From the human T2T-CHM13v2.0 reference genome, Homo sapiens, in NCBI RefSeq assembly GCF_009914755.1, contig NC_060932.1: a stretch of DNA of 64,000 bases; one strand, written 5' to 3'. The notes below the pieces were generated by a model that made no database searches, was not told the origin of the DNA, and saw only the letters and a list, made by a program, of their open reading frames with translations. The position numbers and the translations under genes are program-made. Below are positions 1 through 64,000 of the stretch, one piece after another. Numbering within the stretch: position 1 is the stretch's first letter; each line of letters opens with the position of its first letter.

Positions 1-2059
1 CATTTCAGCTTCCTTAAGGGAGTCTCTGTCTCCAGCCTTGCTCTCCTCCAACTCATCTGCACACAGCGGCCAAAGGGATCTTTCTAAAACACTAGTTGAA
101 TCATGTCTATCTCTTGCTTAAAATACTTCATGGCTCCCCACCGTCTTCTGGGGAAAATCAGACTCCCTGGCCCAGAGTCCACGGCTTTGTGAGCTGGGTC
201 CCTCTTTCCTCTGGGGTACCTCTAGTTTTACACGCATGTGCCCTCTGCAAGGAACAGAGAGAAGGGCCTCCTCCTAGTATAGGCCTACTCCTCCTTCAAA
301 CCCAGCTTAGACATCACCTCCAAGAGGCCTTCTCAACAACCCCACCAAGCCTGTGGGGGCCGGCCCCGCATGTGACAGCCAGGGCAAGCCTGTGGGCGCC
401 TTAGGGAAGGTCTGCGGTTCACTCCAGCATCCCAGGTGCAAGGCTCCCAGACACAGAGCTCCACGAAAGGCCTCCTGAATGGACTCCAGAGCTTCCATGG
501 AGGTGCTACTGTCCTTATTTTGACAAGGAAAACAGGAGCTCCGTGCTGTGAAGAACATGCCCAGCTCCTGCAGCTGCTGAGTGAGCATCTATTTGACCCC
601 AGCTCATCAGGATTCTTCTCCTGGGCACGTCCCAGAGATCACAGTGCACCCCCATGGATGGAGGGAAGAAGGGTCACATGCTCCGAAGGGTTCCTCCTGG
701 ACTCAGAGAATGTGTCTTGGACCAGGGAGAGTAGGGACAGTGATCTCCAAATTTCCCTCTCCCTCTATATGAAGAGCAAATAGCTCACTGCTCCTTTGCT
801 CATAAGTCAATGTCCTCATTCTGCTCTAAGCAGGAGGATGCCAGTAGTGATCTGATGTGCCCACTCACCTCCAACACCCCTTCCCTGACACTCCTCTAAT
901 GCTGGCAAGAGGACCTCCAGCCTCTGCACCTGAGGATGGGGAACTCACTACCTAACAAAGCAACTCACCCTAATTTCCATCAAGATCACAGAGTTAGTTA
1001 TCGGCAGGGATAGTGTGAGGATTTAGTGTAACTCCTAATCCAGGACCCCTTCCCCCTGACTTGACTTTGTCCTCTTATTAAGTAACACATTTAGAGAACC
1101 CTGAGATAACAGGGCTACCTGCATGAGGCCTCTGAGTCTTCCATGAGAGACCCCAAAAGGGCCCTGAAGCTGAGAGCTGGATCCAGGACACCCAGGCGCC
1201 ACAAGCCACTTCACAAGAAGGAGAGCAGGGCTGCCTCCCCACTGGGGATGCCCACGTGGAAGGCAGAGCATATCCCAAGGCTGCCACGGGAAAGGCCACA
1301 TCCTCAAAACATCCTGGGCAGGACTTCCACTGCAGGAGCCAGGGGCACCTCTCCAACAGCCCCTGCACTGTTCAAACACCTCCTCGAGGAGGAAGATTGA
1401 AAGCCGAAAAGCAAGGCTCCTCTGGGCAGCCCGAGAGCTGGCTTCTCTAAGGGGCTGGGCCATCAAGGTTGCTCACAAGAGCACAGTGATGTGGAGAAGA
1501 GTCTCTTCCCACACCTGAAGGACTCTTTTAGCCATAGCAGGAGAAGCTGAGTTGGTGGCAGCCATATCGTGGCCCCTCCAAGCCCAGGGAGGACATGGCG
1601 GGTGGGACATTCTAGGGTCCTAAGCACAGTGCAGTGGACAGAGTCAGTATCAAAGACCAACAGTGGTGTGCTCCCCACACTAGAGTCTGTCCCAAGGCTG
1701 AGACTTGCCCAGTGTGATGACAGAGCAGCTGGGACTGGCTCCTCTGCAATGGCAGGGTCACTCTCACTCTCCTGCCTTCCTCGACCTCACTCCACACTTC
1801 CCAAAGCCAAACCACTGTTGAGCTCTCCTCAGCCATCAAAGCCAAACTGCTATTGAGCTCTCCTCAGCCATGTCTCCACCCAAAGGGCAAACATCTTCCC
1901 TTTCCACTAATGTCTTTCCCAGAAAGCTCTAACCAACCAACTGGCCAACATTTCTCTAGCCCCGATCAGGTTTCCGTAATCACCAATCCATCAAAACTTC
2001 TGTGTAAGAGTCACCAAGGCCCTCCACGTCCCCAAATCCAATGGTGACCCAGGTGTCCT

Positions 2060-3215
2060 CATCCTTCCAGACCTCTCTACAGCATACGGCATGGCTATCC
2101 ATTCCCTCTTTTTCAGAACACATTCTTTTGACTCCTAGAATACCGTAATAACAGCATCCAGCACTACTGGGCACTGACAGGGTGCCAGGCAGGTTCCCAG
2201 TGCCTCCTCTCCACCCAGACTCTCCCTAGGAGAATCCTACCCATTCCTCTAGCTTTAAATGCCATAAATACGCTAATGCCCCCAGAATTTACAACCTCAG
2301 TCAAGCACCAGATATGAATGTCTCAAAGGCATCTCGAAATTAACATGCCCAAAATGGAACTCCTGATTTATCTCCCGCCAGGCCTTCGCCATCTCAGAAT
2401 GTTACACCATCACCACCAAGCTGCTCAAGCCAGAAGCCGGTGAGTCATCCTTGAGCTCCTCCATCACCCTCAGGCCACAGACCAGGTATATCACTTCTAC
2501 CTCCGAAATATCTCCAATTTATCCACTTATCTCTCTCCACCTGGCCACCACCCTGGGCTGAGTGGCCATCATCTCTGATCCAGTTATTCTAAAATAACCT
2601 CCTCCCTGGCCTCTCTGCAGTCGTTCTCGCCTCCTCCCTTAATTCTCCACACAGCAGCCAGAGTAATCTTTCTTATCACAGTTTTTCACAATGCACTGCT
2701 TGGCTTCAGAAGCTCCTTTCCAACTGTACTCAGAAGTCCAAACTCCTTGCTGTGGCCTGTGAGGCCCCGAGTGATCTGGCCCCTGCCTGCCTCCCAACCT
2801 CAACCTGTGCATCTCTCTCTGAGCCCCGCTGCCCCAGCCACACCTTTCCCCCCTTTCCCTCCTGCAAACTTCTGCACATGCTATGCCCTCTGCACGTGAT
2901 GCTCTTTCTCCCTTGGTCTGACACCAGGCTCCCCATTCCTCAGGTCTCAGTTTAAATGTCATCTTGCAGATAAACTTTTCCTGGCCAAGCAGATTCCCCC
3001 TCTCTGCCCCTGTTATTCTCTATTTCCACATCCTGCTCATTTCGGCAGCATTATCTAGATGCTTGTCTGTGTGCTTGCTCACCATCTGCCTCCTCCATCA
3101 GACTGTCAGCTCCAAGGGGGCAGAGACCACTGACACTGTATTCTCCAGGGGGTAGCCAGTGTCTAGCATGGTGCCTGGCACAGAGTGGGCACACAACAAA
3201 CAGCTGTTAAAGAAA
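2060..3215 (+). mobile_element. L2 LINE 3' relic
   Basis: L2-type phrases (ctcaaaggcatctcgaaattaacatgcccaaaatggaactc; ttctccacacagcagccagagt; tcaggtctcagtttaaatgtca; gtgcctggcacagagtgggcac). Boundaries approximate. Confidence 0.7.
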
Positions 3216-3221
3216 TAAGCT

Positions 3222-3719
<498 letters not shown>

Positions 3720-3724
3720 CTAGA

Positions 3725-4133
3725 TGTTATGAATGTAGTGTTTGTGTCTCCCCAAAATTCATATGTTAAACCCCTAATCTCCAGCGTGATGGTATTTGGA
3801 GATGGGGCCTTTGGGAGGTGATTAGGGTTAGATGAGGTCATGGCGGTGGGGCCCTCATGACGGGATTAGTGGCCTTATAAGAAGAGGAACAGACAACAGA
3901 TTGATCTCTCTCTTTCTCTCCTCTGCCTCTGCGTGCACACATCAACAAAGACCATACGAGGACGTAACCAGGAAAAAGGCCCTCATCACAGGGCCTTTAT
4001 GGATCAAGGTGCCATCAAGAACCCAGCCAGGATCTCAGATCTCCAGCCTCTGGAACTATGAGAAGTAAATGTTTGCTGTTGAAGCAACCCAGTCTATGAT
4101 ATTCCGTTACAGCAGCCTGTACTGACTAAGATA
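3725..4133 (+). mobile_element. MaLR solo LTR (MLT1A/MST-like)
   Basis: tg..tttgtgtctccccaaaattcatatgtt..ggtatttggagatggggcctttgggaggtgattagg..ccagcctctggaactatgagaagtaaatg..gactaagata. Confidence 0.85.
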
Positions 4134-6128
4134 CCAGGCAAGGAGACAGTCCATGCCAGTGAGTGAAAGCAGAAATACTCAGGGAGCCAGTGTGAACAAT
4201 GCAAGACCAGGGTGGCTGAAAGTGTGTCTGCCCCTGTGTGAACAAACACACGCCCAGTTGTAGGTGAGGCCTCTGGTACAAACAAACTATGCTGGCTTGC
4301 ATTCGGATTCTCCCTGTGTAAGTGACCTGCCACGAATGGGTCACTCCTCCCCAACCACTCAGAGATGCCTGGGTCCTCAAGCACAACTCCACAAGTGGGA
4401 GCCTTAGCCAAACAGGATCCGCATCTCATCCACCTGGGGTGTGAGCCTCTGGAGCCCAGATGCCTTGAGAGAAGCCTGTAAAGTTAAGGTGAAGGCTCTG
4501 TGCAGCCCTGCCAAGCAGTAGCAGCCACAGCAGGGCGAAGCATGAATCCTATCTTGTAAACTAGAGCTCTGATTTGGAGCTTCTCTCTGTGTTTATTTCC
4601 CCAGAGCCTTTAGTAAAGTAATATCCAGTATTCCAGCCTTGTCTCAACATGTCGCGGGAAATTCCAGGGAGGGTCACTCGGGGACCCTTGGCCCAGAGTT
4701 AAAGAGTGAGCAGAGCCCCTACTGAGACCAGCAACAGCAGCCACATGGGATCCCCAAGGGGAAACTGGATCTCAGGGTCTCGGCTCCTTGCAGTTAGGTT
4801 CTTCAGGAAGGGGGTGGCCTTTTCCCCCCGACACTCCTCTGCACAGCTTTGCTCTGGGGCTGGATGTGGCTATTGGACTCTGGGCACTGCTCAAGGCCAG
4901 ATGGGCCCCTGAGCGAGATTTTACTTTTCTGTGACTCATCTCCCCTAAGCAAGGGCTGCTCTGCAATGCCAGCAGGGTTACCCAGGGAAGACCTAGTAGA
5001 ATTGGGATTTCAAGAGAACCTGAGTGAAAAGCTATCTTCTACACAATTGTAGCTACAATGGTAGTGGGGCTCCTCTCCCACCACAGACAAGATTGACAAA
5101 GAGTCCCCTCCTTAGGTTCTAAGTGCCGCAAGGACAAGCTCTACCTACTTCATTAACTCCCCCAATCGAACACAATGCCTGGCCCAAAGTGGATGACCAA
5201 TAAAGAGTAGTGAAATTAATAAAGAAATAGTCCCAGGACCCCCACTCCTCCCGCTATAGATAATCTGCTGGCCCCAGGGAGGACTGGCTGGGTTCCGTGG
5301 AACATCCATGCTGCCCCTCCTATGCCTGTGGCAGGCATCGCTAATCAATCACAGCCCTCTTTGCTACTGAGCCAGGAGCCAGACTCAAAATCCTTCTCTA
5401 GGGAGCCAATCCAAGTTGGTCATCTAGAGAAGGAAGAGGTTCCTATGCTTTGAGAGATCAAGGAACCCTTAGGAAATCTAATGAAGGCAACAAATTTCTT
5501 TCTAGAAAATACACACAAAACTTTCTGTATAATTTCAAGATATTCAAGGACCTCTACTTTAAAGGGAGTGAAGGCTTGGAAGCACCACAGCCCACGTAAC
5601 CCCGTGCAAGTAACCACTTGCTGCCATTTAGAGATGATCTGCTAAAAACATCAGCCAACAGATCCTATGGAAAGCCATTAAGCTGAGGGACAGTCCCAAG
5701 GAGCCAAGAATCAAACCCAGACCTGTCCATCCACACTGCCTGAAGATACTGAACACCCCCCATGCTGGGCAAGAAAGAGAGTGTGTGGAAGGGACTCCTT
5801 CCCACCCCCTGAGGACAGCCTTGAGGGAGGTGAGCCCAACTTCCTCTGCTTCCCAACAAGCCTCTCTGACAAGGGCAGTGTCCACTGCAGGAAAGGGCCC
5901 AGGTTGCCAGGGTAGCTCCAGGCTGGAATCTATTTATACACATCCTCAGCACCCAGAGGTTAAATTACAGCCCAGGAGATGGCACGGAGCCAGCAAGGAG
6001 TTATTTATGTTCTCTTGGCAGACTAAGAGGAACAGGGCATTTCAGAGGACCGCTTCCAAATGAGGCCTGGTAGGGACACAGTTTAGAGAACAACAGAATC
6101 ATCCTCCCACGACCCCCCAACCACCACC

Positions 6129-6130
<2 letters not shown>

Positions 6131-6168
<38 letters not shown>
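6131..6168 (+). repeat. (CA)19 microsatellite
   Basis: Direct read. Confidence 0.95.
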
Positions 6169-6171
<3 letters not shown>

Positions 6172-9100
6172 TGAGCCCATCTTTGCAATGGCTGTAAGCT
6201 GAGAGGGTAAAAACCGAAAGACTGTGTTTTTAAAATGTAGATCTTGGCCCACTGTGGGGGCTGGAATGAATCCAGCCAAATGCCATGGATGCATTCCAAG
6301 AAGTTCTCCAGGCTTTCCAGGCTCCTTATCAGAAGGCTTTTAAAGGAAACGTCTCTCCTGACCTATCCCTAGATGCTCACTTAGCTTAAGTCCACAGCCC
6401 TAAGGCTCGTGCGATATGAACCAGACAAAGGCCAAAGACATAAGCCAAGGTTCCTGAGATGCAACTTCAAAGCCAGGTGGAACTGTCAGTAGAGCCCAAA
6501 GCTTCCACTCCCAGAGGCTCCATCCTCAGCCACTGACCCCAAACTGCTCTGAGTTCAAAGGATGATGGGAGGATTCAGAAGTGCTTCCCAAAACCCCGAG
6601 GCCCAGCAAGCAGATATCCTTGTTTAACCAAGGCATCTTTAAACCCTAGATCAAAGGAACCCTCCAACACTTTATCGCTGGTGACATTTAATAAGACAGC
6701 ATGCAGAGCCTGCTAAATCTCACACGGGTGACGGACAAGGCCTGCCACGCAGTGTGCCACACGGCGAATCGATGTGCTTGCTTTCATGTGGTGCCAGGTG
6801 AGGTCGGCTCTGGAAGAGCTTCCCCCAAGAATCCTCCACCAAGATTCCCCCTGCAGGAGGCCTGGGCATCTCTAGGCCAACTCCCTCAGCAGGAGGAGGG
6901 ACCACAGGGGCCAAGCAGGCCTGGCTGTATCAGGGCCGGGTGCTGTAGCACTGCAGCATGGGCATGCTCCTAGGAGATGCCAAGGGCTGGGGCCTTACTT
7001 CCAGAGTCACAAGCCCAGAGAGGCTTTCCCAGGACACCCATCAAGGCCGGCTTCATTCATTAAAGTACCAGCAAAGGCAGGTTGGGGGTTCTGCAATTCC
7101 TGCTGCAAACACCCTGGCATTGGGCTCTCCCATTTTCAGAATGAAGATTTCCACCTGCGGTCAGAAACCTGGAGGAAGTCAAACCAGGGAAAGGAGGAAG
7201 TGCACCCCTTCCCAGGCACAGTCGAGAGCCATGACCCAGCTTCCTGCTCTCCAGGTGCCCCCTTGAGCCACCTGTCACCTCTGATGCTAACAACGGGCAT
7301 CCATAGGACAACTGAGCACTTTTGTGGATTCTGGGGACAGTGACACTTGGGTTGGCAAGTCAGGCCTGCAAGAGTGTAGAAAGAAGCCACTCCTCTCCTT
7401 CCAGGCCCGGCCCAGGGAAGAGCCTGGTGAGAAGGGCCCTTCAAATACCTGCTCCCACACCATCCACCCTGATGAGGCTGGCTGAGTCATTTCCCCTTAT
7501 ACCAAGAGCTCATCTCTCCAGTAAAATAACCTCTAGTGGAGAGGGCAGGAGCAGAGGGAGAAAGCAGACAGGAAAACTGCTTCAACAGAATCAGAACCAT
7601 AGACTTGTAAGACCTCGGGGTCCCTACAGATGACTTGGTTCAGCATCCTCATTTGATCGATGAAGAGCCCCCCAGGGCATGAGGAGTGAAATAGCCCACT
7701 GAAGACCATGCAGGAGGCCCCAGGCAAGTGAAGAGTAAAGGTAGGTCCCCTGACTCTGGGGCACCACCACAGCAACCTCCATCCATCACCTGCAGTGTCT
7801 GTGCATCTCAGTCTCTGTGGCTCCGGATGCATGTCTCAATGCACCCCGCCCCAAACCTCAACTCTCCATCATGCACAAGGTTCCCTAAAGGGCACTTCTC
7901 CATGCTCGTGCCAGACTCTTCCTAATGCAGGTTCCGCCCTCATTCCTTCCCTACCTCTTCGGGACCACATTGAAATTTGCATGCAGATGGGTGTGTTGGT
8001 GGGAGATAGGGAAAGAGGGATTGGAAGAATGCCCTGCTTCAAGATCAGGAGCTCACCCAGCCACATCCTGGAGCAATCAGAATTTCCTACTCAGGATCCC
8101 AGGCCTCCTAAAGTGAGCCATGTACCTAATTCAATAATCCAGACATAGCACTGCTTGTGGGCCCTGGAGTCTCCATTGTTTAAATTTATTTCCCAGTGCA
8201 AGAAGCTCATCTGCTTGGCTCAGCACACCTCAGAAACTGTCAGCCCTCAGCTCCCAGGATTCCTCAGTCCTGACCCTCCCAATACTTAGCCCTGTTTCAA
8301 CGCCGTTTCTGGTTCCACTGTGTGAAGTGTATCACTTGATTCTCCTGTTTCCTAGCTTCCCCCACCTCCAGAAAAGCAAAAAAAAAAAAGAGAAGGAAAA
8401 AGAAAAAATGCTTCTAGTTCTTTAAACTGACACAGACGTTCTCCAAGCCACAAGTTACCCTGCTCCAAACTCCCCCATCTCAGGGCTGCAGGCCTGGTAG
8501 GAGCTGTCCACTCCATTGTCACATTATCCACCCTTCCTTAAAGCAATACTAATAAAATGGGTGCCCTGTCCCAGCCACTCCTCTACCTGAGATGCCTAGT
8601 TCAGACACCTGAGCAGCTTGATTCCAGGCCCCCTGCAGTCCTCCAGCTTTTGAGCGCACCCAGCCCACTCCTACGCTTGGGTCCTGGGCTTGGATTCATC
8701 CTGGTCTTTTCCAGCCCCTTCAAGGCCCAGTTCCGGTCTGCTCCATCATTCCACGCAGCTGTGTAGGATGCAGCCCCCAAGGTCATTTTAGCATTCAGAA
8801 GAAGCAGCGAATGTGTCTCAAATCATGCTCCCATCTATCCTGTTTGGGGGAGTTATTTGGTCCATCAAGCCTCCCCTTTATCCCAGCATCCAGGAAGCTC
8901 GGAGCTCAAGTTCAGTCACTGTGGCAAATGGCAGCGTGGCCACATCTGCTCCCTCCTCCTCTCTAAGGCTGGCCTTCCTCATTGTGGTATGCATAGTTTC
9001 ATCTTCAATCGCCTCAATCGGTTTGTGTAGGCAATAAGATATATTTTTTTAAGTAAGCAAAAGAGAAAAACCCACCTTCTTCACAGAGCTTTCCCTGAGC

Positions 9101-9336
9101 CCTGCAGCTAGCTCTGGGATCAGGCCCCTCTCCGAACTCCAGGAGAGCTTGGTCTGCAAACCAAACAAAGTACCACTTCCCCTTCAGTGTGCACAGGGCC
9201 CCAGCTCTCCTCCCCATCTCCCATCTCTCTGCGGTCCCTGGCCCTGGCCCTGGTTCCTTCTGAAGAAGGTGGTTTGTGCCCAATGCCTCTACTTCTGCCT
9301 CCCTGCCAGGCCGGGCCCACTGCGGTCCATCTTCCA

Positions 9337-9337
<1 letters not shown>

Positions 9338-9373
<36 letters not shown>

Positions 9374-9450
9374 CATGCACACACATAAACATGCACATGC
9401 ACACAGGCATACACATACACATGCACACATGCGCACACACATATACACAC
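9338..9450 (+). repeat. (CA)17 plus degenerate CA/CATG tract
   Basis: Direct read. Confidence 0.93.
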
Positions 9451-10834
9451 TCTGTGAGACACCACAGCTCAGTCACCTCCTCCCTCTGAAACCCCCTTCC
9501 CTTCCAGTCTCACATCCTACTTCCTTTGCCCCTCCCTTAAGCACTGGTGTTTCCAGTAGATTTCTGCCTCCACCGTTCGCTCCAAGCCTTATCACTTAAA
9601 CACTGAGGATGCCCAAATCTTCAGGCATCTCCAGCCCAGACTCCCTCCTGAGCTCTAGCAACCCCTCCTAGGCCATTTCATTTACTGCTGTGGCTTTAAT
9701 CACCAGCAAAGTACTCAATAACTTCCAAACCCATCTCTTCTTTCCAGCCTCATTACTGAGGTCGAGACCCACAAGTCCAAGTGCCCCCTATGTGTTGCCA
9801 TGAAGGTGGCAATAGTCCCCCAGGCCCCTCAAATGCTGCATGTCCAATACCACCCCCACTGAATGGCTCCATCTCCCCAGAATTACTCAACTAGGAAACA
9901 TGGTAGACATCATTCATTTATCCATTCAACTAACCTTATGGAATGCTCACCAAGTGCCAGGCTCTACATGCAGGACAGGGTGTGGAGTAAACAAAACAGA
10001 AATAGTTCTCGCCACCAGGGTTCTATCTCCAGGTGACTTTCAGCCAGTCACCTAGCCCCATCAAGGCCACTTCCCAATCTCCTCTGAAATAATCCAGTTT
10101 TCTCCACACCCACACTCACTATCTTAGTCTGGAGCACTCAATAATACTGGAAAGAAGCAGTTTAGCTGGAATCCGACTCTGAAATGTATGGTTGTGTGAC
10201 CTTCAGCAAGTTACTTTCTCTGTAACTTGCCAGATGTTTCCTCATTGACAGATAAAGATAATATCACCTACCTCAGTTTTGTCGCAAGGATTAAATGAGA
10301 CAGAAAGCCTCTAGAACAGTGTCCACAACACAACAGGCTATCTATAAACACCTGCACCCACTACAATCCCCATTTCTCCAACAGCCTCCCCCGACTTGCC
10401 TCCCATCACGGCCCACTCTACATGTGCCCAACACCTGCAGCTCCCCAGAGCCCAGGCCCTCTCCCACTTCCACCCTGTGCCATGCTTTTCCAACAGGCTT
10501 CTTCCCTGGCTTTCTCCTCCTTGTTTCCCAAGGCTCAGGTCAAGGCCCCCTCCTCCCCTGGACACCCAGGATATGGCAGATGCCCCTCTCCTGTGCTCTC
10601 TCCTCTGGGAGCCCACAGCCTCATCCCACTGAATTGGGATTACCACTCCCTTTGTCTGTTTCCCCTGTATTCTCAGGGCTTAGGACCAAGAACTGCACAC
10701 AACAGAGTCTCAATAAATACTTAGCAAACAAAAAGGACAAATGTGAGAATTATATAGAGCCAAACTTCAACTTAGTATAACCATGCACCACCACCCGCCC
10801 CTCCCCCTGCAAAAAAAAAAAAAAACTACCTTCC

Positions 10835-11084
10835 TAATAATGAGGCTACACTTGGTAAGCACTTACTATATTCCAGGCTCTGCGCTAAGCTTTGGACCTA
10901 CGTTATGTCATCTAACGTTCACAATAACCCTGTGACGTGGGTATTTTTACTCCTATTTTATAGGTGAAGGGACGGAAGGTCAGGAAAATTTTGTAAACTT
11001 GCTCCAGGTTACACAGCTAATGAGTGGTAAAGACAGGATTCAAAGCTAGGACCGTCCGACTCCAGGACCCATTCCTCACCCTGA
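10835..11084 (-). mobile_element. MIR SINE (left arm of foldback)
   Basis: Reverse complement of the MIR at 11304-11555. Confidence 0.85.
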
Positions 11085-11303
11085 CCCATTCCTCACTCAT
11101 ATGATCATTGAGACTGGATCATATCTCAATACAGAGTGAGCTGGCTCTTCGTTTTATGAGAGCACCTTTCCTGATAGCCACGTGACCTACGTTGGGATAT
11201 TAGGCAGAAACTTTCTTCAGAAGTGGGACTAAATTGTCTAAAGTCCCTTTTATATATATATAAAGCCAGCTCACTCTGTATTCAGGTCTGATCCAGTCTA
11301 GTT

Positions 11304-11555
11304 TCAGGGTGAGGAATGGGTCCTGGAGTCGGACGGTCCTAGCTTTGAATCCTGTCTTTACCACTCATTAGCTATGTAACCTTGAGCAAGTTTACAAAAT
11401 TTTCCTGACCTTCCATCCCTTCACCTATAAAATAGGAGTAAAAATACCCACGTCACAGGGTTATTGTGAACGTTAGATGACATAACGTAGGTCCAAAGCT
11501 TAGCGCAGAGCCTAGAACATAGTAAGTGCTTACCAACATAGTAGCCTCATTATTA
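11304..11555 (+). mobile_element. MIR SINE, near full length (right arm of foldback)
   Basis: Follows the MIR consensus order: ctggagtc..tttgaatcc..ccactcattagctatgtaaccttgagcaagtt..cacctataaaataggag..cagggttattgtga..catagtaagtgct. Confidence 0.85.
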
Positions 11556-11624
11556 GGAAGGTAGTTTTGGGGGGTATGCATGGTTATACTGAGCTGAAAT
11601 TTAGCTCTATATAATATATGTAAG

Positions 11625-11692
11625 TATATATATGTGTATATATGTGTGTGTGTGTGTATACACACACACACACACACACACGCACATATATA
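11625..11692. repeat. TA/(TG)7-TATA-(CA)10 compound microsatellite
   Basis: Direct read; occupies the tail position of the adjacent Alu monomer. Confidence 0.92.
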
Positions 11693-11810
11693 GGTAGAGA
11701 CTGAGTTTTGCTATGTTGCCCAGGATGGTCTCAAACTCCTGGCCTCAAGTGATCCTCCTGCCTCAGCCTCCTGAGTCGCTGGGATTACAGGCATGAGCCA
11801 CTGCACCCAA
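11693..11810 (-). mobile_element. Alu left monomer (FLAM/AluJ-like)
   Basis: gtagaga..ttgctatgttgcccaggatggtctcaaactcctggcctcaagtgatcc..gggattacaggcatgagccactgcaccca. Confidence 0.9.
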
Positions 11811-12158
11811 AGGTCTCTCATTCCAAGACTCAAGGAGTCTGTGGTTTTAAATTATAAGCTCCTTGGGTTGTTCATTTTGGTTTCCCCAGCTGAGCACAAA
11901 GTAAGCAAATGATAAACCTGTTCTGAGTGAATGAATGAACAAATGAATGAATAAAGAAGTAGATGGATGGATGAATGGATGAATGAAATGGAAAATTCAT
12001 TTTGCACATGTCCAAGTCAGTTTTACCCTTTTTGACACCCTTTCTGCTGGACTCAGGGTCATAATTCGATGCACCCAAGGAATGCAGAGAAAGGAAAACA
12101 CAGCCTGGCAATGCAAGCGCCCTCCTGCCAGCACCACCGGGGCTGCCGCGGCACTCAC

Positions 12159-12513
12159 CGACACAGGTGGTCAGTCCGGCACACGCCACGCAGGTCCAGG
12201 CAGTTGGGCTTCTCCTTGTCCTCATAGGAGCAGCTGGGCAGGATGGTTTGCCGGCGGCGCTCAGCGCACGCCTGGTCTTGGCAGGAGCAGAAGAGCATGC
12301 GGTAGGTGTACTCGCTGGGCACCCGGTCGAAGAACTGGCGCAGGGCCTTGTGGCACTTGCGGCGGTTGCAGCGCTCGGTGGGCGAGATCTCGCGGTTGCA
12401 GATGGAGATGTAGGAGGAGCGCAGCTTCTTGCAGTTGTCATTCAGGTTGCAGGCCTTGGCAGCATCCAGGCAATGGTTGCTCTTGGCGCTGACCACCGGG
12501 TCTGCCCCTGTCC
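12159..12513 (-). CDS. GFRA2: GFRA2 coding exon 4 (Cys-rich GFRalpha domain 2, ligand-binding), 355 nt
   Basis: Acceptor TTCCTCCTCCAG|GG, donor TGT CG|GTGAGT. Translates [39 protein letters not shown]...[47 protein letters not shown](R), with the family MLF and RRR motifs. Confidence 0.97.
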
Positions 12514-14769
12514 CTGGAGGAGGAACAAGAGAGCAGGTCAGAGGCCACACAAGCATGAGGAGGACACAGCTGCCCCCTCACTGGAAGATGTCTCCCAGTA
12601 CTCGATATGCTTCCATGTGCCTGCTCTGTGCCTCAGTTTCCCCCTTTGCGAAATGGGGATCACTTCACAGGACCTACCTCCTAAAGCTGTGGTGAGGAGT
12701 AAAGGAGTTAATATACAGGTTGAGGGAGCGCTTAGGAAGCAGCTGGTGCAGGGTGAGCTGTACCATGGCAATCTAGGACAATAGTGGACTTAAAATTCAT
12801 CACAAGCCTAAAAGGCAAGCAACCAGGTGTGTATGGCCCTGTTTACAAATATGGGAAATAAAGTGACTGGCTCAGCGTCATACAACGAGGGGGCCCCCGT
12901 GCACCCACCAGCAGGACACTGGCATTTGGGGTCAGACAATGCTCATGATGGGATTGTCAGCAGCCTGGGTGCAGACAGCACACACATGCCCTCCTGAGGA
13001 ATTCTGGTGAGAGCCAGATGGGAGATCACCTCACCCAACCTTGTTATTTTACAGATAAGGAAACTGAAGCACTGTGTGGGCAAGGGGCCTGCCCAAGGTT
13101 GCCCAGCACAGGAACCCGAGTCACACCCAGTAGTGCAGTTATGCCAGCGAGAACCGTTGGTCTAAGCTCCTCATCCATTCTTCACCCACCCTACAAATGC
13201 TTTCCAGTATTTCCTGAGCACCACTCTCTCCACACAAGGTCCCGCAAGGTGGTGGGAAGGACTTGGGGTGAGGAGGTAGGCTGAGGTCACACGTCCCTCT
13301 CACGTGGGCCAGGTGACTGACTGACCACTTACAGCACACAGTTCCTGGTGTTCTAATCACTTGCCCATTAAAGATTGATCAGGTCCTACCTCTGCACAGC
13401 CCTCTGCAGGGTGCCGTGTTAGATATAAAAGCGCAAGAGGAGGGCCCACTCTGGAAGAGCTCACAACTCCAGCCAGAAAACCAAGAGGAGAACAGCACAA
13501 TAGCCAAGACTGGGCATTCTAGAGCTCAGCCATCGGCGTTCAACTCCTGGCCCTGATACTTACTGGCTCTGTGACCTGGGACAAATGGCTGAACCTCTGC
13601 CTCAGTTTCCTTGTCTGCAAACTGGTATCTACCACATAGGGCCTTTGTAAGCATGAATGAGACAGCTCATTTTTTTCTCTCTCCCCTACATCATGATTTT
13701 GCTGTCTTCTAGACCATTCCCATCAGCTATTACATCACCCATCTTCAATTAAAAAAAGACCTCCTCGTGACCACACACCCCTCTTAAGCTACCACTCCAT
13801 TTTTCTGCTCCCCTTGAAAGCAAAACCCCTCAATCGAGTTGTCTACACCACCTGTCCCTTGCTCTCCTCCCATTCTCTCTTAGACCTGCTTCAGCCTGGT
13901 GTTTGGCCCCACCTGTCTGATGGATGCTCAGGAATCCACAGGCCTCATCTCCCTCAGCCCATCAGCAGCACTGGACACAGCCAATTCCTCCCTCCTGCCT
14001 CCTTCCACTCTCTGCTGGGCTCCCTGCCACCTCCCCACAGTCTCCTCCTCAGCCTGCTTTGCTGGTCCCGTCTTCCATACCCAGGGCTCAGTCTCCTTTT
14101 CTCTACATGCACCTGCTCCCTGGGACTCATCTCATGGCCTGAAACACCATCACTGTGCTTCCAACCCCCAGATTTATACCCCCGGACGAGACCTCTGCCC
14201 TGAGCCCCAGACTTATCTGTCTACCTGCCAACTCAACACCTCTAGCTGCAAGCCTAATACCCAAATCTCACACTTGACACATCCAAACCCAACCCCGTAT
14301 TTCCCCCCAAAACCTGGGGCTTCCCTCCACTTATGACAGTCTTCCTCACCCTGCTGGAAACAACTGCATCCTTCCAGTAGCCCATGCCAAAACTCTCGGC
14401 GCTTCTTTGACTCTTATTCATACACTGCCAAACCCTGGCAGCTCCACCTTCAAAATACAGCCAGAATCCAGACACTTCTCACCACCGCCACTGCTGCCAC
14501 CTGGATCTGAGCCACCGACACTGTGCCTGTTAAGAGCCTCCTTCTCCCAGCCTCCTGCTTTGCCCTGTGCCCCCATACCCCACCCCATGACAATCTTCTC
14601 TCATCACAGCAGCTGGAGAGAACCTTCTAGAACCTACAGCAGACAGCCATTGCTCCTAGGCTCCAAAGCCCCCCTTGGATTCCCCAGCTCATTCGGGGGC
14701 TTCAGCATGACCTACACACCTCTATATGTGTGCTGTCTGATTTGCTGTGACAGAACAATTTGTGCTTTC

Positions 14770-15397
14770 TGAAATGCTGTCCACTCACCACACACGGCTG
14801 CTGAACCTGAAATGTGGCTGGGTCATTTCACATGTTCACACAAGGCCTTGAAACACACACCAGATTTTGAAAATGTAATAAGAAAAAAATTATGTAGGCT
14901 GGACACGGTGGTTCACGCCTGTAATCCCAGCACTTTGGGAGGCCGAGGCAGGCAGATCATCTGAGGTCAGGAGTTCGAGGCCAGACTGGCCAACATGGCA
15001 AAACCCCGTCTCTACTAAAAATATAAAAATTAGCTGGGCGTGGTGACATGTGGTGGACTACACCCAGCTACACGGGAGACTGAGGCAGTAGAATCACTTG
15101 AATCACTTGAACCCGGGAGGCAGAGGTTGCAGTAAGCCAAGATCACACCATTGCACACCAGAGTGGGCAACAAAGGGAGACTCTGTCTCAAAAAAAAAGA
15201 AAAAAAGAAAGAAAAGAAAAAAATAATGTAAAGTATCTCATAAATTTTTACTTTGATTACACATCGAAGGGGTATTTTTGATCTATGATGTTAAACAAAT
15301 GTAGTAATAAAAATAACTTCACCTGTTTCTTTTTTGTGATTACAAGCAAATGTAGAATTATATATGTGATGCATATTATATTTCCATCAGCCAGCAA
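14770..15397 (+). mobile_element. hAT-Charlie relic (MER33-like), split by an Alu
   Basis: tgaaatgtggct..cacaccagattttgaa..[Alu]..atgtaaagtatctcat..ttgattacac..ttcacctgtttctt..gcatattatatttc. Confidence 0.75.
14897..15214 (+). mobile_element. Alu (S-type) with 16-bp TSD
   Basis: TSD agaaaaaaat(t/a)atgta at 14881-14896 and 15215-15230; internal 9-nt duplication gaatcactt. Confidence 0.95.
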
Positions 15398-16063
15398 GGC
15401 TGTATATGGCCTCACCTCCTATTCCTTTCTCCAGGCTCATTTCCCTCCATTCCAGCCACCCCAGCCTCCTGGATCTTCCTGGAACACGCCCATCACGGCG
15501 TGGCCACAGGGCCTTTGCACTTACTGTCCCCTTGGCCTGGAAGTCTCTCCCTCCCCACCACAGCCATACAACCACTCTCCTCATCTACTTCAAGACTCTG
15601 TTCAAATGTTACCTAATGTGTGAGTCCTTCCTGACCACCCTACACATAGTAACAACACCCCATGCACATTCCATGTACCCCTACTCCGACCTATTTTTCC
15701 CACAGCACTCATCACTATCTGCCATGGTATGTACTTACTTCCTCATTTGTTTGTTTGCATCAAATACAAGCTCCAGGAAGACAGGGCTGTGCTCAGTGCT
15801 GTGTCCCTAGTACCCTGTGTTTGACAGGCAGGTGCTATGCAATAGGTATTTAAGGGGTGATGGAATAAATGTATTTAGGCCAGTGTCTATTTTACAGTAA
15901 GTGCTCAAAAAATGTTGACTAATATTATTAAGCAAGCAAAATGGTACAGAGTAGGCAACAGTGATCAACACAGGACCATGTGGGGCCTAGCCCAGACCTG
16001 AAACTTGGGGGATGATCAACGAAGACTAAGCCATTCACCCAACACTTTGTCTGACCAACAATG

Positions 16064-16381
<318 letters not shown>

Positions 16382-16449
16382 AACAATAGCCCTTTAAAGG
16401 CAGAAAGAGAAAAGTGCCCTCTCTTCTTGTTATAAAAATAAAAGAGGGG

Positions 16450-16963
16450 AGGGTACATCCAGACAAAAGAATCTTATTCTGTGATAAAAGGAAATGAGCT
16501 ATCAAATCATGAAAGGACACGGAGAAAACCTACATGAAAGGAGACATGTATCACACCCTATGATTGTAAAGGTATGACACTCTGAAAAAGGGAAAACAGA
16601 GACAGTGAGATCAGTGGCTGCCAGGAGTCAGTGGGGAGTGGGGGAGGAAGACGCAGAGCATGGAGCATTTTTAGGGCAATGAAATCACTCTGTATGATAC
16701 TGTAATGGAGGATGCATGCCATTAGACGTTTGTCCAAACCCACAGAACGTACAACACCAAGAGTGAACTCTAATGTAAACTCTAGGCTTTGCCTCATAAT
16801 GATGTGTCAATGTAGGTTCAAGAATTTTAACAAATGCATCCCTCTATAGAGGGATGCTGATAGTTGAAGAGGCTGTGCCTGGGGAGGAGTAGCGGGTAGA
16901 TGGGAACTCTCTGTACCTTCCTCTCAATTTTGCTATGAACCTAAAACCACTCTTAAAAAAATA
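16450..16963 (+). mobile_element. L1M (L1MC-like) 3' UTR fragment
   Basis: tttgtccaaacccacagaacgtacaacaccaagagtgaactctaatgtaaact..tgggaactctctgtaccttcctctcaattttgctatgaacctaaaac..aaaaaataa. Confidence 0.85.
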
Positions 16964-19078
16964 AGCCTTTTACTACAAAAATGGAGGCTGGGGGAAATTA
17001 AGGCAGAAAGAGAATCAAGGTTTGTTTTCCCAATCAATCCATTAATATATCTTTAATGAGGACCTACTATGTGCCAGGCACTTCCCCAGACACTGAGGCT
17101 GCAACCCTGCCAGAGACACAGCTAGGGACGGAGGAGCAGCCCATGCCAATGTGAGTTCTGTGTCAGGGAAGTCAAGTGTGGAGAGAAAAGCATCCTGTCC
17201 AGACCTTGGTGGGGGCCGGGGGAGGGGTCCTGGAAGCAGTGACATCACTGCTGAAACCTACAGGAGGACTCAGAGGAAGTAAAGACAGCAGAAAAAGGAT
17301 CCCAGGCACAGAGGGGAGCAGGTGCAATCGCTGGGAGGAACTGCAAGCAATTCAATACGACTGAACATGGAAACCAAGGCAAGGAATGCCAAGACAAGGG
17401 CCTTCAGCCATGTTGGGGCATGTGGCCTCTCAGGCAATTCCTTGAGCTGCTACCAAACCATTCTGCCCAGGACAGAAGGATCCCAGGATGCCTGTCAACA
17501 CAAGGGCTATTGTGGGGACACTGCCTCTAAGGGACAGGTTCTCTCCCAGGCCAGCCGTAGGACGCACCTGTCAGAGGCTGGCTGGCTGCTGGCTGGAGGA
17601 GTGGAGCGGCCGGGGGCCAAGGTGAGGAGAGACAACAGGAGGGACCCCAGAGAGGAGGTTAGCAACTGCAAGCGGAACAGCAGCTAATTTAGGGCTGCGG
17701 CTGCCCCCAGGTTCCCCAGGTGCTCCGTTCCCACTCCTCTCAGCAGGTTCCTGAGCTAGTGCTGGTGTAATTATAGCCTCCGTGGCTTCCATTTGGAGCT
17801 TGAATAGTGAAAGCTTTTGCTAGGGGGCAGAACGTGTAAACTCCTGGGCCAAAACTTGGTAAATTTCCTAGGAAACAAAAAAAATCAAGAAATGCAGCTC
17901 CTACCTGGTTACCAGGAAGATACCCCGTGATCCTCCCAGCAGGAACCGGGTTTGAGTGGGCCGGATGACGGGAGAAAAGACCCCAGGAGCGGGCCTGGGC
18001 TCTGAGGCTCTGCCAAGCACCTCACCAAGGAGGCAGCCTGCGCTGCGTTTTCATTATGAGGGAGATGGTGGGGTCAGGGCTGGGCACAGGGCCAGCCACT
18101 GCCATCTGCAGCAGAAAAACTGGACACACATTCCTTCTGAGACAGCCACTGCCCTGCCACCTACCCTAAGGCTCCTGTCCCTCCTGTCAGGAAGGTGAGT
18201 TCCCACTGGGAAGAAGAAGGTGGGGGATTCTAAATACAAACCTCACCTACCAAGACCCCTCACAGTCCTTGCCTGGCACTGGGGCTACAGCCCCTGAGCT
18301 AAAATGTACAAAGGGCAGGAAATGGGGATTCAGGAAACCCAGCCCCCTCCGTCTCCCTGCCCCGATCCCCTGCACTGAGAGCTGAGACCACACAAGACCT
18401 GAGAGATATTCCGGAGCTAGAAATTGATCCCAGTCCTGGGCTGGCCCTGGAGAGCCTGAACTCAACACGTGCTCCAGCGCCAGCCCTGGTGGGTCTCCCA
18501 GGCTGGCTGAGAGCAGCCTTGATGGCCAAGGAGTAAATGGTAAACAGCTGCCCAAGGGAGAGGGAGGCGGGATTTAACACTTGGCCTTCTCCAAAACCGC
18601 AGTTAAGTCATCCTCCCAACCTCCGGCTCCTGGCCCTAGGGGACACTCTGGCTTCTTCATCTCCTCCCCTCCTACTCCCTGGGTGAGGGCCAGACCCGGG
18701 GAGCGCAGCCAGCTGGGGAGCACAGCCAGCAGCAGAGGGGCAGGACAGCTGAGGAATGCACAACCAGAGGCTGCAGCTCAGCCTCCCCAACTGCCCTGCC
18801 CCAGCCACACCCAGCCCAGCCTCTCCTGTTAATTCCTGGAGTGCTGCCCTGAGCCAAGAGCCCATCTGCACCACTAGGCTGTGATTCCAGACACTGGAAG
18901 CCCCCACCCCCAGCAGGCAGGCATATGAGTGCTCTTTAAACTCATATTCTTTAAATATTTATTTGGCTTTTATATTGAGCTGGGTTTACCAAATTTCAAT
19001 TCCCTATCTCGTTTTGGTCATATTAACAGTACCACCTCTACTAATGTTTAATTGATTTTTTCTTTAAATTCCTTAATC

Positions 19079-19375
19079 CTTTTTTTTGAATGGAGTTTCA
19101 CTCTGTCGCACGTTGTAGTGCAGTGGCATGATCTCGGCTCACTGCAGCCACTGCCTCCCAGGTTCAGGCGATTCTCCTGCCTCAGCCTCCTCAGAGTAGC
19201 TGGGATTACAGGCGCCTGCCACCACACTCAGCTAATTATTTTTTGTATTTTTTTTAGTAGAGACGGGGTTTTGCCATGTTGGCCAGATGGTCTCGAACTC
19301 CTGGCCTCTGGTGATCCGCCCGCTTTGGCCTCCCAAAGTGCTGGGATTACAGGCATGAGCCACCACACTGGACCT
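19079..19375 (-). mobile_element. Alu (S-type)
   Basis: Antisense Alu; flanked by taaat(t/c)ccttaat. Confidence 0.95.
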
Positions 19376-20681
19376 AAATCCCTTAATTCTTAAATAATGA
19401 ATCTGTTTAACTCCTTATTGACTCACCTTTTACGTTTTTCAATACCTATCTAGATTTATCCTAAATGATAACACCTATGTTGGTTCTGAATTTTTCTAAC
19501 CCATTAGAATGCAATAAAGATAAAAATACATATTCGTCGGCCCCATCTCCCATTCTAGCAGTGGTGTGCAATGCACTCGGAGGGGGAAGTCACCGGTTTA
19601 GAGAAAAGGCACTTGACCTCTGGTGCATTTGTGACTCACAGGCCCCACCGAGTCAGGAGCTCTGCGGCTGGCACCTGGGCATCTGGATTTCACAAGCTCC
19701 CTGTGATTCTGAGGCCACCTTCCAAAAACTGAGACCCAAAGCTTAGGGGAGGAGCAGGGCTGCCCTTGGCCCACTCCCCACACACACACACACACACACA
19801 CCTCACCCAGCACACAATTTAGCAAGCCTGCCCTTCACAGACGGTGGTCTGTGGCCAGCTACTGTCACCTAGGCACGCCCTTCAACTGTTTCATCCCCCT
19901 CTGCCACCTCCCAACAGAGAGGATCTTCAAGGTAGACTTTCCAATCGCAAATGTGCCTGTGGGCAGAAAGGAGAGGTTCCCCATCCTGTAAAGCTTCCCA
20001 GCCAATGGGGACCCAGGTGTTTTAACCACCCTTCCTGCCTCCCAGGAAACTGCCCCTCATCCCATTTGCAGCTGCAGTGTCCGTCCCTGAGCCCACCCTG
20101 GGTCCCTGAACCAAGATGTGGAGCTCTACTACTTAAACAGGGGTTAAAGAACGTGGGTCCTAATTCTGTCTCTGCTTCTCCAAGCTGAAGAAGACCCCAG
20201 GTAAATCTCTGTGCCTTTCTCGGTCTCATTTCTTTACCTGAATGATGACGGGTTTTGAACTGCCTAATCCCTTATATTTTGTGCCTCTCTCACTTACCCA
20301 CCCAACACACCAGTGCAAGACTCTCAGGGATGGAGGGCCAGGGAAAGCCCTGCTGTCTCACCTCATTCCTTTGAGCCGGAGCCACAGGTCCACCGTGGCA
20401 GGCTAAAAGGAGCCCACTCTGGTACTGTGCAAACTCAACAGCATGTGTGCACACCGAGGTGCACACACACACACACACGAAGACACCCAACCATACCCAC
20501 CTCTCCAGGAGCAGGACCGGAGTCCCTGCATTAGTAGCCAGTCAACAAATATTTTCATACACCAACTACATGCCAGGCCCTAAAATCCAGCTGTGTGCAG
20601 GAAAGAAAGAATCTTCCCTCTCCTACAGCTTTCACTCTAGTAAGGGAAAGACTGAGAGTAAACACAAAAATACATAAAAAA

Positions 20682-21463
<782 letters not shown>

Positions 21464-21479
21464 AAAAAAGAATGACCAG

Positions 21480-22490
21480 CAAATAAGAGAGGGGCCTTTC
21501 CGAGGAGGTGACATCAGGTTGAGGTAGAATGACTAAAATGGCGGGCAGGAATGGACCACACACACAAAAACAAAAACAAGGTAAGAGAATTCCAAGCAAA
21601 GGAGGAGCAAGCACAAAGGTCCTGAGACAGCTATGAGCTTGGCACGTTCCTAATCAAAAGGAAGGGTAAGGTTGCCAGAGCTTCCTGGAGGAGGCAGAAG
21701 TTAGAGGAAGTAGAAGTCAGAGGGACAGTCAGGGGAGACCTTGCGGGGCAGGTAAGAACTTCAGATTTTATTCTAAAATGCAAAGCGCTGGAGAGCATTA
21801 AGGAGGAAGGCACATGACCTCATTCACTGACACATGGAACTGAGGGTATATCTGAGGGTTTGAAGCAGAAAAGGAGACCAGTCACAGGCTGCTGAAGCAG
21901 CAGAAAGCTAGTGGAGGCTGGGGTGGGGTGGTGACTGCAGAGAGGGCAAAATGTGAACCCATTCTGCTTATAATTTAGAGATAAAGCCAAGGATTGCTTG
22001 CATTTTGAGTGGGAGGAGAGAGAGAAATCAAGAAAACCTCTTGGATTTTTGGCCTGAGCACCAAGTAGATGGAGATATCATTTCACGAAAAAGGAAAGAC
22101 TTGGAAGGAAAGAAGAGAGGCAGAATGAAATGGACTATTCTGTTTTTGACTTAAGTTTGAGATGTCTATTAGATGTCGAAGCAGGGATGTTGAATAGGCA
22201 GAAGGGTCCACAAGCCTGGAGTTCAAGAAAGAGGTCTGGGCTAAAGACACAAAACTTGGCATGGTTGATACTGGAGGAGGTTGTGGAAAGCCACATAACT
22301 CAGTGAGGCGCCATAGGTTGGGGATGAGAACAAAGAAGAGGAAACAAGTCAGGACAGAACTCTGGGTTGCCTTATGTTCAATGGAGGCCAGAAAGGAGAG
22401 GACCTTTAGCTGGTGGAAAAATCAAGAGATGCTGATTTCACGGAAGGCAAGAGTTTCGAAAAGGAGGATGGTCAACTGACACCCCCCCAA
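21480..22490 (-). mobile_element. L2 relic (antisense)
   Basis: gaggaggtgacat; aagtttgagatgtctattagatgtc; tggagttcaagaaagaggtctgggcta. Boundaries approximate. Confidence 0.65.
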
Positions 22491-23230
22491 ATACTTAGGG
22501 GCATAAGGGTGAGTGGAGGGGCAACTCACAATGAGATGTAGAATAAATAAACTCTCAGCAGGGCTGGAAGGAAGACAGCAAGGGCGGGTAGAGAAAGGGA
22601 GGGTCCAGGAGCAGAGACTCCAGGGAGTTGCCCCTAATCCCAGCCCTCCCTGCAGGGTTAAAGCCACCACAACCATCACCTCCACACCTCATGCTGGATG
22701 ACTGTCATCTCCACACCTCATGCTGGATGTGCATCACCTCCACACTTCACGTTGGATCTCCTCATGGAGCATCCAACCCCAGCCCGCCCTCAAGATCCAT
22801 TTATTTTTTGCAACAAACACTTACTGACAACCCACTGTGTGTAAAGTAAGGCTGGATTGACGAATAAAACCACCAAGTCACCTGCCATCCTGGGGCTCAC
22901 ATTCTAGCTCAGGTGAGAGATCACAAGTAAACAGATGGAAACTTTCCCCTTTGGGTGTGGAGTCCCAGAAAAAGCAGAGACCCTGGTCCAGCAGTGGCTT
23001 GTGGGGAAGATGGAGGACCTGGCTGGGCCACTATCAGAGCAAGTGTGCACAGGTTATGTAACCTCTTTGAGCCTCACTTTCCTCACCTGCAAAACTGGGA
23101 TAGAACATCTACCTGCCTTACACAGAGGACTATGCTAAGAGAAAAAGGGACAATGTGGATGAAAATACCCCTTGCAGTTTCCAATCCATAGTACACAGGC
23201 AATAAATGCTTGTTTAAAAAGGTGTCACCT

Positions 23231-23538
23231 GGCTGGGTGCGGTTGCTCACACCTGTAATCCCAGCACTTTGGGAGGCCAAGGTGGGTGGATTGCTTGAGG
23301 CCAGGAGTTCGAGACCAGCCTGGCCAACATGGTGAAACCCCATCTCTACTAAAGATATGGAAATTAGCTGGGCGTGATGGTGCGCACCTGTAATCCCAGC
23401 TACTCGGGAGGCTGAGGCACGAGAACTGCTTGAACCAGGGAGGTGGAAGTTGCAGTGAGCTGAGGGCTGTCACCACTGTACTCCAGCCTGTGTGACAGAG
23501 CGAGACTCTGTCTAAAAAAATAAAAAAAATAAAAAAAA
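23231..23538 (+). mobile_element. Alu (S-type)
   Basis: Full dimer; flanked by aaaaa(g/a)gtgtc(a/c)cct. Confidence 0.95.
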
Positions 23539-25510
23539 GTGTCCCCTGGCTGGAAAGGTCCTCCCTCCCATCTCACCTCTCTGGCTACCTTCACATTACA
23601 CTGCCCTGCTAGGAAAAGAAGTCAGTCCCTTGTGCTCCGGCCTCTACACACTATGTGGCAAAAGATAAAATGGTCCCCAGTCTTCCCTTCCATAAGCAAA
23701 AGATCTTCAGGGCTTCCTCTGCTCCATCCCAAGCAAGATCTCGGGGCATCTTCCTCCCTTCTGGGCCCCCTCACCACCAGGAGTGGGGGCCAGGAACACC
23801 ATACCATCTAGCTGGAAGCAATACATCAGTGTCCCCGTCCCCAGGAGCTGGCAAGACCAATAGCAGAGCCTTGCCTCCCAGTCCTCTCAGTTGTCAATCA
23901 AAGCCCAAGGATCCAATGGGACCTGAACCCTTGTCCCCTACTGCTCTGTAGGTCAGGGTGCTTACCCTCCTCAAATCAGTCCTGGAAGTCTTAGTCCAAG
24001 CTTCTTTATAATCTCAACTTTCTTTCTGAACTTTCCCCTCATTCCCAGCCCTACCATGACACCAGGACCACCCAGCAGTCTCCAGGTGAAGCTGCATTTT
24101 TGGAAGCAGGCTAACCCGCCAAAAATCAATTTGACGAATGGCAAATACACTGAACATCAATTTGAAATAAAATCAATTTGGAACCTTTCAAATTGCATTT
24201 TATATTTTGTCAAATTTTAACCACACTTAAATTTCTTTCTCCAAGTCCTCAAATTTCAGGTTAGTCTTAATTTTGTGGTTCTGACAATTAAAAATTTAAG
24301 TTCTATCTTTCACATTCAAAGGAATTTTTTCAACCGCTTTTGAGTGGCCTATTTCTTTTAAATATAGTTTTGGTATTTGGGGGGTTTTTTAATATTTAGG
24401 GTTTTTACCATTCTCATACAAAATTCCCACAATGATGAGTTGGGTTTAATTTTGTATTTGTAACCATTAAAAACCAAATTTGAGGCATTTCATATTGATG
24501 TGATTAACCTAAATCTTTCCTCAGCATTTTTTATTTGATGGTATAGAGAATGGACACAGGATTTGAAGCACCCATCATAAGCTAAACTTTTGTTTACTGA
24601 TTATGAAATATACTTTTCTCACCATAAGAAGTCCACATCAACTCATGACCCTTAGCTTCCCAAAAACTGAATATATCTTAAAATACAGCTATGAAGACCA
24701 TTTGCAAAAATCTTCAAAAGCCATGAAAACCATTAAATGTGAATTTCTAAAACCATGAAAAATAATTCAAAGACTTAGTTTGGGTAAATCAATGCATTTT
24801 GTAAAATCAGTGACTTTGTTATTTAGCATCCTAATTTTGAAAGAAGTGGCTATTGGGCAGCTCATGGATGGCTGGGGACCTCCTTTCTCCTCATCATTTC
24901 TGCCCCATCTGTCCTCCTGGGAAGTTCATGTCATCAGCTGCCCCTACTCCCCTGGAGGCTGTCACTCACCAACCCTGCCATTCCCCTCTCTCAGGAATGA
25001 CCTCACACCTGGCTCACCATCTCCGGTTCATCCCTTCCTGGGCACCATTCCTAGAGGCTTCCACTCAACAGGGGCGGTCTGTCTGCACAACACTCTATCT
25101 GCCTCCAGTGATCTCCTCCTACCCTTAGCTCCCCACTGCCGTAGTCATATCCTTGACCTTGACCTTCATCAACATCCAAATCCCTGCTGAAAGGTTGACA
25201 TCACATCCCAACCTCAAGCCACCCTCTCCTCACCTTCCAGCTCCCTCTCTGGAATTCCCACTCCAGCAAACCCTCAACCTCTCCCAGACCCTGACCCACT
25301 GACCCAAACACTTGCTCTCCCTCATCCGTCCCCCTACCCTGTCCTCAATTCCTCCCTACCCAGCCTACACTTCCCAGCCTGCATGAAACCCCCTGAGCTC
25401 CTCAGCCCCTCTCCTCCTCTCTTCCTCCATCATAGTCACAAACCAATAAACCCAGTGAAACCCAGCCACCCCCACTCCATGCTGGCTCCTGAGCAGCCAA
25501 AGGTCACTAG

Positions 25511-25513
<3 letters not shown>

Positions 25514-25557
<44 letters not shown>
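25514..25557 (+). repeat. (AC)22 microsatellite
   Basis: Direct read. Confidence 0.95.
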
Positions 25558-25558
<1 letters not shown>

Positions 25559-25652
25559 AGCTGACTGGTCTCACTTTGAGGTCCCAATCTCAAGCTCCAA
25601 ATGGCTTAAAGCAGCCATTTCTCACCTTCCCCTGTTTAAGCTGATTACCTTG

Positions 25653-26027
25653 TGTCTTGGTCTGTTCAGGCTGCTATAACAAATACCACAGACTGAGTGG
25701 CGTATAAATAAATCACAGAAATTTATTTCTCATGGTTCTCAAGGCTGCAAAGTCCAACATCGAGGTGCTGGTCGATTTGGTGTCTGGTGAGGACTCACTT
25801 GCTTGTTCACAGACAGCCATCTTCTGGCTGTGTCCTCACTTGTTAGAAGGGGCAAGTGAGCTCTCCAGGGTCTCCTTTAGAAGCACACTAATCCCATTCA
25901 TAAGGGCTCCACTCTCATGTCCTAATCACCTCCCAAAGGCCCCACTTCCTAAAACCCTTGCCTTGGGGCTTAGGATTTCAACCTATAAATTTGTTGGGCA
26001 GCAGGACCAAATATTGAGACCATAGCA
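25653..26027 (-). mobile_element. MaLR solo LTR (MLT1A/MST-like), antisense
   Basis: tgtcttggtctgttcaggctgctataacaaataccacagactg..aatttatttctca..ctaatcacctcccaaaggcccc..accatagca. Confidence 0.85.
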
Positions 26028-26079
26028 CCTTAACTCATTATTTGATAAGAAAATAGATTTGGACAGAAATGCCCTCGCC

Positions 26080-28020
<1,941 letters not shown>

Positions 28021-28350
28021 ATAAATTCACACACCTTCCCTCTGAGCCTAAGCTCCCCGAGTTAGCGCGGAAGCCTCCAGTCGCAGGACGCCCCAAACAC
28101 ACGAACCAAGTGCAGTCCACACATTCCTGTTACTGATCAGGCAAAGATGGCCTCCCTTTTTCTAATGCCCCTCCCCCTTGAGCCCCTCTTTCCATGGCTC
28201 CCCTAAGAGGATGAACAGGGGCCTGGGGGGTCATTCCCCTGATGGTCGGAGCTGAGACTGTTCTGAGCCGCTCTGGCCCCTCCCTCCCTGTCCCTCCTTC
28301 CGTCCTGTCCCTTCAGACAGAAGGCCACTGCCAAAGACCCACAGCCACTC

Positions 28351-31212
28351 CCACACACACACACTGACACGCAAACACACACCACACCACACACACACAA
28401 CACCCCATACATTACCCCATACACACCTACACACGCTACACACCACACACACTATATACACTACCCCATACACATGTACACACACACCACACACACACCA
28501 TACACTACCCCACACACACGTACACACATCACACACCACACCCCATACACTACCCCATACACACCTACACACACACCACACACACACCCCATACACACCT
28601 ACACACACACCACACACAACACACACTATATACACTACCCCATACACATGTACACACACCCCACACACACCATATACTACCCCATACACACGTACACACA
28701 CCTACACACACCACACACTATATACACTACCCCATACACATGTACACACATACCACACACATAACACACCATACACTACCCCATACACACGTATACACAC
28801 ACATCACACACCACACCCCATACCCTACCCCATAGACACATACACACACACCACACATACACTATATACACTACCCCATACACACACACAACACACCATA
28901 CACTACCTCATACACACGTACACACATCTATACACACACTATACACGCCACACTCCATATGCTACCCCACACACACACAACACCCCATACACTACTCCAT
29001 ACACACCTACACACACACCACACACAAAACACACCATACACTACCCCATACACTGCTACACACACACCACACTCACACTATATACACTATCACATACACA
29101 CCTACACACACACAACACACCATACACTACCCCATACACATGTACACACACACCTATACACACACCACACCCCATATGCTTCCCCATACACACCTACACA
29201 CACACCACACACAACACCCCATAAACTACCCCATACACTCCTACACACACATCACACACACTACACACACACTATATACACTATCCCATACACACCTACA
29301 CACAAATACACTATACACTACCCCATATACACATACACACACACCTATACACACACCACACACACCATACCCCATACTCTACCCCATACACACTACACAC
29401 ACAACACCCCATACACTACCCCATACACTCCTACACACACACACCACATACACCACACACACCATACCCCATACACTACCCCAAACACACCTACACACAT
29501 ACACCTACATAAACACACCACGCAACACCCCATACACTACCTCACACACACCTACACATACCACACACAGCACCACATACATTACCTCACATACACACCA
29601 CAGGTACACCACACACCTACACACACACCCCACATATACATCACCCTACACACACTTACATACACACCATGTAACACCACACACATCCCATACACTACCC
29701 CACACACACCTGCACCCCATACATACCTACACATGCCATACACAATACCCCATACACTACCCCATACACACCTACACACACCACACACACCTATAAACAC
29801 CCCACCCCACACATAAACCACCCCACACACCTACCTACCATACAGATACCATACACACACACAACACCCCATATGCTACCTCACACACACCACCCCCCAC
29901 ACACCTACACACACATATTACACATACATAACACACAAACAGCCCATACACTACCGCAAACACACCTACACACACATCACCACACACAACACCCCATACA
30001 TTACCCTATACACACCTACACACAAAACACACACACAACACCCCACAAATACACCACCCCCACACACCTACACACACACCACACATAACACCCCATACAT
30101 TACCCTATACACACCTACACACACCCCTACACACACCACACACCTACACACACCACCCCACACATACACACACCACCCCACACACACCTATGTACACACC
30201 ATACACACACACAAAACACTCTATAAACTACCTCACACACACCCACACACACAACCACCCCCCACACACCTACACACAGTACACATACACACCACATGCA
30301 CAAGAGCCCATACGCACCTACACACAGCTATGCACACCTACACACACACCATCCTACACATACACCACCCCACACATACCTACATACACACACCACACAC
30401 AACACCCCATACACTACCTCATAAACAACTACACATTACCCCACACACACCCACACACAACACACACACCCCATAAGCTACCTCATACACACCTACACAC
30501 ACACCATCTCACACATACACACTACACACACAACACCCCATACACTACCTCACACACACCTACACACACACCACCATACACACACACCACCCCATATTAC
30601 TTCACACACACCCCTACACACACAAACCGCCCACCCACATGCTCCACACACCTCATGCACATCACACCTATGCACACCCTGTCCCACACACACCCGCACA
30701 CGTACATCACCCCACATCCACACACACGCTAACACATACCTACACAAACACCTACACACACTCCACCACCGACACACATACATTACCTCATACACTTACT
30801 ACATACCACACACAACCTACATACACCAGCACATATATTACACACACTGCCATGCACAAAACCACCACACACGCATCACAGGCACCCCATACACTATCTC
30901 ACACACACCCCACACACACCACCATACATCACATACACACACACCACCTCACACCACCACACACATGCATCACATATACACACACCACCACGAACACCCA
31001 CACATCACCGCCTACACATATCCACCATGCCCACACACACACACACACCACCTCACACACATCACATACACACACCACCACCACATACACACACACCACT
31101 GCCTATACATATCTACCGCCTCCACACACACACCCCACCTCTCTCACACACACACATCCTACCATGCATATGCCATGCGTACTTACACTCTCCACACACC
31201 AGGCACACACAC
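28351..31212 (+). repeat. ~2.9-kb CA-rich degenerate minisatellite / low-complexity block
   Basis: Almost only C and A with some T; G is rare. Recurrent motif catacactaccccatacacac and cctacacacac, with variable (CA) spacers. Confidence 0.95.
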
Positions 31213-34200
31213 GTGTTCCCGTCACACAATGACCCCTCTCCCGCTGTTCCTCACCGTGCACGGGGGTTACAGGAGCGTGCAGGCATGGGTGGGAGGGGAA
31301 TGCCCAGGGCACGTGCTCACAACCTGTTTTCTGAGCCGGAGTGATTGCAGTTGATGGCGAAGCCAGGGCGTGCTCAGGGAGCCCGGAGCCCCACCAGCGC
31401 CATCTCAAGAGCAGCACAGAGCAGGGGCGTCCGGCCAAGAGCCGCCCCACACCCCAGCCACTGGCAGAGCCTGCCTCACACACGGAAGGAGAAGCAGGCA
31501 GGTGGCTCCCTGGAAGATGTTATTTGGAGGGTACCAGAAAATACCTTCATCCAAAAAAATCTCACTTCAACCACAGCACCTGAAATACCACCATGAAAGA
31601 GGCTTTGGTTGTGGGAGGGGGCACTAAATTTTGTTCCCTCCTCGTCTTTTTCATAGCAATTTCTTCCTTGGACACAAAGGCAACCACAGATGAAGTCACC
31701 AACACCCTGCTCACACCTTAGTGCCAGCAAATCCTTCTACCGACTGACAAGAGCCTGAGGTCACTGGCGTTGACAGAGAGAGAGAGAGAGAGCAGATGAA
31801 AACAGAAGAGGGAAAATGTCGATCCCTCCAGCTCCGCCACCTGCGGAGAGGGAAGCTGCCTTCCTCCTGGCGGCCCCAAGCGCCGTGAGAGTCACTGGGT
31901 CACCTCTCTCCACCTCCTGACAGTCCACCTCTCCTCGTCTCCATAGCCCCCACTCTCTTGCACCCCACACCTGCTCCTTGGCCATCAGCTGAATTCTCCC
32001 TGAAAGGGGAGGTGTCGGAGGTGACAGAGCTGCAGCTAAAGCCCAATTTTCGTTGACACTCAGAGTCTCTGACAGCTGTTAGAAGAAGAATGTGATTTTG
32101 AAATTTAAATAACATGCTTCTGCATTCGGCTCAGGGAGACAACCTGAGGATAAGCAGTTTATCGCCCGAGCCACCATGAAGGGGGCAGGGAGAGCTGCTG
32201 CTGTTCTTCCAGTTCTTCCCTGCCCTCAGCCCCCTGTGCCCCCGCCTCATCACAGGGCGGCCTCGGAAGGGGGTCCCTGAGAGGCACCAGCCCGACCTGC
32301 TGAAACATTAAAGCCTCACCGTCTATTCTTTTGCTCAGCAGCCCAAGGAGAGCAGGGGGTGCCTGCACAAAGGCTGGGTCTCCTGCCTCCGGGCCTGGGG
32401 TGCACAGAGGGAGCCGACCCAGGGAAGGCAAGGGGCTTCCCTAGACACCGGCCGAGCAAAGCCGGGCCCAATCCTCCCACAGCCCCCACCAAGGCCACAG
32501 GGGTGTCTTCCTGGGAACTGACTTTTGAGCCCAGGGATAAGTCTCTCCCCACACCAAGGACAGACCAGCTCCTCCCTAGGGACCCGAGACCCCTAATCAG
32601 GCAGTCATCCTGAGCTCTGTCATGGAGAAGTCCTGGGCTGGAGCACCCCAGAGAGGCCACTGTCCTGTCTGCCACAATGATCCCTGTTCACCGTCCCCTG
32701 AGCCCCCAGGCTCAAAAGACTTGAGGTTCCTTCATCACCCCAGGCTTAGCCAGGCCTCCCAGCCATGATGCCACCAGGAACATCATTCCCACATCGCACT
32801 TCCTCCTCTTCCAAGACTTCCTCAATTTCCCCAGGCATTGCTGGTTGCTGCCTCCCCTGAACTCTTGGGGCAGCACTTGGTCTACATTGCTACTGAAAAC
32901 AAGCCACTTAGGGAGTGCCTAAATGAGTATCTGCCTGTTGCACCACACAGTGAGGACACAGGTCTGATTCTCTTACAGCAGTGGTTGACCGTCTCCGGAA
33001 CACACAGAGCACTCATTATTTACTGAACAAAACATGTTCCTCCGAAGTCTGGCCCCAGCCCCGCCCCAGCCCCGCCCCAGCACCGCCCCTGCCCTGCCCC
33101 TTCCATGATCAATTCCTGCACACCACAGCCAGGATCCACCCCTTCTCAATGCCCCAGATACTCCTAAGATGTCACACACATGTGACACCTCACAATTGCT
33201 TAGCACCTCCTGCAAAGCCATCAGCTCCCTCCAGTCAGCGAACGGTGATACCCTTCACCAGCACCTAGGGTGCTCCTGTGCCCTGGCACGCTGCATGCCA
33301 GTGCTTGCAGGGCAGCTGGACTGCTCCACCTTACAGATAAGAAACATGAGGTTCAGGGGGTCTAGTGACCCTGAGCTCCCACAGTAGGGTAAGGCCAGGA
33401 TTCAAAACGAGGACTAGCCGGCCTCAAAGTTCACATTCCAGCCGTGATGCCAGGATCCTCGGGGGCCATGTATTAGATACAAAGCACAGTGTCACACACA
33501 CGCAGAGGGTGATGGCCACACAGGACACAGAGACCAACACGTACAATCGCACACATGCCCCCAACACGTGGCAGTGAGCACCATGATAAAGGACAAAGTG
33601 CTGTGGCACCAGGGGCCGGTGGTGGTTACCTCTCAGAGGCCGTATGCAAGGCTTCTTGGCAAGGGGTAGCGTTTGAGTGCTAGTTCCCTCCTCTCCTGAG
33701 CCCATCCTCCAAGAAGGACCACAGGAGCATCCAATGAGAACATCATTGGCCCTCTCCAGGCTCCAACCAAGCAAGATGGCCCACCCCAGATGCATGCTGG
33801 CCAACCACGGTAGACAATGCCATCTCTTCTACCTTCAGTTCACAAAGGCCACTGAGGCCAGGCCGCTCACCAGCCTCTATCTGTCCCTGTCACAGCATAG
33901 TACATGATGGCCGTCCCCACCCAAGACTCCCTCTGAGCTTCAGGGACCCACGGCTCTCTGGAAATCACCTGATCACCTCTACTCCAGTCACCACCAAGCA
34001 CTGTCCCAGCGTGAAAGGTGGCCTCGAATCAGCAAAGGCACACACAGTTTCTAGAATGCCGGGTTCTAGGCTGGCCCAGCCACAACCTGCCATCGAACCT
34101 TGGAGAAATCAGTCCATACGAATGTTTTAAAAGCTAACCTGGCTTAGTGCAGCATGCCAGGCTCAGGCCAAGCACTCACCTGCACTATCTCATTTAGTCT

Positions 34201-36114
34201 TAACAAAAATCCTCAGAGGTAGGTGTTGCCATTGGCTCCAGGCTGGGGGAGAGGACAGGATTGGGGCTTAGAGGAGAAGCGCTTCAGAGGTGGGACGGGG
34301 ATTGGAATCCCATCAACATGTGTGCCTTCCCTCTGGGCCTCAGTTTCCCCTTCTGTCAGGTGAAGGAGTGGGCCTCCATGATCCCTAAGTTCCCTTCCAG
34401 CTTCAGAAAGGATGCCCCATGCCCAAGCCTCTAGCCACACTTGCACGGCATGGCCAGACCCCAGAGCCCCTGCCCCTCACCCAGGATGCAGACACAGTGC
34501 CTGATGACAGCCAAGGCCATCTGCCCACCACTTCTCCCTGTCCTTTAGGCATGGGCCCAGTGGCGGTGAGGATGCCTCTGCCCAACCCGCCCAGTCCTCT
34601 TCATCACCACTTTGATGTCCACCCACTTCTCTCTAGCCCCACAAGTCCACACCCCTGCTGGCTCCACACCACCCTTCCAGGTCCTCCTTCCCTCCGCAAT
34701 CTCTCTTCCCCACCTTGGTTCCACCCTCTCCTGCCTCCCCAGGTGAAACCAGCTGGGATTCGGCATTCACAGGGTCATGGAGCCTGGGGATGAGGAGGAT
34801 GCTCCACTTCAGCTCCTCAACCCCTGCATCCACCTAAACAACCTCCTGCCTCCACTGAGCACCCCAGGCAGACAGAGGATGACCCACTGCGCCAAGGCTG
34901 GCTCAGTCCCTGATGCGCCGTGGGCACTGTGCCAACATCCATTCCCACCGAACCCTCTTAGGGCATCACATGTCCATCTTACACACATAGGCACCACAGC
35001 TCAAAAAGGCCACAGTGAGCCCCAAGATCACACACCCCTAAAAAGCCGAGTCAGGATTTGAACCCAGGACCATCTGGCTCAAGGCCCGCGCTCTTCCAGG
35101 CACCTCCCTAAATACCGTCTCACACTTTCAAGGGCAGTTTGAATTGCTAGAAACAGGACAAAACTCACTTCCTCTCCATGAAATCTCTTCCCACATAGAA
35201 GGGGAGGGAAGGATATGTGGACACGTCCAACATCACTGTCGCTGTGACTCAGGACACAGCCACACTGCTCCCTCCTTCGCCCTGGACTCAGGACTCATTG
35301 ACCCACTGCTGAGCCCAGGGCCTGTCAGGCAGCACTGGGCAGAGAGGAGGGAAGAAGCTGCCCTTCCCCAAGGCTTCTGGACATTGGAGGGTGTTGCAGG
35401 AATCCTGGCAGCTTCTTTGCAACAGAATCCCAGTACGACTTTCCGAGAACCCCAACAGAAAGAGATGAAGAAGAATACACGTTCCAGGAGGCCCCTATAA
35501 CAGGGCCCTGAATTCTCAGACAGGAGCTGGTAAACAGATAGTAGCAACTGAGTCCCAAAGACACAGGAGCATCCTCCCTGGTGTCCCACCTGGAGGTAGT
35601 ACAACCCAGAAGCAGCCACCAAGACTCCATGCCTCCCTCCCTACCCACAGTCTTTCCCCACAGAGAAGTGAAGGGGGCAGCACGCAGGCAATATGAGTTG
35701 GGTGGGGAGGGGCTTCCCACGGGATTTCATGCAGTCCTATGGGGTGGCAGCCTTTTAATGCCAAAGCTCTAGTGCAGGTCTTGGGATACTCACAACAAGA
35801 CTTTGCAGCCAGCGTGCGACACACAGGTGGGGGATACATGTGCCCGGATATTGACAAGCAGGAGGCTCGTGATGGCCTGAGCATTAAGCTGGTCTGCTCA
35901 CCCTGCCGCATCACCATTTTCTGTGTGCCTTGATGGGACAAAGGTTGGGAAGCACTGCTCCAAGCTCATGTCCTCATTCAGACAGAAGATCTGGCACATG
36001 AAATGAGCCTACCCAAGATCCTACAGGTGATCTGTGGTGGGGACTGCATTGGAACCGCCTCCCAGCTCCTGTTCTCACCTTCTTTCTGCTGAGCTCCTCA
36101 CCATGGCCAGTTTG

Positions 36115-36298
36115 GTTTCTTTTCTTTGTTTTGGGAGGTTTTTTTGAGACAGGGTCTCACTCTTATCGACCAGGCTGGAGTGCAGTGGTGTCATTATGGC
36201 TCACTGCAGCTTCGAACCCTTGGGCTCAAGCAATCCTCCCACCTTGGCCTCCAAAAGTGCTGAAATTACAGGCAAGCGTGAGCCACTGTGCCCAGCCC
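36115..36298 (-). mobile_element. Monomeric Alu-family element (FRAM/FAM-like or recombined dimer)
   Basis: Single monomer with the right-arm insert, flanked by ccag(t/c)ttggtttct direct repeats. Confidence 0.85.
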
Positions 36299-37615
36299 CA
36301 GCTTGGTTTCTTGGTAGCAGGGCCGGGGCCTCCCTACTCAACTATGTGCCCAAGTCTCCCCAGACACAGCTGCCTACTCACCTAACCCTAACGCTTCTCT
36401 GGGTGGAGCAGAGTCAACAGAGGCAATGAGGAGGGACCGGCACAGTCCCCAAAGCCCAGCCCTCATGGCAGGGAGTGGTCCCTGGAGCACAGAAACCCAG
36501 AGTTTGCGTGGGGCCCAGTTATCTCTGGGCAGCAGGTAAAAGGGGGCTGATTCGGTGAGCTGCAGACCTAGTAACTTCCTCATTTGTCTTGTCAACATCC
36601 TGTCCCACAGAGTGTCAAGTCCATTAGGTAAAGATTTTCTGCTAGGAAGATACTTAAGCATGAGTCCAGGGAGCAGAAGGGGCTTGGGCTAAGGCGAGGA
36701 ACTCTACGCTTCAACATCCAGGAGCAAGTCAAAGCTATTTATTACTGGAGGGCAGCCCAGTGTCACCTGTGCACGCAGTAGTAATCTGCCGGTACCTGAG
36801 CTTCACACAGAGTAGAATGTGGGTGCATCTGGCGGCCACCAGGGTGTGCCCACCATAGCATCCACAGGCCAATGGCATCCTCAACCTGCTTCTGAGCCCC
36901 AGAGCACTGTCTCAGAAGGAATGGTCCCAAGTGGATTTCTATGCAAAACTCATCAGGAAATGTGAGAATCAGAATGCCTGTGCGGGAAGGACTCTCAGCC
37001 CCATCCAGTCCAGCCCTTGGCCAAGACTTACCGTAGAGCTGCCATGGTGCCCACAGGCAGTGCCAGCATGGGAGCTGCTCTGAGCTCAGAGCCTCTGTAT
37101 GACCCCACTGGGGGTTATGATGCTGACAGCCCAGCGCAAGGTGCTCAACACAGCTGACTTTGAGGTCTCCGCTCCATTCACCACCACCCCAACCACCGCC
37201 AGTGCCCAAGGCCACACCCAGATGGCCACCCACTGGCCAGTGCCTCCCTTCCTGGGCATCCAAGATTTCTCCCACTAGGGACACGTGTATCATCCCTGTT
37301 TCAATCTCCTAGAGCGTGCTTTCTCCACGGGAAGGACGGGCGTCACCTCAAGGGAGCAAAAGCTGGTTCTTGGGTGGACAAAAAGAGAAAGAAAAAGGAG
37401 ATCTTACAATGGTTTATGGTCCTCCAAAACTCAAACCTTCAAGACAAAATGTTATTCCTTGGTATTTAATTTCTCTAGTTAGGAAGAATTATTTTTTCTC
37501 CTTGGAAAACAATAATGGAAAAAAAAAGAATGGTTGAGAAACATGGTCCTAGAGAGTTCTTTATTTGAAAGGGCTTAGGGTCTCACTGGAAATGCTTTCA
37601 GCTCACAGTTTACAG

Positions 37616-37825
37616 CAGTGCTTCTCAACTGGCAGTGACTGTGCCCCCCAGGGGACATCTGGCCCTGTCTGGGGACATCTTTGTTGTCACAGCTTGCAAG
37701 AGCGCGGCTGGCATCCAGTGGGGCCGGGGACATTGCTGAACATCCTCAGACTCACAGGACGGCTCCTCCCACAAGAAAGAATTAACCAGCCCAAAATGTC
37801 AATAGTGCTGCTGTTGAAAACCCCG
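37616..37825 (+). mobile_element. MER20 (hAT-Charlie MITE)
   Basis: cagtgcttctcaac..gccccccaggggacatctgg..tgtcacagc..gcatccagtgg..ccaaaatgtcaatagtgctg..ttgaaaaccc; terminal inverted repeats visible. Confidence 0.85.
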
Positions 37826-38796
37826 CTTTAGAGCCACAGAAACTCCAGAACATTTCAGACTGCCACAAAACTGCATGTAAACGAGATTTCCTGTGCTCAA
37901 AGATCCCTGAGAACAAGCCCCACTCTGGCCACCCCTGGAGCATCAATCTCCAGCAATCCCCTAGAGGAGCTCACCCCCCACCCCCACAGAGCACTCCCAA
38001 GACCAGAACCCCCTCCCCAGTGCCCAGGCAGGGTGGGCTGCCCTGGGCCCAGTGTCTCCCAGATGCCAGAGAGAACAAAGCCGAGAAGAAAGACCCCCAG
38101 AGCTTTACCTGGTGCCTACATGTGGAGCCTGGCAGACAAAGCTAGAACCCAATGGAGACGGTATCACTCCCCAGGGAGGATGGCACAGGGGGTGGCCTGA
38201 GGACCAGAGTGGCTCCTGCAGACACCTCCCTTCATGTGGTTCAAGAAGAGCCCTCAAGAGAGAGGGAAAACCCAGGGCAGAACAGATCTTATAGGACCAG
38301 TAATAACAAGCCACAGCTGATGCTGACTGATGCGGCGTGCTGAGCACTTTACCACCCACTGACCCACTTAGACCTCGCAGCAATCCAATGAGGTCGGTAC
38401 GGTACTCCCCCATCACAGCTGAGGAAACTGAGGCCCAGACAGGTTAAGCAACTTGACAAAGTGGAAGAGCTCCAAAGCAGGAGAGCCAGGGAACTGGAAA
38501 GAGGGAACAAGGCTAAGATAGAAGGGTGACACCAGGTTCCAGATTCAAGCCCTACTCCATGACAGCCACCTGGCCAGGCAATTTCCACCAACGCCTTGCT
38601 CCATAGAAGCACCCAGGGAGGTGGGCATCGTGTTCTTTACAGAGGAGGAACTGAGGCTCAGAACCGTTGAGGGACGAGCTGATGGGCAGCAGGGCCATCA
38701 TCGGACGCCAGGATGCCTGTCCAAGCCCAGAGCTCCATCTGCCATGCCACAGGGACGAGAGGAGAACGGGCCAAGTCCCAGTGCGAGCTCACTTAC

Positions 38797-38880
38797 CTGA
38801 GAAGATTGAAGCAAGCCTGAAGATGTCCGAGAGGCGGGAGGTCACCGGCTCATAGGGGGAGGCTTCGTAGAACTCCTCAC
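38797..38880 (-). CDS. GFRA2: GFRA2 coding exon 3 (linker), 84 nt, phase 1-1
   Basis: Not in the ORF track; read by hand. Acceptor TGTCTTCCAG|GT, donor TCAG|GTAAGT; translates (G)EEFYEASPYEPVTSRLSDIFRLASIFS, in frame with exons 2 and 4. Confidence 0.95.
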
Positions 38881-39811
38881 CTGGAAGACAGAACAGGCAT
38901 CAGATGCGGGCTCCTCCGGGCCAGAGCGCTGCCGGCACTTAGCAAATCTGCCGGAGGAAAGCTCTCTACCAGGGGAAAGCTCGTGCCACCCAAAGGATAA
39001 GAGACAGGGCAGCCCTTCCCAAAGTGAAGAGTGCAGGACCAGGGCACATTAGCAACGAAATGTTTAGCATTTCATCTGGGCAGGTCTGTCTCCCCAACTA
39101 GAGGAGAAGCTCCCTGACAGCAGCTCAGAACTGCCTGACGCTTCTCTCTCGTGACCACCCTGCATGGCCAGCCCCCTTGGAAGGACTTGCAGGTGCATCT
39201 GGGGGAAGTGGAGCAATGCTGGCCCACGTAAGGCCAGGTATCAATTGCAGGATTTGAAGCCAGAATGCTCTCCACAATCATGCCTCATTTCACAAGAGAG
39301 GGCTCTGAGGTGGCCCGGAGAGGTGAAGAAACCTGCCTGAGATCACACAGCTACTCCTGGAAGGGCCAGAGTTAGACTCTGCTGTCCTGGCCCTCCCACC
39401 AGCACCCTTTCCCATCACACCACGCCAGCTCCGCCCAGGTCACTGAGGAGGACAGAATTTCCTCTTTGCCCCCCATCGTGTCACCAGGAGAATCTTGCTG
39501 GAGGGGCTGAAGGTCTGCTCAGTGGGTGGGCTGATCCCCAGCTTCCATCTGCGTGGTCCCTCTCCTGCAGGGCCCTCCTGTTCTCCCCACCACCTGCAGG
39601 CTCCTTGGACCTTTCCTCGAGGCTTTGGGTGCCTTGGGGGCTCAGGAATGGAAAAGCAAGTGAATAACAGGAGATGGATGGCCCAGGGCTCCCCCAAAGA
39701 CCCCACCACAGTGTCAGGAATCCCACCCTCCTCTGCTGAGGCCTCAGCGGGAAAGGAAATAGTCTCTTGAGACGTTATTGGTGAGGGGAAATTGATGGCT
39801 CACCACTCATC

Positions 39812-39814
<3 letters not shown>

Positions 39815-39868
<54 letters not shown>
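39815..39868 (+). repeat. (TG)27 microsatellite
   Basis: Direct read. Confidence 0.95.
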
Positions 39869-39873
<5 letters not shown>

Positions 39874-40277
39874 AGTGAAAAGCAGGGCACAGCCTCACAG
39901 ACTCATTTCCCATCCAGGCAGGGCCTGGTGCCCAGGCAGGCACCCTCTGCCTAAGAGAGAGCACAGGTGGGGCAGCCTCTTCAGGGTTACCTGCAGCAAG
40001 GTATCATGGGCCTGGAAGAGGGGCTTTGCAACCCCACTGCATGTGGTCACCCAGAGGCTGGAACTGGAGACTCAACTAGCCCCCTGCAGGCTCACCGAGC
40101 AAGGAGGCTGCCTGTTATTTCCGGCAGACCCCCAAGAAATGGGGCAGCCCCAGAGGACAAGGAGGAAGCATATTCCCTGCATTAGGAACAGCCTCCACCT
40201 TTCACGTCACCTCCTAAAAGCAACCCTCATGCCCCGCAACACCCAGGACACACAGCAGGTGCCCAGCTGGAATTTGA

Positions 40278-40763
<486 letters not shown>

Positions 40764-40809
40764 TGAGGCCAAACAATATAGGAACTTAGGAAATCACTTT
40801 TACAATAAA

Positions 40810-41045
40810 AATAATGTTAGACTGCGTTTTCCAGGTGCCAGCACTGAAAGTGCTTTAGATATAGCTCATTTCATCCTCTTAACTACTCTATGAGATAGGC
40901 ACTATTTTTCTCCCTGTTTGACTGATAAGGAGGAACAAGGAGCACAGAGACATTAAGTAGCTTGACCAAGGTCACACAGCTAACAAGCGACAGAGCCAGG
41001 GTTCACACCCAGGCAAAGCCCAAGTGCTTCACTGCTGTGAATACT
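40810..41045 (-). mobile_element. MIR
   Basis: ctcatttcatcctcttaac..gagataggcactatt..gcacagagacattaagtagcttgaccaaggtcacacagcta..agccagggttcacacccaggc. Confidence 0.75.
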
Positions 41046-42437
41046 GTCTCCCAAAATGCAGAGTGTTATCGGAACCAAGTCATTCCTAAATAAGTACTGT
41101 TGTTCCCCTTTTCCCAAGATCAGTCTTCTGTCCGCCAGATGGTGCCCCGGGGTGGTGGGGGGGCCTGTCCTTCCCTACTGCATCTAGCGCAGCCATGGGC
41201 CTAGGTATAGCTAGGCCAGTCTGATTAATGGGGTGGGGGTGGCAGGGTGGGGACAGCCTCTTCCGGAACTGATTTGGAGGGGCCCAGCCTCTTTAAGTCA
41301 ACTTGTGTAGCCTGTTTCTGCCACAGAATTCACCAGTGAGAAATCCCGAGGTGTGAGCCACTGAAACCAGAGCCAGAATGTCAGATTCTGGGAATGGAAG
41401 AAGGCTTTGCTCTTCACCTTCGGACCAAAGAACACTGAATTTCAGTGTCACCTTTGCAGAAGGCAAGAAACCTGGTCTCAAAGCCCCCATGCAGCCAAGA
41501 GTGGCAGCCCCCTGTGTAAAAACTGGTGGTGGTAATGGCAGTGAGGAAAACGGGGCCCAGGCCGTGGGATCGCCCCCAAGACAGTGAAAAGGGACCTGGA
41601 TAAGGAGTCGGGGCCCTGGGACCCACTCTGGGTCCTGCCACGAGCTTGCTGTGTGCCCTGGGAGGCCATCTCACACATCTATGCCTCAGTTTCCCTGCCA
41701 GATGGTAGGGGTGAGCCCGAATGATTGCCAGATCCTCTGCAGTTCAGACTCTAGAAGCTCAGCAGCCATGTCTTGCGGTCACATTCCCACCCCAGCCCTC
41801 TCTCCATCCTCCCCACTGCCGCCACGGGCTCTTTGCACCTGCTGTGCGCCTTGACTGCATACTGAGAGCTAAGTCCCAGGAAGGCGGAGCACAGCCCCAT
41901 GGTAAATCACGCCCACCAGCAGGGGCCAAGGAGAGGCTGAGAATCGGAAGGAAAATCCAATCCTACACACATCGCTCCTCTCAGCGATTCTTGCCCTCTC
42001 CGCAGCCCCAGGCCTGCATCAGGTTATTAAATGTTATCAAGGAACAGGGAGGAAGGACTCGCAGCCTCCCTCAGGGAGACTGCTCAACAGGCCATGGACG
42101 CTTACCTCTCAGGTAGACCCCGCCACTCACAAGAACACTACCTGGAGGCCTCCTGGCTTCCCCTGGTCAGCCCTGGGCAGAAACTACCTCTGGGCTCCCA
42201 AGACCCAGGAGAAGGTAGAATTCCCCTACAGAGAAAAGATGCAGTCTTCTATGGAAGGAAAAAAGTAAGGGTGTATTTTCTAGGCAGGGCCCAGAGGAAA
42301 GGTCTCCCGACCTGTCTGCTGGCCAGCACAGGGAACACAGTTCCTACAGTGCTGTTACCTTCTGAGGCACACAGTAGTTGCTTAACAAATGGTTGTTGAA
42401 TAAATGAATGAATAAACCATCTCAAGACTTAGAACCA

Positions 42438-43116
<679 letters not shown>

Positions 43117-43599
43117 CTAAACGCACACAGCATCGTGCTCATTTCCCTGGGATCCCATCAGCACAGTCCTCCCGTGGCCTGATGCAGTGATACAGAGGGA
43201 GCCAGTGACATGGGAAGGGCTGTTGGTGCTAAAAGGCCCAAGTGCCCCCCCGGCTGTTCTGGGTGACATTTCTGTCCTGTTCTCTCCCCTGTCCACTCTG
43301 CAGCCCACCCGAACCCGCTGCCCAGTCTCCCTTGGGTGGAAACTGAAGGCTGCCAGAAAGAAGACAAGAAACACAACTACTCAGCTCAGGCATCGAGCGC
43401 TTTAATTATTTGTACGCTACAGAGTCCGGCTCTGGGTGAAGACAGCACCTTATCTCCTGAAGAATAGAGTGCAGTACCCTCAGGACAGTATTCCTCCCTT
43501 TGCTCATGCTAGTTCTAGGAATCCAGGTTGCTAGGGAGAAGGCACCGCCTGATTCATGAGGAATACTTTGCTATTAATGATGGTAGTAATTATATGCAT

Positions 43600-45610
43600 T
43601 TCTTATTCCCATATTTAGAACATATTCGAGCCATCTCTGACTGGTCAGGGATCCCTCTCTATCTGGCTTCGCACCTGCAGCCACTTCCTCCCTCCCTCCC
43701 AGCACCTGGAGGGAGCATTTGCTCCCCTGTTCGAAGGCTCATCCCCTGGCCCACTTTGTGCCCTGGACCCAGCCCCTCCCCTTCCCAAAGGCACCATTCC
43801 ACAGAAGACCCTTCTGTCTTCTTCATGGCAACATCGCCATCACTACTGTCCGATGTTAGATTTTAAACTGCTCGATCCTCTCCCATCTTTTTTTTTTTTT
43901 AAGCATCCTTTGTTCTCTCCTCTTTACACCAAAATTCTGGAAAGAGTCATCTGCATTCATCACTCCCAATCCCCCTGTTCCTGTCTGCTCCCTAGCCAGG
44001 CTCCTCCCTAGCCAGGCTCCTCCCTCCAGCAGGAGGGCCCGGGGAAAGGTCTCCTGCCCCATACGATGGCCGATGGCCGGCACGGGGAGCATGGCTAATC
44101 CAGTGTGTCACCCTCTGAGGCACACAGCAGGTGTCTAAGAAGCTAAGAGCCTCAGCCTCAGCTTACCCTAAGGCATCTGACCCTGTTGAGGGTCCTCTCC
44201 TCTGGGATGAACCCTACCTTGTTTTCCTGCTGTTCCTCCCACCTCTCCCCAGCACCTTCTCAGCTCCCTGCAGGCTCCCTTCCCCACATCCTTAAATACC
44301 ATGGTCTCCGGGGTCTGTTACCGCCCTCCTCTCACTGCGGTCATGCACACCCCCTTGGCCCTGGTTTCTACCTGCAGGCTCATGTCCCTTCCTCAGTCTC
44401 GCTCAGACCCACTTCCTCCCTCGACTCTAGACCTGCACATCTGCAGGGTGTGGTCAATGAGAGCCATGGGCCCCAAAACAGATTCCCCATCCCCCTGCCC
44501 TCCCCTCTCCACTCTAAGACTGGCCTGATTCTTCTGAGGCCTCCATCATCTGCTCAGCTGCCTAAGACAGGAAACTGGGTGCCCTTCTTGACTCCTCCCT
44601 CCCCTCCCCTTCTCCTCTCCCATCAGTCACCAAGACCTGTGGATTCTCTCTTCTAAATAGCTCTCAGAGGGCCGGGGGCAGTGGCTCATACCTGTAAGCC
44701 CAGAACTTTGGGAAACCAAGGTGGGAGTACTGCTTGAGCCCGGGAGTTTGAGATAGGCCTGTGCAACATAACGAGACCCCATCTCTACCAAAAAAATATT
44801 TAAAAATTAGCTGGGTGTGGTAGCTCACGCCTGTAATCCCAACACTTAGGGAGGCCGAGGCGGGCCGATGGCTTGAGCCCAGGAGTTTGGGACCAGCCTG
44901 CGCAACCTAGTGAGACCCCAATAAAAATAATAAATACACAAATAAATAGCTCTTAGACCCATTTTTCCTTCCTTGCCACTGTCCTGGTTCCGCCACAACT
45001 GTTCCTGGCCTGTATCACAGCAGCAGCTTCTGGACAGTCCTCTAATCTACTCTCTCCACTGGAACCACAGAAGCATTTTGCTGAAGCACAGATCTGATCA
45101 TCGCCCTTAAAACCCTTCAGGGATCCCTCCCTGTGCCCCTAATTCTCCTCCCCACTTCCACCACCACCCACGACACACCACCTGCCACCCACCACCACTC
45201 TAAGCCACTTGCAGCTCTGTAAACAGGTTCCATTCTCACAGTGGGCCTTTCCATGCTGTTCCCTCCACCTCCCACACTCTTCCTGCCTCCCTTCACCTAT
45301 GTTCCATTTCGTGACTCTGACTCACCCTTCAGCCCCAGCTTGGAGCCTGTCTCTTCCAGGAAGACGCTTTAGATTTTACAGCAAAGACGTGGATGCCCCC
45401 TCCAAGCTGCTACCATCGCACCCTGTGTCTTCCCTCTCACAGCACTTACGCCATCAAATGACAGAAGCCCCCTTATTTATCCGCACCCCCCCAGACTCGG
45501 CTTCAGGAGGGCAGAGGCTGCATCAGCTTGCCCTCAACTGTTCCTACAACACCTAGAGTGTAGCAGACAGTACGCTCTCAATAAACATGCATTCAATTAA
45601 TAAATGAACA
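43600..45610 (+). mobile_element. L2 relic interrupted by atypical Alu
   Basis: cccatcagtcaccaagacctgtggattc; cagatctgatcat; 3' end ctcaataaacatgcattcaattaataaatgaa. Boundaries approximate. Confidence 0.55.
44670..44942 (+). mobile_element. Atypical Alu dimer of two left-arm-like monomers
   Basis: Both halves end ccagcctg..caac..gagacccc. One TSD taaatagctct(c/t)aga at 44654-44668 and 44943-44957. Confidence 0.85.
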
Positions 45611-46414
45611 TCTGGTTACAGTGGCCCACCTCCTAAACAGATGCAAATCCTCCACACCCAGGTCTGGAGGGGGAGGGGATGTGAAGGTGTGTTATTGGCG
45701 GGGGGACTTATAGGTTCTACTTTGTGACTCGGAGGCTGGTTTGCCAAGGGATGTGGGGCCTGCTGCCTGCACACTGCCCCAAGCCCTGTAGAAGGTGATA
45801 GGTCAGCCATGGGGTCCAGAAGCCACATGAAGGGCTGGTGTCCTGGAAGCAGGGAGGCAGGAGCCAGAAGGACAGAGTAGGGGCAGCCAGCTCTGGGATC
45901 AGCCCTGGGGCAGGGCAGCAGCCATAGCAGGGCAGCAGCCGTGGCAGCGGAAGTGGCTGGTTTCTCAGCCTGCACCCAGCCTGCCCCTTCTCTCTCCTGG
46001 TTCTCACTTCTCCATCTGCCTGGTCACTCTTGCCTCACCTTCTCTTGGAACCACTTCACACCGTCCTTGCTTGAATCACGTGGTCTTGCTCCTACCCAAC
46101 CCCTGCTCACCTCCCCCACCCCACTCACCCCCCTTCCTCCAGCGCCTGTTCTCCTCCTCCCACCACCTCCCTCTCTCCTCCTCCAGCTGTTGCTTCTGCC
46201 TCCTCTTTGTCTCTCCTGGCCTTTTCCAAACAATGCCACCCTCCTAGGTGGGGCGGCGACTTCTCTGGGTTCTAGGTTCCCCTAGCAGGTAGACATAGAG
46301 AGCTGGCCAGTTTGCGCCACCACCTAGTCCTCCCTCCTGAACCCCTGGCCCGCCACACGTCCTCTCTGCCTGCGCCACACCCCCTCCCCTTGGGCAAGCC
46401 CCGCCCAGGCTTAC

Positions 46415-46729
46415 CCTCGGTCAGCCCCAGGTGGATGCTCCAGTAGATCTGCAGACACTGCAGCTCCTTCTTCATGCCCCGCTTGCAGCGGCAGTCGTAC
46501 AGCGGGCTCTCCTGCAAGACCTCCAAGGCCGCCTGGCACTCCTTGTTGGCCAGCATGGTGTTGCGGTCGCGGCCTGCCAGGCACTGCCGCAGAGTGCGGT
46601 AGCGAGAGCTGCAGTTGGATTCGGCGGCACACAGCTCATTGGCCCGGACACAGTCCACTGGGGGGCGCCAGCCGTGGAGCTCGGGGCCCTGCAGGGAGGA
46701 AGGGCTGGCCAAAGAGCGGAGGGTCTCGT
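46415..46729 (-). CDS. GFRA2: GFRA2 coding exon 2 (Cys-rich GFRalpha domain 1), 315 nt, phase 1-1
   Basis: Acceptor CCACCCAG|AC, donor GAG G|GTAAG. Translates (D)ETLRSLASPSSLQGPELHGWRPPVDCVRANELCAAESNCSSRYRTLRQCLAG...DCRCKRGMKKELQCLQIYWSIHLGLTE, a GDNF/GAS1-type domain, in frame with exon 1. Confidence 0.97.
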
Positions 46730-49700
46730 CTGGGTGGTGGGGAGGGAAGACAAGCATGAATGACGGCCGCCACAATCTCCCACCCAAGATGCAGGCCTGG
46801 GGGCTTGGGCCCTGCTGGGAACGTCACACCCATTTCGCCAAAGCACACCAAGGCGACTCTGTGGGACAGCCCTCCTCATACCCCAGGGAGAACTCAGGCA
46901 TCATCCTCCCCTGGATGTAGGAGCAAGTTTTCTCCCTTTGCACTCCATTCCTCCTCAGCAGCGGCCCTGGGCCTAGGAGCACAGCACAATAAAGCCAGGA
47001 AGGTCCCGGCTCAAGACCTCAGTCTAAGACGTCAGGAGCCCAGAGGAGAATGTCACAGCCTCAGCAGAGAGCTGGGGGCTGCATGGCTTGCTGGGGGGTG
47101 CAGGGAGTGGGGAACATCTCACTTTCATACCACCCAGGCCTCCTATAAACCCCAGCTCCAGCCAGAGGCCCATCCATGGCGCTGCACTAAACCTTGGATG
47201 CAGTGCGAAGTCATTTCGTTGTCATTGCCTGTTAGGACCTTATAGACACCATAGAGCCCAACCCCACATTTTACCCTAGGGAAACTGAGGCCCAAAGAAG
47301 GGTGATGACAACTCAAGGTCACACATAGCGGTGGAAACACCCCCTCCGATTCCCAGTGTACTCACTCTGACTCTCATTCTGACTTTACGACAAGACAGGG
47401 AGAGATGAGCCTAACTCTACCGTCCAGGCGAGCCCAGGAAGGAGGAGCTACCCCTTTCCCCCCTCACCCCTCCACACCTTCTAGTCCAACTTCACACCAG
47501 ACGGAGACCTGAACTCTCCTCTTCCGAGAGACAAGTTCCGCCCCGGCCCCCTCCAATAGAAAATGCTTTTGGCAAGCCTGGGGAGCATCCATGCCCCCCG
47601 CGCCCCCTGCTCTCTCCTCCCCACTCTAGCTCTGCTTGCACCTGGCTATATCTTACGCTTCTCTTGCTGATGGCCTCCCAAGAGGTGTGTTTCTTCATCA
47701 CCTTTTACCTCTTGTCTTTCAATGGCCTTGTTTTTTTCTCTCTCAGCTCCTCTCTTTCTTTCCTCTCCACCCTCCTCTGAAACTCCCTTCCCCTCTATCT
47801 CTTATTTTGTTCTTCCTTCCAAAAGCCAAATAATTGCAAAAGGGAAAAGCTCCCCTCCTCGGACCCCAGCCTTGCAAATGGAACCTTGCTCCTCCACCAA
47901 TGTGCAATCCCCCATCAGGCCACCTTCCCATCCTGGCCCCCATGTCCACACCCACAGTGCCTCAGGAGGGAGGGGACAGGGAAAAAGAGAGGTAGGTGAA
48001 CGGCAGGGACAGGCTCGCCTGATCCTTTCAAAGCCAAGCTCCTAAAATGGTTTCCTCCAGACACAGACATCGTCTTCCCAGTCCCCCTGTCCTCTGATAA
48101 GCCCCTAACTCGAGATCCTGCCACCAGGAAAAGCCCGCACCATGGCCCAGAGCCATGACTGCCCTTTCCTGGACCGAAAGAGTAATTTGGGAGGCTTCCT
48201 CGACTCCATCTCGCCTCAGAACATAATAAAATCCTAGGCCAGAAGTCCCCTCCTCAATACCGCAGAATTCCCCATCCCTACCCAGAACAGCCACTCTCAG
48301 GCCATCCCCCGGGAGGCCCTGCTCAGGGGAGCGCTACCGCAGGGAGACAGCGACACCTAAAGGCAGCGCGCTGCACAGCGGGCCTTCGCTCCCGAGAGCC
48401 CCCAGAGAACAGGAATCCATCCACTCCCGGTGGGACCAGCCAGGAGACCCATCCCTAGGGGACAACAGAGAAGAACAGCAGGGATGGGCCTGGGGTACAG
48501 AAGGCTTCTTCGGGGCCCAGAGCAAAAGACGTGCCCTTCTCCCACTGACCAGACCTCTGCCACAGAACAGGAAGGCTGATGGATGTGGCCAGGCTGAGAC
48601 AAGACCAGAGAAGAAATCAGACCGGAGTTTGAGGCCCGGCACTGGCTGGAGAGCTGTCCTCCACACAAGCTGAGGCAGCGTCTTTCTTCCCCGGCTTCAG
48701 CAGATTCCTACCTCCCTGAGCAGGACCCGCGTACAGCCGGGCCCCCCAAGAGCAGCTGAGTTGACACGGCCCCGCCTGTACCTGCGGCCCCCAGCCAGCC
48801 CGTGGGAGCCTCTGGAAGAATATAACCCTGGGCCCTCCACTGACTTAACCACCCCGCCTCCCCATAGGCTAATGCCCTCCCACCTTGACTGAACTGAAGG
48901 CTGCACTGTCATGGGGGCCTGGAAATGGAACTTCCTGGCTTCCTTAGCCTTCTGTAGGCACAGAATTCACCGCGTGCTTAAAGGTCAGAAGATTAGCCCA
49001 GGGGATTCAGGGCATAAGGACGCTTTTTTTGCTTGTCCTACAGTTGGGCCTAGAGCCCCACAGGATGATCCTTACACAATCTTAGGGAGGCTCCCGTGCC
49101 AGAACTGAGGGCTTCCCCCATCCTGCCACCTGGCACGTGTGGCCAGGCAACAGACACACTCTGCGAAGGGCCGGGGCATCCATTCACCAAACCATCCTTG
49201 ACTCTTCTAGTTCATTCCATGACCCCCAGAACCAATCAAGCCCAGCCAGAGAAAGGAATCCCTGCAGCCTGCAGCCTTTAGCTAAGAATCCTAAGAGAGT
49301 GAAGGGCAGGGGGTGTCCTGGTGATGTTTCCAAATCCTAAATTAGGAGAAAACTTTGATCCATCAAGACACAGGGAGTAGCTGCTAGAGACACAGGGGTA
49401 GAGGGGGGTGGAGAAGCGACACAGGGCTACAATTGCCCTACTGCATCCAACATCCCACCAGAGCTAGAATGTGTGCTAGAAAGTCAGTCGGAAGTGGCCC
49501 CCTCTGGCCAGCCCAACACCCCCACCCGAGTCACTTTCCCCTTCTCCTTCTCTCCCTGGGTCAGCACTGGAGGTCAAGATACTGGGCAAGAAAGGCCTCT
49601 CTCTCCACCATGGGTTATCCAGCCCAGACCTCACTCAGAATCTCAGTAGGGGCACACCAAAGGCCTTTGCCCCCAGCTGAAATTGCCCACCAAGTCTCAA

Positions 49701-51949
49701 GCCCCAGAAAAACCTCCCCCGACCCTCCACCCACCCACCCAGTGGGATTTTCAACCAGCTTCCTGCCAGGAAAAGGGCCCCAGGGCTGAAGTTTCCTAAA
49801 CACCAACCCATCCCTTCCTTTCCACTGGCCTAACCCAAAGCCTTTCAGTATCTGTGGTCACTCCACTCAGCCCAGCTTTAGAAGGGGACTTCTCGAGGGA
49901 AGGAAACTGAAGGGCTGTGGAGCAAGGGGATGCTGAGCCTGCTGCTCTTCTGCTCTCACCCCCGCCTCTCAACACTCAGCCTCCAGGGTTGCAGACATTG
50001 GGTTGGGCCTCTCTGGTCATCTCCCATGCACACACATACACACCCACCACGAGCAGGAACCCCAGCCACTTCTGAAAAGGAGAAAGGTGGACTCCTTAGC
50101 CTGCCCGGCTGGAGAAAGCCTGCCTGCAATGACCAGGGGCCCACACTGCTCTTCTCCAGCCCCCGACCACAGATGGTGCCCACACCTGGGAGCCCTGCCC
50201 ATGCTGGGGTATGCAGCTCAGCAGTAGGCAATCTGGCTGTTTTGCCTGAAATACAATTTTTTTTTCACCTTGGCCCTGATCATGCTTGGACCCAGAAGGC
50301 TGGGTTTTCAAGCTAGCAGTGGGAGAAAAAGGTCAGATTTTATAGTAGCCCCTTCAGAATGAGAGTCCACTTGCCAGGGTTGACAGGAAGGGCTTCGGGA
50401 TCACAGCGGGCCCAGAGCAACTTCCAGCTTCCTAGAGGAGCCCCTCCCACCCCAGAGAGAAGCTGCCTCTGGCTGAGGGAGGTAGGACCTCTGAGGCCAC
50501 ACCCTAGAGCAGGGACTTGCCCCCTTGGGGACTCGCACCTGGCGGGAAGCAGAGGGGACAGGCAGAGAGTCCAGAGCCTGTGTGGACACCCAATGACTCC
50601 GGTCCCCTATCCTAGTCTGGCGAGCACTTCTTAGACCACGCACATCCTCCTGTAACCAGCTCCTACCTCCCCACTCGTGGCCTTCCCAGATCCCCTACTG
50701 CAGGAGGGAGAGGGTGAGATCATGACCCCGCTGGGCAGCCTGGCTCAACACTGGCTACACAGCAAGCCAAGGTGGTAGAACTACACCCTCACTGAAGCAG
50801 ACGTGTGCTCCTTACAAACACACTCACACACACACACACATACACAGTAGTTACCCGGCTCCCTCTATGGGAGCGTCTACTCCCTGGCAGCAGCCCTGCC
50901 TGGGACTCCCGGTGGTGCACAGCCTTGCAAACAACCGCCTTTCCTCACCTCCCTCCGGAGATTGCCATTTCCCAAGCAGCTGCGATTTCACCTAGCTTTA
51001 AAGGGAGAGAGGAGCTGGGAATTCTGTGTGGAAAAGAAACTGCGTGGGGCTCAGTGGCGCCAGGCAGCCTCTCCTCCCTGTCTTGGAGGCGGCGGGGGGG
51101 GCAGTGGGGGGGGTTTGCAGAAGGAGCAGTGGTCTTTGTTCAGACCCGTTTTTCCTCCCTCGCCTCCCACCCTCTTCAACGGAGAAAGCAAACTTTGGCC
51201 TCCCTCCCGCCTCTTCCCACCAGCCACGGGGGTCCGCGGCCCCCAGAGGTGGAGGAGGGAAGGCCGGGAACGGCTGCTCACAACCCTCCGCTCCCGCCCA
51301 CCCATCTGGCTCGGGGCTCGGTGGGGAGAAACTTGAAAAGTGTTCCGGGGAGTGGAGCCGCCGGTTAGGGGCTCAGGGCGTGGGGACGCGGGCTCCGTTT
51401 GCCAGGCGCGGCTGGCAGGTGGGGAGTGACTGCCAGCGCTCCCCGCGCGATGTCCAAGCGGGAGCCGCCGGAGAAACCCGCGCCCTCCACCACGACCGAC
51501 TCGGGGAGCAGACCAGGAAAGGCGGACCCCGCAGGACTGTTCTCTCCCCGCCTAGGAGCCTCTCTCTCCCTCCCTTCTTGCAGATCAAGAGTTGGATATT
51601 TTTTTTTCTTAAGTTGCCGCAATTCGAACCCATTATTTCGGGGGAGATGCGCGCTATACTGGCGTGTGAGCGAGCGCGGGTGTGTGTGTGCGTGCACAGT
51701 GTCTGCGGGGCTGGTTCGGATGTTGAGTCTCCCTCCCGATCCCCCTGCGTCGCCAGCCAGCCGCGGCTCCGGTCCCTCGTCCGCGTCCCTGCCGCCCGGC
51801 CCCGCTCGGTTCGCCAGCACCGGGCCCGGCTAGCTCCGCGGCGCGCTCTCCCCGCCGACCTCCCGCCAGCCCCCCACCGGCGCTCCGCTCGCCCCCCGCC
51901 TCCCCGGCTTCTCGCCTCCCCCTCGAGCTCGCCGCCCGCAGGTACTCAC

Positions 51950-51989
51950 CTAGAAAGAAGAAGAGGCAGAAGACGTTTGCCAAGATCAT
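51950..51989 (-). CDS. GFRA2: GFRA2 coding exon 1 (start codon, signal peptide MILANVFCLFFFL + 1 nt)
   Basis: Minus strand reads AAC-ATG ATC TTG GCA AAC GTC TTC TGC CTC TTC TTC TTT CTA G|GTGAGT. A at -3, consensus donor, 40 coding nt, inside a CpG island; matches the GFRA2 N-terminus as I know it. Confidence 0.96.
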
Positions 51990-52617
51990 GTTAAATAAAT
52001 CCCACCGTTTTTTTGTCTTTCTCCCTTGGGTAAAAAAAAATAATAGTAGTAACAACAACAATAATAATAGGCAAGCAGTGGTAATCAGCCCCAAATCCAA
52101 TGCGGAGATCCCAGCTAGTCCACCCGATGAAGATCCCGAGTCCTGCGATTCTCGCCTCTGGCTGGAGGGGGTGGGGTGAGAGGCGGGCGATGGGCTGCTG
52201 CCTCTCGACGCCCCCCTTGCCCGCTACAATCAAATATACGCGTATCTGTGTATCGGCTTTCTAAGCCAACAGCCCAGTCCTGGGGTCAGCCCTCCCCTCC
52301 AATCGTCCGGGAAGGCGTGAGTCCCCGCGGGTCCAATTCCCCTGCGCTTCCCAGGAGGGGCCTGGGGAGGTGGGGAGAGAGGCGATTTGCGAGTGAAGGG
52401 CTGGAAGGAAGCGGCGAGGGAGGGGGTCGGAATAAAATGCAAATAGAAAAGAAATCCACAGACGGGTGTCAGCGCCCAAGAACAATCCAGTCGGAGCTTC
52501 GAGGACGAGAGACTGGAGTCGCTTCTTTCGCACCAAGACGAAGACAAGATTCAAAAAAATCTTCTCCCGCTAACCCTTGCTCGGCTCACTTTTTTCTAAT
52601 GGAATTCCAGTGACCGT

Positions 52618-52780
52618 GTGTCTCTGCGTGCGTGTGTCTTTCTCTCTCCTCTCTCTCTCTCTCCTCTCCCTCGCTCGCTCTTTGCTCTCGCTCTCTCCAG
52701 CTCTCCCTCGCTCTCCTCTCTCCCTCCCCCTTCTCCCACTCTCCCTGCTCCTCCCTCCGCCCGCCCCCTTCTCCCTTCGC
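52618..52780 (-). repeat. GA-rich (sense) polypurine tract in the promoter/leader
   Basis: Plus strand is nearly all C/T. Confidence 0.85.
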
Positions 52781-52901
52781 GGCTCCCTCGCCCGGGCTCT
52801 CGCGCCAGCGCCCCTCTCCTCCGCCCCGGGCTCGGCGCTCGGGCTCCCAGGCGGCTGGCGGCGCGGGGCGCGGGAGCGCGGCGGAGCTACGATGCTCTGC
52901 A

Positions 52902-52957
52902 GCGGCGGCGGCGACAAGGCGAAGGCGGTGGCGGTGGCGGTGGCGGCGGCGGCGGCG
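52902..52957 (+). repeat. Interrupted GGC/GGTGGC repeat (CCG on the gene strand)
   Basis: gcggcggcggcg..aaggcggtggcggtggcggtggcggcggcggcggcg. Confidence 0.85.
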
Positions 52958-55900
52958 CCGGGGATCGCGGGCCGAGAGGAGAGCCCAGCCGCCGGCTCCC
53001 TCGGCTCAATCGCCCGCCCTTCCTGGGACTGACCTGCTGCCTTGGCCGGAAACTGACTGGCTCCCCCGGCTACGGCTCGGGCTCGAACCCACTCAAGCGT
53101 CGGCACCCTCCTCCTCCTCCCCCCGCAGCTCTCCCCACCCTGGGGACCGGCTGCGCCCTCCAACCCCCACTGCCCCTGCCCCCGCCCCCTGCGCCGCTGG
53201 GTCTGGGAAGCCTGGGGAGCTGAGCTGAGGCTGGAGGGCGCGGAGTCCGTGGGGCCCGAGCCATCCGGGGGCTCGGGGGGCAGGGCGTTAGAAAAACCCC
53301 AGCCGGTGGCCCGGGTCTGAGGGGGGCTCCACCCTCCGTGGGCTAAGGCGTCCCTGCGCCCAGGAGCCGAGGCCGACAAAGCGTCTCCCCGATGGTGCCA
53401 GGGAAAGGAATTATCCCCTTCGGCGCCGGCCCCGCGCGCCCCCGAACCCAACGCATCCTGCCGGCCCCGGCCTAGCCCCGCGCGCACATACACGTGTGCT
53501 CTCCGCGCGGACCTCGGGAACTTTGCCCTCACGCCCGCGGCGCGCTTGCCTCCCGCCCGCCCCGGCCTCCACCCCTTCGAGATGCCCCTTCCCCAGCCGG
53601 TCTCCCCTCCCCCGGCTCGGGAAGAAGCCTGCTGGGCCAGGGCGCCCTGACCACCTCCTCGGAGGCCGGCAAACCTGCCTGAACCGCCCCAGAGGAATCG
53701 GGCAGGGGCTCGCACCCCACCCCGGCAGGAGGGCCCCGAGACCGACCCGGGCCGGGGCTCCGCAGCCGGCTGGGCTCCGAGGAGCTCGTCCCGAGGCAGC
53801 TCCCGGCTCCCTAGGCTCCGGGGTTGGGGGGTTCCTCCTCCCCTAGCCGGGAAGGGGGCGATTGATCCATCTGTCGGTGGGCCGGGCTCACCGGCGTGTT
53901 TTAGTCGCAGAATTTACAATAAACGCCCAGAAGGACCTAAAAGGAAGCGTCTGGCTGGGAAAGGGCTGGAGGAGAGGTGCGGCTGCGGTCACGTTCCGGC
54001 GAGAGCGGGAGAGGCGCGGGGTCGCGGTCGCGCGAGGGCTCACACCCACGCAGCCCGGCATCCCCCGGCCCTCGCGCCACGTTCCTCGCACTCAGCTCGG
54101 CGCGCACACACGGTGTCCTGGGGTGGGGTACACGCAGCGCCTCAGAAACTTTTCGTGCTGCCCAAAACAATCTGGGCTGCACGTAACATGAATTTGATAG
54201 TACCGTTTAAGATGCATTCTTAAATAACAAGACTCTGGAATCCAGTAAATGCTAGAAATCGACTTGGACGAGAAGGGAGGGGTCACTAACAAAACCAGCA
54301 GCCTTAGCTATTGGGAAAGCTAGAGGGAGCAACTTCCATCTTGAGGATTTAGGCGGGAAGGCGGCTGCTCCCGGCCTTGGAAGCACAGAGAGCGAGTCTC
54401 CTGTGAACGCCTCTTTCCTGTGGTCCGTCCTGGGGCATCGACCTTCCTCCCTCCATCTTCTCCCCCAGCCATCCAGTTGTGCCTGCTTCGAGCCTAGGCC
54501 CTAGCTGGGTAGTGACGAGTCTGGGACAGAGGGCTTAGGGATTGGAGTTGGGGAAAGCCCCCTTCAGGCCTGCCCTCCCTGTCATTCCTCCAAGCCTCTC
54601 ATGTTCTAGGAAGTGACTTCGCATCTGACAAGGTCTCTTGGCTTTTTTTCCAAAAATTGGGGAGCATAAGGAACCGGCTTTGGATAAGTGTAGGTTAAAA
54701 GATAAAACTTGACAGGAATTACACTGCCAGGCAGGCTTGGCCTGGAGGCCCGAGGCTGGGAGCCTGGCCTAAATGAATGTCCCCCCTCTCATCTCCTCGA
54801 CTTCCAGGGTCTTCTGGTTGTCCAAATACTCCCCACCACCACCCATTTCGGAATCTCACGCAGGCCTTCCCCCTTCCAAGGACCCTGCTCCAAACTCCAG
54901 AATTTCTGCTCAGCATATCCCTCTCCCCTTCCCCACAAAAAAGAATTTCACTTTCTTTTAACTTCATTTGAGCATAATGAGAGAAATTCTCTGAATCATA
55001 TATGTAGTTCTCCCCTCCCACCTATCCAGAAAATGGGGCTGAGAAAGCAGCAATGAAGCCCTGGGGATGGTTCTCACTGAGCTCCCACGGGAGTAGGAAA
55101 GAGGATTCCGGTAGCAGGAGGTAAGTGGCCCTTCTGCGACCCAAGACCACCCAGCCATCCCAAGAACAGTAGAGAACACCAATCAGTCACCACCAGCATT
55201 CAGCTTGTGTGACTGCAGGGCACTCTGACCTTGGACCCTCTCTTACCTACTGCCTATACAGACGTATCCCATGACACCCCACTCTCTGCCCACCCCAACA
55301 CTCAACCCAAACTGCTCTTAAAAATGGCATCATCCCTTATTTCCTGAGCATCTGCCATGAGGAAGACCCCCTGCCTTGTGCCGGGATCTACAGAGGAAAC
55401 ACAGTTGAACATGTACTATAACACCTTATAGATAAGAGGACTTCTGAACCTCAGTCATCTCATCTATAAAATGGGGATTAAAAAAGATAAACCAACGTTG
55501 TAGAAATTACATAAGATACTACACAAAGCGGCTAGTACAATGCCTGGCCCATATAAAGTTGTTTACTGCTTTGCTCTGGGTTCTAGAAGAAGAATTAGGG
55601 ACCTATGACAAGGCAATAAAACCTAAGGGGCAAATGAGAAGCAGAAACAAAAAGCTACAGGGGTTCAAGGGCAACAGAGACTATTAAGCAGCTGTCGTAA
55701 GAGGTAGTCATAGGAAAATGTGAAGTCTCTAGCAGGTAGGAGGCAAGCCCTAGGCTCACCAACAGACTTCCACACATTCCGTAGTGCCTGAGTCCTTTTA
55801 CAGCCTTCCTGGCTCATTCCAGTGCTCCTGAGTTCACCAGCAGCTGAGCCTCCTGCCCACAGCCCCTCCCCATCACAGATCCTAGAGTCCAAATCTGCAT

Positions 55901-56486
55901 GGGGAGGGAAAGGCAACACCGAATCCTTCCATTCCTTCCCTTTCTCTTATCTCTCTAGTCCTCTCTGCTTATGGAGTGGGTTCTCTGGATAGCAGGAGAG
56001 GGAGGAAGGACCAGTGGAGGGGAGGGCGTTGCAGCCCCACCCCAACACACGCACACATGCGCACCTAGGCCTGGGCCACACTGCTCACTGACCACAATCT
56101 TATTCCTTTGTGAAGGGAAGAAGGCTGAGGGTTCCCTGACCCCAGAGATAAAAATCGACCAGGAGTGAAAAGAAGGTGCCTCACATCCAGCTAATACTGT
56201 CAGGAGCCACAGAACTGGCAAGGTGGAAGTGTCCTCTGCCATGGGACAGAGCCTGATCCAGGGCACCCCACAATCAATCCATCAGCACAGACTTATTGAA
56301 CGACTTCTCTGGCCCCAGCAGGGCCAACGGCTGTGGGGAATACAGCAAGACTGCCCCTCCCCTGAAAGCATTTATAGAGTCAAGCGTGTAGCTATGAGAA
56401 GATACTGAAAAAAACAAAGGCACAGGGGGAGAAAGGAAGAGTTGGTACCACTGGATTTCAGGAGTGCAATCAGAGAGGACTTGCTA

Positions 56487-56987
<501 letters not shown>

Positions 56988-57688
56988 TCAAGTGGAGAAG
57001 AACCAAGCCTTGCAGTCTTCAGATTCATGCACCAGGAGCCGCTGAAGGTTTTTGAGCAGGCAACTGACATGATGAGAATAATGTTTTAGGAAGATTGATC
57101 TGATGACTGTGTGAGGGATGGAGACCAGGGGCCAATTAGGAGGTGATTGTAACAGTCCCAGGCAGAGGTAATGAGGGTCCAACAGGGAGTGGCAGTGGGC
57201 GTGGACAGAGGGAGAGGGTTGTCAGAGGCAGTGTAAGGATGAATTGGCATGATGCTGGAACACAGGGAGAGTCGCCAGGCCAAGACAAAGTGACCAGCCT
57301 AGTGGCTCAGCCTTTGTCCTTGGAAAAATAATAATTAAAGTAGCCAAATTTATGGCTAGATACAAGTTAATACTCCTTCAAATTCCTATAATAACTCGAT
57401 GGCTATTATTAGGTACTATTAATAGCCTCATTTTCAAGTGAGAGAGGAGAGGCAAGAGAAGTGATTCAACTGCCCAAGGTCATATTTTAAGTGGCAGAAT
57501 CTGGATTCAAACTCGAGCAGTCAGGATCCAGCACCCCCAACTGGTCAATTCTGTGCCTTGTATCGGACAAGAAAAGTGGCGGCTCTCCAGGCCCACACAT
57601 GTTCATATTCCCCTTCACAACACCTGAGATATCCTCTTCCTCCCTTCCCTATCCACAAATAGTGTGAAAAAAATCATGAGAATCAAAG

Positions 57689-58045
<357 letters not shown>

Positions 58046-58054
58046 TGAGAGTGA

Positions 58055-58390
<336 letters not shown>

Positions 58391-59163
58391 TAAAAACTAA
58401 ATAAAATATTTACTGTGGACCTTGTCTGGCATAAGCTTTGGAGTTCAAGTCTAGAGCCTAGAAAGGATTCTGTCAGGTGCCCAGCTTGGTGCCCAGCTAA
58501 GTGCCCTGGGCCTGGGTCATGCATGAGCTTTTCCAGCCCCTACCTCCCTCCTACTGGCAAGTTGACCCCTCGCCAACATCCCCTCCACACTCCAGATTCC
58601 AGAGTCCCAGCCTGGAAGGAGCACACTAGTCTGGCAATGGAGACCAGCAGGAATTTAAATAAACCATCTGATCCCAAAGAATGAACAGGGCTGCTGGGGC
58701 AGGCTGGGTGGGACTGGGCTAGGAGGGAAGAAATGCATACTGCACTCAGGGCCATTGATTTCTCTAATTGATTTCAGTCAATGTTCTCAGTGCTTCATCA
58801 TTCTCTTTAGAGGTAGGCACCGGCAGGAGGTGGAGCTCTGGTTTTACCCAGCTTCTCCCCAGGGCCTCGCAGACCTCTCTGCAGCCCCACCCATCTCAGG
58901 GAGTCCTGCAAGCCCCAGGGTAGCCCATTAGAGAGGGAGGAACCTGCAGCTGCTGCAGCTCCCATGGGGGTTGGACAGAGTGGGTAGACAGTGGAAGCAG
59001 ATGGGAAGTTGCTCTGACAGGAAGCCATCAAGACCACCTTATGTGACTATTGTACTTCCCGGCTGTACAAAGCATCTTCCACATCCATGATCTTGAAGTC
59101 CTTACAACATCCCTGGGAGGGGGGCGTGAGAGAATTAATTTCCCTTCTCAGACAACAAACTGA

Positions 59164-59513
<350 letters not shown>

Positions 59514-61080
59514 TCAGGGAACAAACTCACTCTTGAAGACCACTCATGACATGACCAAGGTTACAACATAGCCAGCAAGTGGCAGAGCTAAGGACTCATC
59601 CAGTGGGCTTTCCAATTCCAACTTGGCTTCTCTCACAGGCCAGAAATCAGGCATCCACCTACTACAGGCCTGGGCTTCTCTGCTGCTTTGTCCCACAATA
59701 GGGGCTCATGGAGGGCAAGGAAAAAGCACTCAAGTCATCTGGCATCGTCTTTGTGTCATCCAAGACAGACCTGGGAAGGGCTGTTTCTCTGAATTCCTGT
59801 TTCACCAGAAATCCCAGACTTCTCGAGAAAACTGTGAAACCTCATTCCTCGCCTTCCCCCTTCACAGCTGCCCGATAGCAGCAGGAGCTAAGCTAGTAAA
59901 CCACCCTTCTGTTGAGCTATCCTAAGCCTAAAATATCCTAGCTGGGTGTCTGGTCTGCCCCTGCTGCCCCAGAGACACTGCACTCCCTCTGTAGTTGGCA
60001 CTATACTGGCTACACCCCAGCCTTGTCCTGAAGTTGGTGCTGTGTTTGCAGATGAAAGCTGCCTGGAGAAACCTCACAGCTTCTCTTCTGGGCACACACG
60101 CCCACCTCATCTCTCAAGACACTGGCCATCTGCCAGGTACCCGAGGTCAAGGCAGAATCAAGGAAGAGGGACAATGACTCCTCCTGCCAAGCCTTGGGGA
60201 GCCGGCTCCTGCTGCCTGACGCCCCCCGCAGAGAGCTCTCAGTCCCAACAGCTCCACAGGCAGTATCTATTTAGCCAAGGGCTAGGTCTGAGCTGGACTG
60301 TCACTCAAAAGGCACAGGTCCGACTGCAGGACCCAGAGGGCACCTCCCAAGGGGCTGTGGCCAGAAAACAGAAACTAGTGTTTCTCTCTGAGGACACATG
60401 CCTTCCCTGGGCCCAACCCAGAGTTTGGCCAGATGAGCACATTTACCTGTATGCCTACCCTCTCACCTTGACCTTTCATTCTGGAAACTTCTTTTCCCAT
60501 CATCTAGAACTTTCTCTCCTTCCCCCCACTGTCCCCATGCACTCCTGCTTTCCTGGTATCCTATCTCTCTTTCCAGAATAGGAAACCCTGGGTGGCAGAG
60601 CAATGTTTAACCTCAAAGAATGAATTGCTAATGGTAGAATTTTAGTCATCACCTGCTGTAGGTTGGAAGGAGCCCTCCATGACAACAATAATGAACTACC
60701 AGCAAGTGCACGGCCTTCAACAGCCTTCGGTGCTTTTTTCTGCAAGTTTGCCTCCCTTGGGCCTCCCAAGAGCTTTCTGAAATCAGTATCTCTCACATGG
60801 GAAGATGTATAGTCCAGGCATCAAGTGATCTGTCCCACTACGTGACAGCGATCACACAGTCAGGAAGCTGCTGATCTAGGACTGGGCCAAGGTGTCCTAA
60901 CTAACCCCAAATTCCCTATTTGTGAGTTAGCTTTTGCTTAAATGCTTTAGTAAAATAAAATAAAATACTTTTTAATTTTAAGAACAAAGACAATTTCTTA
61001 TAAATATCTCCAGTGACAGGATCTTGTTTGACTCAGGGGCTGCATTCTACATCACAGATAACGCGGACAATTGAGTGGCC

Positions 61081-61581
61081 TTTCTTTCTTTTTTTTTCCT
61101 TTCTTTGCTTTTTTTTTTTTTTTTTTTTTTTGACATGGTCTCACTTTGTCACCCAGGCTGGATTGCAGCGGTGCCATCATAGCTCACTGCAGCTTCAGCC
61201 TCCCCAGGCTCAGGTGATCCTCCCACCTCAGCCTCCCGTCTCTACAAAAGATACAAAAATTAGTTGAGCGTGGAGGTGCACACCTGGCCTGTGTTGACAT
61301 TCGTGCCATTGAGCTGTTGGACTTTCTCAGCTCCCTGGTCCTGCTCATCAGCTCCCTCTCACTCACAGTGGTCACCTATGTTTACATCATCTCCACCATT
61401 CTGAAGATACCCTCAGGCCAAGGTCAATGTAAAGCCTTTGCCACCCGTGCCTCTCACTTTACGGTGGTCTCCATGGGCTATGGGATCTCCATCTTTGTCT
61501 ACTACAGGCGTGCACCTCCATGCCCAGCTAATTTTTGTATCTTTTGTAGAGACGGGGTTTCACCATGTTGCCCAGGCTGGT
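61081..61581 (-). mobile_element. Truncated AluJ-like element disrupted by a complex insertion
   Basis: Antisense Alu runs to ..cagcctccc (61237) and resumes at actacagg (61501); ends ~61581. Confidence 0.9.
61281..61502 (+). pseudogene. OR6R2P: Olfactory receptor gene fragment (ECL2-TM5-ICL3-TM6, family-6-like), inserted in an Alu
   Basis: 74 open codons [74 protein letters not shown]. They carry the OR motifs LAC.D, (S/T)Y..I...IL.I.S and KAFSTCxSH (here KAFATRASH). No start codon or other TM segments. The symbol is from my recollection of an OR6R pseudogene beside GFRA2 and is less certain than the OR call. Confidence 0.85.
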
Positions 61582-63041
61582 GAGTGGTTTTTCCTTATGC
61601 CAATATGGAATTTGCCTTTCCATAACTCCCATGTCCACAAGGATCCAGTATATGGGGAGGATCCTGGAAGTCCCTCAGACTGCAGTGGCCTTTGGGCAGA
61701 AAGCAGCATGTCTGCCCCTGAAGTGCTGGCTGTTGTGGATGCTGTTTGCTTTCAACAACAGCAGGCTGCTCCTTGCCACAACGAGCAGCTACAGTTCCCC
61801 CTCCTACTCCCCAGCAAAAGTCACCATAGTCACCATCACGTCCAGTCCACACAGTGGGCTCCAGGATGGGACATTCCCAGGGGTACAGGCACCTGCTGCC
61901 TCCCCACTACAAAAGGCAGTCTGCACTCCCCCAAGCAATGAAGCCCAGGATTCTGCAGTCTTCCCTTGCCCTGGGATGGGCCCAGCCTTTCATATTCTTC
62001 CTACCTGACTCCTGGGAGAACATCCCACCCAGCATTATGGAAAGAGGCTTGGACAAGGGTTTGAGTTCTAGCTTTGACCCCAGACATGCTGCCAGCCCAG
62101 AAAAGAGTTCAGCACAGTCTGGGGTAGCGCAATGCCCATGGTCAGCCCTCAGGAAGGATTTCCTAGTGGAAAGAAAGAAAAAGGAAGCAAGAGAGGGAGG
62201 GAAAGAGGGAGGGAGGGATGTGTGTACTGTTGAATCTCAGTGCTCTCCTCATCTCTGCTCCAACCTAACTCCCGAAATTCATCTTCCATCCAGTTCACCT
62301 CATGGAATGAGCCAGCAAGGTACACTTGGATTCAGCCACCCGCTCTGCCACCAGCTGACCATGTGACTTTAGTTCCTCTAGGATAACAGTCCTCTACCCT
62401 GCCCTTGTCACAAGGGACAAGGATGATCAAATGAGACACTGAATATGACTATGCTTTGAAATGTAAGCAATGCCCTGCAGACGTAAGAACCTGTTGACTT
62501 TTCCAGGCAGCCCACATCCCATGGTGAGTTCTGGGGACCACCCTTCGCTATCTGTTTCAGGATGAGTACCCCCTGCCCACTGCACTACTTGGGACAGCTT
62601 TTGCTACTCCAGTGACTCGGTGCTCCTTTGTAAAAAGGAACTTTCCCTTTTCACAGGTGAGAATACTGAGGCCTCCAGGTCCTGCTGTGTATGCTTCTCT
62701 TAGCTCTTCTTGCACTCTGTTGAAGTCTCCCATTCTTATCTGTACTCTTCACTCAACTCAAAGCTCTGTTCGAACATGACCTACATCCTCTTCATCACCA
62801 TAGCCTTAGGGGCTGGCCCATGATAACTGCCCAATGAGTGTAGAATGAATGAATGGGCAAATGATGCCTCTAACCCAATATAACCTTAGCACAGGGTCTG
62901 AGGCCCAGGATCACTAGCCTAGTTCAAACCACTTATCTACTTGTTTGGGAGTCACTAGGGTCTAACTGACCCACACAATAAATGCTTCTCTTTCCTCCCC
63001 TTCCGTTCTCTTTAGTGAAAATTGATATATCTGACCAGAGG

Positions 63042-63316
<275 letters not shown>

Positions 63317-64000
63317 TGACCAGAGGATTTTTTAAACATTTAAGTTCTTTTTAATTCAAGCTAGATTGACTTATGCTCTTGACTTTAAAGTCTAATTCTA
63401 TAAAGACTCAGTCCATTCATGGGAGCCAGACTCATTAGAATTCCCAGTCCACACAATAAACTGCCTTATTCTTACCTGTTAGCAGTGTGATCCCCTGCCC
63501 ACCACCCTCCAGCCTAGTGAACCAAGTCACTTGTTAGTCTGAAGAAACAAAGGGGTTGCAGTCCTCAAGCTAATCCCCCTGAAGTGGGAGATGAAGGCAT
63601 GGCCCATAACGAGCTGGCAACAGTCCTGGAAACACAGGGCTCCCCCAACAAGAAGCCTGTGTCCTCTGCAGACAAACCAAGCAAGGCTCTCGGGGTGGGA
63701 GATCAAGAGCTGGTGGCTTCTAAATAAAGGAAAAGGTAGAGCTGGCCTTGTGCCCTCCCACAGGTAGTCAGAGCCTCTGTACCTCTGGCCCCCTGGTGTT
63801 CCCATTGCATGGTGCACTTTGGCTAGGGGACATCTCCAGCTTCTAACCTCACCTTCCACCAAATGAGTCTGCTCTCCCATTTCCTTTCAGCCAGCTGCCA
63901 CCTTGGAAGACAGTCTTGTAAACGGATCCTAAGGGAAGTGATCATCTATTTATTTTAAGAGTTACTGGTGTAGTAAACTCTTTTTCCAGAACCAGCAAAA

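What the first reader, a model, noticed from the sequence alone, without database searches (positions are those of the whole stretch)
10749..11615. ~870-bp near-perfect foldback built from an ancient MIR, 0.55 kb downstream of the exon 4 donor
Seen: 10822-11084 (263 nt) pairs with 11304-11568 (265 nt) with only 5 substitutions and one small indel. Outer (39 bp) and inner (36 bp) stems flank it, around a 117-nt loop. Known: MIRs stopped transposing long ago and independent copies are heavily diverged, so ~97% identity cannot come from two insertions. The symmetry also extends past the MIR ends. Inference: a local inverted duplication that is either recent or kept uniform by arm-to-arm gene conversion. 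In GFRA2 pre-mRNA it would form ~340 bp of dsRNA, more perfect than typical Alu pairs. That makes it a candidate ADAR hyper-editing site, Drosha/Dicer substrate or splicing modulator; in DNA it could extrude as a cruciform.
Basis: partly seen in the sequence, partly recalled or inferred. Interest (0 to 1): 0.85.

Follow-up and report, generated by a model that had tools for sequence, protein, structure and literature searches.

The report
Intronic inverted duplication forming long hairpin
A stretch of about 350-400 bases in an intron of the human GFRA2 gene, including an ancient SINE copy, has been copied backwards next to itself, so the DNA and its transcript can fold into a very long hairpin; it is a real and striking but probably functionless example of a known kind of mutation.

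Summary
The foldback is real. Arms 10749-11146 and 11264-11615 pair around a 117-nt spacer. The core (10822-11084 / 11304-11568) differs by 5 substitutions plus one small complex indel. The GFRA2-sense RNA folds with 339 arm-to-arm pairs, MFE -650.7 kcal/mol against -244.7 for shuffles.

The core is one old copy of a dispersed repeat. Sixteen other genomic copies match it at only 62-91%, while the arms are 98% alike. The paired flanks and the spacer are single-copy in the genome. Two independent insertions are therefore excluded; it is a local inverted duplication.

The right arm lies between two TA-rich tracts. I infer it is the new copy, made by a replication template switch at a (TA)n tract. 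Arm divergence of 1.9% suggests roughly 10-20 million years if the arms were never homogenised.

The short flank stems look more diverged (7/75 against 5/261, p=0.006), but their mismatches are clustered, so gene conversion is neither shown nor excluded. No orthologues or RNA data were available. ADAR editing is plausible; the Dicer, splicing and cruciform roles are untested speculation.

Comparable structures number in the hundreds in human pre-mRNAs (PMC7006430). Interest is modest.

The parts
10749..10787 (.). Outer stem, left half. Single-copy sequence that pairs with 11577-11615.
   Evidence: I2: 39 nt, 90%; 4 mismatches, all transitions, at 10761, 10765, 10770 and 10773; the 10640-10810 query, which contains this stem, matched only itself.
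10788..10821 (.). Left-arm-only low-complexity tract (C-rich run, then the start of an A15 run at 10811-10825). The right arm has only 8 nt here (11569-11576).
   Evidence: alignment gap.
10822..11084 (-). Core of the left arm: an old dispersed-repeat copy (MIR by my recall of the family). On the + strand it is antisense relative to the 16 aligned family copies.
   Evidence: 16 dispersed hits at 68-94%, all inside window 10858-11075; about 66% identity to the majority consensus of the 16 copies.
11085..11110 (.). Left-arm-only 26 nt. It begins with a 12-nt direct repeat (11085-11096) of 11068-11079. The right arm has 4 nt here (11300-11303).
11111..11146 (.). Inner stem, left half. Single-copy sequence that pairs with 11264-11299.
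   Evidence: I3: 36 nt, 92%; 3 mismatches within 6 nt (11122, 11124, 11127); no other genomic match.
11147..11263 (.). 117-nt unique spacer (the loop). It ends in a (TA)6 tract at 11251-11262 that abuts the right arm.
   Evidence: single-copy in the genome.
11264..11615 (+). Whole right arm: inner stem 11264-11299, core 11304-11568, outer stem 11577-11615. I infer this is the newly made inverted copy, because TA-rich tracts flank it on both sides.
   Evidence: 400-column gapped alignment to the left arm at 83%, gaps included. That this arm is the new copy is inference, not shown.
11616..11694 (.). Compound (TA)n(TG)n(CA)n microsatellite abutting the right arm. Proposed as the remainder of the TA tract into which the copy was inserted.
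   Evidence: (I4-I12 self-pairing); only sub-threshold hits to microsatellite-derived miRNA families.
12157..12158 (-). GT of the 5' splice site of the GFRA2 exon at 12159-12513. It fixes the position of the foldback 543 nt into the intron.
   Evidence: (GTGAGT read on the - strand) and the hub annotation.

Best explanation
This is a genuine, single-locus local inverted duplication inside GFRA2 intron 4. About 350-400 bp was copied in reverse-complement orientation 117 nt away from itself. The copied piece was one heavily decayed ancient SINE copy (MIR, named from recall) plus about 70 nt of unique sequence on each side.

The most likely mechanism is a replication-associated template switch or fold-back. 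This is the '3-2-1-4' type of the four-point template-switch model, but much longer than usual. In my reading the nascent strand left its template in a (TA)n tract (about 11262), copied the opposite strand from 11146 back to 10749, and returned to the TA tract (11616). Hence the right arm is bracketed by TA repeats.

The event is inferred to lie in the primate lineage. Core arm divergence of 1.9% gives about 10-20 My if there was no later homogenisation, with a wide error.

Since then both arms have picked up point changes. Low-complexity runs have expanded or contracted, and one arm has gained a small tandem duplication.

As part of the GFRA2 pre-mRNA the element should fold into a hairpin of about 340 bp with helices of 153 and 79 bp. 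Such RNA is the textbook substrate for promiscuous nuclear ADAR editing, and it is removed with the intron. I judge it most likely a tolerated, selectively near-neutral by-product with no dedicated function.

Shown: the structure, its uniqueness in the genome, the repeat-family origin of the core, the folding energy and the position in the intron. Inferred: which arm is new, the mechanism, the age, editing and neutrality.
For: - Structure and significance.
- Single locus: the left-arm query finds only itself and the other arm at full length. The other 16 of 18 hits are 35-168 nt at 68-94% and all lie within the repeat core.
- Flank and spacer uniqueness: the query 10640-10810 (which contains the outer stem) and the query 11085-11303 (inner stems and spacer) match nothing else in the 3.1-Gb assembly.
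- Old repeat: each arm is about 66% identical to the majority consensus of 16 dispersed copies, but 98% identical to the other arm.
- Both arms have changed since duplication. Polarising the 5 core differences on that consensus gives 3 derived states in the right arm and 2 in the left. A perfect artefactual palindrome would not show this.
- TA tracts on both sides of the right arm only: (TA)6 at 11251-11262 and TA/TG repeats from 11616.
- Mechanism precedent: template switching creates inverted repeats and whole hairpins in one event in primates. Type 3-2-1-4 with its mirror makes up 31% of high-confidence human-chimp events (PMC5453318, passages read; PMC10710096, passages read).
- No known RNA family in the foldback.
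- Context: long, nearly perfect inverted duplicates are tolerated in pre-mRNAs but purged from mRNAs, and some of the few expressed ones are heavily edited (PMC7006430).
Against: - No orthologous sequence, population data or RNA data could be examined, so age, polarity of the event, editing and neutrality are all inferred.
- Published template-switch events are mostly tens of bp, whereas this copy is 352 nt.
- The junctions show at most 1-7 nt of TA-type microhomology, and I could not reconstruct an exact priming site.
- The flank stems are significantly more diverged than the core when sites are counted singly (7/75 against 5/261, p=0.006; p=0.018 if the two indel-adjacent mismatches are added to the core). 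A single clean duplication followed by uniform decay does not predict this.
- CpG observed/expected in the foldback is 0.44, against 0.16-0.25 in the flanking intron stretches and the two introns measured. It lies in the top 9.5% of 867-nt windows. This is unexplained.
- 7 of 9 transition differences are G.U wobbles in the GFRA2-sense RNA. This could hint at selection for pairing, although the one-sided binomial is only about 0.09 and transcription-associated mutation asymmetry would give the same result.
Confidence: 0.6

Rival explanations
1. The duplication is old (roughly as old as the 9% divergence of the flank stems, i.e. early anthropoid or older). The 263-nt core has been kept 98% alike by arm-to-arm gene conversion, or by repeated template switching that re-copies one arm from the other. 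The 36-39-nt flank stems are cut off from the core by indels and are too short for recombination, so they drifted apart.
For: - Core 5/261 against flank stems 7/75 mismatches, Fisher p=0.006.
- The boundaries between low and high divergence coincide with the two large arm-specific indels.
- Template switching is reported to maintain as well as create hairpins (bioRxiv 10.1101/2021.04.15.439925, search-listing abstract only). Conversion of near-perfect into perfect inverted repeats is described in PMC5453318.
- Raised CpG content of the arms would fit GC-biased repair between arms.
Against: - The flank mismatches are clustered: 4 within 13 nt and 3 within 6 nt. They may be two multi-nucleotide events or error-prone synthesis near the junctions. 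Counted as events, the contrast largely disappears.
- 4 of the 5 polarised core differences are strong-to-weak changes, so there is no GC-biased signature in what remains.
- The spacer, which cannot be converted, has an even higher CpG observed/expected of 0.73.
- No orthologues were examined.
Confidence: 0.25
2. The hairpin is a selected functional RNA element of the GFRA2 pre-mRNA. Candidates are an ADAR-binding or editing platform, a source of small RNAs, or a structure that modulates use of the exon 4 donor or intron 4 processing.
For: - It lies 543 nt downstream of the donor.
- The sense RNA pairs better than the antisense: MFE -650.7 against -622.5, longest helix 153 against 98 bp, and 7 of 9 transition differences are G.U in the sense strand.
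- All 4 polarised core transitions are C>T on the sense strand, which preserves pairing as G.U.
- CpG is not as depleted as in the flanking intron sequence.
Against: - The sample is tiny (p about 0.06-0.09), and C>T / A>G excess on the non-transcribed strand is a known neutral asymmetry of transcribed regions (my recall, not checked in a paper here).
- No Rfam family, and no annotated miRNA in the hub table.
- No paper links GFRA2 to such an element.
- Long perfect hairpins are poor substrates for somatic human Dicer (established knowledge, recalled).
- Such structures are on the whole selected against rather than for (PMC7006430).
Confidence: 0.08
3. It is an assembly or sequencing artefact: a chimeric foldback read carried into the T2T-CHM13 consensus.
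For: Foldback chimeras are a known long-read artefact (general knowledge). Only one assembly was seen here.
Against: - The arms are not identical. There are 12 substitutions, one 2-nt indel and two larger length differences (34 against 8 nt, 26 against 4 nt), plus a unique 117-nt spacer.
- Derived changes occur in both arms.
- Artefactual foldbacks are perfect and have no spacer.
Confidence: 0.02
4. It is a non-autonomous DNA transposon (MITE-like) with long terminal inverted repeats, or two independent insertions of the same SINE.
For: It has palindromic termini, and the arms contain SINE sequence.
Against: - No second copy of the arms' flanks or of the spacer anywhere in the genome.
- No target-site duplication seen by eye at 10748/10749 and 11615/11616.
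- Independent copies of this SINE match at 62-91%, not 98%.
- The symmetry runs into unique sequence.
Confidence: 0.02

Closest known systems
Template-switch mutations of the four-point model, inverted-repeat-creating type 3-2-1-4 (Loytynoja and Goldman 2017, PMC5453318; Monttinen et al. 2023, PMC10710096)
   Same: A reverse-complement copy of adjacent sequence placed close by, which creates a hairpin in one step. The order of the inferred switch points (10749 < 11146 < 11263 < 11616) matches 3-2-1-4. Later point mutations then spoil a stem that began perfect, as those papers report for most loci (passages read).
   Different: The copied fragment is 352 nt. The published sets are short events; the filtering passage read mentions a 14-bp length cut-off, and I did not see a length distribution. 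The ancestral state was not observed here. No miRNA is known from this locus.
Long, nearly perfect inverted duplicated sequences in human pre-mRNAs (Barak et al. 2020, PMC7006430)
   Same: An intramolecular inverted duplicate inside a RefSeq pre-mRNA, intronic, about 97% identical, and a potential ADAR or dsRNA-sensor substrate.
   Different: The uninterrupted high-identity block is 263-265 bp, below their 300-bp cut. With the flank stems the gapped alignment is 400 columns at 83%. Their Table S8 has no row at the coordinates where I expect this locus. Those coordinates are my own estimate from recall. Of the 7 chr8 rows only 2 were displayed, and neither was in GFRA2.
Inverted Alu pairs, the usual human source of intronic dsRNA and A-to-I editing and an at-risk motif for DNA instability
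   Same: Two SINE copies in opposite orientation within one intron that can pair in RNA and in single-stranded DNA.
   Different: Alu pairs arise from independent insertions and are typically 73-88% complementary and about 1-5 kb apart, as in this window. Here one SINE copy was duplicated together with its flanks. The arms are 98% alike, 219 nt apart (117 nt counting the inner stem), and the family is ancient.
Large palindromes homogenised by arm-to-arm gene conversion (sex-chromosome palindromes; Warburton et al. 2004 class of large inverted repeats; recalled)
   Same: Arms around a unique spacer, with high arm identity that could reflect concerted evolution.
   Different: Those arms are kilobases to megabases long and over 99% identical, and conversion is documented from cross-species comparison. 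This one is sub-kilobase, and conversion is only one of two readings.
Genome-wide inverted duplicates catalogued with Inverted Repeats Finder (Chen et al. 2017, PMC5398296)
   Same: The same structural class: two reverse-complement copies plus a spacer. About 63% of the inverted duplicates they folded form stable hairpins (passages read).
   Different: That study tested intergenic, mostly short duplicates. This one is genic and lies far out in the long, high-identity tail. The locus is not named there (0 occurrences of GFRA2).

Membership tests
MIR (mammalian-wide interspersed repeat) SINE, for the arm core | Belongs to a dispersed, high-copy, strongly diverged repeat family | tested here: met
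   16 hits on 10 chromosomes at 68-94% over 35-168 nt (a lower bound, since only the best candidates are scored); all 16 align to the arm at 62-91%.
MIR (mammalian-wide interspersed repeat) SINE, for the arm core | Match to the curated MIR consensus (Dfam/Repbase) | not testable with these tools
   No repeat library is available. The majority consensus of the 16 copies agrees with my recollection of MIR. The name rests on recall.
Template-switch mutation, type 3-2-1-4 | Reverse-complement copy of nearby sequence that creates an inverted repeat | tested here: met
Template-switch mutation, type 3-2-1-4 | Ancestral or outgroup sequence lacks the copy; one event explains the change better than a linear alignment | not testable with these tools
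   No primate orthologues could be fetched. The own-genome search reports no relatives.
Template-switch mutation, type 3-2-1-4 | Short copied fragment (tens of bp), as in the published sets | tested here: not met
   The copied fragment is 352 nt. So it works like such an event, but it is outside the described size range.
Palindrome under arm-to-arm gene conversion | Arms more alike within a species than orthologous arms between species | not testable with these tools
   No orthologues.
Palindrome under arm-to-arm gene conversion | Divergence uneven along the arms, with a homogenised tract against unconverted edges | tested here: inconclusive
   5/261 against 7/75, p=0.006. However, the 7 edge mismatches form two clusters that may be two events.
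Long, nearly perfect inverted duplicate of Barak et al. 2020 | Over 300 bp and over 96% identity by BLAST within one pre-mRNA | tested here: not met
   The high-identity block is 265 columns at 96.6%. The full gapped alignment is 400 columns at 83%.
ADAR hyper-editing substrate | Long near-perfect intramolecular duplex on the transcribed strand | tested here: met
   339 arm-to-arm pairs, with helices of 153 and 79 bp in the GFRA2-sense RNA. This is in silico only.
ADAR hyper-editing substrate | Clusters of A-to-G mismatches in RNA-seq reads | not testable with these tools
   No RNA data. The literature searches found nothing for this locus.
DNA transposon / MITE with terminal inverted repeats | Several copies in the genome and a target-site duplication | tested here: not met
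   The unit is single-copy. No duplication was seen at the ends (by eye).
microRNA or other curated RNA family | Reaches the Rfam gathering score | tested here: not met
   the only hit lying mainly within the foldback is plant MIR7533, 25.3 bits against a gathering score of 230.

The most novel reading that the evidence does not exclude
A sub-kilobase palindrome that has been kept nearly perfect since before the ape radiation by arm-to-arm conversion or repeated template switching. In this reading the reason is that the 340-bp duplex in the GFRA2 sense transcript is used, for example as a neuronal ADAR platform or a regulator of intron 4 processing. The hints are the excess of G.U-preserving changes on the sense strand, the retained CpGs and the sharper divergence of the short flank stems.
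Probability: 0.08. Interest if true: 0.65.

Novelty: new member of a known kind. Interest (0 to 1): 0.3.

Why it matters
If the plain reading holds, this is a clean, datable natural example of a large template-switch-type inverted duplication seeded at a (TA)n tract. It shows how a long dsRNA-forming element can appear in one step inside a neuronal gene and be tolerated because it is intronic.

It would be a convenient test locus for three things:
- ADAR hyper-editing of a non-Alu substrate.
- The stability of a 98%-identical inverted repeat with a spacer of about 120-220 nt in human DNA.
- Whether sub-kilobase palindromes undergo concerted evolution, using ape telomere-to-telomere genomes.

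It does not by itself change what is known about GFRA2 or about dsRNA biology.

Tried and rejected
- Rfam E-value scan of 10400-12000. Only one hit lies mainly within the foldback, plant MIR7533 at 25.3 bits against a gathering score of 230. The remaining hits fall in, or run into, the neighbouring microsatellite and Alu-like piece, and none reaches its gathering score.
- Own-genome searches for further copies of the arm flanks and spacer found none. This rejects the transposon or MITE reading.
- A sensitive BLAST of the right arm against the 64-kb window found no other family copy inside the window at E<=1e-3. The family evidence therefore comes from other chromosomes.
- Literature searches:
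  - GFRA2 + 'inverted repeat': 2 papers, both irrelevant from the listing.
  - GFRA2 + A-to-I + intron: 1 paper, in which GFRA2 appears only as a plasma protein.
  - GFRA2 + dsRNA: 8 papers, irrelevant from titles and abstract starts.
  - The dsRNAscan preprint PMC11838218 has 0 mentions of GFRA2 in its main text. Its supplementary tables of about 5.1 million predicted dsRNAs were not seen and may well list this locus.
- Barak et al. Table S8 was searched for GFRA2 (0 hits; the rows shown carry coordinates only) and for number prefixes around my recalled hg19/hg38 position. There was no chr8 row there. Five of the 7 chr8 rows were not displayed.
- Gene conversion was inferred from uneven divergence and then downgraded, because the flank mismatches are clustered.
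- I attempted by eye to reconstruct an exact fold-back priming site in the spacer. Only a 4-nt match was found and the predicted junction does not fit, so I abandoned it.
- A first attempt to search a paper title failed on the four-word limit and was re-sent in shorter form.
Full report
**1. The observation**

The sequence at 10749-11615 is a foldback exactly as described. The repeat finder reports four stems:
- a 233-nt stem at 98% complementarity (10852-11084 / 11304-11536);
- a perfect 28-nt stem (10822-10849 / 11541-11568);
- a 39-nt outer stem at 90% (10749-10787 / 11577-11615);
- a 36-nt inner stem at 92% (11111-11146 / 11264-11299), with 117 nt between its arms.

A gapped alignment of the left half against the reverse complement of the right half and a per-site count give the differences:
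- 5 substitutions in the 261 ungapped core positions;
- one complex difference at 10850-10851 (a 2-nt indel with 2 adjacent mismatches);
- 4 mismatches in the outer stem;
- 3 mismatches in the inner stem.

Two larger arm-specific segments separate core from flank stems. One is a C-rich/A15 low-complexity tract, 34 nt in the left arm (10788-10821) against 8 nt in the right. The other is 26 nt in the left arm (11085-11110) against 4 nt in the right.

Folded as the GFRA2-sense (minus-strand) RNA, the 886-nt region has an MFE of -650.7 kcal/mol, against -244.7 +/- 9.4 for 20 dinucleotide shuffles, z = -43. As single-stranded DNA the values are -382.8 against -86.5, z = -61.

My own count on the MFE structure gives 339 arm-to-arm pairs, with uninterrupted helices of 153 and 79 bp.

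Of the 25 inverted pairs of 60 nt or more within 5 kb of each other in the whole 64-kb window, the other 24 are 73-88% complementary and 942-4804 nt apart.

The donor of the exon at 12159-12513 is GTGAGT starting at 12158 on the minus strand. The hairpin therefore begins 543 nt into the intron. By the hub's exon list this is the fourth exon of NM_001495.5.

**2. What the arms are made of**

Searching the window's own 3.1-Gb assembly with the left arm returned 18 matches. These were the arm itself, the other arm at full length, and 16 short matches on ten chromosomes. The short matches are 35-168 nt at 68-94% identity, and all lie inside query positions 110-327 (window 10858-11075).

I fetched all 16 and aligned them to the arm. 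They match at 62-91%. Each arm is about 66% identical to their majority consensus over about 270 columns, yet the arms are 98% identical to each other.

The core is therefore one old, decayed copy of a dispersed repeat. The consensus looks like MIR as I remember it. No repeat library was available, so the name rests on recall.

The sequence outside the core is single-copy in the genome. This covers the query 10640-10810, which contains the outer stem, and the query 11085-11303, which holds the inner stems and spacer.

Symmetry that runs from an old repeat into unique DNA on both sides can only come from a local inverted duplication of one segment. Two independent insertions are excluded, and so is a transposon family.

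**3. Not an artefact**

The arms differ by 12 substitutions, one 2-nt indel and two larger length differences, around a unique spacer.

Polarising the 5 core differences on the family consensus gives 3 derived states in the right arm and 2 in the left. One of the five rests on a weak plurality column. Both arms have therefore aged independently, which a chimeric foldback read would not show.

**4. How it probably arose (inference)**

Only the right arm is bracketed by TA-rich sequence. A (TA)6 tract at 11251-11262 ends the spacer, and a (TA)n(TG)n(CA)n microsatellite starts at 11616. The arm's own outer end also runs into TATATAA. The left arm has no such flanks.

The simplest reading is that 11264-11615 is the new copy, inserted into a pre-existing TA tract. 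Replication stalled or broke there, the nascent strand copied the opposite strand from 11146 back to 10749, and it returned to the TA tract.

This gives a switch-point order of 10749 < 11146 < 11263 < 11616. That is the '3-2-1-4' event type of the four-point template-switch model. With its mirror type it accounts for 31% of high-confidence human-chimp events, and it creates an inverted repeat (PMC5453318, passages). The same process is reported to generate whole hairpins in one step in primates (PMC10710096, passages).

What differs is size: 352 nt against the short events of those studies. I could not reconstruct an exact priming site.

**5. Age, and the gene-conversion question**

Core divergence is 5/261 = 1.9%. 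I used recalled per-lineage rates of 0.5-1.0e-9 per site per year. On those rates this corresponds to about 10-19 My, and to roughly 3-45 My once the Poisson error on five events is allowed for. This is my own arithmetic and assumes no homogenisation.

The flank stems are 9.3% diverged (7/75). The contrast with the core is significant when sites are counted singly. Fisher p is 0.006, or 0.018 if the two indel-adjacent mismatches are added to the core.

That would fit an older duplication whose long core is homogenised by arm-to-arm conversion or re-copying, while the 36-39-nt edges, isolated by indels, drift.

However, the 7 edge mismatches form two tight clusters: 10761-10773 and 11122-11127. 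Each lies 12-25 nt from a duplication junction. They may be two multi-nucleotide events, or error-prone synthesis at the junctions. Counted as events, the contrast fades. The question stays open, and orthologues would settle it.

**6. What it would do**

In the pre-mRNA it should form a hairpin of about 340 bp. Long near-perfect duplexes are the classic substrate of promiscuous ADAR editing (established knowledge).

Barak et al. report three things (PMC7006430, passages):
- Such structures are tolerated in pre-mRNAs but purged from mRNAs.
- 197 human examples above 300 bp and 96% identity exist within RefSeq transcripts.
- Of the 20 that are expressed, seven are edited strongly enough to bring arm identity below the 96% cut-off.

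This locus falls just below their length cut: 265 columns at 96.6%, or 400 columns at 83% with the edges. It is not in their Table S8 at the coordinates I estimate.

No RNA data were available, so editing is plausible but unshown.

The Dicer or Drosha, splicing and cruciform roles have no support here:
- Rfam finds no family.
- The hub table lists no miRNA in the window.
- Three GFRA2-specific literature searches found nothing.
- The 117-219-nt distance between the arms makes extrusion in duplex DNA kinetically unfavourable (general knowledge). Hairpin formation in single-stranded replication intermediates remains possible.

**7. Loose ends that keep a bolder reading alive**

- 7 of the 9 transition differences are G.U wobbles in the sense RNA and A.C mismatches in the antisense. 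Accordingly the sense RNA folds 28 kcal/mol better.
- All 4 polarised core transitions are C>T on the sense (non-transcribed) strand. A neutral transcription-associated strand asymmetry explains this as well as selection for pairing does, and the numbers are small.
- CpG observed/expected is 0.44 in the foldback: 0.51-0.56 in the arm cores and 0.73 in the spacer. In the flanking intron stretches and the two introns measured it is 0.16-0.25. This puts the foldback in the top 9.5% of 867-nt windows, alongside the exon, the promoter island and one other region. The arms share 6 CpGs, so the counts are not independent.

**8. Verdict**

This is a real, single-locus local inverted duplication, and a new example of a known kind of structure. 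Its origin is most likely by template switching at a TA tract, and it most likely has no selected function. The functional proposals are untested, and the interest was overrated.

Noticed in passing
window 11616-11694: A compound (TA)n(TG)n(CA)n microsatellite that is itself a 34-nt/34-nt hairpin (I4). It gives sub-threshold Rfam hits to microsatellite-derived miRNA families (mir-297 65.5 bits against a gathering score of 90; mir-466 47.2 against 85). Probably just repeat composition.
   Followed up: partly
window 11695-11811 (- strand): An Alu-monomer-like piece directly after the microsatellite. The Metazoa_SRP hit is 42.4 bits, below the gathering score of 70. It pairs at 81% with 14908-15015 (I12). 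If the microsatellite grew from its tail, the duplication post-dates this primate-specific insertion.
   Followed up: no
window 10749-11615 against the flanking intron sequence: CpG observed/expected is 0.44 in the foldback (arm cores 0.51-0.56, spacer 0.73), against 0.16-0.25 in the flanking intron stretches and the two introns measured. This is the top 9.5% of 867-nt windows. Unexplained. It could reflect germline hypomethylation, GC-biased repair between arms, or chance.
   Followed up: partly
window 10870, 10874, 10973, 11014 and partners 11518, 11514, 11415, 11374: All four polarised core transitions are C>T on the GFRA2-sense (non-transcribed) strand. They are spread over both arms, and one is at a CpG. 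In total 7 of 9 transition differences are G.U in the sense RNA. This fits either a transcription-associated asymmetry or weak selection for pairing.
   Followed up: partly
window 11179-11193 and 10895-10904: The spacer carries a CACGTG E-box (11179-11184). It overlaps a 10-mer, GACCTACGTT (11184-11193), that also occurs in the left arm (10895-10904) and, reverse-complemented, in the right arm. This is possibly chance. My rough hand estimate of the expectation is about 0.06; no call computed it.
   Followed up: no
window 11068-11079 and 11085-11096: A 12-nt direct repeat spaced 17 nt apart at the inner end of the left core. The second copy opens the 26-nt left-arm-only segment, which suggests a small tandem duplication after the inverted duplication.
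   Followed up: no
window 10546-10715: A RefSeq-flagged enhancer (hub table) ends 34 nt before the outer stem. This stretch is GC-rich (0.56-0.61) but almost free of CpG. Any relation to the foldback is unknown.
   Followed up: no
window 14861-21479, 40294-44950, 56598-59517: Clusters of inverted pairs 66-256 nt long at 73-88% complementarity. They look like ordinary inverted Alu pairs and give the local baseline for intronic dsRNA potential in GFRA2.
   Followed up: no

What the first reader, a model, noticed from the sequence alone, without database searches (positions are those of the whole stretch)
61235..61556. Orphan olfactory-receptor fragment captured inside an Alu by a templated insertion with a 52-bp inverted duplication
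Seen: the antisense Alu breaks after cagcctccc, lacks ~11 consensus nt (gagtagctggg), and resumes at actacagg (61501). The gap holds two pieces. First, 61235-61286 is the reverse complement of the Alu's own 61505-61556 (48/52 identical, sharing private variants such as tctacaaaagatacaaaaat and tggaggtgca). Second, 222 nt of OR coding sequence (61281-61502) follows, with no poly-A, no TSD and no other OR sequence recognisable in the window. Junction overlaps are ccc, cacctg and ac. Inference: double-strand-break repair with serial template switches (Pol theta/MMBIR-like), first to the other broken end and then to a distant OR gene or its cDNA. That is an unusual origin for an OR pseudogene, and it leaves a stem-loop with the OR piece as the loop.
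Basis: partly seen in the sequence, partly recalled or inferred. Interest (0 to 1): 0.75.

Follow-up and report, generated by a model that had tools for sequence, protein, structure and literature searches.

The report
Olfactory-receptor scrap patched into an Alu
A 221-base piece of an olfactory-receptor gene, together with a back-to-front copy of the neighbouring Alu sequence, was pasted into a broken Alu repeat as a repair patch, which shows how an isolated "pseudogene" can arise without any gene ever having lived there.

Summary
Arms 61235-61286 and 61505-61556 are a 52-nt inverted repeat, 48 of 52. Between them lie 74 open codons of an OR6-type receptor, TM5 to TM6 only.

The host is one old, 5'-truncated antisense Alu. 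It has a T-tail and a probable target-site duplication (TGAGTGG at 61072 and 61581). It lacks exactly 11 columns at the break.

The OR piece is 95% identical (210 of 221) to a near full-length OR pseudogene on chr1. Homology stops exactly at 61281 and 61501. No other OR similarity exists in the 64-kb window, so the wider RefSeq OR6R2P span is not supported.

The arms' shared variant combination occurs only twice in the 3.1-Gb genome. Single variants are not private.

The two inserted pieces show the same divergence.

Best reading: a fixed "class 2" templated insertion made during break repair, with an 11-nt microdeletion, no TSD or poly-A, and microhomologies of 3, 6 (5 of 6) and 1-2 nt.

The mechanism class is known. 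Enzyme, order of switches and RNA versus DNA donor stay open. Interest is modest.

The parts
61072..61088 (.). Upstream copy of the host Alu's probable target-site duplication (TGAGTGGCCTTTCTTTC)
   Evidence: 7 nt are exact and 13 of 17 match 61581-61597. With the downstream copy held to the Alu's end, 22 of 5000 shuffles reach 7 exact. Without that positional constraint the match is not rare: 418 of 2000 shuffles.
61089..61131 (-). T-rich tail, which is the decayed poly-A of the antisense Alu
   Evidence: Read directly. It aligns with the T-tails of 6 other Alus.
61132..61237 (-). Host Alu, 3' part (antisense), ending ...CAGCCTCCC at the break
   Evidence: Alignment with 6 window Alus. It differs from the column majority of 11 window Alus at 21 of 106 columns.
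61235..61286 (+). Inverted (sense-oriented) copy of the host Alu's own 61505-61556. It overlaps the left Alu end by ccc and the OR piece by cacctg.
   Evidence: 48 of 52. No other genomic match at 3 or fewer mismatches. The shared haplotype occurs only at the two arms in the whole genome.
61281..61502 (+). Olfactory-receptor coding fragment: 74 open codons, TM5 to TM6, OR6 type, copied from elsewhere
   Evidence: It is 95% identical (210 of 221) to G000:C1:247264345-247264565, and homology ends at 61281 and 61501.
61501..61581 (-). Host Alu, middle part (antisense), restarting at ACTACAGG. The Alu is 5'-truncated and ends at ...GCCCAGGCTGGT.
   Evidence: Alignment with 6 window Alus, which run about 75 nt further. 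It differs from the majority of 12 window Alus at 9 of 81 columns.
61581..61597 (.). Downstream copy of the probable target-site duplication (TGAGTGGTTTTTCCTTA)

Best explanation
An old, 5'-truncated Alu inserted here by ordinary L1-driven retrotransposition, leaving a T-tail and a target-site duplication. Long afterwards, roughly 10-40 million years ago, it suffered a break or a stalled fork inside ...CAGCCTCCC|GAGTAGCTGGG|ACTACAGG... and lost 11 nt.

Repair was by copy-and-paste synthesis with template switches at short microhomologies. About 221 nt were copied from an OR6R-type olfactory-receptor gene or its transcript; the best surviving relative is on chr1 and still holds the sequence. 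About 49-52 nt were copied from the Alu's own right flank, in inverted orientation.

My preferred order (inferred, not shown):
1. The right end's 3' overhang (minus strand) primed on the OR template with 1-2 nt of homology.
2. After about 221 nt it snapped back onto its own strand through the 6-bp CAGGTG/CACGCCTG-type match, which holds one T.G pair, and copied 52 nt of itself.
3. It then annealed to the left end through GGG/CCC.

The result is a non-functional OR 'pseudogene' of 74 codons that forms the loop of a 52-bp potential hairpin in a GFRA2 intron. It belongs with the 'class 2' templated sequence insertions described for human break repair.
For: One Alu, one insertion:
- The two Alu parts are continuous except for 11 columns (6 of 6 reference Alus).
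- Their outer ends carry TGAGTGG... repeats (13 of 17; constrained shuffles 22 of 5000).

Copy, not cut:
- The chr1 locus keeps the 221 nt inside a continuous OR reading frame.

Sharp homology ends:
- Homology stops at 61281 and 61501.
- Every base between the Alu ends is accounted for by the two templates.

The inverted piece comes from the host:
- No other match at 3 or fewer mismatches.
- The haplotype pattern occurs 2 times in 3.1 Gb, both at this locus.
- The 20 best other Alus lie 5-11 edits from it, against 4 for the host arm.

The event is later than the Alu insertion:
- Against the majority of 12 unselected Alus, the arms share 6 differences and have 4 private ones (3 left, 1 right).

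The two inserted pieces are of the same age:
- 11 of 221 against 4 of 52, Fisher p 0.50; non-CpG 8 of 211 against 2 of 46.

Fit to a known class:
- No TSD, no poly-A, a microdeletion and microhomology are the stated marks of class 2 templated insertions (PMC5110952, passages read).
- Pol theta extends ends on templates in cis (snap-back) and in trans (PMC4912351, abstract in the listing).
Against: - No outgroup genome was available, so an uninterrupted ancestral Alu has not been seen.
- The TSD is imperfect (13 of 17). Without the positional constraint a 7-mer match is common (418 of 2000 shuffles; 456 of 2000 random window pairs).
- Other Alus are as close to the right arm (3-4 edits; one, L012, at 3) as the left copy is (4). 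The case for a local origin therefore rests on the left copy's view and on the unique haplotype.
- An insert of about 270 nt is much longer than the Pol theta insertions I recall as typical.
- Priming on a distant donor with 1-2 nt of homology is weak.
- The age match rests on 4 and 11 differences, with wide intervals (2.1-19.7% and 2.5-8.9%).
- RefSeq draws OR6R2P as 60907-61717, which implies that someone saw OR similarity I could not reproduce.
Confidence: 0.78

Rival explanations
1. The composite was made during the Alu's own retrotransposition. While the second strand was being copied from the first-strand cDNA, the L1 ORF2 polymerase jumped to an OR mRNA, then to the Alu RNA itself, then back to the cDNA. 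This would be a twin-priming-like template-switching event.
For: Read on the minus strand, both inserted pieces have the polarity of cDNA: antisense OR, then antisense Alu positions about 160 to 105. A reverse transcriptase copying sense RNAs would give exactly that (sequence; my inference). The microhomologies and the small loss at the junction fit template jumps as well. The TSD shows that L1 machinery acted here.
Against: - The arms share 6 differences from the Alu majority but differ from each other at only 4.
- The host as a whole differs at 30 of 187 columns.
- If both arms dated from the insertion, they should be about as far from each other as two lineages of the Alu's full age.
- The shared haplotype would then be that of the source RNA, yet no other Alu in the genome has it.
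- Several shared differences are CpG decay products, as expected after insertion.
Confidence: 0.07
2. Two separate events hit the same spot. One was an inverted duplication of 52 nt (fold-back repair). At another time, a captured OR fragment was added.
For: The tools cannot show that the two pieces arrived together. The divergence estimates have wide intervals.
Against: - The pieces abut with a 6-nt overlap and no intervening or lost bases.
- Their divergences agree (Fisher p 0.50; non-CpG 3.8% against 4.3%).
- Two breaks at the same nucleotide are less likely than one.
Confidence: 0.1
3. A resident olfactory-receptor gene, spanning 60907-61717 as RefSeq draws OR6R2P, decayed in place and was later invaded by Alu sequences.
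For: The RefSeq span covers both flanks. By eye the downstream frame reads ...SITPMSTRIQYMGRILEV..., faintly like the TM7 motif of receptors.
Against: - tblastn with the chr1 OR translation finds nothing in either flank even at E up to 100.
- Pfam and PDB searches of the downstream 53 residues find no receptor.
- DNA homology to chr1 falls from 95% to nothing at both edges.
- The TSD makes the two flanks adjacent before the Alu came, leaving no room for a receptor.
Confidence: 0.02

Closest known systems
Class 2 templated sequence insertions (TSI / TSIP; Onozawa and Aplan, PMC5110952)
   Same: A patch of a few hundred bases is copied from a distant locus that keeps its own copy. It has no target-site duplication and no poly-A. 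A microdeletion (11 nt) and microhomology mark the junctions.
   Different: This one is old (about 5% diverged) and, as far as one genome can show, fixed rather than polymorphic. It carries a second templated piece, an inverted copy of the flank. It lies inside an Alu and is annotated as a gene-family pseudogene. An RNA origin, which that paper proposes for the class, cannot be tested here.
Pol theta-mediated end joining / synthesis-dependent MMEJ with snap-back and trans templated extension (PMC4912351, PMC5728401; abstracts seen in the listing)
   Same: An inverted copy of sequence next to the break. Short microhomology sits at each switch, and several templates are used in series.
   Different: From recall, such insertions are usually a few to a few tens of bases and are templated within the break's neighbourhood. 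Here the pieces are 52 nt and 221 nt, and one template lies on another chromosome. Enzyme dependence cannot be tested from sequence.
Replication-based template switching (FoSTeS / MMBIR), named from my own knowledge, not from a call
   Same: Serial switches at microhomology. An inverted local duplication is combined with sequence from a distant locus.
   Different: Those models were built for rearrangements of kilobases to megabases. This is a 274-nt scar, and there is no evidence for or against a replication fork.
Processed (L1-made) pseudogenes and class 1 TSIPs
   Same: A copy of coding sequence at a new locus, with the donor retained.
   Different: The OR piece has no poly-A, no TSD of its own and no TTTT/A site. 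It is an internal 221-nt piece of the coding region.

Membership tests
Class 2 templated sequence insertion (break-repair patch) | [quoted passage not shown] | tested here: met
   95% match (210 of 221) on another chromosome. The donor OR frame is continuous through the region.
Class 2 templated sequence insertion (break-repair patch) | No target-site duplication around the insert; microdeletion instead | tested here: met
   11 Alu columns are lost at the site and none is duplicated (sequence).
Class 2 templated sequence insertion (break-repair patch) | No poly-A tract or poly-A signal at the insert's end | tested here: met
   The OR piece runs straight into ACTACAGG of the Alu.
Class 2 templated sequence insertion (break-repair patch) | End-joining marks at the junctions (microhomology or untemplated bases) | tested here: met
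   Overlaps are ccc, cacctg (5 of 6 to the Alu arm) and a or ac. There are no untemplated bases.
Class 2 templated sequence insertion (break-repair patch) | Derived from reverse-transcribed RNA (proposed for the class) | not testable with these tools
   OR coding regions have no introns, so DNA and cDNA donors look alike.
Class 2 templated sequence insertion (break-repair patch) | Polymorphic among people (needed for the name TSIP only) | not testable with these tools
   Only one human assembly was held. PMC2978733 lists OR6R2P in hg18 as well.
Pol theta / SD-MMEJ templated insertion | The insert copies sequence flanking the break, direct or inverted, primed at microhomology | tested here: met
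   The 52-nt inverted copy of 61505-61556 starts 4 nt from the break edge.
Pol theta / SD-MMEJ templated insertion | Dependence on Pol theta | not testable with these tools
   This needs genetics. Sequence alone cannot tell it from a replicative switch or a cDNA patch.
L1-mediated retrocopy (processed pseudogene / class 1 TSIP), for the OR piece | TSD, poly-A tail, insertion at a TTTT/A-like site | tested here: not met
   None of the three is present at the OR piece's borders.
L1-mediated SINE insertion, for the host Alu | A-tail, flanking TSD, T-rich nick site | tested here: met
   T-tail at 61089-61131. TSD of 13 of 17 with 7 exact (22 of 5000 constrained shuffles). The downstream copy ends ...CCTT/A. 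The TSD is imperfect.
Olfactory receptor gene (Pfam 7tm_4) | A full seven-helix receptor coding region of about 310 codons | tested here: not met
   Only residues matching 185-257 of 312 are present. No other OR similarity exists in the window.

The most novel reading that the evidence does not exclude
The patch was copied from an olfactory-receptor transcript in germ cells. A single repair polymerase first copied about 220 nt in trans and then snapped back for 52 nt. That would make this a fixed germline scar of long-range, RNA-templated, multi-switch end joining. If so, isolated gene-family 'pseudogenes' with sharp homology edges and no poly-A could be mined as a fossil record of this repair route, and inverted-flank pieces would give its strand polarity.
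Probability: 0.2. Interest if true: 0.55.

Novelty: new member of a known kind. Interest (0 to 1): 0.35.

Why it matters
This is a cleanly dissectable fossil of error-prone break repair in the human germline. Every base of a 274-nt insertion can be assigned to a template, and all three switch points are visible.

It corrects the picture of an annotated pseudogene. OR6R2P is not the remnant of a receptor gene on chromosome 8. It is a 221-nt repair patch inside an Alu, and the RefSeq span overstates it.

It also leaves a 52-bp inverted repeat (predicted single-strand fold -74 kcal/mol, z -9.1) in a GFRA2 intron. A structure of that kind can itself provoke further breaks.

None of this changes known mechanisms. 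It adds a well-resolved old example, and a way to look for more.

Tried and rejected
- Resident-gene reading: rejected (see rivals).
- 'Private variants' as sufficient proof: rejected in that form. The right arm has many near relatives (40 scored of 1427 candidates, 91-98% identity), and the 20 fetched lie 3-7 edits from it. I replaced this argument with the genome-wide haplotype count and the search at 3 or fewer mismatches.
- Unconstrained TSD statistics gave no support: the 7-mer was reached by 418 of 2000 shuffles and the 13-of-17 score by 48 of 2000. Only the position-constrained test is telling.
- A search allowing more than 3 mismatches was not possible, so the number of Alus at exactly 4 mismatches from the 52-mer is unknown.
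- Naming the chr1 locus: no paper holds OR6R1P, and I have no annotation for that place, so I leave it unnamed.
- Literature on this locus: OR6R2P occurs in 1 paper, in a supporting-information line about copy number only. No paper holds 'olfactory receptor', 'pseudogene', 'templated insertion' and 'Alu' together. These searches cover only the held library.
- I did not open the supplements of PMC2978733. They concern copy-number calls.

Full report
**What is there**

From left to right on the plus strand:

| Coordinates | Feature |
|---|---|
| 61089-61131 | T-rich tail |
| 61132-61237 | antisense Alu sequence, ending ...CAGCCTCCC |
| 61235-61286 | 52 nt of sense-oriented Alu sequence |
| 61281-61502 | olfactory-receptor (OR) coding sequence |
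| 61501-61581 | antisense Alu sequence again, starting at ACTACAGG and stopping at ...GCCCAGGCTGGT |

- The repeat finder reports one inverted repeat in 60600-62100: 61235-61286 against 61505-61556, 52 nt, 92% complementary, 218 nt apart.
- As single-stranded DNA, 61225-61566 folds with the two arms as a long stem. The energy is -74 kcal/mol against -36.2 +/- 4.2 for 100 shuffles (z -9.1; none folds as well).

**The OR piece**

- Frame 1 from 61281 gives 74 residues without a stop. The other two frames hold stops.
- The translation matches OR6-type receptors in the PDB at residues 185-257 of 312 (E 4.3e-19 and 3.2e-18). It matches Pfam 7tm_4 at profile positions 156-227 of 280 (E 2.5e-6).
- It is therefore TM5 to TM6 of a receptor and nothing more.

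**Where it came from**

The window's own genome could be searched. The 222 nt find six places:
- itself;
- G000:C1:247264345-247264565 on the minus strand, at 95% identity;
- four places at 71-77% identity.

The chr1 locus holds a near full-length OR reading frame with an in-frame stop near the start, and the N-terminus continues in another frame. It is thus a pseudogene that is otherwise complete, and the 221 nt sit inside its continuous frame. The transfer was therefore a copy, not an excision.

blastn of window 60000-63000 against 3.2 kb of that locus aligns 61281-61501 only. Side by side, identity is 210 of 221 inside and vanishes on both sides.

**No other OR sequence**

- tblastn of 307 residues of the chr1 translation against all 64 kb, with word size 2 and E up to 100, gives one real hit: 61281-61502 (E 1.9e-28).
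- Nothing appears on the plus strand in 60907-61075 or 61581-61717.
- The 53 residues downstream (61580-61738), which faintly resemble a TM7 motif by eye, match no receptor in the PDB at E up to 10 and no Pfam family.
- The RefSeq span given for OR6R2P (60907-61717) is therefore wider than any OR similarity I can detect.

**The host is one Alu**

- Seven other Alus in the window contain both host parts adjacent to each other. The gap between the matches is 12-13 nt in six of them and 16 nt in the seventh, which matched the left part only partially.
- In an alignment with six of them, 6 of 6 have exactly 11 columns (GAGTAGCTGGG or near variants) between the host's last left base and its restart.
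- The host stops about 75 nt short of the other Alus' 5' ends, so it is 5'-truncated.
- Directly before the T-tail lies TGAGTGGCCTTTCTTTC (61072-61088). Directly after the Alu's last base lies TGAGTGGTTTTTCCTTA (61581-61597). Seven bases are exact and 13 of 17 match.
- Taken without regard to position this is weak. A 7-mer is reached by 418 of 2000 shuffles and 456 of 2000 random window pairs. The 13-of-17 score is reached by 48 of 2000 shuffles and 134 of 2000 pairs.
- When the downstream copy is required to start within five bases of the Alu's end, 22 of 5000 shuffles reach it.

I take this as a probable target-site duplication. It means the two flanks were adjacent before the Alu came. Everything between them, including the OR piece, lies inside a single Alu insertion.

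**Is the 52-mer a copy of its own host?**

- The right Alu part has many close relatives. Of 1427 candidates, 40 were scored, at 91-98% identity.
- I fetched 20 of the 39 scored places other than the query's own place. They lie 3-7 edits from the right arm's 52 nt. One, L012, lies at 3, closer than the left copy at 4. They lie 5-11 edits from the left copy.
- In the alignment, CTACAAAAGATAC occurs in 4 of the 20. The shorter GGAGGTGCA occurs in 10 of the 20, of which 9 carry the full GGAGGTGCAC. None has both motifs.

Three results then settle the matter from the left copy's side:
- No place in 3.1 Gb other than itself matches the 52-mer with 3 or fewer mismatches.
- The host arm, at 4 mismatches, is the nearest of all sequences examined.
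- A pattern of 27 fixed bases spanning both variant groups, with 8 N between, occurs exactly twice in the genome. Those are the two arms, on opposite strands. The reversed-pattern control gives 0.

**Order in time**

- Against the column majority of 12 unselected Alus of the window, the 52 columns split as follows: 42 where both arms equal the majority, 6 where both differ in the same way, 3 where only the left differs, and 1 where only the right differs.
- The whole host differs from the majority at 30 of 187 columns (21 of 106 and 9 of 81). That count includes subfamily differences, since the reference Alus are of mixed kinds.
- The Alu had therefore already acquired most of its peculiarities when the 52 nt were copied.
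- The haplotype has no other carrier. That makes it unlikely to be the signature of a source gene.
- The two inserted pieces are equally diverged from their templates: 11 of 221 (5.0%, 95% interval 2.5-8.9) and 4 of 52 (7.7%, 2.1-19.7), Fisher p 0.50. Outside CpG the figures are 8 of 211 and 2 of 46.
- With about 1e-9 substitutions per site per year per lineage (a figure from my own knowledge), 5% between copies means roughly 25 million years, with a range of about 10-40.

**Junctions (coordinates)**

| Junction | Coordinates | Overlap |
|---|---|---|
| Left | 61235-61237 | ccc, shared by the left Alu end and the inverted copy |
| Middle | 61281-61286 | cacctg |
| Right | 61501 (a), possibly 61502 (c) | 1-2 nt, see below |

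- At the middle junction, cacctg is perfect to the chr1 OR (CCACCTGG) and 5 of 6 to the Alu arm (CACGCCTG). The odd base is an A where the arm has the G of a CpG.
- At the right junction, the a at 61501 is shared. The c at 61502 is Alu-like, and chr1 has T there (TAT against TAC).
- No base is left untemplated.

**Mechanism**

Shown:
- a copy-and-paste insertion of two templated pieces into a pre-existing Alu;
- an 11-nt loss;
- no TSD or poly-A for the insert;
- short overlaps at all three joints.

These are the marks listed for class 2 templated sequence insertions, which are read as break-repair patches (PMC5110952, passages read).

Inferred:
- After resection, the strand that survives at the right end is the minus strand. 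That strand is itself the template needed for the inverted 52 nt.
- A simple path follows. The right 3' end copied the OR template in trans. It then folded back on itself, pairing CAGGTG with its own CACGCCTG region (six pairs, one of them T.G; or four pairs followed by a later CpG change). It copied 52 nt and finally paired GGG with the left end's CCC.
- Templated extension in cis (snap-back) and in trans is described for Pol theta (PMC4912351) and for SD-MMEJ (PMC5728401). I saw only their abstracts in the listing.
That would mean invasion of unresected or sister DNA, or a fork-based switch. It gives the same product and is not excluded.
- The enzyme, and DNA versus RNA as donor, cannot be told from the sequence.

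**Rivals**

1. Template jumping by the L1 polymerase during the Alu's own insertion. It is attractive because both inserted pieces have cDNA polarity on the minus strand. However, it predicts arms as old as the Alu and a source-gene haplotype, and neither is seen. I give it about 7%.
2. Two separate events at one nucleotide. This cannot be excluded without outgroups. I give it about 10%.
3. A resident receptor gene. It is contradicted. I give it about 2%.

**Known or new**

- OR6R2P is an annotated pseudogene. In the held library it appears in one paper, in a supporting-information line about copy number.
- No paper in the library combines the terms for an OR pseudogene, templated insertion and Alu.
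- The mechanism class is well known. What is new is the assignment of this pseudogene to that class, the base-by-base account of the insert, and the correction of its extent.
- I rate it a new member of a known kind, of modest interest.

Noticed in passing
window 60907-61717: The RefSeq span of OR6R2P (811 nt) includes about 590 nt that show no detectable OR similarity (Alu parts and unique flanks). Only 61281-61501 is OR-derived.
   Followed up: yes
L002 (G000:C1:247262845-247266065), minus strand: The chr1 relative is a nearly complete OR reading frame. It has an in-frame stop near the start, and the N-terminal residues continue in another frame, so it is a pseudogene disabled only at its 5' end. 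I could not name it from any call.
   Followed up: partly
window 61559-61999, + strand: One frame stays open for 147 codons downstream of the Alu. The first 53 residues match no Pfam family and no PDB chain of note. It is probably chance in GC-rich intron sequence.
   Followed up: partly
window 61080-61131: The Alu's tail is a decayed CTTT/T-rich tract of about 50 nt. It was reported as a 3-copy direct repeat family. It is ordinary for an old A-tail.
   Followed up: no
PMC2978733, supporting information: The authors removed OR6R2P from their copy-number output because hg18 held an exact second copy in its unassembled fraction. In the complete assembly searched here only one 100% copy exists, so that second copy was probably an assembly artefact.
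   Followed up: partly
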